Source of the DNA: an uncultured Actinomycetota bacterium
GTDB lineage: Bacteria > Actinomycetota > Actinomycetes > Actinomycetales > Kineosporiaceae
Direction: 5' to 3'
Assembly (NCBI GenBank): GCA_963792195.1
Contig: CAWBVK010000009.1
Span: 12,988-76,987 of the forward strand
DNA: 64,000 nt
The notes beneath the pieces were generated by a model. That model did no database searches. It was given only the letters and a program-made list of their open reading frames with translations, and had not been told where the DNA came from. Made by a program: the position numbers and the translations under genes. Shown here one piece after another: positions 1-64,000 of the stretch. Every line of letters begins with the position of its first letter. The stretch's first letter is position 1.

Positions 1-908
1 TGAGCCGCTGCTCCCCGTTGCCGATCGGGAGCGGCACGTACGCCGCGGGGAGCCCGACCGTGGTCAGCTCGCAGACGGTGCCGGCGCCCGCCCGGCAGAC
101 CACGGCGTCGGCCGCGGCGTAGGCGAGGTCCATCCGGTCGAGGTACTCGACCGCCACGTAGGGCGGGCCACCGGGCGGCGGCGCGTCGCCGTGACGGGAG
201 GCCCTCGACCGCCTTGCCGCGGCCGGTCACGTGCAGCACCTGGACGCCGGCCTCGGCGAGGGCCGCGCGGGAGCGGCCGAAGGTCACGTTGAGGCGCTGG
301 GCGCCGAGCGACCCGCCGAACACGAGCAGCGTGGTGCGCCCGCGCTCGAGCCCGAACGGCGCCAGCGCCTCGTCGCGGCGCGCGGCCCGGTCGAGCGTCG
401 GTGATCTGCGCGCCGCAGCGGCATGCCGAGCACCCGTGCGCCGCGCAGCGGCGTGCCCGGGAAGGTGGTGGCGACGTAGCGGCGTGAACCGCGCCCCCAG
501 CCGGTTGGCCAGGCCCGGCCGGGCGTTCTGCTCGTGCACGACGATCGGCAGTCCGAGCCGGCGGGCCGCGAGGTAGGCGGGGGTCGAGACGTAGCCGCCG
601 AACCCGACCACGACCTGGGCCGGCGCCTCCTCCATCGCGCGCGACGCGGCGGCGACGGCCGGCCGCAGCCGCCACGGCAGCCGGCCGAGGTCGGCCGAGG
701 GGCGGCGCGGCAGCGGCACCCGCGGGCACGACGGCGAAGGCGTAGCCCGGCCTCGGGCACCAGCCGGGCCTCGAGGCCCTCCGCCGGTGCCGAGCGCGGT
801 GACGCGCACGTCCGGGTCGCGCCGGCGCAGGCAGTCGGCGAGCGCGAGCAGCGGCGCGACGTGGCCGGTGGACCCGCCGCCCGCGAGCACCACCGACAGA
901 CGCGACAC
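1..908 (-). CDS. murG: MurG (lipid I GlcNAc transferase); C-terminal end lies beyond window start; frame broken several times in this sequence
   Basis: GTG at 908. Manual minus-strand translation gives [25 protein letters not shown] at the N-terminus and ...[36 protein letters not shown] at window start. Pieces lie in three frames. Sits downstream of ftsW as in dcw clusters. Confidence 0.85.
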
Positions 909-922
909 GATGGAGCCGCAGC

Positions 923-2215
923 TCACGCCACTACCCCCGTTCCGTCGCCCGGGCAGGACCGCGAGCGATCGGCGGACCACTGACGGACGTGAGGCTAGCG
1001 CCTCCGCGGCGCCGGGGACGCGCCGGGCGAAACCGAGCACCATGCCCAGCGCGATGAGCGTGGTGACGAGGGCCGAGCCGCCGCTGGACACCAGCGGCAG
1101 CGGCACGCCGACCACCGGCAGCAGGCCGACGACCGCGCCGATGTTGACCAGCGCCTGCCCGAGCACCCAGGCGAGGACGCCGCCGGTCGCGATCTTGACG
1201 AAGACGTCGTCGGCTGGCGAGCGACGAGGCGGAACAGCCCGATCGCCGAGCATCGCGAACAGCGCCGAGCACGGCGAGCGTGCCGACCAGCCCGAGCTCC
1301 TCGCCGATGATCGCGAAGATGAAGTCGTTGTGCGCCTCGGGCAGCCAGCACCACTTCTGCCGGCTCTCCCCCAGGCCGAGCCCCCACCAGCCGCCGCGAC
1401 GCCAGCGCCCACAGCGCCGTGCAGCGGCTGCTAGCTCGATCCCCTGCGGGTCGGCAGCGCCCGCTGCCGCAGCTGCGCCGCGAAGCGCTGCATCCGGTTG
1501 GCGCTCGTGCTGCACCAGCACGAACACGCGCGAAGGCGGCGAGCGCGCCGCTCACGGCGAACACCCGCAGCGGCACCCCGGCGGCGAACATGCAGCGCGG
1601 CCACGAGCCCCATCAGCACGAGGGCCGTGCCGAGGTCGCGCCCGGCGAGCACGAGCGCGAGCAGCGAGCGCCGTGACGGGGACGACCGGCACCACGGCGT
1701 GGACGGCCCGGTGCGATCAGCGGCCGCTTGCGCTCGAGCACGGCGGCCACCCAGACGACGAGCGAGAGCTTGACGGCCTCGGACGGCTGCAGCGGTGATC
1801 CCGCCGATGCCGACCCAGTTCCGGTTGCCGTTGACGGTCGTGCCCGGCGACGAGCACGAGCAGCAGCGCGCCGACGCCGACGCAGCAGCAGCGGCCAGGC
1901 CAGGGCCTTCCACACCGCGGACCGGCACCAGGGCGGCGACCACGGCGAGCGGCAGGCCGATCGCGGCGAACATGGCCTGCTTGGCGAAGATCGTGTACGA
2001 GGAGTGCAGCGTGCGCAGCGACTCCACGCTCGAGCTCGACAGCACCATGATGAGGCCGAGGACGACCAGCGCGATCGGTCGAGCCGAGCACCAGGTAGTA
2101 GGCGGCGAGCGGCGACTGCAGCCGCGCGGCCCAGCGCCGCCGCGCGCGGGCGCGCGCCGCGCGGAGCCGGCCGGGGCGGCGCGCGGCGGCCGGGGCGTCG
2201 AGCCGCGCCGGCCAC
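923..2215 (-). CDS. ftsW: FtsW (SEDS-family peptidoglycan polymerase/lipid II flippase), frameshifted in this sequence
   Basis: Segments in three frames: [130 protein letters not shown] (manual). GTG 2215 lies just after the murD stop. The 3' end is ambiguous (stops at 923-925 or 931-933 depending on frame). Confidence 0.85.
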
Positions 2216-2218
2216 GCC

Positions 2219-3817
2219 TCAGCCCTGCCCGCCGGCGCGCCGACGCAGGCGGCGCACGGCGGCGCGCGAAGGCGTCGCCGCGCGCGGCGTAGCAGGCGAA
2301 CTGGTCGAAGGAGGCGCAGGCCGGCGCGAGCAGCACGGTGTCGCCGGGCCGCGCGAGCGACGCCGCGGCCGCGACGACACGGTCCATCAGCGCGTCGGAT
2401 CCGCAGGCGGCCGTCCGGTCCGGCAACGCTCGCCGTCGCTGCCAGTCACCCTGCCAGTCTCGGCGACGTCGACCTCGAGGACGGGAAGATCGGGCGCGTG
2501 TCGGCGCAGCGCCTCGCGCGACGAGGTCGCGGTCGCGGCCGAGCAGCACCGCGCCGCGCAGCCGGGCGGCGTGCGCGGCGACGAGGTCGTCGAACTCCCG
2601 CGGGCCGGCGCCCTTCGCCAGGCCGCCGGCGACCCAGACGACGCGCTCGAAGCCGCGCAGCGCGGCGTCGGCGGCGTGCGGGTTGGTCGCCTTCGAGTCG
2701 TCGACCCAGGTCACGCCGCCGGTCTCGGCGACCCGGGCCAGCCGGTGCGCGCGGCGGGACGAGGCCCGCGCAGCCCGTCCCGGACCGCGACCGCCGGCAC
2801 CCCGGCGGCCCGGGCCAGCGCGGCGGCGGCGAGGGCGTTCGCGACGAGGTGCGGGGCGAGGACGCCGCCGGCGCCGGCCCGCACGTCGTCGAGGGTGGCG
2901 AGCTCGGCGGCCGAGGTGCGCCGCTGCGCGACGAACGCGCGGTCGACGAGCACGTCGTCGACGACCCCGAGCATCGACACGCCGGGACGCCGAGGGTGAA
3001 GCCGATCGCGCGGCAGCCCTCGACCACGTCGGCGTCGCGCACGAGCTGCTCGGTCCGCGGGTCGGCGACGTTGTAGACGCAGGCCACCTGGGTGTTCTCG
3101 TAGACCCGGCCCTTGTCGCGGGCGTACGCCTCGAAGCCGCCGTGCCAGTCGAGGTGGTCGGGCGCGACGTTGAGGCAGGCGCTCGCCAGCGGCCGACAGC
3201 GAGGACGTCGAGTGCAGCTGGAAGCTGGAGAGCTCGACGGCGAGCACGTCGTAGCGGCCTCGCGGGTGCAGCACGGCCTCGAGCACGGGCGTGCCGACGT
3301 TGCCGACCGCGGCGCTGCGCAGCCCGGCGGCCGGCGAGCATCGACGGCGAGCATCGTCACGGTCGTGGTCTTGCCGTTGGTGCCGGTGACGGTGAGCCAG
3401 GGCGCGCGCGCCCGGCGGCCGGGCGCATCCGCCAGGCCAGCTCCACCTCGCTCCACACCGGGATGCCCGCCGCGGCGGCGCCGGCCAGCAGCGGGTGCGT
3501 CGGGCGGCCAGCCGGGCGACGCGACGACGAGGTCGGGCGCCGGCCGTCGCCGGACGTCCGGCAGCGCGTCGCGACCGCCCCGGCGCCGAGCAGCACCTCG
3601 CGCGCCCGAGGGTGTCGAGGATGACCGCGCGCTCGCGCTGGGCCGGCCCGTCGCCGGCCGTCGACGACGACGACCCGGCGCGCCGCGCTCGGCCAGCGCG
3701 TCGGCGGCGGCGAAGCCCGAGGCCCCGATGCCGGCGACGACCACGCGCAGGCCGGCCCAGTCGGCGCCGACCGTGCGTCAGCGCCGTCCAGCCGGCGACG
3801 GAGCGCGCCGACGTCAC
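2219..3817 (-). CDS. murD: MurD (UDP-MurNAc-L-Ala--D-Glu ligase), frameshifted in this sequence
   Basis: [96 protein letters not shown] and [22 protein letters not shown] spread over three frames. GTG 3817 overlaps the mraY stop (GTGA). Confidence 0.9.
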
Positions 3818-4901
3818 TGGCCGACCACCCACTCCGCGTAGAAGACGCCCGAGGCCGAGCCCGACGAAGAGCCCGGCGATGATCCAGAACCGGATGACGA
3901 TCGTGACCTCGGCCCAGCCCGCCAGCTCGAAGTGGTGCTGCAGCGGCGCCATCCGGAACACCCGTTTGCCGGTCAGCTTGAACGAGCCGACCTGGATGAC
4001 GACCGAGAGCGTGATCAGCACGAACAGGCCGCCGAGCAGCACCAGCAGCAGCTCCGTGCGGGACAGGATGGCCAGCCCGGCGAGGGCGCCGCCGAGCGCC
4101 AGCGAGCCGGTGTCCCCCATGAAGATCTTCGCGGGCGAGGCGTTCCACCACAGGAACCCGAAGCAGCGAGCCGAGCGACGGCGGCCGCGACCACGGCGAG
4201 GTCGCGCGGGTCGCGCACCTCGTAGCACTGCGGCCCCGGGCGCTCCACGCAGGAGTTGTTCGACTGCCAGATGCCGATGAGCACGTAGGCGCCGAAGACG
4301 AGCACGCTCGTGCCCGTCGCCAGGCCGTCGAGGCCGTCGGTGAGGTTCACGCCGTTGCTCCACGCCGCGATCATGAGCAGCGCCCAGACGACGAAGAGCA
4401 CGAGCCCGATCGCCGCGCCGGCGAACGCCAGGTCGATGCCGGGTGTCGCGGATGAACGAGACCCGGGTCGAGGCCGGCGTCCGGAACGACGCCGTTCTGG
4501 AACTGCAGCGCCAGCAGGGCGAACGTGATGGCCACGGCGCTCTGCCCGGCCAGCTTGGCGCCGGCGCGCAGGCCCGAGGCTGCGCTGCCGGGAGATCTTC
4601 AGGTAGTCGTCGAGGAAGCCCACGAGGCCGAGCCCGGTCATGAGGAACAGCACGAGGACGGCGGACATCGTCGGCACCCACATCGTGGCGCCGTGCGCCA
4701 CCGCGTAGCCGAGCAGCGTGGCGCCGATGATGACGGCCCCGCCCATGGTGGGCGTGCCGCGCTTGGTGTGGTGCCCGGTCGGGCCCGTCGTCGCGGATGA
4801 ACTGGCCGTAGCCCGCGCCCCACGAGGAAGCGGATGTACAGCGGGGTGCCGAACAGCGAGCAGACGAGCGCGACCGCGGCCGCGATGAGGACCGTCTTCA
4901 C
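3814..4901 (-). CDS. mraY: MraY (phospho-MurNAc-pentapeptide translocase), frameshifted in this sequence
   Basis: [26 protein letters not shown] start at 4901 overlapping the murF stop. Also [80 protein letters not shown]-terminus ...[10 protein letters not shown] by manual translation. Confidence 0.9.
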
Positions 4902-6386
4902 GCGTCGATCCCCCCGCGGCCGCCCTGGCCGGGGACGTTGGGCTCGGGGACGTCGTCGAGCAGGGCCGTCGCGACGACGTCGAGGCCGACCGACCGGGAG
5001 GCCTTGACGAGCACGACGTCACCGGGGGCGAGCTCGGCGCGCAGCAGCGCGAGCGCGGCGGCGGCGTCCGGCACCCAGGCGGACTCCTCGCCCCACGACC
5101 CCTCCTGGCTGGCGCCCGTGTGGATGGCGCGCGCGCCGGCGCCGACCGCGACGAGCCGGGAGATGTCGAGGCGGACGGCGAGCCGGCCGACGGCGTCGTG
5201 CTCGGCCAGCGACGTGTCGCCGAGCTCGAGCATCTCCCCCAGCACCGCCCAGGTGCGTCGCCTGGGCGGCGTAGGCGACCCGGACGAGTCGGGCTCGGGG
5301 CGGCCCATCGCGGCCAGCGCCTTGAGCGCGGCGCGCACCGAGTCGGGGTTGGCGTTGTAGGCGTCGTTGACGACGGTGACGCCGTCGGGACGGGTGTGCA
5401 CCTCCATCCGCCACCGGCTCGCCGGCACGGCGCTGCCGAGCAGCTCGGCGATCCGGGCGGCCGGCAGCCCCGCCTCGAGCGCGACCGCCGCGGCGGCGAG
5501 CGCGTTCGCGACGTGGTGCTGGCCGTACAGGGGCAGGGAGACGCGGGCTTCGTCCCCGGTAGGGCGTCACCAGCGTGAACGAGGGCCGGGACCAGGCGTC
5601 GAGGCGCACGTCGACCGCCCGGACGTCGGCCCCGGGGCCGAGCCCGAAGCGCACGACCCGGCCACGGGTCCGCGCGGCCATGGCCGCCACGAGCGGGTCG
5701 TCGGCGTTGAGCACGGCCACGCCGCCCTCCCCCAGCGCCTCCGGCAGCTCGCCCTTGGTCGCCGCGGTCGCCTCCCGGGAGCCGAAGACGCCGGCGTGCG
5801 CCGCACCGACGTTGAGGACGACGGCGTAGTCGGGCGGCGTGACCCGGGTGAGGTAGGCGATGTTGCCGGGCATCCGGGCACCCATCTCGGCCACCAGGAA
5901 GCGGGTCGAGGCGTCGCAGCGCAGCGCGGTCAGCGGCAGCCCGATCTCGTTGTTGAACGACCCCTGCGGCGCCACCGTGGGCCCGAGGTCGCCCAGGAGC
6001 ACGGCGAGCAGGTCCTTCGTGCTGGTCTTGCCCGACGACCCGGTGACGCCGACCACGACGAGCCCGGGCAGGGCGCCGACCACGTGCCGGGCGAGCGCAC
6101 CCAGCGCCTCGAGCTGACCCTCGGACGCGTCGCGAGACGGCACGACAAGGCACGGCACGTCGAGCTCGCGCGCCGCGAGGACGGCCACGGCACCGGCGGC
6201 GACGGCCTCACCGGCGTGGTCGTGCCCGTCGGCACGCGTGCCGGGCAGCGCGACGAACAGGCCGCCGGGCACGGCCTGCCGGCTGTCGACGACGACCGGC
6301 CCCGTCACGACGGCCCCGGGCTCGGCCCCCCCGGCCAGCCGGCCGCCGGTCACGGCGGCCAGCTCGGACAACGGGACGGGGATCAT
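4898..6386 (-). CDS. murF: MurF (UDP-MurNAc-tripeptide--D-Ala-D-Ala ligase), frameshifted around 5430-5560
   Basis: [17 protein letters not shown] start. ATG 6384-6386 overlaps the murE stop (ATGA). [29 protein letters not shown]-terminal [32 protein letters not shown]...[12 protein letters not shown]. Confidence 0.9.
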
Positions 6387-8006
6387 GGCGAGGCCTCCTG
6401 CGTCGTGGCGGTCGTCGCGGTCGCGTTCTCGCCGGCCGCGTCGTCGAGGGCCGCACGCAGCGCCGCGCGGTCGTCGAACGGGTGGACGACGCCCGCGACC
6501 TCCTGGCCCTGCTCGTGGCCCTTGCCGGCGACCAGCACGACGCCGCCGCCCCACGCCCTGCGCACGGCGTGGGCGATCGCCTCGCGGCGGCCTGCCACCT
6601 CGAGCACCTCGGCGCCGCTGTCCCGGGCGGCGCGACCGCGCGCCCTCGAGCACCGCGGCCCGGATCGCGGCCGGGTCCTCGGAGCGGGGGTTGTCGTCGG
6701 TGACGACGACGACGTCGGCGCCCGCGGGCGGCCGCCTCGCCCATCAGCGGGCGCTTGTCGCGGTCGCGGTCGCCGCCGGCGCCGAGCACGACGACGAGGG
6801 GGCCGCCCGCACCCGACCCCCGCAGCGCGTCGCTCGGCCCGCCACCCAACGCGGCGAGGGCCTGCTCCACGGCGTCGGGCGAGTGCGCGAAGTCGACGAC
6901 GGCCAGCGGCGCACCCGGCGGCCGGCCCGGCGCGCCGACCCGCTCCATCCGGCCGGGCACCGGGCCCGCGGCGGCGAGCGCCTTCGCGGCCTGCTCCGCG
7001 TCGAGCCCGGCCTCCACCAGCACCGCGAGCGCCACCAGAGCGTTGGCCAGGTTGAACCGGCCGGGCAGCGGGCTGCGCAGCTCGAGGTCGGCGATGCCTG
7101 GGCCGCTGACCCGGGCGACGGGCAGGCCGGCCTCGAGCCGCTCGCCGAGCACGCACCAGTCGGCGGGCCGGTCGTCGCCGGTCGCGACCGTGGTCACGGG
7201 AACACCGGCAAGGACCGAGGCGAGCCTCGCCCCGGCCTCGTCGTCGACGCAGACGACGCCGCGGCGGGCCCGCTCGGGGGTGAACAGCGAGGCCTTGGCG
7301 GCGAAGTACTCCTCCATCGTCCCGTGGAAGTCGAGGTGGTCACGGGTGAGGTTGGTGAACGCCGCCACGTCGACGACCAGCCCGTCGACCCGGTGCAGGG
7401 CCAGCGCGTGGCTCGAGATCTCCATCGAGCACACGGTGACGCCGCGCTCGACCATCGCGGCCAGCAGCGCGTGCAGGTCGGGCGCCTCGGGGGTCGTGCC
7501 GGTCGAGGGGATGCGCTCGTCCCCCAGCCGGAGCTCCACGGTGCCGACCAGCCCGGTCCGGCGGCCCGCCGCGCGCAGGGCGGCGTCCAGCATGCTCGTG
7601 GTGGTGGTCTTGCCGTTGGTGCCGGTCACGCCGAGCGTCAGCAGCTTCGACGCCGGGTCGCCGTAGACCCACGCCGCGAGCTCGCCGAGCACGGCCCTCG
7701 GGTCGGGGACCACGGCCACCGGCAGCCCGGCTCCGGCGGCGCGGGCGGCCCCGCCGGGGTCGGTGAGCACGGCCACCGCGCCCGCGCGCGCCGCGTCGGC
7801 CGCGTACTCCGCCCCGTGGGTGCGGGCGCCCGGCAGCGCCGCGTACAGGTCACCGGGGCGGACGGTGCGCGAGCTGAGCGTGACCCCGGTGACCGGAGGA
7901 CCGGCGGCCTCGGACCCGCTCGGCGGGGAGCCCGAGCCGCACCGAGGACCTCGGCCAGAGGGCGGGGGACGACGTGGTCGGGGCGGGGGCCGCCGGGGAT
8001 CGGCAC
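6383..8006 (-). CDS. murE: MurE (UDP-MurNAc-L-Ala-D-Glu--diamino acid ligase), frameshifted in this sequence
   Basis: GTG 8006 ([22 protein letters not shown]). [84 protein letters not shown]-terminus [14 protein letters not shown]. Confidence 0.9.
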
Positions 8007-8024
8007 GATGCGTCAGGCTACCCG

Positions 8025-10161
8025 TCACCAGCGCAACGGGATGCGAGGTGTCGTGCCCCCGGTCGGCGGGACCTTCTGCTGGGCCAGGGCGTAGGCCATG
8101 AGCTGGGAGAACACCGGGGCCGCCGCCTGCCCCCCGAAGTAGTCGTGCTTGGGACGGTCGAGGACGACCGCGACGACCAGCCGCGGGTCGTCGGCCGGAG
8201 CCATGCCGATGAAGCTCGCCGTGTACGCCCCGGCCAGGTACCCGCCGTGGCCGTCGGGGTACTGGGCCGTGCCCGTCTTGCCGGCGACCCGGTAGCCCGG
8301 GATCGCCGCCTTGACGGCGGTGCCGTTGCTCGCTGACCACCTGCTCCATCATCACGCGCATCTGGCGCGCCACGTCGGGGCTCACGACGCGCAGCCCGTC
8401 GGTGGCGTCGGCCGGGCGGAAGACGCCGTCCGCGCACGTCTGCCCGGCCACCAGCCGGGGCTGGCGGCGGACGCCGTCGTTGGCGAGGGTCGCGAAGACG
8501 TCGGCGGCCTGCAGCGTGGTCACCGAGAGGCCCTGGCCGAACATGACCGTGTACCGCTGGGACCCGCTCCACTGCTGGTACGGCGCGAGCAGGCCCGGCG
8601 ACTCGGCGAGCCCGATGCCGGTCGGCGCGCCGAGGCCGAACAGGCGCAGGTAGCGGTCGAGCGTCGAGGGCGTGAGCTTCTCTCCGGTGAGGATCGTGCC
8701 GATGTTGCTCGACTGGGCGAGGACGCCCGCCAGCGTGAGCTGCTCGGTGCCGTGGAACTCGGCGTCGTGGAACGTGACGTCGGCGCGGCGCAGCACCGGC
8801 GGAACGCTCACCTTGCTCGCCGGGGTGGCGGCGTGCTCCTGCAGGGCGGCCGCGAGGGTGATGACCTTGGCCGTGGACCCGGGCTCGAAGGTGTCGAGCA
8901 GGCTCCGGTCGTTGATCCTCGCCTGGCCGGCCGTCTCGGGATGGTTGGGGTCGTAGGTCGGCACGACCGCCAGCGCGCGGACGTCGAAGGTCCGTGCGTC
9001 GAGCACGACCGCGTAGCCGCCGTGCGCCTGCAGCGCCGACACCTGGGCCGCCAGCAGCTGCTGAGCCTTCCACTGCAGGTCGCGATCGAGCGTGGTGCGG
9101 ATCGTGCAGCCGTCCCGCGGGTCGACCTCCGCGAGGACGCCGGTCGGGATCTGCGCACCGTCGAGGCTCTGCTCGTAGGTGAACTTGCCCGCGGTGCCCG
9201 CCAGCTGCTTGTCGTAGGCCTGCTCGAGGCCGCCGTGCGCGCTGCCGTCGACGGCCGCGACGAACCCGAGCACGTTGCCGCCGACGTCGCCGGCGGGGTA
9301 CACGCGCCGGCTCGCCTGCCACGGGACGAGGCCGGGGATCGCCAGGCGCATGATCTGGCGCGCCACGTCGGGCGCGACGCCCCGGGCGATGGTGGCGCCC
9401 CTGCTGGTGCCGGTCAGCTTGGTGGTGAGCGCCTCGACCGACTGGCCGAGCAGCGGCGCCAGGTCCTCCGCGGCGCCGCGCACCCCGACGGGCACGAGGT
9501 CCTCCCCGACCCGGCGCTTGTAGCCGGCGACGAGGGTCTGGTCGACGAGGATGTCGCGCAGCTCGATGGTGGTGGCGAGGGTGGCGCCGTCCGCGTCGAG
9601 GATGTCGCCGCGGCGCGCGAACAGCGGCTCGCTGCGGGTGCGGTTCTTCAGCGCCTGGGCGGCGAGCGCCGACGCGTCGAGCCCCTGGAGCTGGATCAGC
9701 CGGCCGCCGAAGAGGCTCAGCAGGAAGAGCATGACGACGAGCGCGGCGCGCAGCCGGCGGGCGGGGTCGGGCGGCGGCCGCCAAGGACGCTGCCGCGGTG
9801 GCCGGGGCGGGCGGGGCGGCCTGGGGGCGGGTGAGCGACGGATGCGCGGGGCCGGAGTGCGCGCCGCGGGCGGGGTGCGAGGGGGCGGGGTGCGAGCGGG
9901 CGACGCGGGCTTCGATCCCTGCGACGGCGGGGAGCCGACGGAGCGCGCCCGGCCGGCGCCGGGCCGGCGGGCGACCGGCGGCGCTCCCTGGTGCTGGGTG
10001 CGACGGGCCTCGCGGACGGGCGGACGGGGCACCCGCGCCGCGGGCGACGGTCGGGACGCCGACGGCGGGGCCGCGGGCCGACGCCCGCGCCCCGGGGTCC
10101 GGTCCTCACCCTCCACCTGCCCGCGCTCCCTTCCGCTGCTGCCGCCGACCCCCACCGGCAC
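8025..10161 (-). CDS. ftsI: FtsI / class B penicillin-binding protein (PBP3-type), one frame switch near 8335
   Basis: TM LRAALVVMLFLLSLFGGRLIQLQ. SxxK in FEPGSTAKVITLAAAL, SxN in AQSSNIGT, KTG in YRVAGKTGTAQ (manual). True stop TGA 8025-8027 after ...FSQLMAYALAQQKVPPTGGTTPRIPLRW*. The track ORF reads through into murE in another frame. Confidence 0.85.
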
Positions 10162-10242
10162 GCCGTGCGTCCCCGTAGCTCGCCGCCGTCCTCCTTCGGT
10201 CCGTTCCGTCGGTCGTCCCGCGTGTGGCGCTTCCCGCGACGT

Positions 10243-10869
10243 TCAGCGCGCGGCGGTCGCCGTCCCGCGCTTCGGAGGCGTGGTCGCCTTCGCGGTCGTC
10301 GTCGTCCTCGCTGTCTTCGCCGTCGTCGCTGTCTTCGCGGTCTTCGCCGTCGCCTTGGTTGCTGACGGTGCAGTCTTACTTACGGTAGGTGAGGGGGGTG
10401 CCGTCGCCTTCTCCGCCACGCCGATGGTCCGCCCGTCGGGCAGCACGAACGGGACGCCCGGCGCCGCGTCGACCATCCCGAGCTTGTGCGCCCGGTCGGC
10501 GAGCGCCTCCGGGGCCTCCAGCTGCCGGGTCTCCTGGGCGTACTTCTGCGCGAGCTCGCGCAGCTGCTCCGCCTTGGCGCTCTGGTCACGCAGGTCGTAG
10601 GCACCGCGCTCGAGGCTCACGTTCATGAGCAGCAGCCCGACGAGGCCGACGAGCAGCAACCCGACGCAGACGACGACGAGCCCAGCCCGGCTGCGTGTGT
10701 ACCGGGGCGCACTGACGACGCGCAGCCGCGGTCCGGCACCCGCCGGCCGCGCGGGCCGACGGGCGGGCTGGCGCGCCGCGGGTTGGCGCGCCGCGGGCTG
10801 ACGGACCGCGGGCTGACGCGCAGCCGGCCGCGGGGCCGTCCTGGTGGTGGCTGTCGCCGGCTGACTCAT
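10243..10869 (-). CDS. FtsL-like bitopic cell-division protein (septum formation initiator family)
   Basis: Sits between rsmH and ftsI. ATG 10869 overlaps the rsmH stop (ATGA). Single [24 protein letters not shown] followed by a helical segment ([27 protein letters not shown]). Thr/Ala/Lys-rich tail. Assigned by position and architecture, not by strong motifs. Confidence 0.6.
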
Positions 10870-11948
10870 GCCGCGTCCCCTCCTGCCGATCCCCGGCCGC
10901 CCGTGGCACGGGCGCCCGTCGACCGCCGGGCTCCCGTCGGGGGCACGGCCGTCACCCCCCCGGGCCTGATGCGTTCCGCCGCCCGCAGCCGCACCGACGC
11001 CGCTCGCGGGTTCTGCTCGATCTCCTCGGCGGACGCCGTCTCGGCGCCCCGGGTCAGCAACCGCAGCCGGGGCGCGTGCTCGGGGAGCTCCACCGGCAGT
11101 CCCGGCGGGGCCGTCCCCGACGCACCGGCGGTCAGCGCGCGCTTGGCGATCCGGTCCTCGAGCGAGTGGTAGGCCAGCACGACGATCCGGCCGCCCACCG
11201 CGAGCGCGTCGAGCGCGGCGGGCACGGCGCGGCCGAGCACCTCGAGCTCGCCGTTCACCTCGATCCGCAACGCCTGGAACGTGCGCTTGGCGGGGTTCCC
11301 GCCGACCCGCCGGGTCGCCGCGGGCACGTTGGCGCGGACGACGTCCACCAGCCGCGCGCTGGTCGAGAAGGGGACGCGCTCCCGCTCCCGGACGATGGCC
11401 CTGGCGATGCGCTGCGCGAACCGCTCCTCGCCGTACTCGCGCAGCACCCGGGCGAGGGCGTCGGCGTCGTAGGTGTTGAGGACGTCGGCAGCCGTGCGGC
11501 CGGTCGTGGGGTCCATGCGCATGTCGAGCGGGGCGTCGACGGCGTAGGCGAAGCCGCGACCCGGCTCGTCGAGCTGGAGCGAGGAGACGCCGAGGTCGAA
11601 CAGGACACCCTGCACCTGCGGCACCCCGAGATCGGCCAGGACCTCGGGGACGGCGTCGTAGACCGCGTGCACGAGGCGGACGCGCTCGCCGAAGGGCGCC
11701 AGCCGGCGGCCGGCCAGCGCGAGCGCCTGCGGGTCGCGGTCGATGCCGACCAGGGACGCCTGCGGGCACTGCTCGAGCAGCGCCTCGGAGTGCCCGCCCA
11801 TGCCGAGGGTCGCGTCGACGACGACGGAGCCGGGTTCGACCAGCGCCGGCGCGAGCAGGGCGACGGACCGTCCGAGCAGCACCGGCACGTGCGCGTCGCG
11901 CGCACGCCGGCCCTCGGTGCCCTCGTCGGGGCTGCCCGTGCCCGCCAT
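10866..11948 (-). CDS. rsmH: RsmH (MraW), 16S rRNA m4C1402 methyltransferase; reading frame intact
   Basis: Uninterrupted ORF 10866..12143. Likely start is ATG 11948 ([10 protein letters not shown]...AHVPVLL). [44 protein letters not shown]. Confidence 0.9.
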
Positions 11949-12179
11949 CTCGACCCTCCCTGCGGTGCTCGTCCCTGCCGCTGCCGTGCCCTCGTGCTCG
12001 TCGCGCTCTGGGACGCCCGTGGCGCCCGTGGTGCTCGTCGACAGCGGCGGTGGGACGCGACCGGCGGTCAGGTCTCCCTCCGCTCCGACCGGCCTGACGC
12101 CGGGGAAGTGCGTCAGGACGGTGCGAGCGGCTGGAGACCTCACCGCCGGTACGTCGTCGACCGATGCTCACCAGGGCCG

Positions 12180-12611
12180 TCAGAACAGCCCCGGAACCAC
12201 CTCCTCCGCCTGCTCGGCGAAGACCTCCTCCTGCCGGGCCAGGTACGACTCCCAGGCCGCGGCGTCCCAGATCTCGACGCGCTGCCCGGCACCGATGACG
12301 GCGCAGTCGCGTTCGAGGCCCGCGTACGTCCGCAGCACCGGCGGGATCGTGATCCGGCCCTGCCTGTCGAGCACCTCGTCGCTGGCCCCGGAGAGGAAGA
12401 CACGCAGGTAGTCGCGGGCCTGCTTGCTCGTCACCGGTGCCTGGCGCAGCTGGTCCGCGAGGCGCTCGAACTCGGTCATCGGGAAGACGTAGAGGCAGCG
12501 CTCCTGCCCTCGCGTCACCACGACTCCCGCCTCGAGCTGTTCACGGAACTTCGCGGGGAGGATCAACCTCCCCTTGTCGTCCAGGCGGGGTGCATGGGTG
12601 CCGAGGAACAC
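12180..12611 (-). CDS. mraZ: MraZ transcriptional regulator; intact
   Basis: GTG 12611 gives [23 protein letters not shown] plus the second half-domain [22 protein letters not shown] upstream. The ORF-track start at 12677 would run into the promoter. Confidence 0.95.
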
Positions 12612-12660
12612 CGCCCTCGCCTCCCATCCAGGCCCCCGTACCTCCCGCCTGCCCCAGTGG

Positions 12661-12693
12661 CCCCCACAGTACCCCACTTTCCCCCACCGTCAA
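12661..12693 (-). promoter_or_regulatory. Candidate Pmra promoter with three MraZ-box direct repeats
   Basis: Minus strand reads TTGACG-GTGGGGGAAA-GTGGGGTACT-GTGGGGG. That is three GTGGGG boxes at exact 10-nt spacing, a TTGACG -35-like hexamer (12693-12688), a 16-nt spacer, and a TACTGT -10-like hexamer (12671-12666), about 55 nt upstream of the mraZ GTG. Confidence 0.6.
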
Positions 12694-12886
12694 CGGTCCG
12701 GCCCGGCCACGTCGCCGGCCGCGCCCTCGTCGTCCCAGGTCAGCGGGGCCCGCGGCGCCGGTAGCGGCGTGGAGCGCGAGGCGGGCTTCAGGCGCGGCGC
12801 GGGGGACCCCCGGGCCGCCTCCGGCCGGCCCTGACCGCCGCAGAACGGGCGGAATCGGGCGCCAGAGGCGCGTCGCGGCCCTCCCT

Positions 12887-12914
12887 GGGGCGATGTGGGG
12901 GGCGATGTGGGGGG
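12887..12914 (+). repeat. 12-bp tandem duplication GGGGCGATGTGG x2 plus partial copy
   Basis: Read directly: GGGGCGATGTGG GGGGCGATGTGG GGGG. Two further GTGGG(T/G) boxes follow at 12930 and 12939. Confidence 0.8.
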
Positions 12915-13077
12915 TTCTCGGCGCCGGCCGTGGGTGAAGTGGGGGGAACGGTGCCGGTGCCCACCGGGGACGGGGTGAACCGGCGGGGCGGACGATTCCG
13001 CCGTCCACCTGAGAGACTGGCCTGCGGGGCGCCGTCAGGGGCAGGCGCCACGTCGTGTCCTCGGGGCCGAAGGAGCC

Positions 13078-14053
<976 letters not shown>

Positions 14054-14060
14054 GGTCGCC

Positions 14061-15414
14061 GTGGCGACGACACCCGGGGGAACCACAGACCCGAGCCGGA
14101 TCCGGCTCTCGGCGCTGACGATGCGCGGGCGCTCGTTCCTCGCGGCCGGCGTGACCGCCGTCCTCTGCGCGCTCGTGCTCGACCAGCGCGACCTGCTGCG
14201 GGTGGGCGTCCTGCTCGTGGCGCTCCCGGTGGGCGCCCTGCTGGCGACCAGCCGGTACCGCTACCGGCTCGCGCTCAAGCGCACGATCGCGCCGGCGCGC
14301 GTCGTGGCGGGCACCACGGCCCGCGTCCGCCTGGAGCTCGAGAACCTGACCCGGCTCTCCACCCGCGTGCTCCTGGCGGAGGACCGGGTGCCCTACACGC
14401 TGGGCCCGTCGCCGCGGTTCGTGCTGGCGCGGCTGCCCGGCGGCCGTCGCGCGGCGGTCACGTACACCCTCCGCTCGGAGCTGCGCGGCCGCTACGCGCT
14501 TGGCCCGCTGCGCCTGCGGCTCACCGACCCCTTCGGCCTCTGCGAGGTCGCCCGCTCGTTCACGGGCGTCGACCAGCTCGTCGTCGTCCCACGGGCCTAC
14601 CCCCTGGCCGGCCGCTCCGGCGGCCGGCCAGTGGACCGGCACGGGCGAGTCGCTGACCCGCAACGCGGCCGCCTCCGGCGAGGACGACATCGCGACCCGC
14701 GAGTACCGCTACGGCGACGACCTGCGGCGGGTGCACTGGCGCTCGACGGCCAGGCGCGGCGAGCTGATGGTCCGACGCGACGAGCAGCCGCGGCAGATGC
14801 GGGCGACCGTGCTCATCGACACCCGCGCGGTCGGCCACCGCGGCGACGGGCCTGCCTCGAGCTTCGAGTGGGCGGTCAGCGCGGCGCGCGTCGGTCGCGG
14901 TGCACCTCACGGGCCAGCGCTACGGCCTGCGGCTGCTGCTCGACGGGGAGTCCTCCGGCTGGGCGTCGTCCGAGCGCCTCGGACGGCGGCGGCGCCGTCC
15001 TCGACGAGCTCGCGGTGGTGCGCCTGGGCGGCCCCCGCGAGCTCACGGAGGCGATCGCCACCCTGGCGCGGACCGGAGGCGACGGGATGGTCGTCGCCGT
15101 GCTCGGCGAGGCCCCCGAGGACGAGATCGCCGCCCTGGCGGGCCTCGGCCGGCACGGCGGGCGCGGGGTGGCGATCCTGCTCCGCACGCCGGAGTGGGCG
15201 GGCCCCCTGCCCGAACGCAGGGCGGCCGAGCTCGACGAGCAGCGGGGCCGTAACCTCGAGGTACTGCGCGCGGGCGGCTGGTCGGTCGCCGAGGCGGGCG
15301 CCGGCGGACGCGGTTCCCGACGTCTGGGCCAGGGCCACCGCCGACCTCGTGCCACCCTCGGTCGCCGGCGAGCGACCGCGCATGACCGTCGTCCCGAACG
15401 GGAGGCAATCGTGA
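14061..15414 (+). CDS. DUF58 family protein (MoxR partner, vWA-like), frameshifted
   Basis: GTG 14061, 8 nt after the moxR stop. Two N-terminal TM helices. Hallmark REYRYGDDLRRVHWRSTARRGELMVRRDEQP in ORF 14500..15414. Confidence 0.85.
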
Positions 15415-17792
15415 GGGTCTCGGCATCCGTGCGGCTCGCCGTCGCGGGCTGGATCGCCACGATGCTCGCCAGCATGACCATCTTCCCGCTGGTGCAGGGC
15501 GGCGGCTGGTGGATCGCGCTGGGGCTCATCGCCGCCGTCACGTCGGGCGCGGGCCTCCTCGCCCGGCGCTTCACGGCATGCGGACCCGCTCGTGGTCGCC
15601 GTCCAGGTGGTGACCTGGGTGGTGGCCATGACCCTGCTCTTCCTGCCGCACCAGGCCTGGGCCGGCGTCCTCCCGGGACCCGACGCGATCGACCAGGGCC
15701 GGCTGCTGTTCGAGCAGGGTCTGCGCGTCATGCACCGGGCGGCACCCCCCGTCGACGACACGACGAGCGTCATCTTCGTGACGGCGGGCGGCCTCACCCT
15801 GGTCGCCCTCGTGGTCGACGTGCTCGCCGTGACGCTGCGGCGCCCCGCCGTCGCGGGCCTCCCGCTGCTCGCGGTCTACTGCGTGCCGGCGGCCGTGCTC
15901 CCCGACGGCCTGCCCTGGCCGTACTTCCTGTTGGCCGCGCTCGGATTCCTCGTCCTCGTCGGCGTCGACTCGGTGGACCGGGTGCAGGCCTGGGGCCGGG
16001 TGCTCGCCGGCACCGACGCCGACGGCCGGTCCGCGATCACCTTCGGCAACGGCGCACGCAAGATCGCCTCGGTCAGCCTCGCCGTGGCGGTCGTGCTGCC
16101 GCTGCTCGTGCCGGGGCTCGGCGAGCGCGTGCTCGGCGAGCGCAGCGGCGCGGGCACCGGGTCCGGCAAGGGAGGCACCGCCGTGGTGGTGGACCCGCTG
16201 CTGCGGCTGCGCCAGGACCTCCAGCAGCCGAGCGACGCACCGATCATGACCTACACGACGGACATGGCCGACCCGCAGCCGCTGCGGATGGTCGTCGAGG
16301 ACGAGTTCACCGGCGACGCATGGCAGTCGACCGTGAGTTCGGTGCCGCAGGACCAGCAGCCCGCGAACGGCGTCGGGGACCCCGAGGGCCTGACCGCGAA
16401 GGACGTCCAGCGGCCGGAGCACACGACCACCATCAAGGTGGGCAGCCTCGCCGAGAGCTACCTGCCGCTGCCCTACCCCTGGACGTCGGCCAACCCGCCC
16501 GGCAACTGGTACTACGACGACTCCACCCGCACCGTGGTCGGGGTCGGCTCCTCGACGAAGGGGATCACGTACACGGTGGACCACTTCACCGTGGACGCCA
16601 CGCCCCAAGAACTGCGCGACGCGCCCGCGGCGCCCCCGGACATCGTGGACCGGTACACCAAGCTGCCGCCCGGCACCAACCCGGAGATCGCCACGATAGC
16701 GGCCCAGCAGGCCGGCCCCGGGACGAAGTTCGACCAGGCCGTCAGTCTGCGGGACTGGCTGCGAAAGTTCGAGTACTCGTTCAAGGCACCGGGGGACGGC
16801 ACGAACGACAGCAGCAGCGACGTGATCCTGCAGTTCCTGAAGGAAAAGAAGGGCTACTGCGTGCACTTCGCCGCCGCGATGGCGGTGATGGCGCGCACCC
16901 TCGGGATCCCCGCTCGCGTCGTCGTGGGGTTCCTCCCCGGGACCAAGGACGCCCAGGGCACCTGGACGATCCGCGTGAAGGACGCGCACGCCTGGCCGGA
17001 GCTCTACTTCCAGGACTACGGCTGGGTGCGGTTCGAGCCGACCCCGTCCGCAGGGTTCCCAGGGGGTCGGCGACGTCGTCTCCGGTGGCCTGCCGCAGCA
17101 GCAGCCGACCGCGACCGCCACGGCCCAGCCGACCGCGAGCGCCTCGTCGACGAGCGGCCGCATCAAGGGTGAGGACCCCAACCCCGACGAGTCCTCGCTG
17201 ACCGCCGCGGGGAGCGCGGCGAAGCCGGGGTGGCAGCGGATCGCCGCCGCGCTGCCGTGGCCCTGGATCGGTCTGGGTCTCGTGCTGCTGCTCGTCGCCG
17301 CGGCGCCGTCCACCGCGCTCGCGCTGGCACGACGGTCACGGTGGCGGCGTGTCGACAGCCGCGCCGGGCGTGCCGAGGCCGCGCTGGACGAGCTGGCCGA
17401 GCGCCTCGAGGACCTCGGCCTGCACGTCTCGCCCGCCTGGACCCCGCGGGGTCTGCGGCAGTGGCTGGTGGGCGCGGAGCACGTGCCGCCCAGCCGGACA
17501 GCTGCGCTGGACCGGCTGGTGGGCGAGGTCGAGTCGGCGCGGTACGCGCCGCCGGGCGGCGAGGGGCTGTCGGCGGAGGAGCTGCGCGCGCGACGTGCTC
17601 GAGGTGGTCGCGATCGTGGCCGAGCAGGTGCCCGCCGGCCGGCGACGGCTCGCACGGCTCCTGCCGGCATCCGGCATCGCGGCGCTCGGCGGGGCGGCGC
17701 GGCGGGCCGAATCGGCGGCCGACGGCGCCGGCCGCCGGGCGATGAGCCAGGTCGACGAGGTGCGCAAGCTGGTCGGCGGCCGACGGCGCTGA
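15411..17792 (+). CDS. Transglutaminase-domain membrane protein (TgpA-like), frameshifted
   Basis: GTG 15411 overlaps the DUF58 stop (GTGA). Multi-TM N-terminus. Cys-His-Asp core KKGYCVHFAAAMAVMARTLGIPARVVVGF...DAHAWPELYFQDYGWVRFEPTP. C-terminal TM plus DUF4129-like tail ending at 17792. Confidence 0.85.
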
Positions 17793-17975
17793 GCCGGCCC
17801 GTGGCGCTGAGCGGGCCCCGGCGCCTCGACTCGGTCACTCGGTCGCTGCGCGGGGACCGGGCTCGCGGGGGGGATCGCGGGGACGACACGACGTCGTTGC
17901 CGCGGCGCGTCCATCCCCCGTGATCTGGTTCTCGGGGCTGGGGGCCGGGAGGCGCGGTGGCGCCGCACATGCAGC

Positions 17976-18003
17976 GGGCCCCGCCGGTGGTCCGGCGGGG
18001 CCC
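17976..18003. terminator. Perfect 12-bp GC stem / 4-nt loop hairpin between convergent genes
   Basis: GGGCCCCGCCGG-TGGT-CCGGCGGGGCCC. It lies 32 nt past the stop of the 18035..18424 gene and about 180 nt past the tgpA-like stop. No U-tract, as is common in high-GC actinobacteria. Confidence 0.5.
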
Positions 18004-18034
18004 GAGGCCTTGAGCGAGGCGGGTCTGCGGTGGG

Positions 18035-18424
18035 TCAGCGCTCCTCGCGGCGGCGCTCCCAGCGCTCCTCGAGTCGCTGCATGAACGAGCCGCGGCGCCG
18101 GCGGTTGGGAGTGACGGGGCGGACGGTTCCGGCGCGGTTGACCACGCCGTGGGCCCGGGCTTCTTGCCGGGAGGAGACGGTGTAGGCGAACGCGGCCAGC
18201 ATGACCAGGAAGCCCGCGATGCCGACGATCACCTGCTGCTCTGCGACGCCGACGAGCAGCAGGACCAGGCCGAGGACGACGCCGACGATCCCGAGGAGCA
18301 GCCGTCGGGCCGAACTCGATCGACGGACGGCGCCCCGCATGGCCGAGGCCCACTTCGGGTCCTCGGCGTAGAGAGCGCGCTCCATCTGCTCGAGCAGGCG
18401 CTGCTCGTTCTCGGAGAGCGGCAC
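18035..18424 (-). CDS. DUF3040 family small membrane protein (Rv2169c-like); intact
   Basis: MPLSENEQRLLEQMERALYAEDPKWAS followed by two TM helices (LLLGIVGVVLGLVLLLVGV, VIVGIAGFLVMLAAFAY). Confidence 0.8.
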   Translation of the reverse strand: MPLSENEQRLLEQMERALYAEDPKWASAMRGAVRRSSSARRLLLGIVGVVLGLVLLLVGVAEQQVIVGIAGFLVMLAAFAYTVSSRQEARAHGVVNRAGTVRPVTPNRRRRGSFMQRLEERWERRREER

Positions 18425-18541
18425 GTCGACCTCCTGGGTACACGGTGCGTTGGAGACAGGATAGGTCGGGCCACGCCGGTGCGAAACCCGGTCTGGTCAT
18501 CGTCGACACTCCGCCGGTGCTTACTTGACGTCACCTCGGAT

Positions 18542-19877
18542 CTACCGGTGGCAATCCTGTGATCGGGAGCACCGGGCCTCCGTAGTGCGGACAAGCCGGG
18601 CGCACGCTGCGTCACGAGCCGGGGGCCGGCAGTGTGCTCCGTGCTCTCGGGGACCAGGGCGGCCGGGCGCACCGCGCCCGGCTCCGAAGCGGGCGCTGGC
18701 ACGGTCGACGGCACGCTCCGCCTCGCGCCAGCCCTGCGGGACGCTCGTCGAGGGCAAGCTGCTGGTGGCCGGTGGTGGCCGGGGCGAGGCCTTCGACGCG
18801 GACGCCGACGAGACGCAGCCGGGCCCGGTCGAGCCCGAGCCGCAGGAACAGGTCGCGCGCGGTGGCGTAGACCGTCCGCGCGACGTCGGTCGGCTCGCCG
18901 CAGGGTCCGCGAGCGGGTGATCGTCGTGAAGTCGGCGAAGCGGACCTTCAGGACGACGGTGCGCCCGACGGCGTCCTGGGCACGCAGGCGGGCCGCCACG
19001 CGCTCGGACAGGCGCAGCACCTCGCGGAGCACGACCTCGGGGTCGTCGACGTCCCGGGCGAAGGTCTCCTCCGCGCCGATGCTCTTCTCCGCCTGCTCGG
19101 CGACGACGCGGCGCGGGTCGCGGCCCCAGGCGAGCTCGTGCAGGTGCGCGCCCGCTGCCTCGCCGAGGGCGCGCTTGAGGGTGTCGAGCGGGGTGTGCGC
19201 GAGATCGGAGACGGTGCGCAGGCCGAGACGGTGCAGCGCCTCCTCCGTGCGCTCCCCCACTCCCCAGAGCGCGCCGACGGGAAGCGCCGTGCAGGAAGGG
19301 GACCGTCTCGTCCCGCGGGACCACGAGCATGCCGTCGGGCTTGGCCCGCCCCGAGGCCAGCTTGGCGACGAACTTCGTCGAGGCGACCCCGACGGAGCAG
19401 GTGATCTGCTGCTCGTCCGCGACGCGGTCGCGGATCAGCCCGGCGATGATCGACGGCCGTCCGAGCCGGCGCACGGCCCCGGCGACGTCGAGGAACGCCT
19501 CGTCGAGGCTGAGCGGCTCGACCAGCGGGGTGACCGATCGGAAGATCTCCATGACCCCGCGCGACACCTCCGCGTATCGGCGGTGGTCGGGCTCGACCAC
19601 GACGCGCCTGCGGGCACAGCCGGCGGGCACGGGTCATCGGCATGGCCGCGTGCACCCCGAAGGCCCGGGCCTCGTAGGTGGCCGACAGGACGACCCCGCG
19701 GCTGCCGCCACCACCCACGACGACGGGCAGGCCCCGCAGGTGCGGCCGGTCGACGAGCTCCACCGAGGCGTAGAAGGCGTCCATGTCGACGTGCAGGATC
19801 GTGCAGTCGCTGTCGTCGCCGGACAGGGCCGCCCGGTCGCGGGCGGCGCCAGCGCGGTCGAGCTGGCGCCGGCTCAC
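18542..19877 (-). CDS. dinB: DNA polymerase IV (Y-family, DinB), frameshifted; 3' end uncertain (18542-18614)
   Basis: [88 protein letters not shown]-type segment, [20 protein letters not shown]-terminal [18 protein letters not shown]. Pieces in three frames. Confidence 0.85.
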
Positions 19878-19881
19878 GGAG

Positions 19882-20724
19882 TCACCGCCGGGGCCGCCGG
19901 GTCGCGCATGGCGGCAGCGTCACGCGGGGCGCGGCGGGGCCGACCGGGCCCTCGCGCCGCAGGACGACGTGCAGCTGGGCGCAGACCGCGGCGAGCTCGG
20001 GCTGCTCGCTGGCCGCACGCTCGAGCTCGAGCAGGTCCTGGACGGCGTCGGGGTCGCCGTCGACGAGCGCACCGGGGAGCAGGTCGGTGACGAGCCGGAC
20101 CCCGTGCGCGGCCCGCACCCGGACGGGTTCGGCCTCGAACAGCGCGAGGACACCGGCGCGGTCGAACCGGCGGGCGATCGGGTCCTGCGGCCCGGTGCGG
20201 CCGTCGGGGTCCTCGAGCAGCCTGGCGGGCCGCACCGAAGCGACCCGAGAGGGCGCGGGCCAGGAGCGCCCCGAGCCGCTGGGCGACGAGGACGCTGACC
20301 ATCCCGCCGGGCCGCAGCACCTCGAGCATGTCGAGCACGGCGGCCTTGGGGTCGTCGACGTGCTCGAGGACGCCGTGGCAGAGCAGCAGGTCGGCGCCGG
20401 ACGCGCCCGACGACCGCCGAGAGGTGCCCCGGCGTCGCCCTGCTCGGCGCGCACCGCGCCCGGCGACGCCGGCCTCGGCGGCCCGGCGCTGGAGCGCGGC
20501 GAGCGCGTCGGGACTGGGGTCGACGACGGTGACGCGGTGCCCCAGCCCCGCCAGGGGAACCGCGAAGCCGCCCGTGCCGCCGCCGACGTCGACGACGTCG
20601 AGGGGGCGCGGCCGAGCCCGTCGTGCTCGCGGAGCAGGGCGTCGAGGACGTCCCAGACGACGGCCGTGCGGACGGCCTGGCGCGGGTCGGCGCGGGCCGC
20701 CCAGCGGCGCGCTTCGTCGGACAC
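19882..20724 (-). CDS. Class I SAM-dependent methyltransferase, frameshifted
   Basis: GTG 20724 ([16 protein letters not shown]). Manual stitching gives motif [35 protein letters not shown] and [13 protein letters not shown]...[11 protein letters not shown]. The stop is 4 nt before the dinB start. Confidence 0.7.
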
Positions 20725-20862
20725 GGCCGGTCTCCCAGCGGGGCGAAGGGGTGGGGCGGACCAGGCCACCCTAGCGACGCGCGCGGCACGGGCCGGGACG
20801 CGCGCGGCACGGTCACCCGGTCGAGCGCGTGCCGGGGACCCGCGCCCCCGGCGACCGCGCCC

Positions 20863-23800
20863 TCACCGGCCGGAGCTGCCGGGGCTGGCGTGCCACAGCT
20901 TGCGCGCCGGGTCGCCGCGGCGACGGTCGGCGCGGTCCTGCGAGGTCTCGGCGGCGGTCATCCGCCGGGTGTCCCGGGTCTGGTCGCCCGGCGTCCCCAC
21001 GTCGGCGTAGGGCGACTGCCGGTAGCCCGTGGCGTACTCGACCAGGACCCGCCGGTACCCCGGGCCGCCACCCATGCCGCCGGCACGGCGCTGGTCGTCG
21101 TCGGGGGCCGCAGCGGCCGCGGCCGCGGGGCGGTACCCGTCGCGGTCGCCCACCGGCAGCCCGGTCGCCGCGACCTCCTGCGTCGCGGTCGTAGGGCGGG
21201 TTGACGCTCACGCCGAACTCGGTGACCGGCGGCCGGGCGAGCACGGGCCGCGGAGGACCGGCTCGCCGCCGCCCCGGCCACCGCTCCCTGCGTCGCACCG
21301 GTCCGACCCGGCGCGGTGCTCGAGCAGCTCGCGGACGGCGTCGGTGCCGCCCTCGGTCCAGGCGTCCCAGAGCACGGGCAGCTCCCAGGCGCCGGTCGCG
21401 CGCAGGCTGACGCCGCGCGGGCCGGTCCTGCGCAGCACCCCGCGCACGACGAGCAGCCAGGAGTGGAACACCGTGGCGGCGTAGGGGCCCTGGACGTCCT
21501 CGAAGAAGGTCGCGTCGACCGGCCCGGTGGCGTCGTCGAGGGTGAGGAAGACGACCCGCCGCCCCGAGCGGATCGGCGGGGTCTGGGTCGCCACCTTGAC
21601 CCCGGCGACCAGCAGGTCGGCCCGGCTGCGCCGGCTGCAGGAGGTCGCGCGAGCGGGTGATGCCGAGCTCGTCGAGCATCGGGGCGTAGAAGTCGAGCAC
21701 GTGCCTGCTGGCGTCGAGACCCAGCACCTCGAGCTCGGCGCGCACCCGCTCGGCGCCCGTCATCTCGGCCAGCCCGGCCGGGACGGTCTCGTCGGGGGCG
21801 TCACCGAGGTCGAGCGCGAGCTGCACCGGCTGGAGCTGGGCGGGGGTCGCGGCGCGGGGCGCCTGCGACTGGCGGGCGGCGGCGGCGCGGACGGCGTCGG
21901 GAGGGCCCGCGGCGCCACCGGCGGCGACCGCCGTGCTCGACCGCACCTGCCGCCGCGCCCGGTGCCCGGGACCCTGCCGCGCGGTGTGCGCCCGCGCAGG
22001 GCCGCACGTGTCCACCGGTCGAGCTCGGCGACCTGGAGCAGCAGGTCACGACGCGTGACCCGGCCCCGGCGCCGGACCGGCACGGGCGAACCCGAGGCCG
22101 TAGAGGGTGTCGAACGCGCCGGCCACGACGAGCCGTTCGACGACGGGCCGGGAGACCCCGGCGCGGTGCCAGAAGTCGGCGAGCGAGTGGTAGGGCCGCC
22201 CGGCGACGACCCGCTCGACCTCGGCGTCGGTGATGCCCTTGACGTCGGCGAGGGCGAGCCGGATGCCGTAGGGGCGCCCGTCGGGCAGGTCGGGGTGAGG
22301 ACGTTCGCGGGCCGGGGCGGCTTCGGGCGTGCCGTCCCGCTGCGCCTCGAGCTGGTCGAGGACCCGCGGCGGCGGCTCGTCCCACCAGGTCACCTTCTCG
22401 ACGCGGTACGTCGGCCTCGGAGCGGTTGACGTCGAGCGGGAGCACGGCGATGCCGAGGTTGCGCGCGTCGTCGAGGATCAGCCGCTTGGGGTACATGCCG
22501 GGGTCGTGCGTCAGCACACCGGCGAGGAACGCGGCGGGGTGGTGCGCCTTGAGCCACGCCGAGTGGTACGTCGGCAGGGCGAACGCGGCGGCGTGCGCCT
22601 TGCAGAACCCGAACGACGCGAAGGCCTTGAGCACCTCCCAGACCCGGTCGACGGTCGGCGTCGTCGAACCCCTGCCGGCGGGCGATCGGGCGGAACCACT
22701 CCTCGACCTCGAGCTGGCCCTCCCGGCTGCCCAGCGTGCGGCGCACCTCGTCGGCCTGGGCCAGCCCGCAGCCCGTCATCGCGTCGATGATCTGCAGCAC
22801 CTGCTCGTGGAAGACGACGACGCCGCCGGTCGGCGCGAGCGTAGGGCTCGAGCCGCTCGTGCAGGTAGTCGGGCTCGTCCCAGCCCTGCCGTGCCCGCAG
22901 GAACGGGGTCACCATGTCGGACTTCACGGGGCCGGGGCGGAACAGCGAGATGTCGATGACGAGGTCGAGGAAGGTCTCGGGCCCGAACTTGCCGACGAGC
23001 TCACGCTGCCCCGGCGACTCGATCTGGAAGCAGCCGAGGGTGTGGGCCGTGCGGATGAGCCGGAAGGTCGGCTCGTCGTCGTGCGGCACGGCGTCGAGCT
23101 CGATCCGCCCGGTCGCGGCGTCGACGTACGGCGCGTCGGCCGGGTGCTCCCCGGCGCGCACCGCGTCGGGGCCGTCGACGCGGGCGATCTCGTCGAGGGC
23201 GTACGCCATCGCCGACTGCATGCGGATCCCGAGGACGTCGAGCTTCAGCAGGCCCATCTGCTCGACGTCGTCCTTGTCGAACTGGCTCATCGGGAAGCCG
23301 AGCCAGCTCGCCTCGACCGGGGTGCGGTCGAGCAGGCCGGCGTCGGAGATGAGCACGCCGCAGGGGTGCAGGGCGACATGGCGGGGCAGCCCGTCGAGCC
23401 GCTCGACGAGGTCGAAGAGCACGCCGAGCCGCTCCGAGGCGATCCCCGAGGCGCGCAGCTCGGGCAGCTCGACGAGGGCGTGCCGCACGTCGCGGGCGCG
23501 GATGTGCGGGAACGACTTGGCGATGACGTCGATCTCGCCGGGCGGCATGCCGAGCGCGGCACCGGCGTCGCGGATCGCGTGCCGCACGCGGTAGGTGTCC
23601 ATCATGGAGACGCACGCGACCCGGTCGGAGCCGAAGCGCTGCGAGGATCGCCTCGTAGACCTCGGTGCGCCGGGCGGACTCGACGTCGAGGTCGATGTCG
23701 GGCAGCGCGATCCGCAGCGGGCGTGAGGAACCGCTCCATGAGCAGGTCGTACCGGATCGGGTCGACCCCCGAGATGCCCAGCAGGTGGTTGACCAGGCTG

Positions 23801-25117
23801 CCGGCGCCCGAGCCGCGTGCCGCAACCCGGACGCCGAGGTCGCGCACGAGCGTGCAGACCTCGTCGACGGTGAGGAAGTAGGAGGCGAAGCCGAGCCGGG
23901 CGATGGTGTCGAGCTCGTCGTCGAGGCGGTGCACGACCTGCCGGAGCCTGCTCGCTGACAGGCCCGGGTACTTCCGGTCGATCTCGGCCTCGCAGTTCTT
24001 GCGCAGGCGCGCGTTCGCGTCCTCGGCCTCCTCGAGGCCGAGGACGTGGTTCTCGGGCAGGTGCACCGAGTCGATGCCGAGGTCGGCGCGGAGATCGAGC
24101 CGGCAACGGGCGGCGAGAGCCTGAGTCGCCGCGAGCAGGCGGGCGGCGCCCCCAGGGTCGTCGGCGGCGCGCGCGACCTCGGTCGCGATCGGCGCCATGT
24201 GCCCGGGACCGGCCAGGTACCCCTGCGCGCTCACCCGGTCGAGGTGGCGCCCGTCGAGCGGGACGAGCCGCCGTGCGGAGTCGAGGACGTCGGCGGTCGC
24301 GGCATCGGCGGGGTCGACGTACCGCACGGCGTTCGTGAGGACGGCCGGGACGCCGGCGGCACGGGCGAGCTCGAGCATCCGCGCGGCGTGACCGACGCTC
24401 GCGGGGCCGCCCTGGGGGCCGTGGTGGCAGACGACCTCGACGGCGAGCGCCCCGGGGGGCAGCGCGGCAGCCCACCGGGCGAGGACGGCGCGGGCGAGGT
24501 CGGGGCGCCGGGCGAGAACGGCCCGGCCCACCTCGGAGTCGGGGCCGAGGAGCACGACCAGGCCCGCCGGCCCCGGGGGCGGGTCGGACGGGGGTGGGTC
24601 GGACCCCGGCGCGGGGACCGACGGGTCGCCGATCAGCCGGGCATGGGCGGCGACGGACTCCAGGGTGGCGACCGGCCGGCCGCGCTCGCCGCGCAGGTGG
24701 GTGGCCGAGACGAGGCGGCACAACCGGGCCCAGCCGCCGCCGGCGGGGACGCCGGCGCCGTGGTCGGCGCCGAGCGCGAGGACGGTGACGCGGGGGTGGC
24801 GGGGGTCGACGGTCGCACCGCCGCGCACCGGGCTGCGCCGACGCGGCGCCGGTCGGTCCGGCCGAGGGCACGGCCCAGGGGGGCAGCCCGGTCAGCAGGC
24901 CGGTCGGTTCGACCGCGAGGTCCGCACCCAGCACGGGCGCGATCCCGGCGGTGCGGCAGGCCAGGACGAACTTCACGGCGCCGTACAGACCGTCGCGGTC
25001 GGTCAGGGCCAGGGTGTCCATCCCCTGCGCGGCGGCCGCTCCGACCAGCGCCGCCGGCATCGATGTGCCGTACCTCAGCGAGTACCCCGATGCGACGTGG
25101 AGGTGCGGGAAGGACAC
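20863..25117 (-). CDS. dnaE2: Error-prone DNA polymerase III alpha paralogue DnaE2 (ImuC), at least eight frame switches
   Basis: GTG 25117 MSFPHLHVASGYSLRYG (PHP). LGFASYFLTVDEVC, LPDIDLDVES, GLPRHVALHPCGVLISD, GLLKLDVLGIRMQS, TLGCFQIESPGQRELV, FGFCKAHAAAFALPTYHSAWLKAHHPAAFLAGVL, VVFLTLDDATGPVDATFF. C-terminus ...YATGYRQSPYADV...RKLWHASPGSSGR*. Confidence 0.9.
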
Positions 25118-25135
25118 GGCGGGCCTGCCGGGCCG

Positions 25136-25570
25136 TCAGTTGCAGGTGGGGATGGCGCCCGGCAGCACCTGCTGGTACGGCAGACCGAAGGACGCTTCGA
25201 CGACGTGGTGGAAGGCCTCGGCATCGCGGAGCAGGTCGTCCGCCTCGCGGGCGGTGATCGTGTCGCCGCGGCCGGCCTCGACGGCGGCCCGGCGCGATGC
25301 GGTCGCCGCGAAGAACGAGGCCCACTCCCCCATCTCGGGAGCGAGCCGCGGCAGCACGTCCCACACGCTGCGCGGGCCGCCGCGGGAGCCGGGCCGCCCG
25401 CGGACCGCGAGCACGGCGGCCGCGGCACGCAGCGCCGCCATGTGCGCGGCGAGGTAGCGCTCGCTGCAGCTGCGGGCGGCCGCTGCGTGCAGCAGGCCGG
25501 CCCGGGACCGGTCGAGCAGCACGCGGGCGGCCGGGGACAGGGGCGGTCGGGTCAGGGTCGTCGCCGTCAC
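25136..25570 (-). CDS. Small HEPN-like protein (resembles SAV_6107-family HEPN domain proteins); intact
   Basis: 144-aa ORF with its stop 18 nt before the dnaE2 start. ERYLAAHMAALRAAAAVLAVRGRP...SVWDVLPRLAPEMGEWASFFA...READDLLRDAEAFHHVVE. The family was recognised from memory only; no search was possible. Confidence 0.55.
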   Translation of the reverse strand: MTATTLTRPPLSPAARVLLDRSRAGLLHAAAARSCSERYLAAHMAALRAAAAVLAVRGRPGSRGGPRSVWDVLPRLAPEMGEWASFFAATASRRAAVEAGRGDTITAREADDLLRDAEAFHHVVEASFGLPYQQVLPGAIPTCN

Positions 25571-25631
25571 GTCGGCTTCCTCCGGGGGTTCGTGGGGTGG
25601 CTGCTCGTCGGGCTCTCGCGGGCGGCTGCCC

Positions 25632-25718
25632 GGGCTGTCGGGCGGGCTGGTCGGGCTGATCGGGCTGGTCGGGCTGGTCGGGCTGATCGGGCTGATCGGG
25701 CTGGTCGGGCTGATCGGG
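25632..25718 (-). repeat. 9-bp tandem repeat GGGCTG(G/A)TC, 8 full copies plus degenerate flanks
   Basis: Units at 25644-25715, read directly. On the minus strand they encode (PDQ)n in one frame and (SPT/SPI)n in the HEPN frame. Four units contain GATC. Confidence 0.9.
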
Positions 25719-25752
25719 ACCGGACGGTGTGCTCACGGACGTCGCCGGGGTC

Positions 25753-26193
25753 TCAGTCCTCGATGCGGACCAGGTGCCACTGGTCGGCCGGGGACCCGCG
25801 CGAGGGCGACGGCGCCCCGGCGGGCTCACGGGACAGGTCGTAGACGCCGCCCCGGTAGGCCCGGCCCGGCGAAGCGGCCACCCGCCACACCTCGCGCTCG
25901 TCCGCGAGGCCGGCGATGCGCGCCGCCGTGCTCCCCGGGCTGCTCCCCGGGCTGCCCCCCGCGCTGCTCCCCCGATCGGCCTCACGGCCCTCGCCGGTGA
26001 CGCCCGCCGGGCCCTCCCCCTCGCCGTGCACGAGCCGCGCGGCGGGCGAGGACCACCAGGCGCGACGCTCCCGCCAGTGCCCGAGGACGTCGCGGACGAC
26101 GTAGAGACGGCCACGCCACAGGAAGGCGGCGGGTGCCCCGGCCGCGTCGCCCGTGGCCGGGCGCACCTCGACCGGATCCGCGTACATGCGCAT
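25753..26193 (-). CDS. DUF6504-like small protein; intact
   Basis: 146-aa ORF: AAFLWRGRLYVVRDVLGHWRERRAWW...EREVWRVAASPGR...GGVYDLSRE...WHLVRIED. GAGAGGGGA RBS about 12 nt upstream of ATG 26193. Family recalled from memory. Confidence 0.6.
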   Translation of the reverse strand: MRMYADPVEVRPATGDAAGAPAAFLWRGRLYVVRDVLGHWRERRAWWSSPAARLVHGEGEGPAGVTGEGREADRGSSAGGSPGSSPGSTAARIAGLADEREVWRVAASPGRAYRGGVYDLSREPAGAPSPSRGSPADQWHLVRIED

Positions 26194-26408
26194 GACGTGC
26201 CATCCCCTCTCGATCGCGACCGCGAGACCGGCCGCCGGACGCGAGTGACGAGGCCCGGAGGGGGAAGGCAGGCGTCGCCGAGATGACCGGGCGGGCGCTT
26301 CCCCACGCCCGCCCGGTCACCTACGACGGATGGCCCGGGAACAGGGCGGGGTCGAGGTCACCCTGCCCCGGACCACCCGACCGACCAGGCCGCGATCCCG
26401 GTCGGCGA

Positions 26409-26423
26409 TCGAACACTGTTCGA
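26409..26423. promoter_or_regulatory. LexA (SOS) box-like palindrome with 3-nt spacer
   Basis: TCGAAC-ACT-GTTCGA. Both arms match the actinobacterial consensus TCGAAC-N4-GTTCGA. On the minus strand a TACAGT -10-like hexamer (26437-26432) lies 8 nt upstream. About 215 nt upstream of the DUF6504-like start. Confidence 0.55.
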
Positions 26424-26540
26424 ACAATTCGACTGTACACCCGCGCCGGGCAGTGTCAACGGCGTCGCCGTGCGGGGCCCCGCGGGACCGCCGGTACGGC
26501 CGGTACGGGACGCCGCGTCCGAACGGCGCGAGGGAAGCCG

Positions 26541-27149
26541 TCAGGCCTGCGGGTAGCGGACGTCGACCCCGAGCTGGGCGGCCAGCGCGGGCGCGAGCTC
26601 GAGCACCTGGCCGACGTCGAGGACGGCCCCGCCGAGGCGGTCGAGCCCGCGCGCGACGTCGAGGGCGACGGCGCCGCGCAGGTCGACCTCGGTCAGCGTC
26701 GCGCCGGTGAGGTCGAGCCGTTCGATCCGGCACCCCGCGAAACTCACGCCGGTGAGCTGCGCGCCGCCGAGGTCGACCTCGCGCAGCCGGCAGTCCTCGA
26801 ACACGACCTCGTCGAGCACGGCCCCGCGCAGGTTCACGACGTCCAGCAGGCAGCCGGTCGAACCTGCACCCGCCGCAGCGACGACCCGAGCAGCTCGCAC
26901 CCCGACAGGGCGCACCCCGTCAGGTCCACCCCGCGCCACTGGGTCCGCGCCATCCGGGCACCCACGGCACCGGACGCCGTCGAGCGCGCCGCCCCGCCAC
27001 AGCGAGCGCTCCCAGCGGCCGCCCGTGACGGTCACCGCCTCGAACGTGCAGGCGAGGAACCTGGCGCCCGGCGCGTCGACCTCGTCGAACGCGCCGTGCG
27101 ACCAGGCGACGTCCTCGTAGGTGCGGTCCGGCACCGGCGCGACGAGCAC
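26541..27149 (-). CDS. Pentapeptide-repeat protein, frame excursion in the middle
   Basis: Runs such as FEDCRLREVDLGGAQLTGVSFAGCRIERLDLTGATLTEVDLRGAV and FLACTFEAVTVTGGRWERSLWRGGALDGV. Confidence 0.75.
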   Translation of the reverse strand: MLVAPVPDRTYEDVAWSHGAFDEVDAPGARFLACTFEAVTVTGGRWERSLWRGGALDGVRCRGCPDGADPVARGGPDGVRPVGVRAARVVAAAGAGSTGCLLDVVNLRGAVLDEVVFEDCRLREVDLGGAQLTGVSFAGCRIERLDLTGATLTEVDLRGAVALDVARGLDRLGGAVLDVGQVLELAPALAAQLGVDVRYPQA

Positions 27150-27205
27150 CTGGCGAGACTAACCAGCGCGAGCCGTCCGTCGGTGGGTCGCACTAGCCTT
27201 CGGCC

Positions 27206-27765
27206 ATGTCCTCGTCACCGGCGGAGGGTCCCTCCGCACCGACCGCCACCGGTCCGGCCGGCCCCGCGGATGTGGCCGGCCATCCAGCCGTCCTCCGGGT
27301 GCGGGCGGCACTGGCGGCCGCCGGTGCGGACGGCGACGGCGTCGTGGTCCTCGACGACCACGCGCGCACCGCCGCCGCCGCCGCCGAGCAGCTCGGCGTC
27401 ACGGTCGGGCAGATCGCGAACTCGCTGGTGTTCGCCGTCCCCGACGCCTCAGCGGCCGGCGGCCGCCGTCCGCTCCTGGTGCTGACGTCGGGCGCCCACC
27501 GGGTCGACACGGCCAAGGTCGCCGGGCTCGTCGGCGTCCCACGGCTCGACCGGGCCGACCCCGACTTCGTCCGGGAGCGCACCGGCTTCGTGATCGGCGG
27601 CGTCGCGCCCGTGGGTCACCTGGCCCCGCTGGAGACCCTGGTCGACGTCGCGCTCGCCGAGCACGCCAGGTGTGGGCGGCCGCCGGCCACGCGAAGGCGG
27701 TCTTCCCCACGACGTTCGACGAGCTCGTGCGCATCACCGGCGGGCGGCCGGCCGAGGTCGCATGA
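27206..27765 (+). CDS. YbaK/EbsC-type aminoacyl-tRNA deacylase-like protein, one frame switch near 27668
   Basis: TAAAAAEQLGVTVGQIANSLVF, LVLTSGAHRVDTAKVA, TGFVIGGVAPVGH. C-terminus RVWAAAGHAKAVFPTTFDELVRITGGRPAEVA* by manual translation. Stop overlaps the next ATG. Confidence 0.75.
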
Positions 27766-28635
27766 GCACCGGCAGCACGAGCGCCCGCACGGGCACCGGC
27801 AGTGCGCTCGCCCTGCTCACCGGGCCGCCGACGCTCCGCGTCGGCGGCGTCGCCGTCACGCGCACCGGCCGGCCGCCGGGCGATGCGCCCGCGCTGCTGC
27901 TCGTGCACGGCGTCGGGCGCCGCGCGGCTCGTCTGGGCGCCGGTGCTCGCGCCGCTGGCCGCCCGCTACGACGTGCTCGCGGTCGACCTGCCGGGGCACG
28001 GCGCCTCCGCGCCGCTGCCGCCGGGCGCCGACGCCGGCTGCGCGGCGCTCGCCGCCGGGCTCGGCGAGGTGCTGCAGGCGCTCGGCGTGACCCGCCCGCA
28101 CGTGGTCGGCAACTCCCTCGGCGGCGTGGGTCGCCCTCGAGCTCGCCGCGGACGGCGGCGCCGCGAGCGTGACCGGGCTGGCCCCGCCGGGCTGCGCGCC
28201 GCGCCCGGGCGAGCCCAACCCCGTGCTGCACCTCAACCGACGCTGGCCCGGCTCACCGGCCGGCTCGGCGAGGCGCTCGCCGCGAACGCGCTCGGCCGCC
28301 GGCTCACCTTCGCCAGCGGCACGGCCGACCCGGCCGCGCTCGACCCGGGCCTCGCCCGCGGCGTGGTGCACGCCATGCGCACCTCCACGGCCTACGAGGC
28401 GATGATCGCGGCCACCCGGCACCGCACCTTCGACCGGGGCGCCCGGGTGCGGGTGCCGGTCACGTCGTGTTCGGCGACGACGACCGGATCCTCCCGGCCC
28501 CCGACAACCAGCACCGCGAGGCGGCGCCGCCCGGGCGCGCGCTGGGTCGTGCTGCCCCGCTGCGGCCACGCCCCGATGTGGGACGCGCCGGCCCGCACCG
28601 TCGAGCTGGTCGACGAGACCGTGAGCGCGGCGTGA
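27762..28635 (+). CDS. Alpha/beta-fold hydrolase, frameshifted
   Basis: ATG 27762 (ATGA overlap). ALLLVHGVG, LAVDLPGHGAS, nucleophile elbow HVVGNSLGG, C-terminal LPRCGHAPMWDAP. Confidence 0.75.
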
Positions 28636-29350
28636 GCGTCCCCCCGCTCGTCACCCTGACGCTCTGGGGGGTCGGGCCCGGCGGGCGTCGTCCCGGCCGT
28701 GGCCTGCGGATGGCCCTCGACCGCCGCCACCTGCGCCGGTGCACCGGGCTGCGGTTCGCCAAGCTGCTCGGCACCGGCGACGGGCGCACCTTCACCCCGC
28801 GCGACGCCGACCCGCTGCACTGGGGCGCTGCTCGCCGTGTGGGACGATCCGGCCGCCGCCCGTGCGCTTCGAGGCCGGCCCGACGCACCGCGCCTGGGGC
28901 AGGATCGCCCGCGAACGCCTCGACCTCGCGCTGCGCCCGGTCGCGAGCCGGGGGCGGTGGTCGGGCCGCGAGCCCTTCGGCGACCCGCCGCCGGTGAAGG
29001 TCGGCGGGCCGGTCGCCGCCCTCACCCGGGCCCGGATCAAGGCGCCGAGCACGCGCACGTTCTGGGCGCGCGGTGCCGCCGGTCTCGGCCGACCTGCACG
29101 CCGTGCCGGGGCTGCGCCTCGCGGTCGGCATCGGCGAGGCGCCCGTCGGCCTGCAGGGCACGTTCAGCCTCTGGGACAGCCCGTCGGCCCTGGTCGAGTT
29201 CGCGCACCGCCGGGCGCGCCCACACCGAGGTGGTGGCGCGCACGGCGCGCGAGGGCTGGTACGCCGAGGAGCTGTTCGCCCGCTTCGAGGTGCTCGTCCG
29301 TCACCGGGACCTTCCGCGGCCGGCACCCGCTGAGCGAGGTGGGGCCGTGA
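28632..29350 (+). CDS. CrtA-like (spheroidene monooxygenase family) protein, frameshifted
   Basis: GTG 28632 overlaps the previous stop. VSVPPLVTLTLWGV...GLRFAKLLGTGDGRTFTPRDADPLHW...RGRWSGREPFG...GEAPVGLQGTFSLWDS...EGWYAEELFARFEV. Family recalled from memory of actinobacterial annotations. Confidence 0.45.
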
Positions 29351-29393
29351 GCGCGGGCGCGCCACCGGCACCTCCCGCCTAGACTTGCGGGCT

Positions 29394-30260
29394 GTGACCG
29401 GCGCCGGCGTGCTCGCAGCGGGCTGGCGCCGCCCGGCCGGTGGGCGGACGCCGCGCTGGCGTCTCGGCGGCGGCCGCCGTGCTCGCCCAGGTCGCCTATC
29501 CGCTGCTGCACGGCGACGCGCTCCGCGCCGCGACCATCGCCGCGGTGGTGCTCTTCGCGTCCGCCTCGGTCGCGCACGCGGCCGCGTGGTGGGGCGCCCG
29601 GCGCCGGTCTCGCGCTGCTCGTCGACCGCCGCCGCGATCGGGCTCGCGGCCGAGGCGGTCGGGGTCGCCACCGGCGTGCCGTTCGGCCGGTACGCCTACG
29701 CCGGCACGCTCGGGCCGCAGCTGCTCGGCGTCCCGGTGCTGGTGCCGCTGGCGTGGACGATGATGGCCTACCCCGCGCTGCTGCTGGGCCGGCGCCTCGG
29801 CCGGGCGGCGGCCCGGCGCAGCGCGTCCGGCGGTCGCGCCGTCCTGGGCGGTGCCACCCTCGCCGCCTGGGACCTCTTCCTCGACCCGCAGATGGTCGCG
29901 GCCGGCCACTGGACGTGGGCGCATCCCCGACCCGTCCCTGCCCGGGCGTGCCGGACGTGCCGCTGACCAACGCCGCGGGCTGGCTGCTCGTGGGCACGCT
30001 CCTCGTGGCCGCGCTGGACCGCGTGCTCGCGGCGCACCCGCCGGACGTCGCCCGCGAGGCGCTCCCCGCCGCGCTGCTGGCCTGGACCTGGCTCGGCTCC
30101 ACCCTCGCCAACCTGGCCTTCTTCGACCGGCCGTGGGTCGCGCTCTACGGCGGCGATCGGTCTCGGGCTGCTCGTGGCCCCGTACCTGCGATCGCTGGTC
30201 CGGTCGGAGAAGCGCGCCCGAGCCGCCTCCGACCGCGGTGTGCGGCCGGTGACCGCATGA
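29394..30260 (+). CDS. Carotenoid biosynthesis membrane protein (Caroten_synth/CruF-like 1,2-hydratase family), frameshifted
   Basis: AVLAQVAYPLLHGDALRAATIAAVVLFASASVAHAA, IGLAAEAVGVATGVPFGRYAYAGTLGPQLLGVPVLVPLAWTMMAYPA, AAWDLFLDPQMVAAGHWTWAHP, VPLTNAAGWLLVG. Start is TTG 29385 or GTG 29394. Confidence 0.65.
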
Positions 30261-30270
30261 GGGGCAGATC

Positions 30271-31417
30271 GTGACGCGTGTGGGTGGTTGGGAGGCGGGC
30301 CGGGTGTGGCGTGCCCTCACCTGGGTCGGCACCGCGGGCGCCGTCGCGGCCACCGCGCACACGTTCGTCAACCTGCGGGCGCTGCGCGTGCCCGCCGACG
30401 ACCCGGCGCCCGTGACCGAGCGGGTCAGCGTGCTCGTGCCCGCACGCGACGAGGCCGCCCGGATCGGTGCCTGCCTCGCGTCCGTCCTCGACCAGGTCAG
30501 CGTGCCCGACCTCGAGGTCGTCGTCCTCGACGACGGCTCGACCGACGGCACCGCCGACGTCGCGCGCCGGGCGGCGGGCGGCGACCCGCGGGTCCGGGTC
30601 CTGACGGGCGAGCCGCTGCCCGGCGGCTGGCTCGGCAAGGCGCACGCGTGCGAGCAGCTGGCCCGGGCGGCCACCGGGGTCGGTGCTCGTCTTCGTCGAC
30701 GCCGACGTCGTCCTCGCGCCGCAGGCGGTGGCCGCGACCGTGCAGCTGCTGCGGGCGGCCGGCCTCGACCTGGCCAGCCCCTACCCGCGGCAGATCGCGG
30801 AGACCTGGTCGGAACGGCTGGTGCAGCCGCTGCTGCAGTGGTCGTGGCTGACGCTGCTGCCGCTGCGCCTCGCCGAGACCTCGCCCCGGCCGTCGCTCTC
30901 GGCCGCCAACGGGCAGCTCCTGGCGGTGGACGCCGAGGCGTACCGGCGGGTCGGCGGGCACGCGGCCGTGCGCACCGAGGTGCTCGACGACGTCGCGCTG
31001 GTCCGCGCGGTGAAGGCCGCGGGCGGGCGCGGCGGCGTCGTCGACGGCACCTGGCTGGCGACCTGCCGGATGTACGAGAGCTGGCCGACGCTGCGCGACG
31101 GGTACACGAAGTCGGCGTGGGCGGCGTTCGGCTCGCCTGCCGGCGCCGCGGCCGTGGTGGCCGCCCTCGGCGTGCTCTACGTCGTGCCGCCGCTCGCCGC
31201 CCTGCGCGGCTCGCTGGTCGGGTTCGTCGGCTACGGCGCCGCGGTCACCGGCCGCTACGTCGTGGCCGAGCGCACCGGCGGCCGCTCCGTGCCCGACAGC
31301 CTGGGCCACCCGGCGTCCATCGTGCTGCTGGGGTGGCTCACCGCGGCCTCGTGGCGCCGGCACCTGCGCGGCGACCTGCGCTGGAAGGGCCGCGCGCTGC
31401 CGGGCGCGCGCCGCTGA
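30271..31417 (+). CDS. Family 2 glycosyltransferase (carotenoid glycosyltransferase CruC/CrtX-like by context), one frame switch near 30680
   Basis: VSVLVPARDEAARIGACLASVLDQ, LEVVVLDDGSTDGT, LVFVDADVVL, NGQLLAVDAEAYRRVGGH, C-terminal TM helices. Confidence 0.8.
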
Positions 31418-31428
31418 GGGCCGCCGGC

Positions 31429-32957
31429 ATGGCAGCGGTGGTGGTCGTCGGGGCGGGCCTGGGAGGCCTCGCAGCCGCCGCGCGGCTCGCCGCGCTCGGG
31501 CACGACGTCACGGTGTGCGAGCAGGCGCGCGGTCGTCGGCGGCAAGCTGGGCGTGCTGGCCCGCGACGGCTTCGTGTTCGACACCGGGCCGAGCCTGCTC
31601 ACGCTGCCCGCCGTCTACCGCGACCTGTTCCTCGCCACCGGTGGGCCGCTGGAGGCCGAGGTGCCGCTCGTGCCCGTCGACCCGGTCTGCCACTACCGGT
31701 TCGCCGACGGCACGGAGCTCGACCTGCCGAACGGCGCCGCGCTCCCGCATCGCCGCGGGCCTGGGACGACGCGCTCGGGGCCGGCGCCGGCGCCGACTGG
31801 ACGGCGTTCTCCGCGCGCGCCGGGGCGATCTGGGACGCGACCCGCGAGACCTTCCTCGAGGCCCCGCTGGACGGGCGCCGGACCCTGGCCCGGCAGGCGA
31901 CGCCGGCTGCGCGACCTGCGCACCGTCGCCCCGTGGCACTCGCTGCGCGGGCTCGGGCGGCGGTACCTGCGCCACCCGCACCAGCGGACCTGCCTCGACC
32001 GGTACGCCACCTACACCGGCTCGGACCCGCGCCGGGCCCCCGCCGCGCTCGCGACCGTGCCGTACGTCGAGCAGACCTTCGGCGCCTGGTACGTCGAGGG
32101 CGGTCTGCGGCGGCTCGGCGACGCCGTGCACGCGCGGGCCGTCGACCGGGGCGCGAAGATCCGCACCGGCGAGGCCGTCGCCGGGATCCTCCTCGACGGC
32201 GCGGGGCGGCGCGTCGCCGGCGTCCGGCTCGCGGGCGGCGAACGGCTGCCGGCCGACGTCGTCGTCGCGAACGCCGACGCCGCCCACGTCTACCGCGACC
32301 TGCTGCCGCCGGCCGTCGCGGCCCGCCCGCTGGCCGCCCTGCGCCGCGCCGAGCCGTCGCTCGTCCGGCTTCGTCCTGCTGCTCGCCCTGCGCGGTCGCA
32401 CGCCGGGGCTCGCCCACCACACCGTGCTGTTCCCCGAGGACTACGACGACGAGTTCGACTCGGTCTTCGGCACCGGGCGGCACCGGCGCACCGGGCCGCG
32501 CCCGGTGCCCGACCCCACGGTCTACGTCAGCGCCCCCGACGACCCGGCCCTGCGCCCCGACGACGACAGCGAGGCGTGGTTCGTGCTCGTCAACGCCCCG
32601 CGCCACGCCCCCGACCACGCCGTCACCGGCGTCGACTGGGACGCCCCGGGACTGCGCGAGACCTACGCCGACCGGGTGCTCGCCGTGACTGGCGGCGCGC
32701 GGGCCTCGACGTGCGCGACCGGCTGCTGTGGCGCGAGGTGCGCACGCCCGCCGACCTCGAGCGCGCCACCGGGCAGCGTGGGCGGGTCGATCTACGGCAC
32801 GAGCAGCAACGGAATGCGTGCGGCGTTCCTGCGGCCCGCGAACCGCTCGCCGGTGCCGGGGCTGTTCCTCGTCGGCGGGTCCTCGCACCCGGGCGGGGGC
32901 ATCCCGCTCGTGGGGCTGTCGGCCGCGATCGTCGCCGGGCTGATCGGGCCGGCGTAG
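31429..32957 (+). CDS. Phytoene desaturase-family FAD oxidoreductase (CrtD-like by context), frameshifted
   Basis: [108 protein letters not shown]. Confidence 0.8.
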
Positions 32958-32960
32958 GGC

Positions 32961-33471
32961 GTGCACGTGCTCGTGGGCGGCTGGCCGGGCTCGGGCAAGA
33001 CCACGCTGGCCGGCGCCCTGGCCGCCGAGCTCGGCCTGCCCCTGCTCGCCAAGGACGAGCTCAAGGAGGCGCTCGCCGACGCGCTCGGCGCGCCCGCCGA
33101 CGTCCCGGCGTCGCGGCGCCTGGGCCGTGCCGCCGTCCGCGGTGTGCTCACCCTGGCCCGCCGTTGCCCCGGCGCCGTCGTCGACAGCACCTGGTTCGAC
33201 GACGCGCGCCCGCTCGCCGTGGCGCTCCCCCGCCCGCGCGTCGAGGTCGCGGTGCGTCGTCCCCCTCGAGGTCGCCCGTGCCCGGTACCGGGCACGCGCG
33301 GTCGCCCGCCACCCGGGCCACCTCGACCTCGAGCGCGACGAGCATGAGCTGTGGGGGCGGCCAGTTCCGCCGCTCGGCGTCGGGCCGCTGCTCGAGGTCG
33401 ACACCAGCGGCGCGGTCGACGTCCAGGCGGTGGCCCGGCAGGTCCTGGCGCTGGCAGCCGCCGCGAGGTAG
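32961..33471 (+). CDS. P-loop NTPase / small kinase-like protein (AAA_33-like), one frame switch
   Basis: MHVLVGGWPGSGKTTLAGALAAELGLPLLAKDELKEAL. C-terminal part in ORF 33127..33471. Confidence 0.6.
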
Positions 33472-33550
33472 GTCCTCAGGCGCGGTCCGCACGCCGCGCC
33501 GCCCGTGAGTCCTGGCGCGCCTTCCGTTGCTCGCTTCCGGCCGCGATGCT

Positions 33551-33605
33551 CGCGACCGACTGCGTTGCGCGCGACTGACCGCGTTGCGCGCGACTGACCG
33601 CGTTG
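33551..33605. repeat. 19-bp tandem direct repeat (two perfect copies CGCGCGACTGACCGCGTTG plus one degenerate copy)
   Basis: 33568-33586 and 33587-33605 are identical. 33551-33567 is a 17-nt variant. Lies in the spacer between convergent genes. Confidence 0.85.
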
Positions 33606-33736
33606 CTCCCGCCTGGCTGTATTGCGCGCGAGATGCCGCTCGCGAGACCCCTCCCGGCGGCATCCGGGGAGTAACGCAGCCGGAGGGGAGCAACGGCCGG
33701 AGGGGCCGCGCGGCGAGGGTGGACGCGTGACCGCGG

Positions 33737-34405
33737 TCAGGGCGCCGGGTCGGACGCCGCCGTCAGCCGGGCGCGGACCGTCCGCAGGAGCTGGGCGAGG
33801 CCGACGGCGCCGATCGTGGCCAGAGCGGCCGCGCCGGCGGTGGCCCATCCCACGTGCCAGGCCGGGTACACGCCCGCACCGAGCAGGAACATCGCCGTGA
33901 CGATGATCCGGGTGGGCCGCTCGGAGACCGTCACGACGCCGACCTCGGGCATGCCGGCGACGGCCGCGCGGGCACGCACGTACTCGTGCAGCAGAGCCAG
34001 GCCGGCGGCCGTCGCGGCGAGCCAGCCGGGAGCCCCCGCGACGCAGCAGGGCGACGCAGTAGGCGGCGTCCGCGACCCGGTCGGCCGCCGAGTCGAGCAC
34101 GAAACCCAGCCGCGACGTGCGGCCCGCCATCACAGCGACCGCGCCGTCGAGGTTGTCCAGCAGGCCGGAGCGGCCGCGTCAGGGCGGCCGCAGCGAGCGG
34201 CCAGCGCCCACCCGCGGACGCCGGCCAGACGGCCGCCACCGCGACGAGCAGGCCGGCCGCGGTGACGGGCCACGGCCCCACCCCGCTGCGGACCAGCGGG
34301 CGCGCGACCGCGTGACTGATGCCGAGCCACCAGCCCGACGATCCCGCCGGTCGACGCGTCGCCGTGCAGGGCCGACCAGCGGGCCAGGTACTCCTGGCGG
34401 CTCAT
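33737..34405 (-). CDS. CDP-alcohol phosphatidyltransferase family protein, frameshifted
   Basis: MSRQEYLARWSALHG start (ATG 34405; GTG 34414 also possible). Family motif LLDNLDGAVAVMAGRTSRLGFVLDSAADRVADAAY (manual). C-terminal TM segment in ORF 33737..33979. Confidence 0.75.
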
Positions 34406-34416
34406 GACCGGCACGC

Positions 34417-35096
34417 TCAGGCGAGCTCCCAGACCACGGCGAGCCCGACGTCGACGGCCACGCCGCCGGGTTCGAGCCCGATCTCCGGGCCCGCGGCCAC
34501 GCCGCGATCGCGCGCCCTCCGGCGAGCGGCCGCGGGTATCGCGCCGCCGCCTCCCGCGTCGATGCTCCGCACCGCGCCGAGAGCGCGGCCAGCCAGCTCG
34601 GCGAGCTGGACCGCGGACGCGTAGGCGTCACGCCAGGCGGCCTCGCGGGCGGCACCGCGCAGGGCGGAGTCGTCCTCGAGGGCGAACTCCACCCCCTGAA
34701 GCCGGACGGCGTCGCCGCCGGCGCCCACGGCGTCACCGAGCACCCGGCCGGCGGCGGCGAGGTCGCGGAGGACGACCGTGAGGGTGTGCTCGGCGCGGTA
34801 GCCGAGCAGGCGCGGGCCGCGCTGGCCGGAGTAGTCCTCCTCGACCTGGATCGTCACCGACCCGGTGGCGGCGTCCCGCGGGGCGACACCGGCCGCCACC
34901 AGGGAGTCGCGAACCCGCCGGGCGGCCTGCTCGCTGTCGCCCAGGGCCGCGGCCACGCCCGGCCGCAGCGCCGTCACGCCGAGGCGGACCCGGCACACGT
35001 CGGGCGCCCCCTCGGCACGGCCGTGACCCGTCACGCTGACGGTCGCGCCGGATCCCGTGATCCCGCTGGATTCCGTGATCCCGCCGGATTCCATGA

Positions 35097-35100
<4 letters not shown>
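34417..35100 (-). CDS. SIMPL/DUF541 domain protein; apparently intact
   Basis: 227-aa ORF. ATG 35100 overlaps the metF stop (ATGA). GYRAEHTLTVVLRDL, AAWRDAYASAVQLAELAG, C-terminal ...VDVGLAVVWELA. Confidence 0.7.
35045..35098 (-). repeat. 18-bp x3 tandem repeat at the 5' end of the SIMPL-like gene
   Basis: GCGCCGGATCCCGTGATC / CCGCTGGATTCCGTGATC / CCGCCGGATTCCATGATC. Encodes IMESGG-ITESSG-ITGSGA. Contains four GATC sites. Confidence 0.85.
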
Positions 35101-38887
<3,787 letters not shown>

Positions 38888-38953
38888 CGACGACCGCACG
38901 CCGGGCCGGGCCTGCGCAGACGATCACGTCGCGGTGCGCGAGGATGGTCCGCC

Positions 38954-39890
38954 GTGAGCGCACGAGCACTGGACGCCGCGGGCATCACCGATCCGGCCCT
39001 GCGCGCGGCCTTCGAGGAGTGCCGCACGGCTGCACGCCGCGCACGGCAAGACCTACTACCTGGCGACCCTGCTGCTCCCGCCCGCCAAGCGGCCCTACGT
39101 GTGGGCGCTGTACGGCTTCGCGCGCTACGCCGACGAGTTCGTCGACTCGCTCGAGCACGCCCGACCCGCAGGCCCTGCTCGACTGGGGGTCGGGCCTTCC
39201 TCGACCGGCTGAACGGCGGCGTCGCCGTCCGACGCGTCACGCATCCGGTGAGCCTCGCGATGATGCACACGATGCGGCGCTGGCACATCCCGCGGGCGCA
39301 CGTCGAGGCCTTCCTCGAGTCGATGCGGATGGACATCACCGTCACGCGGTACCCGACGTACGCGGACCTCGAGAGGTACATGTACGGCTCGGCGTCGGTG
39401 ATCGGGCTGCAGATGCTGCCGATCCTCGAGCCGCGTCGCGCCCGAGGCGGCGCCGCGGGCGCGGGCGCTGGGCGAGGCCTTCCAGATGTCGAACTTCATC
39501 CGGGACGTCGGGGAGGACCTCCAGCGCGGCCGGATCTACCTGCCGCAGGAGGACCTCGAGCTGTTCGGCGTGACCCGCGAGATCCTCCAGCGGGGCGTGG
39601 TCACGCCGTCGGTGCGCGAGCTGCTGCGCTTCGAGATCGAGCGCACCCGCGCGCTCTACGCGTTCGCGGAGCCGGGGATCGACATGCTGCACCCGACCAG
39701 CCGCGACTGCGTCCGCACGGCCTTCACCCTGTACGGCGGGATCCTCGACGCCGTCGAGGACGCCCACTACCACGTGCTCGACCAGCGCGTCTCGGTGCCG
39801 ATGGGTCGGCGGCTACGCGTCGCGCTGCCGGCGGCGCGCCGCGCCCGCGCCGCGCGGCGCGCGCAGCGGCAGTGGGTACCGGTCGGCTGA
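38954..39890 (+). CDS. crtB: Phytoene synthase, frameshifted
   Basis: GTG 38954 [59 protein letters not shown] (manual). [58 protein letters not shown]. Confidence 0.85.
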
Positions 39891-40031
39891 ACGGCCCACC
39901 ACCGCTCGGACCCGTGCTCATCTGCGGCTGCATTACTCAGCTGCGGCTCACTTTTGGTCGGCCGAAGCGAGCACGCGCGGAGCAAAGCAGCCGCAGGTGA
40001 GCACCCGGTGGGCGGCGGACGGTGCGGCGGT

Positions 40032-40440
40032 CTAGAAGGCGAGCGCCTGGGCGCGCCGGCGGACCTCGGTCTTGCGGCCCGCCCGCAGCGCGTCGACCGG
40101 CGTGCCGGGCAGCTGTCGTCGGGCGTGAAGAGCCAGCGCAGCGCGGCGTCGTCGTCGTAGCCGGAGTCGGCGAGCACGGTGAGCGTCCCGCGCAGCTCGG
40201 GAGCGGCGCGCCGTCCACGATGAGCGCCGCCGGCACGCTGAGCACTCGGCGCTCGCCCCGCCGCGTCGCGACCAGGTAGCGGTCCTGCAGCAGCCGCCGC
40301 ACCTTGCCCACGTCGAGCCCGAGGCGCTCGGCGACGTCGGGCAGGGTCAGCCATTCGTCGACGAGTGAGTCCAGGGAGTCGAGCGGCTCCACCGAGTCGA
40401 GCGAGTCGCGCGCGTCCGTCACGTCGAGGGCGTCGTCCAC
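40032..40440 (-). CDS. Rv2175c-like winged-helix DNA-binding protein (PknL substrate family), frameshifted
   Basis: GTG 40440 VDDALDVTDARDSLDS...LVDEWLTLPDVAERLGLDVGKVRRLLQDRYLVATRRGERRVLSVPAALIVDGAPLP, then ELRGTLTVLADSGYDDDAALRWLFTPDDS in another frame. C-terminus ...EVRRRAQALAF* (manual). Confidence 0.7.
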
Positions 40441-40618
40441 GCACCAAGCCTGCCACCACGGCCGCCGGCCGGAGCGCGGGGTGGCCCGTCCCGCACGCGC
40501 CTGCCCAGTACGCGCCGTGGCGCGTGCGGTCCCCCCATGCCACCCTTCGTGGTCTAGCTTTCTCTCAGTAGTCACACGAACACCATCAGTAACAACAGCA
40601 CCAGCTCGAGGAGGCGCC

Positions 40619-42022
40619 ATGACGAGGCCCACCCTGCTCCCCCTCCGCCGCCCGCGGGCGCGCCGGCTCGCGGCGGTTCCCGCTGCCGTGGCCGCGGTCG
40701 CCGCGCCCGTGGCAGCGGCGCCCACGGCCGACGCCGCACCCGTGCGCGCCGCAGCGCCACGGCGACGCGGCGGCACGACCCTGTACGTCGTGCAGCGGGG
40801 CGACACGCTCACGTCGGTCGCGGCCCGCACCGGCACCGACGTCGCGACGCTCGTCCGGCTCAACCGGCTGACGCACCCCGACCAGCTGGTCGCCGGGGAT
40901 GCGCCTCGCCGTCCCCGTGCACGCCACGCTGCCGCGCACCCGTGCCGCCGGCGCCGCCGCGCGCGGTGCAGCTACACGGTGCCGGCCCGGCGACAGCCTG
41001 TGGGCGATCGCGCTGCGCAGCGGGTGCACGGTCGCCGCCATCGTCGCCGCGAACGACCTCCCGGCGAACGGCCGCATCATGCCCGGTCAGGTGCTGCTGC
41101 TGCCCGGCGCCGGCATCCCCGCGCACCCCGGCCGCCCAGACCCAAGCCGTCCACGCCCGTCGCCGTGCACGTCGTGGCCGCCGGCGAGACGCTCTCGGGC
41201 ATCGCCGAGCGCTACCACCTCGGCCTGAGCGTGCTCCTGCGCGCCAACCGGCTCGGCGCCGACGCGGTCATCCGCCCCGGTCAGAAGCTCGTGCTGCCGG
41301 GCGTGCCCGTGACGACGGCGCCCCGGCCGGCACCGGCCCCCACCCACGGGTACGTCGTCCGCCGGGGCGACACGCTCTCGGGGATCGCGGTCGCGGCCCG
41401 GCATCCCGCTGACCACCCTGACCGCGCTCAACCACCTCGCCGCCTCCGACGTGATCGTCCCCGGGCAGCGCCTGCTGCTGCCCGGGCCCGCGCCCACGCC
41501 GCGCGGCACGACACGGACGCCCGCGACCGTCGCGGAGGCGGGCGGCGGCCGGACCGTCCGCGAGGCGGCCGCCGCGAACCGCGCCGCCCTCGCCGCGCCG
41601 CCCCGCGCCGGCGCCCGCCCGCGTGCGCGAGCTGATCCGCAGCGCCTCCGTCGCCCTCGGCGTCGACCCCTCGCTGGCGCTCGCCGTCGCCGAGGTCGAG
41701 TCGGGCTTCGACCAGCGCAAGGTGTCGTCGGCGAACGCGATCGGCGTCATGCAGGTCGTGCCGTCGTCGGGCCGCTGGGCCTCGGCCATCGTCGGCCGGC
41801 CCCTGGACCTGCTCGACGCCACCGACAACGTCGACGGCCGGGGTCGCCATCCTCGCCGCGCTGCGGCCGGCGGGCGGCGACGACGTCGTCGCTCGCGGCC
41901 TACTACCAGGGCCTCACCTCGGTGCGGCAGCACGGCCTGTACGCCGACACCCGCCGGTACGTCGCCGACGTGCTCACCCTCGCGGGAGCAGTACCGGTGA
42001 GCGGACACGCTGGGTCAGCACC

Positions 42023-42026
<4 letters not shown>
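40619..42026 (+). CDS. Secreted 4xLysM + SLT-domain lytic transglycosylase, frameshifted
   Basis: GGAGG RBS, ATG 40619, signal-like MTRPTLLPLRRPRARRLAAVPAAVAAVAAPVAAAPTADA. LysM units YVVQRGDTLTSVAARTG..., YTVPAGDSLWAIALRSG..., HVVAAGETLSGIAERYH..., YVVRRGDTLSGIA.... SLT core LALAVAEVESGFDQRKVSSANAIGVMQV...AAYYQG. TGA 42024-42026 overlaps the kinase GTG. Confidence 0.8.
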
Positions 42027-44050
<2,024 letters not shown>

Positions 44051-44283
44051 GTCGGCGCCGGCCGGCGCGCCAGGGGCTACGGGCCCAGGGAGTGGACGCG
44101 GGAGGCCGGATCGTCGTCGACGCCGCACCGCTCGCAGTGCCGGTACCTCTCGCCCGTCTCGCTCACGGCGGGCTCCCACCGATGCAGTCCCAAGCGACAG
44201 GCCCAGGGCTTCGACATGCCCCTATGGTCGTGCGCCGGACGGCGGAACGCCATCGGTTCCCGGTGATCACTCCAGTGCGCTGC

Positions 44284-44878
44284 TCACTCGAGGTAGGAGT
44301 AGCGCTCCTCGCGCCAGGGGTCACCGACCGCGTGGTACCCGCGCTCCTCCCAGAAACCCCGGACGAGCTCCGTGAGGTACTCGACGCCGCGCAGCCACTT
44401 CGGGCCCTTCCACGCGTAGAGGTGCGGGACCACCAGGCGCAGCGGGTACCCGTGCTCGGGCGTGAGCGGCTCGCCGTCGTGGTGGGTCGCGAGCAGGGCG
44501 CGCGGCGACGCGAAGTCCTCCAGGCGCATGGTGGCCGAGTAGCCGTACTCCGCCCACGCCATGACGTGCGTGACCTCGGGCGCCGGGCGGCACCAGGTCG
44601 AGCAGGGCGCGGGTCGGCGTGCCCTCCCAGACGTTGTCGAGCACGGTCCACCGGGTGACGCAGTGCAGGTCGGCGCGGACCAGGGCACGCGGCAGGCAGG
44701 CCAGCGCGTCGGCCTCGAGGTGGTGCTCCGCGCCGTCGGCGGTGGCGCCGTTGACCGTGAGCCGCCAGGTCAGCGGGCGGAACCGCGGCACCGGGCCGTA
44801 GTGCCGCACCCGGAAGCCGTCGGCCGGCTTCTGGCCCGGAGGCAGGACCCGGTCGGGGTCCCGCCACAGCTCCGCCAC
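44284..44878 (-). CDS. Small molybdopterin-dependent (sulfite oxidase/YedY-like) oxidoreductase domain protein, one frame switch
   Basis: GGAGGA RBS, GTG 44878. LHCVTRWTVLDNVWEGTPTRALLD, EYGYSATMRLEDF, HGYPLRLVVPHLYAWKGPKWLRGVEYL, GFWEERGYH. Confidence 0.7.
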
Positions 44879-44928
44879 CGGGTCATCCTCCCATCGGCGC
44901 GGACGGTGCGGCCGGACGGCGGGTGCGG

Positions 44929-45979
44929 TCAGCCCAGCACCTTCTCGAGGACCCGTGCGGCGTGCTCGCAGCCGTCGTCGTCGACGTCGAGGTGGGTGAC
45001 CATGCGCAGCGTGCGCGGGCCGAGCACCGAGAGCAGGACGCCCTGCTCGCGGGCGGCGGCGGCGATGTCGGGCGCGAGCAGGTCCGCGGCGGCGAGGTCG
45101 AGCACGACGATGTTGGTCTCGACGGCGCCGGTGTCCACGAGCTCGGGGCGCACGCCTGCGACGGCCTCGGCGAGCCGGCGGGCCCGGGCGTGGTCGTCGG
45201 CGAGCCGGGCGAGCTGGTGGTCGAGGGCGTAGCGGCCGGCGGCCGCGAGGATGCCCACCTGCCGCATGCCGCCGCCGTAGCGCTTGCGCCACACCCGGGC
45301 GGCGGCGATGCGCTCGGCCGAGCCCACGAGGACCGAGCCGACGGGCGCGCCGAGGCCCTTCGACAGGCAGACGGACACGGTGTCGGCGACGGCGCCGTAC
45401 TCGGCGAGCGGGACGCCGGTGGCGACGTGGGCGTTCCACAGCCGGGCGCCGTCGAGGTGGACGGCGATGCCCATCGCGTCGGCGCCCTCGCGCAGCGCGC
45501 GCAGCTCGCTCGATCGGCTGCACGGTGCCGCCGCCGAAGTTGTGCGTGTTCTCGACGGCGAACGCCGCCGTCGAGACGAGGTACGGCCCGCCGTCCGGGA
45601 CGGCCATCGCCAGCGCGGCGGCGGCGTCCAGGCGGCCCTGCTCGGACGGCCAGGTGCGGGTGGTGACCTGACCCGAGCACGGCGTGGCCGCCCAGCTCGG
45701 CGCGCACGACGTGCGCGAGGGAGTCGCAGAGCAGCTCCTGGCCCGGCGGGTACGAGCACACGGACGCCGAGCATGTTCGCCATCGAGCCGGTCGGGCAGT
45801 AGAGCCCGGCCTCGTGGCCGAGGAGCTCGGCGACGTGCGCCTCGAGGTCGTTGACGGTCGGGTCCTCGCCGTAGACGTCGTCGCCCACCGGGCGCGGTGG
45901 CCATGGCCTCCCGCATGCCGGGCGTGGGGGCCGTGACGGTGTCGGAGCGGAGGTCGACGAGGAACGTGTCGGTCACCAC
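44929..45979 (-). CDS. ltaE: Low-specificity L-threonine aldolase, frameshifted
   Basis: [76 protein letters not shown] (PLP lysine), [11 protein letters not shown]. Confidence 0.85.
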
Positions 45980-46055
45980 GTCACCCTACGACGCGACGTG
46001 GCGGCGCTGGACCTGCGATCACGACTGGACTAACCTCTTAGCTAAGGAGGGTCGC

Positions 46056-46310
46056 ATGGCCGAGCAGCCGTCGCAGTACAACATCCACGAGGCGAAGACG
46101 CAGCTCTCGCGCATCGTGGAGCGGGTCGAACACGGGGAGGAGATCGTGATCAGCCGCGCCGGCGAGCCGGTCGCCAAGGTCGTGCCGCTCGTGCGGCGCG
46201 TGAACCGGACGGCCGGCGGCTCGCTAGCGGGCGTCCTCAAACTCTCGGACGAGTGGGACTCCCCCGAGACCAACGACGAGATCGCCCGCGACTTCGGCAT
46301 GCTCGAGTGA
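46056..46310 (+). CDS. Type II antitoxin, Phd/YefM family; intact
   Basis: AAGGAGG RBS, ATG 46056. MAEQPSQYNIHEAKTQLSRIVERVEHGEEIVISRAGEPVAKVVPL. 84 aa. Stop overlaps the toxin GTG (GTGA). Confidence 0.85.
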   Translation: MAEQPSQYNIHEAKTQLSRIVERVEHGEEIVISRAGEPVAKVVPLVRRVNRTAGGSLAGVLKLSDEWDSPETNDEIARDFGMLE

Positions 46311-46681
46311 GGCTGCTCCTCGACACGCACGTCGTGCTGTGGTGGCTGGCGGGCGACCGCCACCTGACGGCCGACGTCAAGCAGCTCATCGATCACGAGC
46401 CGGACGTCTTCGTGAGCAGCGCCAGCATCTGGGAGATCTCGGTCAAGCAGGCCCAGGGGAAGCTCGACGGTCCCGACGACCTTCCCGAGCGGGTGCTCGG
46501 CAGTGGTCTGCGCGTCCTCGACATCACCGGCAGGCACGGGCTGGCCGCAGGGCGGCTTCCGCTGGTCCACCGGGATCCGTTCGACCGGATGCTGGTCGCC
46601 CAGGCGGCCCTCGAGGAGCTCACGCTCGTCACCGCGGATCGGCAGGTACAGCGGTACGACGTGCCGCTCCTGAAGGTGTGA
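46307..46681 (+). CDS. vapC: Type II toxin, PIN-domain VapC family; intact
   Basis: GTG 46307 VRLLLDTHVVLWWLAGD...VFVSSASIWEISVK...HRDPFDRMLVAQAALEELTLVTAD (PIN acidic residues D, E, D, D). Confidence 0.85.
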   Translation: MRLLLDTHVVLWWLAGDRHLTADVKQLIDHEPDVFVSSASIWEISVKQAQGKLDGPDDLPERVLGSGLRVLDITGRHGLAAGRLPLVHRDPFDRMLVAQAALEELTLVTADRQVQRYDVPLLKV

Positions 46682-46683
46682 CC

Positions 46684-48061
<1,378 letters not shown>

Positions 48062-48143
48062 CTGGTCAGGGTAGGTGAGCGAGATCCCGCGCCGCCTGCC
48101 GGTCCACGGGACGGGACGCGCCACCCACCCCTCCACCCCTTCC

Positions 48144-48239
48144 GCGATCATGCACGCCGGAGCGATCATGACCCCGCTCCGTGATCGCTCCAGCCTGCAT
48201 GATCGCTCCCGCGTGCATGATCCAGGGGATCGGAGGATC
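48144..48239. other. GATC-dense nested inverted-repeat element between response-regulator stop and aroG start
   Basis: The 12-bp arm GATCATGCACGC (48146-48157) pairs with 48211-48222. GGAGCGATCATG (48159-48170) pairs perfectly with 48198-48209, and its first 10 nt also pair with 48182-48191. Seven GATC sites fall within 48146-48239. Confidence 0.7.
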
Positions 48240-48252
48240 GGGGAGCGGGCGG

Positions 48253-48903
48253 TCACTGCGGGACGTCGTCGAGGCCCTGCTCGATCGCGTAGCGGGTCAG
48301 CTCGACGCGGTTGTGCAGCTGCAGCTTGGCCAGCACGTTCTGGGTGTGGTTCTGGACGGTCCGGTGCGAGAGCACGAGCCGCTCGGCGATCTGCCGGCTC
48401 GACAGGCCCTTGGCGACCAGCCGCAGGATCTCGGTCTCGCGCTCGGTGAGCCGCGACCCGGCGTCGGCGCTCGCGGCCCGGACCGCCGGACATCATCCGC
48501 CGGAACTCCCCCAGCACGAGCCCGGCCAGCCCGGGCGTGAAGACGGCGTCGCCGGCGGCGGTCCGCCGGACCGCCTCGAGCAGCTCCTCACGGGACGCCG
48601 ACTTCACCAGGTACCCGGTCGCGCCGGCCTTGATCGCCGCGAGGACGTCGCCCTCCTCGCCGCTGGCGCGACAGCACGAGCACCCGCACGCCGGGGTGCC
48701 GCGCGGCGATCTCGCGCGTCGTGGCCGACGCCGTCGAGCACCGGCAGGCGCAGGTCGAGGACGACGACGTCGGGCCGCGCGGCGGGCATCCGACGCAGGG
48801 CCTGCTCCCCGTCGCCGGCGCTGCCCACCACCTCGAGGCCCGCCGTCCGCAGGTCGCGCTCGAGCGCCTCGCGCCAGATCGGGTGGTCGTCGACGATCAT
48901 CAC
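48253..48903 (-). CDS. NarL/LuxR-family response regulator (MacR-like), frameshifted
   Basis: MIVDDHPIWREALERDLRTAGLEVVGSAGDG...DVVVLDLRLPVLDG. LuxR HTH LTERETEILRLVAKGLSSRQIAERLVLSHRTVQNHTQNVLAKLQLHNRVELTRYAIEQG...* (manual). Confidence 0.85.
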
Positions 48904-48969
48904 CCGCAGCGGCCGCGCCTCCGCCCGTCACCTGGCTCCCGCTCACTCGGTGCCGCCGCGTGGCGACCC

Positions 48970-50141
48970 TCACGTCGCCGTCGACGCGACGGGTACGACG
49001 AGCTCGACCTCGGTGCCCTGACCCGGCGCGCTGTGCACGCTCACGGTCCCGCCGACGTCGGCCAGCCGCCCGCGCACCGACGCCTGCACGCCCAGCCGGC
49101 CCTGCCGGGCGGCCTCCTCGAGCCGGCCCGGCGCGAAGCCGACCCCGTCGTCGCGGACGGTCACCGTCACCCGGGCCGGCTCGTCCTCGAGCAGGATCCA
49201 CGTGCGGGCGTCCGCGCCCGGCGTGCCGGCGCACGTTGTCGAGGGCGGCACGGACGGCGCCGCGCACGGCGTGCGCCGCGATCGCGGGGAGCAGCACGGG
49301 CTGGCCGGGCCCCGTCACGACGACGTCCGGGGCGGCCAGCCGGGCCAGCGAGGCGGCCACGTCCTCCTCGCCGGCGCCGTCGGAGCCCTCGGCGTCCAGC
49401 GGGACGGCCGGGGCGCCCGAGGCGACCAGCGCGCGCAGCCGCACCTCCTGCTCGCCCGCCAGCTCGCCGATCGTCGCGGCCTCGCCGCCGACCTGCGCCC
49501 CGCGGCGGCGCACGTAGGCGAGCACCTGCAGCACCGAGTCGTGGATGTCGGCGGCGAGCCGCTCGCGCTCGCGCGTGGCGGCCTGCAGCGCCACGGCCCG
49601 GGCCAGGTCGGCGCGCCCGGCGCGCAGCAGCTCGACCGCCCAGCCGAGCAGGCTGCCCGCGATCAGCAGCAGGACGATGGCGTCGAGCGTGGACGCCGAC
49701 AGCCGGCGCACCTCGACGAGGTCGGCCGCCGCCACGCAGCACGCTGCCAGCAGGCCGGCCCGGCGCCCGCGGAGCACGGCCCAGGCGAGCACGGGGGTGG
49801 CGGCCCAGATGCCGGGCAGCGTGGCGCCCGCCGGCGGCGATCACCGCACGGCTGTCGACGGCCATGGTCGACAGCACCGCGGCGCAGGCGACGGCCAGGT
49901 CGGCCGTGAGCAGCCGCGGGCCCGGCTGCCGGCCGCCGCGCACCCGGCGCGCGACCACGAACGCCGTCCACACCGCGAGCACGGCCAGGACGCCCCAGCC
50001 GAGCCAGGCGTGCACGTGCCCACCGCCGGTCAGCGCGAACACGGCGACGGCGTACCCGAGCGCGAGCACGCGGAAGGTGTCGACCGCGTTCCAGAGCTGG
50101 GCGTCGTCGGGGAAGGGGTTGACCCCCAGGCTCGTCGCCAC
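48970..50141 (-). CDS. Sensor histidine kinase (NarX/DesK-type HisKA_3, MacS-like), frameshifted
   Basis: GTG 50141. Multi-TM N-terminus (WNAVDTFRVLALGYAVAVFAL...). H-box RERERLAADIHDSVLQVLAY. HATPase VTVRDDGVGFAPGRL...GGTVSVHSAPGQGTEVELVVP. Confidence 0.8.
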
Positions 50142-50158
50142 GCCGGCCGTGCCCCGGG

Positions 50159-50964
50159 TCAGGCGCCCGCCGTGCCCGGCGGCTCGGCGGCGGGCGCGGC
50201 GGGCGCCTCCTCGTCGGCGGCAGGGCTCACGGCCGTCGGCGCTCCCGCACGGGCCACCGGCCGCACCGACCTGCGGGCGGCGGCCAGCCGCTCCTTCATC
50301 GTGGCGGCGTACACGTCGACGTACTCCTGCCCGGACAGCTCCATGAGCTCGTACATGATCTCGTCGGTGATCGACCGCAGGACGAACCGGTCGTCCTCCA
50401 TGCCGTCGTAGCGGGAGAAGTCGAGCGGGCGGCCGATCACGACGCCGACCCGGCCGATGCTTGGGCATCCTCCGCCCGATCGGCTGCACCTTGTCCGTGC
50501 CGATCATCGCCACCGGCAGCACCGGCACGCCGGCCTCGAGCGCGAGCCGGGCGACCCCGGTCTTGCCCCGGTACAGCCGGCCGTCCGGCGAGCGGGTGCC
50601 CTCGGGGTAGATGCCGAGCACGTCCCCGCGGCGCAGCACCTTGAGCCCGGTCTGCAGGGCGGCCTCGGAGGCCTGGCCGCCGGACCGGTCGACGGGGAGC
50701 TGCCCCGCACCCTTGATGAAGGCGGCCGTCAGCCGGCCCTTGACGCCGCGACCGGTGAAGTAGTCGGACTTCGCCAGGAACGTCACCCGCCGCCGCAGCA
50801 CGAGCGGCAGGAAGATCGAGTCCGAGAACGACAGGTGGTTGCTCGCGAGGATGGCCCCGCCGGTCTCGGGCACGTTCTCGTCGCCCCGCACCCAGGGCCT
50901 GAAGATCGCGTGCAGGACACGGCCCGAGGATGATCCGCTTCAGCAGCCAGTAGAACACGCTCAC
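50159..50964 (-). CDS. plsC: 1-acyl-sn-glycerol-3-phosphate acyltransferase (Rv2182c-like), frameshifted
   Basis: GGGAGG RBS, GTG 50964 VSVFYWLLKRIILGP. HX4D box ILASNHLSFSDSIFLP, GIYPEGTRSPDG, VPVLPVAMIGTD. Confidence 0.85.
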
Positions 50965-51205
50965 CTCCCGGTCGGGTCCGTCCCCGCGCTGGCGGAAACC
51001 CCGGCGGGCGACCCGCGCCGCACGCGGCGGCGCGGGGTCGTGCATGCACTCTAGAGACTGGCGCGCGATTGTCGAGGTGCCCCTCGACCAAGGGGTCCGC
51101 ACGTGTCACGATGACGGGGCGCGGCGAGGGCGGTGATCACGCCCTGCGACCGCCCGCGCCGACAGCACCTTCACGCCGCGAGCCCTGCGACCCTCGAGGA
51201 GAACC

Positions 51206-51967
51206 GTGCCCGTGCTGCCGGGAGCCGAGGCCTACAGCGCCGACGGCGGCGAGGTGGGCGTCGTCCTCTGCCACGGGTTCACCGGCTCCCCGCAGAGCCT
51301 GCGGCCCTGGGCCGAGGCCCTGGCCGCCGCCGGCCACACCGTGCGCCTGCCCCGCCTGCCCGGCCACGGCACCACCTGGCAGGAGATGAACCGGACCAGC
51401 TGGCACGACTGGTACGGCGAGGTCGACGGCGCCTTCGGCGAGCTGCGCCGCGCGCTGCTCGCGGGTGTTCGTCGGGGGCCTGTCGATGGGCGGTGCCCTC
51501 GCCCTGCGCCTGGCCGAGGAGCACGGCGCCGACGTCGCCGGGGTCGTCGCTCGTGAACCCGGCCGTGCACCTGCGCGACCGGCGCCTCCTCGCGCTGCCG
51601 GTGCTGCGCCGGGTCGTGCCGACGTTCCCGGCCGATCGCCGGCGACATCAAGAAGCCCGGCATGACCGAGCTCGGCGTACGACCGCACGCCGCTGCAACG
51701 CGGTCGCGACGATGCTGCAGCTCTACCGCACGGTCACCGGCCGACCTGGCCCGCGTCGACCAGCCCCTGCTGCTCCTGCGCTCCGCCGTCGACCACGTCG
51801 TCCCGGCGACCAACAGCGCCGCGGTGCTCGCCGGCGTCTCCTCCCGCGACGTCACCGAGATCGTCCTCGAGGACAGCTACCACGTGGCGACCCTCGACAA
51901 CGACGCCGAGCGCATCCACAAGGAGTCGCTCGCCTTCGTCGACCGCGTCGCCGGAGGTGGGTCGTGA
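51206..51967 (+). CDS. Alpha/beta hydrolase (esterase/monoacylglycerol lipase-like), frameshifted
   Basis: GTG 51206. VVLCHGFTGSPQSLRPWAEAL, nucleophile elbow VGGLSMGGALALRLA, LLLLRSAVDHVVP, SYHVATLDND. Confidence 0.75.
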
Positions 51968-52593
51968 CCGGGGACGGCGACCGCGACGGCCCGGGCGACG
52001 CGACCCCCAAGGACGAGCACGACGACCGGCCCGAGCTCGACGTCGACGCGGCGTTCGCGGCGATCGTGGCCGACTTCGGCCGCCCCTCCCCGGCGGGCGT
52101 CGGTCCCTGGCCGGCCGCGGAGGACGTCGACGACGACGCGCCCGACGAGCCGGTCGACGAGGCGCCGGTCCGGCGGCGGGTCCGGGCCGCCCCGGCGGCC
52201 CGATCGCTCCGGCGCAGGGCACGGCCGGCGGCGCGGCGGAGGCGGCGCGCAGGGCAGCCCGGCGCGGCCCGCGGCACCGCCTGCACCGACGGCACCGGCC
52301 TGCCGGGCGACGAGCCCGGCGTCGCAGCCGACGGCGACCCCGACGACGACCGCGAGCGGTTCGTGCCGCCCGAGGCCCCGCCGATCACGTCGACCGACCT
52401 GGTGTCGCGGCTGGCCTGGCTGGGGGTGCTCGGTGGCCCGCTGTTCCTGCTCGTCGCGGCGCTCGTCTCGCACGCCCTGCCCGCGATCGTCGTGCTGCTC
52501 ACGCTCGCGGCGTTCATCGGCGGCTTCGTCACGCTGGTCGTGCGCCTCCCCCGGGACCGCGGGGACGACGGGGACGACGGGGCGGTCGTCTGA
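51964..52593 (+). CDS. Hypothetical membrane protein with acidic N-terminal region and two C-terminal TM helices
   Basis: GTG 51964 overlaps the previous stop (GTGA). VTGDGDRDGPGDATPKDEHDDRPELDVDAAFAAIVADFG...LAWLGVLGGPLFLLVAALV...AIVVLLTLAAFIGGFVTLVV. No family recognised. Confidence 0.5.
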   Translation: MTGDGDRDGPGDATPKDEHDDRPELDVDAAFAAIVADFGRPSPAGVGPWPAAEDVDDDAPDEPVDEAPVRRRVRAAPAARSLRRRARPAARRRRRAGQPGAARGTACTDGTGLPGDEPGVAADGDPDDDRERFVPPEAPPITSTDLVSRLAWLGVLGGPLFLLVAALVSHALPAIVVLLTLAAFIGGFVTLVVRLPRDRGDDGDDGAVV

Positions 52594-52656
52594 GCCCGCC
52601 CAGGAGCGACCCGGTCGAGCGGGTCGGAGGGTCGGAGCGGATCGGGTCGGACCGGG

Positions 52657-53335
52657 TCAGGCCGGGCCGAGGTCGGCCACCACGGGCACGTGGTCGGTCG
52701 CGGCCCGCACGTCGTGCGGGTCGGCGCCCCCGTCGCCGTAGCCCCGCACGCGCAGGCCGGGGCCGGCGAGGACGACGTCCAGCCGCTTGTCCGCCCGCCC
52801 GGCGGGGAACGTGGGACCGGACGCCCGGGGCCGGGTCGGGGCCGACCGAGGCCATCAGGAGCTCCCACACCGGCTGCCCCGGCGTCTCGTTGAGGTCGCC
52901 GGCCACGACGTGCGGGCCGGGGCGCGCCAGGAGCAGCTCGACGGCCCGGCGCGCGTGCGCCAGCCGCAGCGCGGGCTCGAGCGGCAGGTGCAGGCAGGCC
53001 GACGGAGCAGGCTGCAGCCGTTCCGTCGGTCAGGTCGGCGACGACCAGGCCGCGGGTACGCGTGAACGGGCCGCGGACGGGCAGCCGCCCGGCGAGGACG
53101 TGCCGGACCGAGACCGCCGGGGTCGACCAGCAGGGCCGTGCCCCCCGAGGTGCGGCCGCCGGCGACGTGCACGAGGCCGACGTCGCGGGCGAACCGTGCG
53201 ATCCGCCGGCCGCCGCCGGGGCGCCGGGGGGCCTCCTGCAGGCACAGCACGTCGGGGGCGAGGGCCGCGGACGACCCGGCGCAGGGCCGCTCGGTCGTCG
53301 AGGAAGTCGCGGACGTTCCAGCTCACCAGCCGCAC
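52657..53335 (-). CDS. Endonuclease/exonuclease/phosphatase (EEP) family protein, frameshifted
   Basis: [35 protein letters not shown]-terminal ...[15 protein letters not shown] (manual). Confidence 0.7.
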
Positions 53336-53411
53336 GGCGCCATGATCCCGCCGGATCCGTGAGCGCAGGTTTCGGGGGCACACGGGGGCGGAGCCCCCGC
53401 GGGTTCGTTGA

Positions 53412-54381
53412 TCACGAGGAGGGTGCGGCGAGGTCGCGGCGGGCCAGGTCGGCGGCGCCGACGAGGCCGGCCTCGGGGCCGAGGGCGGCGCGGACGATCC
53501 GCGCCTCGGGCCGGTAGCCGCGACCGGTCAGGGTCCGGCGGAAGGCCTCTCGGGCCGGCCGCAGCAGCAGCTCCCCCGCGTCGGAGACGCCGCCGCCGAT
53601 GACGAAGAGCCCGGGGTCGAGCGCCGCCGCGAGGTTGGCCAGGCCGACGCCGAGCCAGCGCCCGACGTCGCCGAAGAGCTCGACCGCGCACGCGTCGCCC
53701 GCGCGGGCGGCGGCGGTGACGACGGGACCCACCAGCGCGTCGACGTCGCCCGACGACGCGCTCCAGCAGGCCGACCGCGACCGGCGACCCGGCCAGCGCC
53801 AGCTCGCGGGCCTCGCGGCCCGAGCACGTTGCCCGACGCGTACTGCTCCAGGCAGCCGCGGTTGCCGCACTCGCACCGGCGGCCCGTCGGGCACGACGAC
53901 CATGTGGCCGAACTCGCCGGCCATGCCGAACCGCCCCCGCTGCGACGGCGCCGTCGAGCACGATGCCCCCGCCGATGCCGGTGCCGAGCGTGACGCACAC
54001 GAGGTGGGTCTCGCCCCGGCCCGCGCCGAACCGCCACTCGGCCCAGGCCGCCGCGTTCGCGTCGTTCTCGACGACGCACGGGCAGGGCGAGCGCCGCGGT
54101 CAGCGCGTCGCGCAGCGGCTCGTCGCGCCAGGCCAGGTGCGGGGAGAAGCGGACCCGTGAGCGCGTCGGCGTCCACGAAACCCGCCGCGCCGATGCCGAC
54201 CGCGGCGACCTCGTGCACTGCCGCGAGCTCGCGGACGACCTCGACGATGGTGGCCTCGACCGCGCTCGCGTCCCGCGACGGCGTGCGCCGCAGCGCCCGG
54301 GCGAGCACCCGGCCGGCGGGATCGACGACGCCGGCGGCGACCTTGGTGCCGCCGATGTCGACGCCGACCGGCGAGGGTCAC
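53412..54381 (-). CDS. ROK-family sugar kinase (glucokinase paralogue), frameshifted
   Basis: GTG 54381 overlaps the upstream stop. [13 protein letters not shown]-type N-terminus (manual). [27 protein letters not shown], zinc motif [40 protein letters not shown]. Confidence 0.8.
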
Positions 54382-55324
54382 AGCTCGCGCGCGAGGTCGG
54401 CGGCGCCGATGAGCCCCGCGTCGTTGCCCAGCGCGGCCCCCGTGATGAGCAGGTGCGGACGGTGCGTGCCGCCGGACAGCGCGGTGGCGTACGCCTCCCG
54501 CGCCGGGTCCAGGAGCAGGTCGCCGGCCTCGCTGACGCCGCCGCCGACGACGACCACCGCGGGGTCGAGCACCGCCGCGAGCGCGGCCGCCCCCTGGCCC
54601 AGCCAGCGGCCGATCTCGGCGAACAGCCCGACGGACGCCGGGTCACCGGCCATCGCCGCCTCGGCGACCATGGTCCCGGTGAGCGCCGAGGGATCCTGGC
54701 CGGCGAGGTCGAGCAGCCGCGCGCCGAGCACCGGGTCCTGCCGGCACAGCGCCTGGGCCTGCCGCAGCAGCGCGGAGCCCGAGCAGTACTGCTCCCAGCA
54801 GCCGTGGTTGCCGCAGCCGCAGGGCAGGCCGCCCGGCACGATCCGCAGGTGGCCGAACTCGGCGGCGACCCCGAAGGCCCCGCGCAGCAGCCGGCCGCCG
54901 AGGACGATCCCGCCGCCGAGGCCCGTGCCCACGGTCACGAGCACCATCTCGGGGTTGCGCCGGCCGCCGCCGAAGCGGTGCTCGCCCCAGGCCGCGGCGT
55001 TCGCGTCGTTCTCGACCACCACGGGGAGCCCGACCTGCGGGCCGACGATCTCGCGCAGCGGCCGGTCGACCATGGGCAGGTTCGGCGTGAACCGCAGGGT
55101 GGCGCGCTTCTCGTCGACGAAACCCGGCACCGCGAGGCCGACGGCGGCGATGTCGTGGTTGACGACGCAGCCGCCGCACCGCCTCGACGATGGCCGTCCT
55201 CGACGGCCTCGGCGGTCGTCGCGGGCGTCGAGACCCGGACCTTCTCGACGATGTGACCCGATGCGTCGACGGCACCGGCCGCGATCTTCGTGCCGCCCAC
55301 GTCGACACCGATCGTCAGGTCCAC
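54378..55324 (-). CDS. glk: ROK-family glucokinase (GlkA-like), one frame switch near 55190
   Basis: [96 protein letters not shown]. Close to my recollection of S. coelicolor GlkA. Confidence 0.85.
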
Positions 55325-55340
55325 CCGCCCGTCCTCCCTG

Positions 55341-55700
55341 TCACGTCGTCGCCACGACGATCCGCTGCACCGGTCGGCGGCCCCTCGCCCTGCGCCTCGC
55401 CGGCCGCTCCGGCCGGGGCTCGGTGAACCCGCCCGGGCGTCGACGCCGGACGGCGATCCGGACAGCAGGTCGCGGACGGCGCCGGCCAGGTCGCCGACCG
55501 CCGTCGGCGACCCGGGTCACGGCCTCGGGGTCGAGCTCGCGCAGGGCCGCGACGCCGCGGCAGACGGGGCACCAGCCGGCAGTCGGGGCCGTGGCCGGTC
55601 CGGGCGTCCGGCCGGCCTGGACGGCGTCGAGCAGGCGGACCGCCTCGTCGAGCAGCCGCCGGCCCTGCTCGGCCCGCTCGCCGCCGCTCGCGGCCGTCAC
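55341..55700 (-). CDS. Small conserved hypothetical protein (possibly DUF5304-like); 3' end uncertain
   Basis: GTG 55700 overlaps the ArsA-like stop (GTGA). VTAASGGERAEQGRRLLDEAVRLLDAVQ...WCPVCRGVAALRELDPEAV. The downstream frame is unclear. Confidence 0.4.
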   Translation of the reverse strand: MTAASGGERAEQGRRLLDEAVRLLDAVQAGRTPGPATAPTAGWCPVCRGVAALRELDPEAVTRVADGGRRPGRRRPRPAVRIAVRRRRPGGFTEPRPERPARRRARGRRPVQRIVVATT

Positions 55701-56910
55701 GCCGACCGCCACAGCGCCGGGTCGGGCCGGAACGCGACCCGCAGCGCGCCGTCCCGCAGCGCGGCACCGGCGACCTCGCATCGGCGCAGCACGCTGGGCA
55801 GCGACACCGCGCGGCGCATCCCGGCCACGTCGAGGAGCGAGCTCGTCCCCGCGGCGGGCGAGGCCGACGTCGCGCGCGCCGGGCGCCGGCAGCGCGAGCA
55901 CGAGCAGGTAGGCGTCCCCGTCGCGTTCCACTCTGGGGGCGACGGTGGGGGCGGCCGTGGTCTCCGGCGAGGGTGCCGCCGGATCGTCGGCGGGCGCGTC
56001 GAGACCGGACGCGAGGTCCTCCAGGGCGGCGGCGCCGAGCACGGGTTCGGCGTGCTCGGCGAGGCCGGCGACGGGCAGGGGGGCGAACGCGCGGGCGACG
56101 TCCGCCAGCACCCGCCGCTGCGCGGCGGCGCGGGCCGCCAGCCACGAGGAGCGCCCGGCCGGCACGAGCCGGTTGACGACGACGCCGTCGACGGCGACAC
56201 CGGCAGCGCGAGCGCGGTGCGGGCCCGCAGCGCCTGTGCCGGTGCGGCGGGCTCGGCGGTCACGACGAGCCGGGCCGAGGTGGCGGGGCTCGCGAGCAGG
56301 GTCGCCGCCGCGGCGAGCTCGGCGTGCAGGCGCTCGACCGCCTCGACCGCGCCGCGGCCCGGCACCGGCACGCCGGGTGCCGCGCCGTGCCCCATGGCCC
56401 ACAGCATGCGGCGCTCCAGCGGGAGCACCCGCTCGAGCAGGCGGGTCAGGGTCGCCGGGAGGGCGGCGAGCGCGACGGCCGCGTCGAGCGGCCCGGCGTC
56501 GGCCACGACGAGGTCCCAGCCGGCGACCGCCGCGTCGCGGAGGGCCAGCAGCGCGACCACGTCGGCGGCACCGGGCGGCGCGGTGAACTCCTCGGGGTCG
56601 AGCGGGTCGGTCCCGAGGGCAGCCGAGCACGGCGCGCAGCGGTGCCTCGAGCCCGGCCCACGCGCGGGCCGTGACCGCGCGAGGGTCGGCCTGCAGCAGC
56701 GCCAGCCCCGGTTCGACCTCGAGGGGCTCGGCGTCGCCCGGCCGGACGGACACGCCCAGGGCGCCGGCCGGGCCGGCCGCGGGGTCCAGCGGCGGGCGCG
56801 GCGCGAGCAGCAGGGTCTTGGTCCCGCGCGCGGGCGGCGCGCAGGGCGGTCGCGGCGGCGACGGTCGTCGTCCCCGCGCCGCCGGCGCCGGTGAGGAGCA
56901 GCAGGCGCAA
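55697..56910 (-). CDS. ArsA/Get3-like ATPase with HSP20-like C-terminal segment (Rv2184c-like), frameshifted
   Basis: TTG 56910 LRLLLLTGAGGAGTTTVAAATAL (deviant Walker A). DLVVADAGP, GVVVNRLVPAG. C-terminal DGDAYLLVLALPAPGARDVGLARRGDE...LDVAGMRRAVSLPSVLRRCEVAGAALRDGALRVAF. Confidence 0.75.
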
Positions 56911-56913
56911 GGC

Positions 56914-57359
56914 CCTACCCCTCGGCCCGCTTCTTGAGCTCCTTCAGCGCCGTGTCGATGATCGTCTTCTCGGCCTTCCGCCGGAGCATGCCGAGCATCG
57001 GCATCTTCAGCTCGACGCTCAGCAGGTAGGTGACCTCGGTGCCCTCACCGGCCGCGTCGAGCCGGTAGGCGCCGTCCATGGCCTTGAGGATGCCCGCCTG
57101 CGACGAGGGTCCAGGCCACGGTGCCGGTGCCGTCCTCGGCGAAGTCCCAGGTGTAGGCGAGGGTGTAGGTGTCGCGCAGGGCGCCGGCGTCGAGCACGAA
57201 CCGGACGGTGCGGGCCCAGCCGTCCTCGTCCTCCTCGAGCACCTCGGCAGAGCGCACGGCGCCGGTCCACTCGGGGTAGGCGTCGAAGTCGGCGATCACG
57301 TCGAGCACGTCGGCGGGCGCGGCGTCGACGAGGATGCTCGACTCGGTGCGGTCCGCCAT
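56914..57359 (-). CDS. SRPBCC (START/polyketide cyclase-like) family protein, TB16.3-like, one frame switch
   Basis: MADRTESSILVDAAPADVLDVIADFDAYPEWTGAVRSAEVLEEDEDGWARTVRFVLDAG. C-terminal ...EVTYLLSVELKMPMLGMLRRKAEKTIIDTALKELKKRAEG* by manual translation. Confidence 0.7.
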
Positions 57360-57525
57360 GGCCTCGCCCCTTCCGCTCGCCCGGCCGTCGCCGAAGGGTA
57401 TCGGGTGCAGACCAGCGGGGCGGCCCGGTGGTTATCGTCGGTACCTGCGGGGCTGCAGCGCCGTCCGGCGCCGGGCCTCCGCGACGGCAACCGGCGCGGC
57501 AGTCCGCGCGGATCGGAGGAGGACC

Positions 57526-59344
57526 GTGCTCGAGATCAGCGTCCCGGCGCTCGTGACGCCGGACCCGGCGGCGAACCTGACGGAGCTGGTCACGCGCGCC
57601 GCGGCGGAGGCCCCCGACGGCCGTGCTGTTCACCCGGCCCGCTCGCGGCGCCGACGCGGGCGGCGGGCTGGAGGACGTGACGTCCGCCGCCTTCCTCGCC
57701 GAGGTCGGCGCCGCTGGCCAAGGGCCTGATCGCCGCCGGCGTCGAGCCGGGCGACCGGGTCGCCCTGATGGCGAAGACCCGCTACGAGTGGACCCTGACC
57801 GACTTCGCGATCTGGTTCGCCGGCGGCGATCACGGTGCCCGTCTACGAGACCTCGTCGCCGGAGCAGGTCGCGTGGATCCTCTCCGACTCGGCCGCCGTC
57901 GCCGTCGTCACCGAGACGCCGGCGCACGCCGCCACCGTGGACGGCGTCCGCGACCGGCTCCCCGCGCTGCGGCACGTCTGGTCGATCGACGCGCGGCGAC
58001 CTCGACGGGCCTGGCGGCGGGCGGCGCCGACGTGGGCGACGACGAGCTCGAGCGGCGGCGCTCGGCCGCCCGGGGCGACACCGTCGCGACCCTGATCTAC
58101 ACCTCGGGCACCACCGGCCGGCCCAAGGGCTGCGAGCTCACGCACGCGCAACTTCCGCGACCTCGCCCTCAACGCCGTCGCCTACCTGTCCGCAGGTGGT
58201 GTGCGCGCCCGGGGCCAGCACGCTGCTGTTCCTGCCGCTCGCCCACGTCTTCGCGCGGTTCATCCAGGTGCTCTGCGTCGCCGCGCGGGCCCGGATGGGC
58301 CACACCCCCGACGTCAAGAACCTGGTCGACGACCTCGGCGCGTTCCGCCCGACGTTCGTGCTGGCCGTGCCCCGGGTCTTCGAGAAGATCTACAACTCCG
58401 CGGAGGCGACCGCCGAGGCCGGCGGCAAGGGCAGGATCTTCCGCGGCGGCCGCCGCGACGGCCATCGCCTACAGCACGCGCGCACGACAGCGGCGGCCCG
58501 GGCTGCGCGCTGCGGGCCCGGCACGCGCTCTTCGACCGGCTCGTCTACGGCAGGCTGCGGGAACGGCTCGGCGGGCAGCGTGCAGTACGCCGTCTCCGGC
58601 GGCGCGCCGCTCGGGCGCGCGGCTCGGCCACTTCTTCCGCGGGGTCGGCGTCGTCGTGCTCGAGGGCTGGGGCCTGACCGAGACGACGGCGCCCGGCCAC
58701 GGTCAACACCCCCGAGCGGATCCGGGTCGGCACGGTCGGGCGGCCGCTGCCCGGCGTCGGCGTGCGGGTCGCGGACGACGGCGAGCTGCTCGTGCGCGGC
58801 GTCAACGTGCTGCGCGGCTACTTCAACAACCCCGAGGCGACGGCCGAGGCGCTCGAGGACGGCTGGTTCCGCACCGGCGACCTCGGCGAGATCGACGACG
58901 ACGGCTTCGTGCGGATCACCGGGCCGCAAGAAGGAGATCATCGTCACCGCGGGCGGCAAGAACGTGGCGCCGATGGTCCTGGAGGACCGGCTGCGCGCGC
59001 ACGTGCTCGTCTCGCAGTGCATGGTCGTCGGCGACCAGCGCCCGTTCATCGCCGCGCTGGTCACGCTCGACGCCGAGATGCTGCCCGACCTGGCTGGCGA
59101 ACAACGGCAAGCAGCCGATGGACGTCGCCGCGGCCGCGCAGGACCCCGACGTGCGGGCCGAGCTGCAGCGCGCCGTCGACCACGCCAACGAGGCCGTGAG
59201 CAAGGCGGAGTCGATCCGCAAGTTCCTCGTCCTCGACACCGACTTCACCGAGGCCGGCGGCCACCTGACGCCCGAAGTCGAGCCTCAAGCGGGCGGTCGT
59301 GATGAAGGACTTCGCGCCCCAGGTGGAGAGCCTGTACGCAGTGA
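57526..59344 (+). CDS. fadD: Long-chain fatty-acid--CoA ligase (FadD15-like), frameshifted; 3' end uncertain (59344 or up to 59502)
   Basis: GGAGGAGG RBS, GTG 57526. [85 protein letters not shown]. Confidence 0.85.
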
Positions 59345-59413
59345 GGGCGATGGGCGGCCGCCCCGACGCGGGTCGGGGTACTGCCGGCGTCCGCCCCGGC
59401 GCTCGATCACACT

Positions 59414-60181
59414 GTGCGCGTGGCAGTGGAGGGGACGCTCGACGACGCCCTGCGGGCAGGGGCCGGGCCGGCGGGGCCGGTGGTGCGAGGTCGAGGGCCT
59501 GACCGTGCGCTTCGGAGCGGTGGACGCCGTCCGCGGCATCGACCTCGCCGTCGCAGCCGGGCGGCTCGGTGGCGCTCGTCGGGCGCAACGGCGCCGGCAA
59601 GTCGACGACCCTGCGGGTGCTCGCCGGCGTGGTGCCCGCCACCGGGGGGCGCGTGCGCGTCGGCGGCGTGGACGCCCGCCGCGACCCGCAGGCGGTCAAG
59701 CACCTCACCGGCTACTGCCCCGACGTCGGCGGGCTCGTGCCGCGCTCCACCCCCTGGGAGCACCTGCAGCTCGCCGCCCGGCTGCGCGGGCTGACCGGCT
59801 GGGAGCGCGCGCGCGCAGGACCTGCTCGAGCGGTTCGACCTCGCCGACGTGGCCGACCGCGTGACGGCCGGCTTCTCGCACGGCATGGGCCGGCGGCTCT
59901 CGGTCGTGCTGGCGGCGTTCCATTCGCCCCAGCGTGCTGCTGCTCGACGAGCCCTTCGACGGCGTCGACCCGCTCGGCGTCGACGCGACCCTCGCCCTCG
60001 TGCGAGGCCGAGCGGGCCGCGGGTGCCGCCGTCCTCGTCTCGACCCACCTGGTCGCCCTCGCCGCGCAGGCGTGCGACGACGCCGTCGTCCTGCGCGGCG
60101 GCCAGGTCGCCGGGCACCGCCCCGGCCGCCGAGCTGACCGGCGCCGAGGGTGAGCGGCGCTACCGCGGGATGCTGGCGTGA
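59414..60181 (+). CDS. ABC transporter ATP-binding protein, frameshifted
   Basis: EVEGLTVRFGAVDAVRGIDL. Walker A GRNGAGKSTTL, signature-like FSHGMGRRLS, Walker B LLLLDEPFDGVD (manual), VLVSTHLV. Confidence 0.85.
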
Positions 60182-61757
60182 GCGGCGGGGCGGGATCGCC
60201 TCGCACGCGATCGGGCACGGCGTGCCGGCGGGCGCGGCCGCCCGGGCCTGTCGGCCAGGTCGCCGCCCTGGTCGCGCTCCGGCTGGCCGCGCTGCGCGGC
60301 CCGGCGCGCCGGCGCGCGGTCGTGGGCGCCGCGCTGCTGCCCGGCCTCGCGGTGGCCGCCGTGACGACCGGCGCCGCTCTACCCCCGTGACCGGGTGCCC
60401 GTCGCTCGTCCTGCTGACGCCGTCGGCGTGGCTGTTCTTCCTCGTGGGCGTCGTCGTCGCCGCGGCGACGGGAGCCGGCGGCCGGCAGCTGCTGCCGCGC
60501 GAGCAGATCGTCGCCTTCCCCGTGTCGCCGGCGGCCGACCACCTCGGGCGCCGTCCTGACCGCGCCGCTCAACCTCGCCTGGTCGGTCCAGGCCGTGACG
60601 CTGCTGGCGCTCACCTCGTGGTCCGTGGGAGCCGGTGCCGGGGCTCCCCGCGGCGCTGGCGCTGACGCTGGCGTGGATCGTGTGCTGCACCGTCGTCGCG
60701 CAGGCCGCCGGCTGGCTCGTCGAGATCGTCCGGACGACCCCGGCCGGCGTCTGGCTGGTGCGGGGGGTGGTCGTCGCGGCGGCTGCCGCGGCCGCGCTCG
60801 TGGCCGTGACCGGCAAGGTCACCGCCGCCCTCGACGAGGCCCCGACGCAGCCCGTCGTCACGGCCGGGCTGACCGCGGGAACCGGGCACGGCTACGGGCC
60901 GTGGGCCGCGTGGCTCGCCGCCCTCGCCGGTGTCACGGCCGCCGGCGTGGCCGGTCGGCGCCTGGCTGGTCGGCCCTGCTCCAGCGCCGCCCGGCGCTCG
61001 TGCAGCAGCGCGGCGAGACCCGGCGGTGGCGCCGCCGCCCGCCGGCGGGCGGCCCGCTGCGGGCGAACCTGCGGGTCGACCACGCCGCGGTGTGGCGGTC
61101 GGCGCCGCTGCGCCGCGGCATCGTCGCCCTCGGGGTCATCCCCGGCGGCGTGGCCGCCGCCGCGCGGGCTGGAGTGGCCGATGGTCGCGCTTCTTCCCGG
61201 CCTGGTGGCGTCGGGTGCTGGTCTGCTGTTCGGCGTGAACGCCTTCGCCCTCGACGGGCCGGGCGCCCTGTGGCGCGAGACGCTGCCCGGCCCGCCCCGC
61301 ACGCATGCTGGCCGCCCGGCTGCTCGTCGTCGCCGAGGTGTGCCTGGCCGGCGGACTGGTCGCGCTCGCTGCGGCCGCGGTGCGGGCGCAGCGGCCGGCG
61401 CCGGCCGAGGTCGTCGTGGTCGTGGCCGCCCTGGTCGCGACGACGGCGCAGGTGGTGGCCCGGTGCGCCCGCTGGTCGGTGGACCGGCCCTACGCGGCGG
61501 CGCTGCGCGAGGCCCGCGACCAGCCCGCGCCGCCGGCGGCGATGGCCGGCTACTCGGCGCGCCTCGCCGTCTCGACGACCGGCACCGGCCTCGTCTTCTG
61601 GATCCTCGCCGCCTACGGGGCGGCGACGGCGGCGGTCCTGCTCGCCTGCGCGTTCACGCTCGTGGCCGCCCGGCGCTTCGTGCTCGTCGCCAGGCGCTGG
61701 TCGGACCACACCGCCCGTACCCGGATCCTCGCCACGGTCGCGGGCGCGCGCGCCTGA
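60178..61757 (+). CDS. Large polytopic membrane protein, putative permease partner of the ABC ATPase; frameshifted; no family recognised
   Basis: GTG 60178 overlaps the ATPase stop (GTGA). Hydrophobic segments such as WLFFLVGVVVAAATGAGG, LALTLAWIVCCTVVAQAAGWLV, VWLVRGVVVAAAAAAALVAV, MVALLPGLVASGAGLLFGVNAF, LLVVAEVCLAGGLVALAAAAV, GLVFWILAAYGAATAAVLLACAFTLVAA. Confidence 0.55.
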
Positions 61758-62094
61758 CCCCACCCGACGGTCGCGTCGCGCCGCTTCCCTTGCGACCCGG
61801 CTCGGGTTACCGTGACCGTCGGTCATGCTCGGGGGAGCCGGCCGACCGACGATGCGGGGGCGGGCCGTGACCACGGCTCGAGCAGGTAGCTTTCCTGCCA
61901 GGCGTCCGGTGGGGCGCCACGCCGGGAGCGAGCCGTGGTGCGGGGCGCCACGGCGCGGCGGCAGCAGAGCCCCGACTCGAGTGATGGGACGACATGGGAC
62001 GACGCACGCTGTCGAGCGCGGGGCGGCTCCTGCCCCGATCGGCGCGACCGGCACGACCGCCCCGACCCGCCGGACCGGCCCGGGGGGTGCGGCG

Positions 62095-63311
62095 ATGACG
62101 ACGATCTGCGACCTCGACCCGGTGGTCGCCAGCGCGCTGAGCAGCGCCGTCGGCGAGGTCGCCGTGCGTGACGAGCCTCGAGGCGCTGCGCCAGCACCTC
62201 GAGGCGGACCCCGCCGAGGACACGCGTCGTCCTCGGGCCGACGGTCGACCAGTCGGCGGCCTTCCGGATCGCCGACCAGATGCGGATCTGGCGCCCGAGC
62301 CTCGGCGTCGTCCTCGTGCGCCAGCGCGTCGACAGCGGCCTGCTCGCCGAGGCGATGCGCGCCGGGGTGCGCGACGTCGTCGACGAGCGCAACATCTCCG
62401 GCCTGCACGACGCCGTCCGGCGCAGCCAGGGCCTCGCCGCCGCCATGCGCGAGCAGGTCGCCGCGGCGGCGGCGGCCGCGGGCGGCCGCGAGGGCCGGAT
62501 CGTCACGGTCTTCTCCGCCAAGGGCGGCTGCGGCAAGACGACGCTCGCGACCAACATGGCCGCGGCGCTCGCGGACAGCGGCCGCCGCGAGGTGTGCCTC
62601 GTCGACCTCGACCTCGCCTTCGGCGACGTCGCCATCGCCCTGCAGCTCTTCCCGGCGCACACGATCGCCGACGCGGTGCCGCTCGGCGACAACGTCGACT
62701 TCGGCGGCGGTGCAGGCGCTGCTCACCCCGCACTCCCCCGGCCTGACCACGCTGGTGGCCCCGGTGGAGCCCGGCACCGGCGAGGGCATCCCCGCCGTCG
62801 CTGGTCTCGCGCGTCCTCGCAGGTGCTGCGCGACCACTTCGACTACGTCATCGTCGACACGCCCGCCGGCGTTCGACGACCACGTGCTGTCGGCGTTCGA
62901 CCTGTCCGACGTCGTCGCGCTGATCGCGACGCTCGACATCCCGGCCCTGAAGAACCTCAAGCTCACGCTCGAGACGATGGACCTGCTGAACTACCCGCGC
63001 GACCGGCTGGCGCATCGTGCTCAACCGCGCCGACTCGCAAGGTCGGGCCTCGCGATCGGCGAGGTCGAGAAGAGCCTGCGGGCCACGATCTCGGCGCAGA
63101 TCCCGAGCTCCCGCGACGTGCCCGCCGCGATCAACCGCGGCGTGCCGATCGTGCTCGACGACCCCCGCCACCCCGTGAGCATGGCGATCAAGCAGTTCGC
63201 CGAGCAGCACGTGCGTCACGGCGGCGCCGGCCGGCGACCGGGCGGACCCGGGCCAGCGTCGAGGCGCGCGCCGAGCGCCGCGGCCTGCTGCGCCGTAGGA
63301 GCAGGGCATGA
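62095..63311 (+). CDS. tadZ: TadZ/CpaE-like pilus-assembly ATPase (receiver-like N-domain + ParA/MinD fold), frameshifted
   Basis: ATG 62095 MTTICDLDPVV (in-frame GTG 61981 also possible). RIVTVFSAKGGCGKTTLATNMAAAL, VCLVDLDLAFGDV, DYVIVDTP, LDIPALKNLKLTLE. TGA overlaps the next ATG. Confidence 0.8.
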
Positions 63312-64000
63312 GCCTCGCCGACCGGCTCGCGCAGGCGCGCCGCGACCGCACGCCCGTCATCGAGGAGCGGGCCGCCGGCGCAGCGGCGGCCGCACCAGCG
63401 CCGCCGGCATCCCGATCCGCACCCGCCGGCACCGGCCTCGCCGACCCGTTCGCCGACCTCAAGCGCCAGGTGCACCAGGCGCTGCTCGACACCCTCGGCC
63501 CCAAGCTCTACGACGCGCGGCTCACCCAGTCCGAGATGGAGCAGAAGGTCCGCCAGACCCTGCAGGAGGTGCTCTCCACCGGGGAGATGCCGCTGACGTC
63601 GACCGACCGCGCCCGGATCGCGCAGGAGATCTCCGACGACATCCTCGGGTACGGGCCGATCGAGCCCTACCTGCGCGACGTCGACGTCACCGAGATCATG
63701 GTCAACGGACCGGACCAGATCTTCGTCGAGCGCGCCGGCCGGATCTATCCCGTGGACGGGCGCGTTCGCCGACGAGGCGCACCTGCGCCGCACGATCGAC
63801 AAGATCGTGGGCCGGGTCGGGCGGCGGGTCGACGAGTCCAGCCCGATGGTCGACGCCCGGCTGCCCGACGGCAGCCGCGTCAACGCCATCATCCCGCCGC
63901 TCGCCGTCGACGGCTCGCTGCTGACCATCCGCAAGTTCGCCGCCGACCCGCTGACCGCCGAGGACCTCGTCGCGTTCGGCACCATGACCCGGGCGGTCTC
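63308..64000 (+). CDS. tadA: TadA/CpaF type II/IV secretion-family ATPase, N-terminal part only (runs off window), one frame switch near 63757
   Basis: ATG 63308 [114 protein letters not shown]. Confidence 0.85.

Follow-up and report, generated by a model that had tools for sequence, protein, structure and literature searches.

The DnaE2B-PolY-ImuBC-RecA system was described by the Venclovas laboratory (Timinskas & Venclovas, NAR 2019, PMC6511836; Venclovas lab, NAR 2026, PMC12926913), with Tessaracoccus lapidicaptus, Kineococcus radiotolerans and Janibacter indicus as examples. In the published scheme RecA replaces ImuA, and a DinB bearing a RecA-NT motif together with ImuB-C represents a split ImuB; genomes with DnaE2B are reported to carry neither imuA nor imuB. 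For K. radiotolerans, a well-modelled tetramer was obtained from PolY (ABS04677), DnaE2B (ABS04679), ImuB-C (ABS04681) and RecA (PMC12926913). The dnaE2-dinB2 operon of Streptomyces (DnaE2B-iPolY-RecA) is bound by LexA and induced by DNA damage (Tsai et al. 2012, PMC3273824; Stratton et al. 2022, PMC9380542). Knock-outs of dnaE2 in S. coelicolor lack a UV-mutagenesis phenotype, so that a mutagenic role of DnaE2B is unproven. The HEPN proteins of the SAV_6107 family were described without gene context or function, and their Rx4-6H motif was found not to be conserved (Anantharaman et al. 2013, PMC3710099).

Here we describe a locus in a 64-kb stretch of actinobacterial DNA, referred to as the window, which we judge with a probability of about 0.8, from its sequence, to be a LexA-controlled operon of the DnaE2B-PolY-ImuBC-RecA type. 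This system type is already described; the locus also has a structured RNA leader and genes for a HEPN protein and a methyltransferase, none of which the papers searched mention for it.

Results

Organisation of the locus

Five minus-strand genes were found in the order imuB-C, HEPN, dnaE2, class I SAM methyltransferase and dinB (Table 1), with intergenic gaps, from the first to the last gene, of 182, 18, about 93-138 and 4 nt; order and gaps agree with the earlier note. The locus is chromosomal and adjoins the dcw cell-division cluster. The arrangement imuB-C-HEPN-dnaE2-(methyltransferase)-dinB-DUF3040 is present in 37 Kineosporiales loci, and the linkage of both small genes to dnaE2, which the note had proposed to check in relatives, is conserved. 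The DUF3040 gene lies 3' of dinB in every sufficiently long locus, both in Kineosporiales and in metagenomes; it is a conserved neighbour and a candidate member of the operon. The pentapeptide-repeat gene on the other side is located upstream of the promoter and hence outside the SOS unit, and a tblastn match to it was obtained upstream of imuB-C in 17 of the 37 loci. The gene itself is real, but the Qnr/MfpA-type DNA mimic that had been seen in it was rejected, as its scores are far under the NCBIfam cut-offs (MfpA, 31.7 vs 360 bits; Qnr, 21.8 vs 240 bits) and a generic pentapeptide repeat alone was confirmed.

Table 1. Features of the translesion locus and its flanks, in window coordinates
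Feature	Position	Strand	Evidence or remarks
DUF3040 gene, downstream neighbour	18071..18424	-	PF11239, E=4e-29
dinB, Y-family PolY; at least 5 frame changes, 3' end approximate	18542..19877	-	Active-site, clamp and RecA-NT-like motifs
Class I SAM-dependent methyltransferase; two possible starts (20769, 20724), broken frame in the window	19882..20769	-	Families of the L002 orthologue
dnaE2 (DnaE2B group), ~1418 codons; 8 frame pieces, 7 apparent 1-nt indels	20863..25117	-	tblastn, catalytic motifs
SAV_6107-type HEPN protein, 144 aa, intact; GTG start, GGAGGAAG upstream of start	25136..25570	-	PF18726, E=1e-34
Tandem repeat in the imuB-C/HEPN spacer; 9-nt period, 8.4 copies	25643..25718	.	Tandem Repeats Finder
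imuB-C, standalone ImuB C-terminal domain protein, 146 aa, intact	25753..26193	-	Pfam PF20114 (DUF6504), E=2e-21
Leader hairpin 1 in the 216-nt 5' leader; 15-bp stem, invariant loop GACCUCGACCCC	26332..26374	-	RNAalifold and covariance model
LexA (SOS) box TCGAAC-AGT-GTTCGA (26423-26409)	26409..26423	-	Both half-sites; 3-nt spacer
Sigma70-like promoter TTGACA-16-TACAGT (26459->26432)	26432..26459	-	Sole promoter-like site in 17800-27300
Pentapeptide-repeat protein gene (27149->26541)	26541..27149	-	Pfam Pentapeptide, E~1e-13; upstream of promoter

The first gene encodes ImuB-C

Pfam searches placed both small proteins in the families named earlier, with scores far above the gathering thresholds (DUF6504, 76.4 vs 24.2 bits; HEPN_SAV_6107, 119.1 vs 27.2 bits), while no NCBIfam model matched either. 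The DUF6504 protein was aligned with the published ImuB-C proteins APH01277, QFG68257, QBR94233 and ABS04681, and invariant columns, among them F-x-W-R-G-R, W-W, G-V-x-D-L and W-x-L, are common to all of them. In addition, the Pfam DUF6504 model matches the C-termini of bona fide ImuB proteins, in Sphingomonas above the gathering threshold (E=3.8e-5) and in Agrobacterium with E=0.002, which are encoded within imuA-imuB-dnaE2 operons. The AF2 model of the protein is beta-rich and has no match in the PDB. On the strength of these alignments, DUF6504 is assigned as the C-terminal domain of ImuB in the form of a standalone protein, and the K. radiotolerans orthologue ABS04681 is the ImuB-C of the published system (PMC12926913). 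The imuB slot is thus not taken by an unrelated uncharacterised protein, as had been supposed. The tandem repeat between imuB-C and HEPN is replaced in relatives by other repeats, which are read as N-terminal extensions of HEPN.

Two polymerases in the absence of imuA and full-length imuB

When an intact orthologue of 1450 aa was used as tblastn query, residues 3-1445 were covered contiguously by the dnaE2 of the window, and the catalytic motifs PDIDLD and KLDVLG were found. The protein ends in RKLWHASPGSSGR, a tail that 40 loci share without any change, and the SRDF[H/R] tail of the ImuA/ImuB-associated DnaE2 A group is missing. The gene occupies the same operon position across Kineosporia, Spongisporangium and Kineococcus, with a tblastn identity to the reference locus L002 of 57-100% in Kineosporiales loci (60-67% in Kineococcus) and of 57-88% for the pieces in the window. 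Its product is longer than published DnaE2B proteins (~1418 vs 1250-1320 aa). Judged by tail, operon position and identity, the window dnaE2 is assigned to the B group. In dinB, the active-site motif described before is indeed intact, SLDEAFLD and AVRPAALV are found, and both a beta-clamp motif and a RecA-NT-like tail are present; an intact orthologue scored above the NCBIfam Pol IV cut-off (400 vs 367 bits). The gene therefore apparently encodes an active Y-family polymerase with RecA-NT-like and beta-clamp motifs.

Actinobacterial and alphaproteobacterial ImuA, ImuA' and ImuB queries were run against the window (tblastn, E<=0.01), and homologues of ImuA, ImuA', ImuB, LexA, RecA or SRAP were not found in the 64 kb. 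A canonical ImuA-ImuB-DnaE2 cassette was therefore rejected: the genes upstream of dnaE2 are imuB-C and HEPN. The description of the array as lacking imuA and imuB holds for imuA and full-length imuB in the window, but the C-terminal domain of ImuB is present as DUF6504. It had also been considered that imuA'/imuB reside elsewhere in the genome, as in M. tuberculosis; this is unlikely, because DnaE2B genomes are reported to be without both genes (PMC6511836, PMC12926913). Nor, contrary to what had been thought, is it unusual for one SOS unit to combine two error-prone polymerases, since the Streptomyces dnaE2-dinB2 operon was already known.

Promoter, LexA box and leader

A scan of positions 17800-27300 gave a single promoter-like site, where 0.1 were expected by chance, and its -35 and -10 hexamers are kept in eight relatives. 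Directly downstream, 216 nt 5' of the imuB-C ATG, lies the LexA box, so that LexA half-sites and a single promoter precede the five genes, in agreement with the damage-regulated unit proposed before. The actinobacterial operator TCGAAC-N4-GTTCGA was found as a perfect 12/12 match at the same position in 36 of 36 Kineosporiales loci, and 50 of the 52 metagenome loci score at least 11/12. The palindrome reported about 215 nt upstream is confirmed in position but is one base short, its spacer being AGT (3 nt instead of N4) where the nearest relatives have AAGT. In the alignment with relatives, the window sequence alone has a 1-nt gap in the box. The missing base is probably another indel error of the kind described below; if the window sequence were correct, the 3-nt spacer would weaken LexA binding.

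In the leader upstream of imuB-C, a hairpin was found whose stem covaries and whose loop, CUCGACCCC, is invariant. RNAalifold gave 15 pairs, 13 of them with compensatory changes, and 95% of cells were paired, compared to 34-48% in slid controls and with none of 500 shuffles as high. The covariance model R1 has a single match in the window (26329-26377, 62 bits), and no match for the leader was obtained in Rfam. The minimum free energy of the leader has a z-score of -6.5; the corresponding fold has the Shine-Dalgarno sequence paired with CUUCCCCCUCC. Based on this folding model, it is possible, if tentative, that a structured leader with an anti-Shine-Dalgarno stretch gates the translation of imuB-C.

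The HEPN protein and the methyltransferase

The AF2 model of the HEPN protein (pLDDT 90.6, pTM 0.85) was compared with the PDB by Foldseek. The top four structures, 2hsb, 1wol, 1ufb and 3o10, are all HEPN domains (probability 1.00), with TM-scores of 0.60-0.68 by query length and 0.65-0.77 by target length, so that the HEPN fold is confirmed at the level of the model. The gene lies between imuB-C and dnaE2 in 37 of 37 Kineosporiales loci and directly 3' of imuB-C in all 73 informative metagenome loci, i.e. those whose downstream sequence reaches 184 nt or more. Among the best 150 of 1173 representatives of the HEPN family no fusion proteins were found.

For the methyltransferase, the orthologue in L002 carries Methyltransf_11/12/23/25/31, and the best NCBIfam match is CmoM-like (E=7e-25) and far under the cut-off. 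The gene is located between dnaE2 and dinB in 22 of the 30 Kineosporiales loci with both polymerase genes, and in 15 of 15 long metagenome loci. Its conserved position would fit an accessory enzyme of the module, an assignment that we put forward with reserve.

HEPN and methyltransferase might alternatively be passengers, i.e. resident dcw-proximal genes inside the translesion cassette without a role in translesion synthesis, which appears doubtful. Lone HEPN genes occur in the Streptosporangiales Planomonospora, Streptosporangium and Nonomuraea at the same syntenic spot (tRNA_edit ... MTHFR), without imuB-C, dnaE2 or dinB. Conversely, imuB-C-dnaE2 pairs without HEPN are found elsewhere in Nonomuraea and on plasmids of Arthrobacter and Agreia, and HEPN had no match on plasmid records other than one 11.85-Mb Nonomuraea record, which was taken as a chromosome. 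Furthermore, the methyltransferase is missing from the remaining eight Kineosporiales loci, and the published tetramer models reach good scores with neither protein included. On the other hand, only 18 nt separate HEPN from dnaE2, its place after imuB-C is kept in all 37 and 73 loci mentioned above, and this linkage is held across lineages in which ImuB-C identity is only 41-89%. HEPN is itself more conserved (69-98% vs 45-89% identity for ImuB-C), and locus L021 has lost dnaE2 while retaining imuB-C-HEPN-dinB. The lone HEPN genes, moreover, keep two SOS boxes in front of them, which argues that damage regulation belongs to the family itself and that HEPN is an SOS gene not strictly tied to DnaE2. 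The suggestion that HEPN may be an additional accessory or regulatory factor is thus backed by its conservation and weakened by the lone genes of the Streptosporangiales.

YafO is the mRNA interferase of the dinB-yafNOP operon of E. coli. An analogous role of HEPN, as an SOS-induced RNase toxin that slows growth during lesion bypass, is improbable. The fold would allow it, R115-x5-H121 in the last helix of the window protein fits Rx4-6H and is kept in 50 of 52 Kineosporiales sequences, and a weak PADLOC match was obtained (PDC-M05B, E=8e-4). However, although every DnaE2-linked member has R115, nearly all DnaE2-linked homologues outside Kineosporiales carry F, L or V in place of H121 (H in 2 of 69 aligned), and so do 142 of 148 family representatives (H in 6), in line with the family description (Anantharaman et al. 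2013, PMC3710099). In addition, neither an antitoxin nor an MNT partner is present. A classification as RNase or toxin by a conserved Rx4-6H motif was therefore rejected. Since the RNase motif is not conserved, an adaptor or regulator is more likely than a toxin, and HEPN can tentatively be regarded as a non-catalytic helical adaptor or regulator of the SOS module.

Frame breaks in the large genes

dnaE2, the methyltransferase gene and dinB are present at the positions first assigned to them, but are not open reading frames in the window: at least 14 single-base frame changes were counted over ~6.6 kb, 7 in dnaE2 (8 pieces), at least 5 in dinB and at least 2-4 in the methyltransferase gene. 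On an intact orthologue, the pieces that meet at a junction are contiguous in every case. Such frame flips run through all 64 kb of the window, in which just 13 stop-free coding-like stretches of at least 110 codons were found. Breaks of this kind are also seen in other Microflora Danica (MFD) nanopore MAG loci (L013, L017, L035), whereas isolates and short-read MAGs have dnaE2 in one frame. Taken together, the breaks are most likely long-read assembly indels rather than marks of pseudogenes. That the cassette is decaying, with only the two small genes still functional, is very improbable: although imuB-C, HEPN and DUF3040 are intact amid so many breaks and the SOS box spacer is defective too, the flips extend to housekeeping regions, other MFD nanopore MAGs show them whereas isolates and short-read MAGs do not, no stop, deletion or drop in similarity goes with them (each piece is 57-88% identical), and short genes are spared simply because they offer fewer bases.

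Discussion

In the mechanism that we propose, DNA damage would lead to RecA-stimulated cleavage of LexA and free the TTGACA/TACAGT promoter, from which the five genes would be transcribed together. ImuB-C, predicted to be a small beta-barrel, would bind the PHP domain of DnaE2, according to published AlphaFold models of orthologues. DinB, with a seemingly intact catalytic site, clamp motif and RecA-N-terminus-like tail, would act with ImuB-C as a split ImuB, and housekeeping RecA encoded elsewhere would take the place of ImuA. HEPN would serve as helical non-catalytic adaptor or regulator and the methyltransferase as accessory enzyme, while the leader would gate imuB-C translation.

HEPN is mentioned neither in the main text nor in the supplements searched of the two papers on the system, and the word methyltransferase does not occur in their main text (PMC6511836, PMC12926913). 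Gaps between the published accessions (ABS04680/04678, APH01278/01280 and QFG68258) fit extra genes such as HEPN and methyltransferase. The Tessaracoccus genes are contiguous, so that this member probably has neither. One could speculate, with considerable doubt, that the four-protein module is incomplete and belongs in most of its actinobacterial members to a larger SOS unit with a HEPN subunit or regulator, leader gating and a dedicated SAM methyltransferase. If so, the binding partner of HEPN might be DnaE2/ImuB-C or the leader RNA of its own operon, and expression would be gated post-transcriptionally by a previously undescribed leader with the hairpin loop CUCGACCCC and an anti-Shine-Dalgarno element.

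The HEPN protein shares with the SAV_6107 family (PMC3710099; PF18726) the four/five-helix HEPN fold, the restriction to Actinobacteria and an Rx4-6H motif that is not conserved; unlike in the published description, the family is linked here with SOS boxes and, in many lineages, has its place at the imuB-C/dnaE2 junction. Compared with the canonical ImuA-ImuB-DnaE2 and ImuA'-ImuB-DnaE2 mutasomes of Caulobacter, Pseudomonas and Mycobacterium, SOS control (predicted for the locus), DnaE2 as catalytic polymerase, an ImuB-C domain predicted to hold DnaE2 and a Y-family scaffold with clamp and RecA-NT motifs are common features. In contrast, there is no ImuA here, ImuB is split into a putatively active DinB and a separate ImuB-C, and DnaE2 is of the B group, with the tail RKLWHASPGSSGR instead of SRDF[H/R].

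With the dnaE2-dinB2 operon of Streptomyces the locus has in common the order of DnaE2B followed by a Y-family gene, LexA regulation and damage induction (both predicted for the locus) and the WHASPGSxG tail; in Kineosporia species that have no methyltransferase, the dinB match begins at the coordinate where the dnaE2 match ends, similar to the 4-bp overlap of the two genes that is known from Streptomyces. It differs in that PolY of Streptomyces is described as inactive (PMC6511836, PMC12926913) while the DinB found here has an intact active site, in that the plasmid copies of Streptomyces have no ImuB-C or HEPN beside dnaE2, and in the methyltransferase gene that separates the two polymerase genes. 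Closest is the DnaE2B-PolY-ImuBC-RecA system, which is restricted to Actinobacteria and likewise combines a long DnaE2B with a standalone ImuB-C and with a PolY that is apparently active and bears a RecA-NT motif, in the absence of imuA and imuB (for the window, within 64 kb). K. radiotolerans is from the same taxonomic order, and the orthology of its ImuB-C is evident. To the four proteins of the published module, the locus described here adds HEPN and a methyltransferase.

The operon belongs to the DnaE2B-PolY-ImuBC-RecA type

The earlier note had described five minus-strand genes as an SOS-type translesion array. Their presence and order were recovered by Pfam and homology matches, but none of the three long genes forms an unbroken ORF here. 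The profile search assigned the two small ORFs to the families named for them, DUF6504 (the standalone ImuB C-terminal domain protein, ImuB-C) and SAV_6107-type HEPN. The G+C content of the window is ~77%. Homology searches assign it to the Kineosporiaceae, and many of its closest matches were Microflora Danica (MFD) nanopore MAGs. Since mraZ, rsmH and a Mur ligase gene lie downstream on the same strand, the operon adjoins the dcw cell-division cluster and occupies a core chromosomal position.

Features of the operon and its surroundings (positions in the window)
Feature	Position	Strand	Remarks
Pentapeptide-repeat gene	27149->26541		upstream of DUF6504 gene
Sigma70-like promoter, TTGACA-16-TACAGT	26459->26432
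SOS operator, TCGAAC-AGT-GTTCGA	26423-26409		directly downstream of promoter
Leader RNA	26185-26408	minus	includes the 216 nt from operator to ATG
Leader hairpin	26374->26332	minus	15 bp
DUF6504 gene (imuB-C)	26193->25753	minus	PF20114, E=2e-21
Tandem repeat, imuB-C/HEPN spacer	25643-25718		9-nt period, 8.4 copies
HEPN_SAV_6107 gene	25570->25136	minus	PF18726, E=1e-34
dnaE2	25117->20863	minus
DnaE2B tail, RKLWH[AST]SPGSSG[RH]	20863-20901
Class I SAM methyltransferase gene	~20769->19882	minus
dinB	19877->~18542	minus
DUF3040 gene	18424->18071	minus
TgpA-type transglutaminase gene	~15478-17169	plus
mraZ	12689-12183	minus	farther downstream of operon
rsmH/mraW	12167-10869	minus	farther downstream of operon
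Mur ligase gene	5566-4901	minus	farther downstream of operon

The locus is another example of the recently described DnaE2B-PolY-ImuBC-RecA type (Venclovas lab, NAR 2019, PMC6511836; NAR 2026, PMC12926913). DnaE2 has been divided into A, B and X groups, imuA and imuB are absent from DnaE2B genomes, and this type is confined to Actinobacteria (Venclovas lab, NAR 2026, PMC12926913). The supplementary table of that study lists Kineococcus radiotolerans, a member of the same taxonomic order, with ABS04677 (PolY, a DinB-type Y-family polymerase), ABS04679 (DnaE2B), ABS04681 (ImuB-C) and RecA graded as a "good tetramer". ABS04681 matched Pfam DUF6504 (E=2e-18), and it aligns with the window DUF6504 protein through several invariant columns (F-x-W-R-G-R, W-W, R-V-x-A, G-V-x-D-L and W-x-L), which fall in the consensus stretches FLWRGRLY, ERRAWW, EVWRVEA and GVYDL. 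When ImuB proteins from genuine imuA-imuB-dnaE2 operons were tested with the DUF6504 model, the C-terminus of Sphingomonas ImuB (residues 515-593) matched above the gathering score (E=3.8e-5), and those of Agrobacterium and Granulicella ImuB gave E=0.002 and E=0.055, respectively. In hhalign, the matches of the DUF6504 alignment to single ImuB sequences were only weak (E 0.08-0.14), one at the expected C-terminal place and the other (comparison sequence L008, residues 353-378) upstream of the C-terminal domain; this result was superseded by the Pfam matches on ImuB and the published ImuB-C assignment. The AF2 model of the window DUF6504 protein is beta-rich and found no PDB match in Foldseek, as was likewise reported for ImuB-C of the published system, and a PDB sequence search with DUF6504 returned nothing meaningful. 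The window DinB carries SLDEAFLD and one further catalytic motif, a QLALDE clamp-type motif and a RecA-N-terminus-like tail. Homologues of ImuA, ImuA', ImuB, RecA, LexA and SRAP were not found within the 64-kb window. The imuA and imuB genes are indeed lacking from it, as was first claimed, but the interpretation built on their absence is only partly right, as the DUF6504 protein that was regarded as uncharacterised is an ImuB domain. This domain is predicted to hold DnaE2.

Frame breaks in the window

The window dnaE2 spans residues 3 to 1445 of an intact orthologue (L002, 1450 aa) in eight pieces, and each frame change falls at contiguous residues. At least five frame changes are present in dinB and several in the methyltransferase gene. 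Gene decay would be one explanation. However, the coding frame switches every few hundred bases across the whole window (1-64000), just 13 stop-free coding-like stretches of at least 110 codons were counted in the 64 kb, and frame breaks likewise occur in other MFD nanopore MAG loci (L013, L017 and L035), whereas isolates and short-read MAGs have a single frame per gene. Taken together, these patterns favour assembly indels over decay and point to them as the probable origin of the breaks. As the frame flips signal uncorrected long-read indels, ORF-based readings of the window need frameshift-tolerant methods.

SOS operator and leader RNA

The sigma70-like promoter upstream of imuB-C is the sole such site in 9.5 kb, with 0.1 expected by chance. 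Both half-sites of the LexA-type palindrome that had been noted upstream of the first gene are present, but the spacer is one base short: the corresponding site of all 36 Kineosporiales relatives matches TCGAAC-N4-GTTCGA perfectly, and when eight relatives were aligned with the window, its box alone showed the one-base spacer gap. An SOS box matching at least 11/12 positions was found in 50/52 metagenome loci. The short spacer is probably one more indel.

The leader is conserved in an alignment with relatives. Its folding greatly surpasses that of shuffled sequence (z=-6.5), and the Shine-Dalgarno sequence is predicted to pair with CUUCCCCCUCC in the minimum-free-energy fold. The leader hairpin has an invariant loop (GACCUCGACCCC) and compensatory changes in 13/15 pairs, with 95% of cells paired compared to 34-48% in slid controls. 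A covariance model of the leader gave one match in the window and ~30 matches in loci left out of model building, always on the operon strand and just upstream of imuB-C, including lineages with different stems and an identical loop. The model matched neither Kineococcus nor plasmid dnaE2 loci, nor loci that have HEPN alone or imuB-C-dnaE2 with no HEPN gene, and a search of 17500-28000 against Rfam gave no match. The loop of the covarying hairpin reads CUCGACCCC; a second hairpin has a GGGGAAG loop, and CUUCCCCCUCC is anti-SD-like.

Conservation of the HEPN and methyltransferase genes

The HEPN gene lies between imuB-C and dnaE2 in 37/37 Kineosporiales loci. In a metagenome scan with an ImuB-C alignment led by a Janibacter sequence, it follows imuB-C in 73/73 loci that extend 184 nt or more downstream of that gene. 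There dnaE2 comes after HEPN in every contig of sufficient length, the methyltransferase gene is next in 15/15 sufficiently long loci, and dinB follows in 14 of these 15, i.e. wherever the contig reaches. The linkage of both small genes to dnaE2 is therefore conserved among relatives. In the published table, the skipped accession numbers ABS04680/04678, APH01278/01280 and QFG68258 fit HEPN and methyltransferase genes. A genome scan with the HEPN alignment used peptide patterns that reached Kineosporiales only, and the wider HEPN context derives from the metagenome scan and a second homology search.

The methyltransferase gene is absent from eight Kineosporiales loci, in which the dnaE2 and dinB matches share one coordinate; in Streptomyces, dnaE2 abuts dinB too. 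Judged from its intact orthologue, the methyltransferase is a class I SAM enzyme of generic type; the closest named match is CmoM-like, far below cut-off, and no sign of a DNA methyltransferase was seen. A PADLOC match to mad2 was uninformative, as it spans the generic SAM-binding region.

In a complete Kineosporiaceae MAG (L021, OZ241368.1, 9470-12372), imuB-C-HEPN is directly followed by dinB-DUF3040, and the locus has neither dnaE2 nor a methyltransferase gene. Relatives carry other repeats in the imuB-C/HEPN spacer, which gene callers translate as N-terminal low-complexity extensions of HEPN (products of 180-253 aa).

The HEPN protein

The AF2 model of HEPN is a confident helical bundle (pLDDT 90.6) with HEPN domains as best PDB matches, and PDB sequence searches with the protein and its profile returned nothing meaningful. 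The last helix carries R115-x5-H121, kept in 50/52 Kineosporiales sequences. Other DnaE2-linked homologues have F, L or V in place of H121, as do 142/148 family representatives, which makes a conserved RNase centre in the family unlikely; because H121 is lineage-specific, a role as RNase toxin was rejected. Positions conserved family-wide are H43, W70, W83, F87, R94, D111/D112, R115 and F120. Among 1173 representative clusters, the best 150 are all short standalone proteins, and no fusion (Rosetta-stone) proteins were found among these. A PADLOC match to PDC-M05B (E=8e-4) was judged uninformative.

A lone HEPN gene without R115 occupies the syntenic site in Planomonospora, Streptosporangium and Nonomuraea, and Nonomuraea encodes imuB-C-dnaE2 without HEPN elsewhere in its genome. 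The tie to DnaE2 is strong in many lineages, though not obligatory, and from gene context together with the SOS boxes upstream of the lone genes we conclude that the HEPN_SAV_6107 family is probably part of the DNA-damage response.

Near the lone Streptosporangiales genes, imuB-C, dnaE2 and dinB do not occur; each gene is still preceded by a pair of SOS-box matches (11/12) separated by 40 nt (L049 7740-7795, L050 7739-7794, L011 8647-8702).

The DnaE2B tail and plasmid-borne pairs

In 40 loci (L012-L133), the tail is nearly invariant at the extreme C-terminus of DnaE2B and is preceded by a variable low-complexity linker. The same tail (GRMWHASPGSAG) is found in a Streptomyces plasmid DnaE2B with an iPolY partner, and it is absent from DnaE2B partnered solely with ImuB-C and from DnaE2A, so that it tracks the PolY partner. 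Its reading as a HEPN-binding motif was rejected, as the Streptomyces plasmid DnaE2 that carries it comes without HEPN.

On Agreia and Arthrobacter plasmids, DUF6504(ImuB-C)-dnaE2 pairs lie beside an SOS-response-associated peptidase gene (L005 4934-9345, L006 5701-9990). Their carriage by these plasmids demonstrates the mobility of the minimal DnaE2B-ImuBC pair. The window DUF6504 gave no tblastn match to plasmids, although annotated DUF6504 genes occur on them.

Comparison with known systems

In mycobacteria, damage-induced mutation and hence drug resistance are driven by DnaE2-type polymerases, whereas no phenotype was found for Streptomyces dnaE2. This discrepancy could come from unrecognised partners or a post-transcriptional switch. 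The HEPN protein, the methyltransferase and the structured leader RNA accompany the module in many actinobacterial lineages and are undiscussed in searchable papers: neither the polymerase papers nor their accessible supplements use the terms HEPN, SAV_6107 or DUF6504, and a literature search found no paper combining ImuB-C with HEPN. Such ideas are directly testable in K. radiotolerans, whose genome has been sequenced from an isolate. The puzzle of a dnaE2 without imuA and imuB is already answered in print by the split ImuB and RecA; beyond that published system, comparative evidence points to the genes for HEPN and the methyltransferase and to the leader RNA as what is new in this operon.
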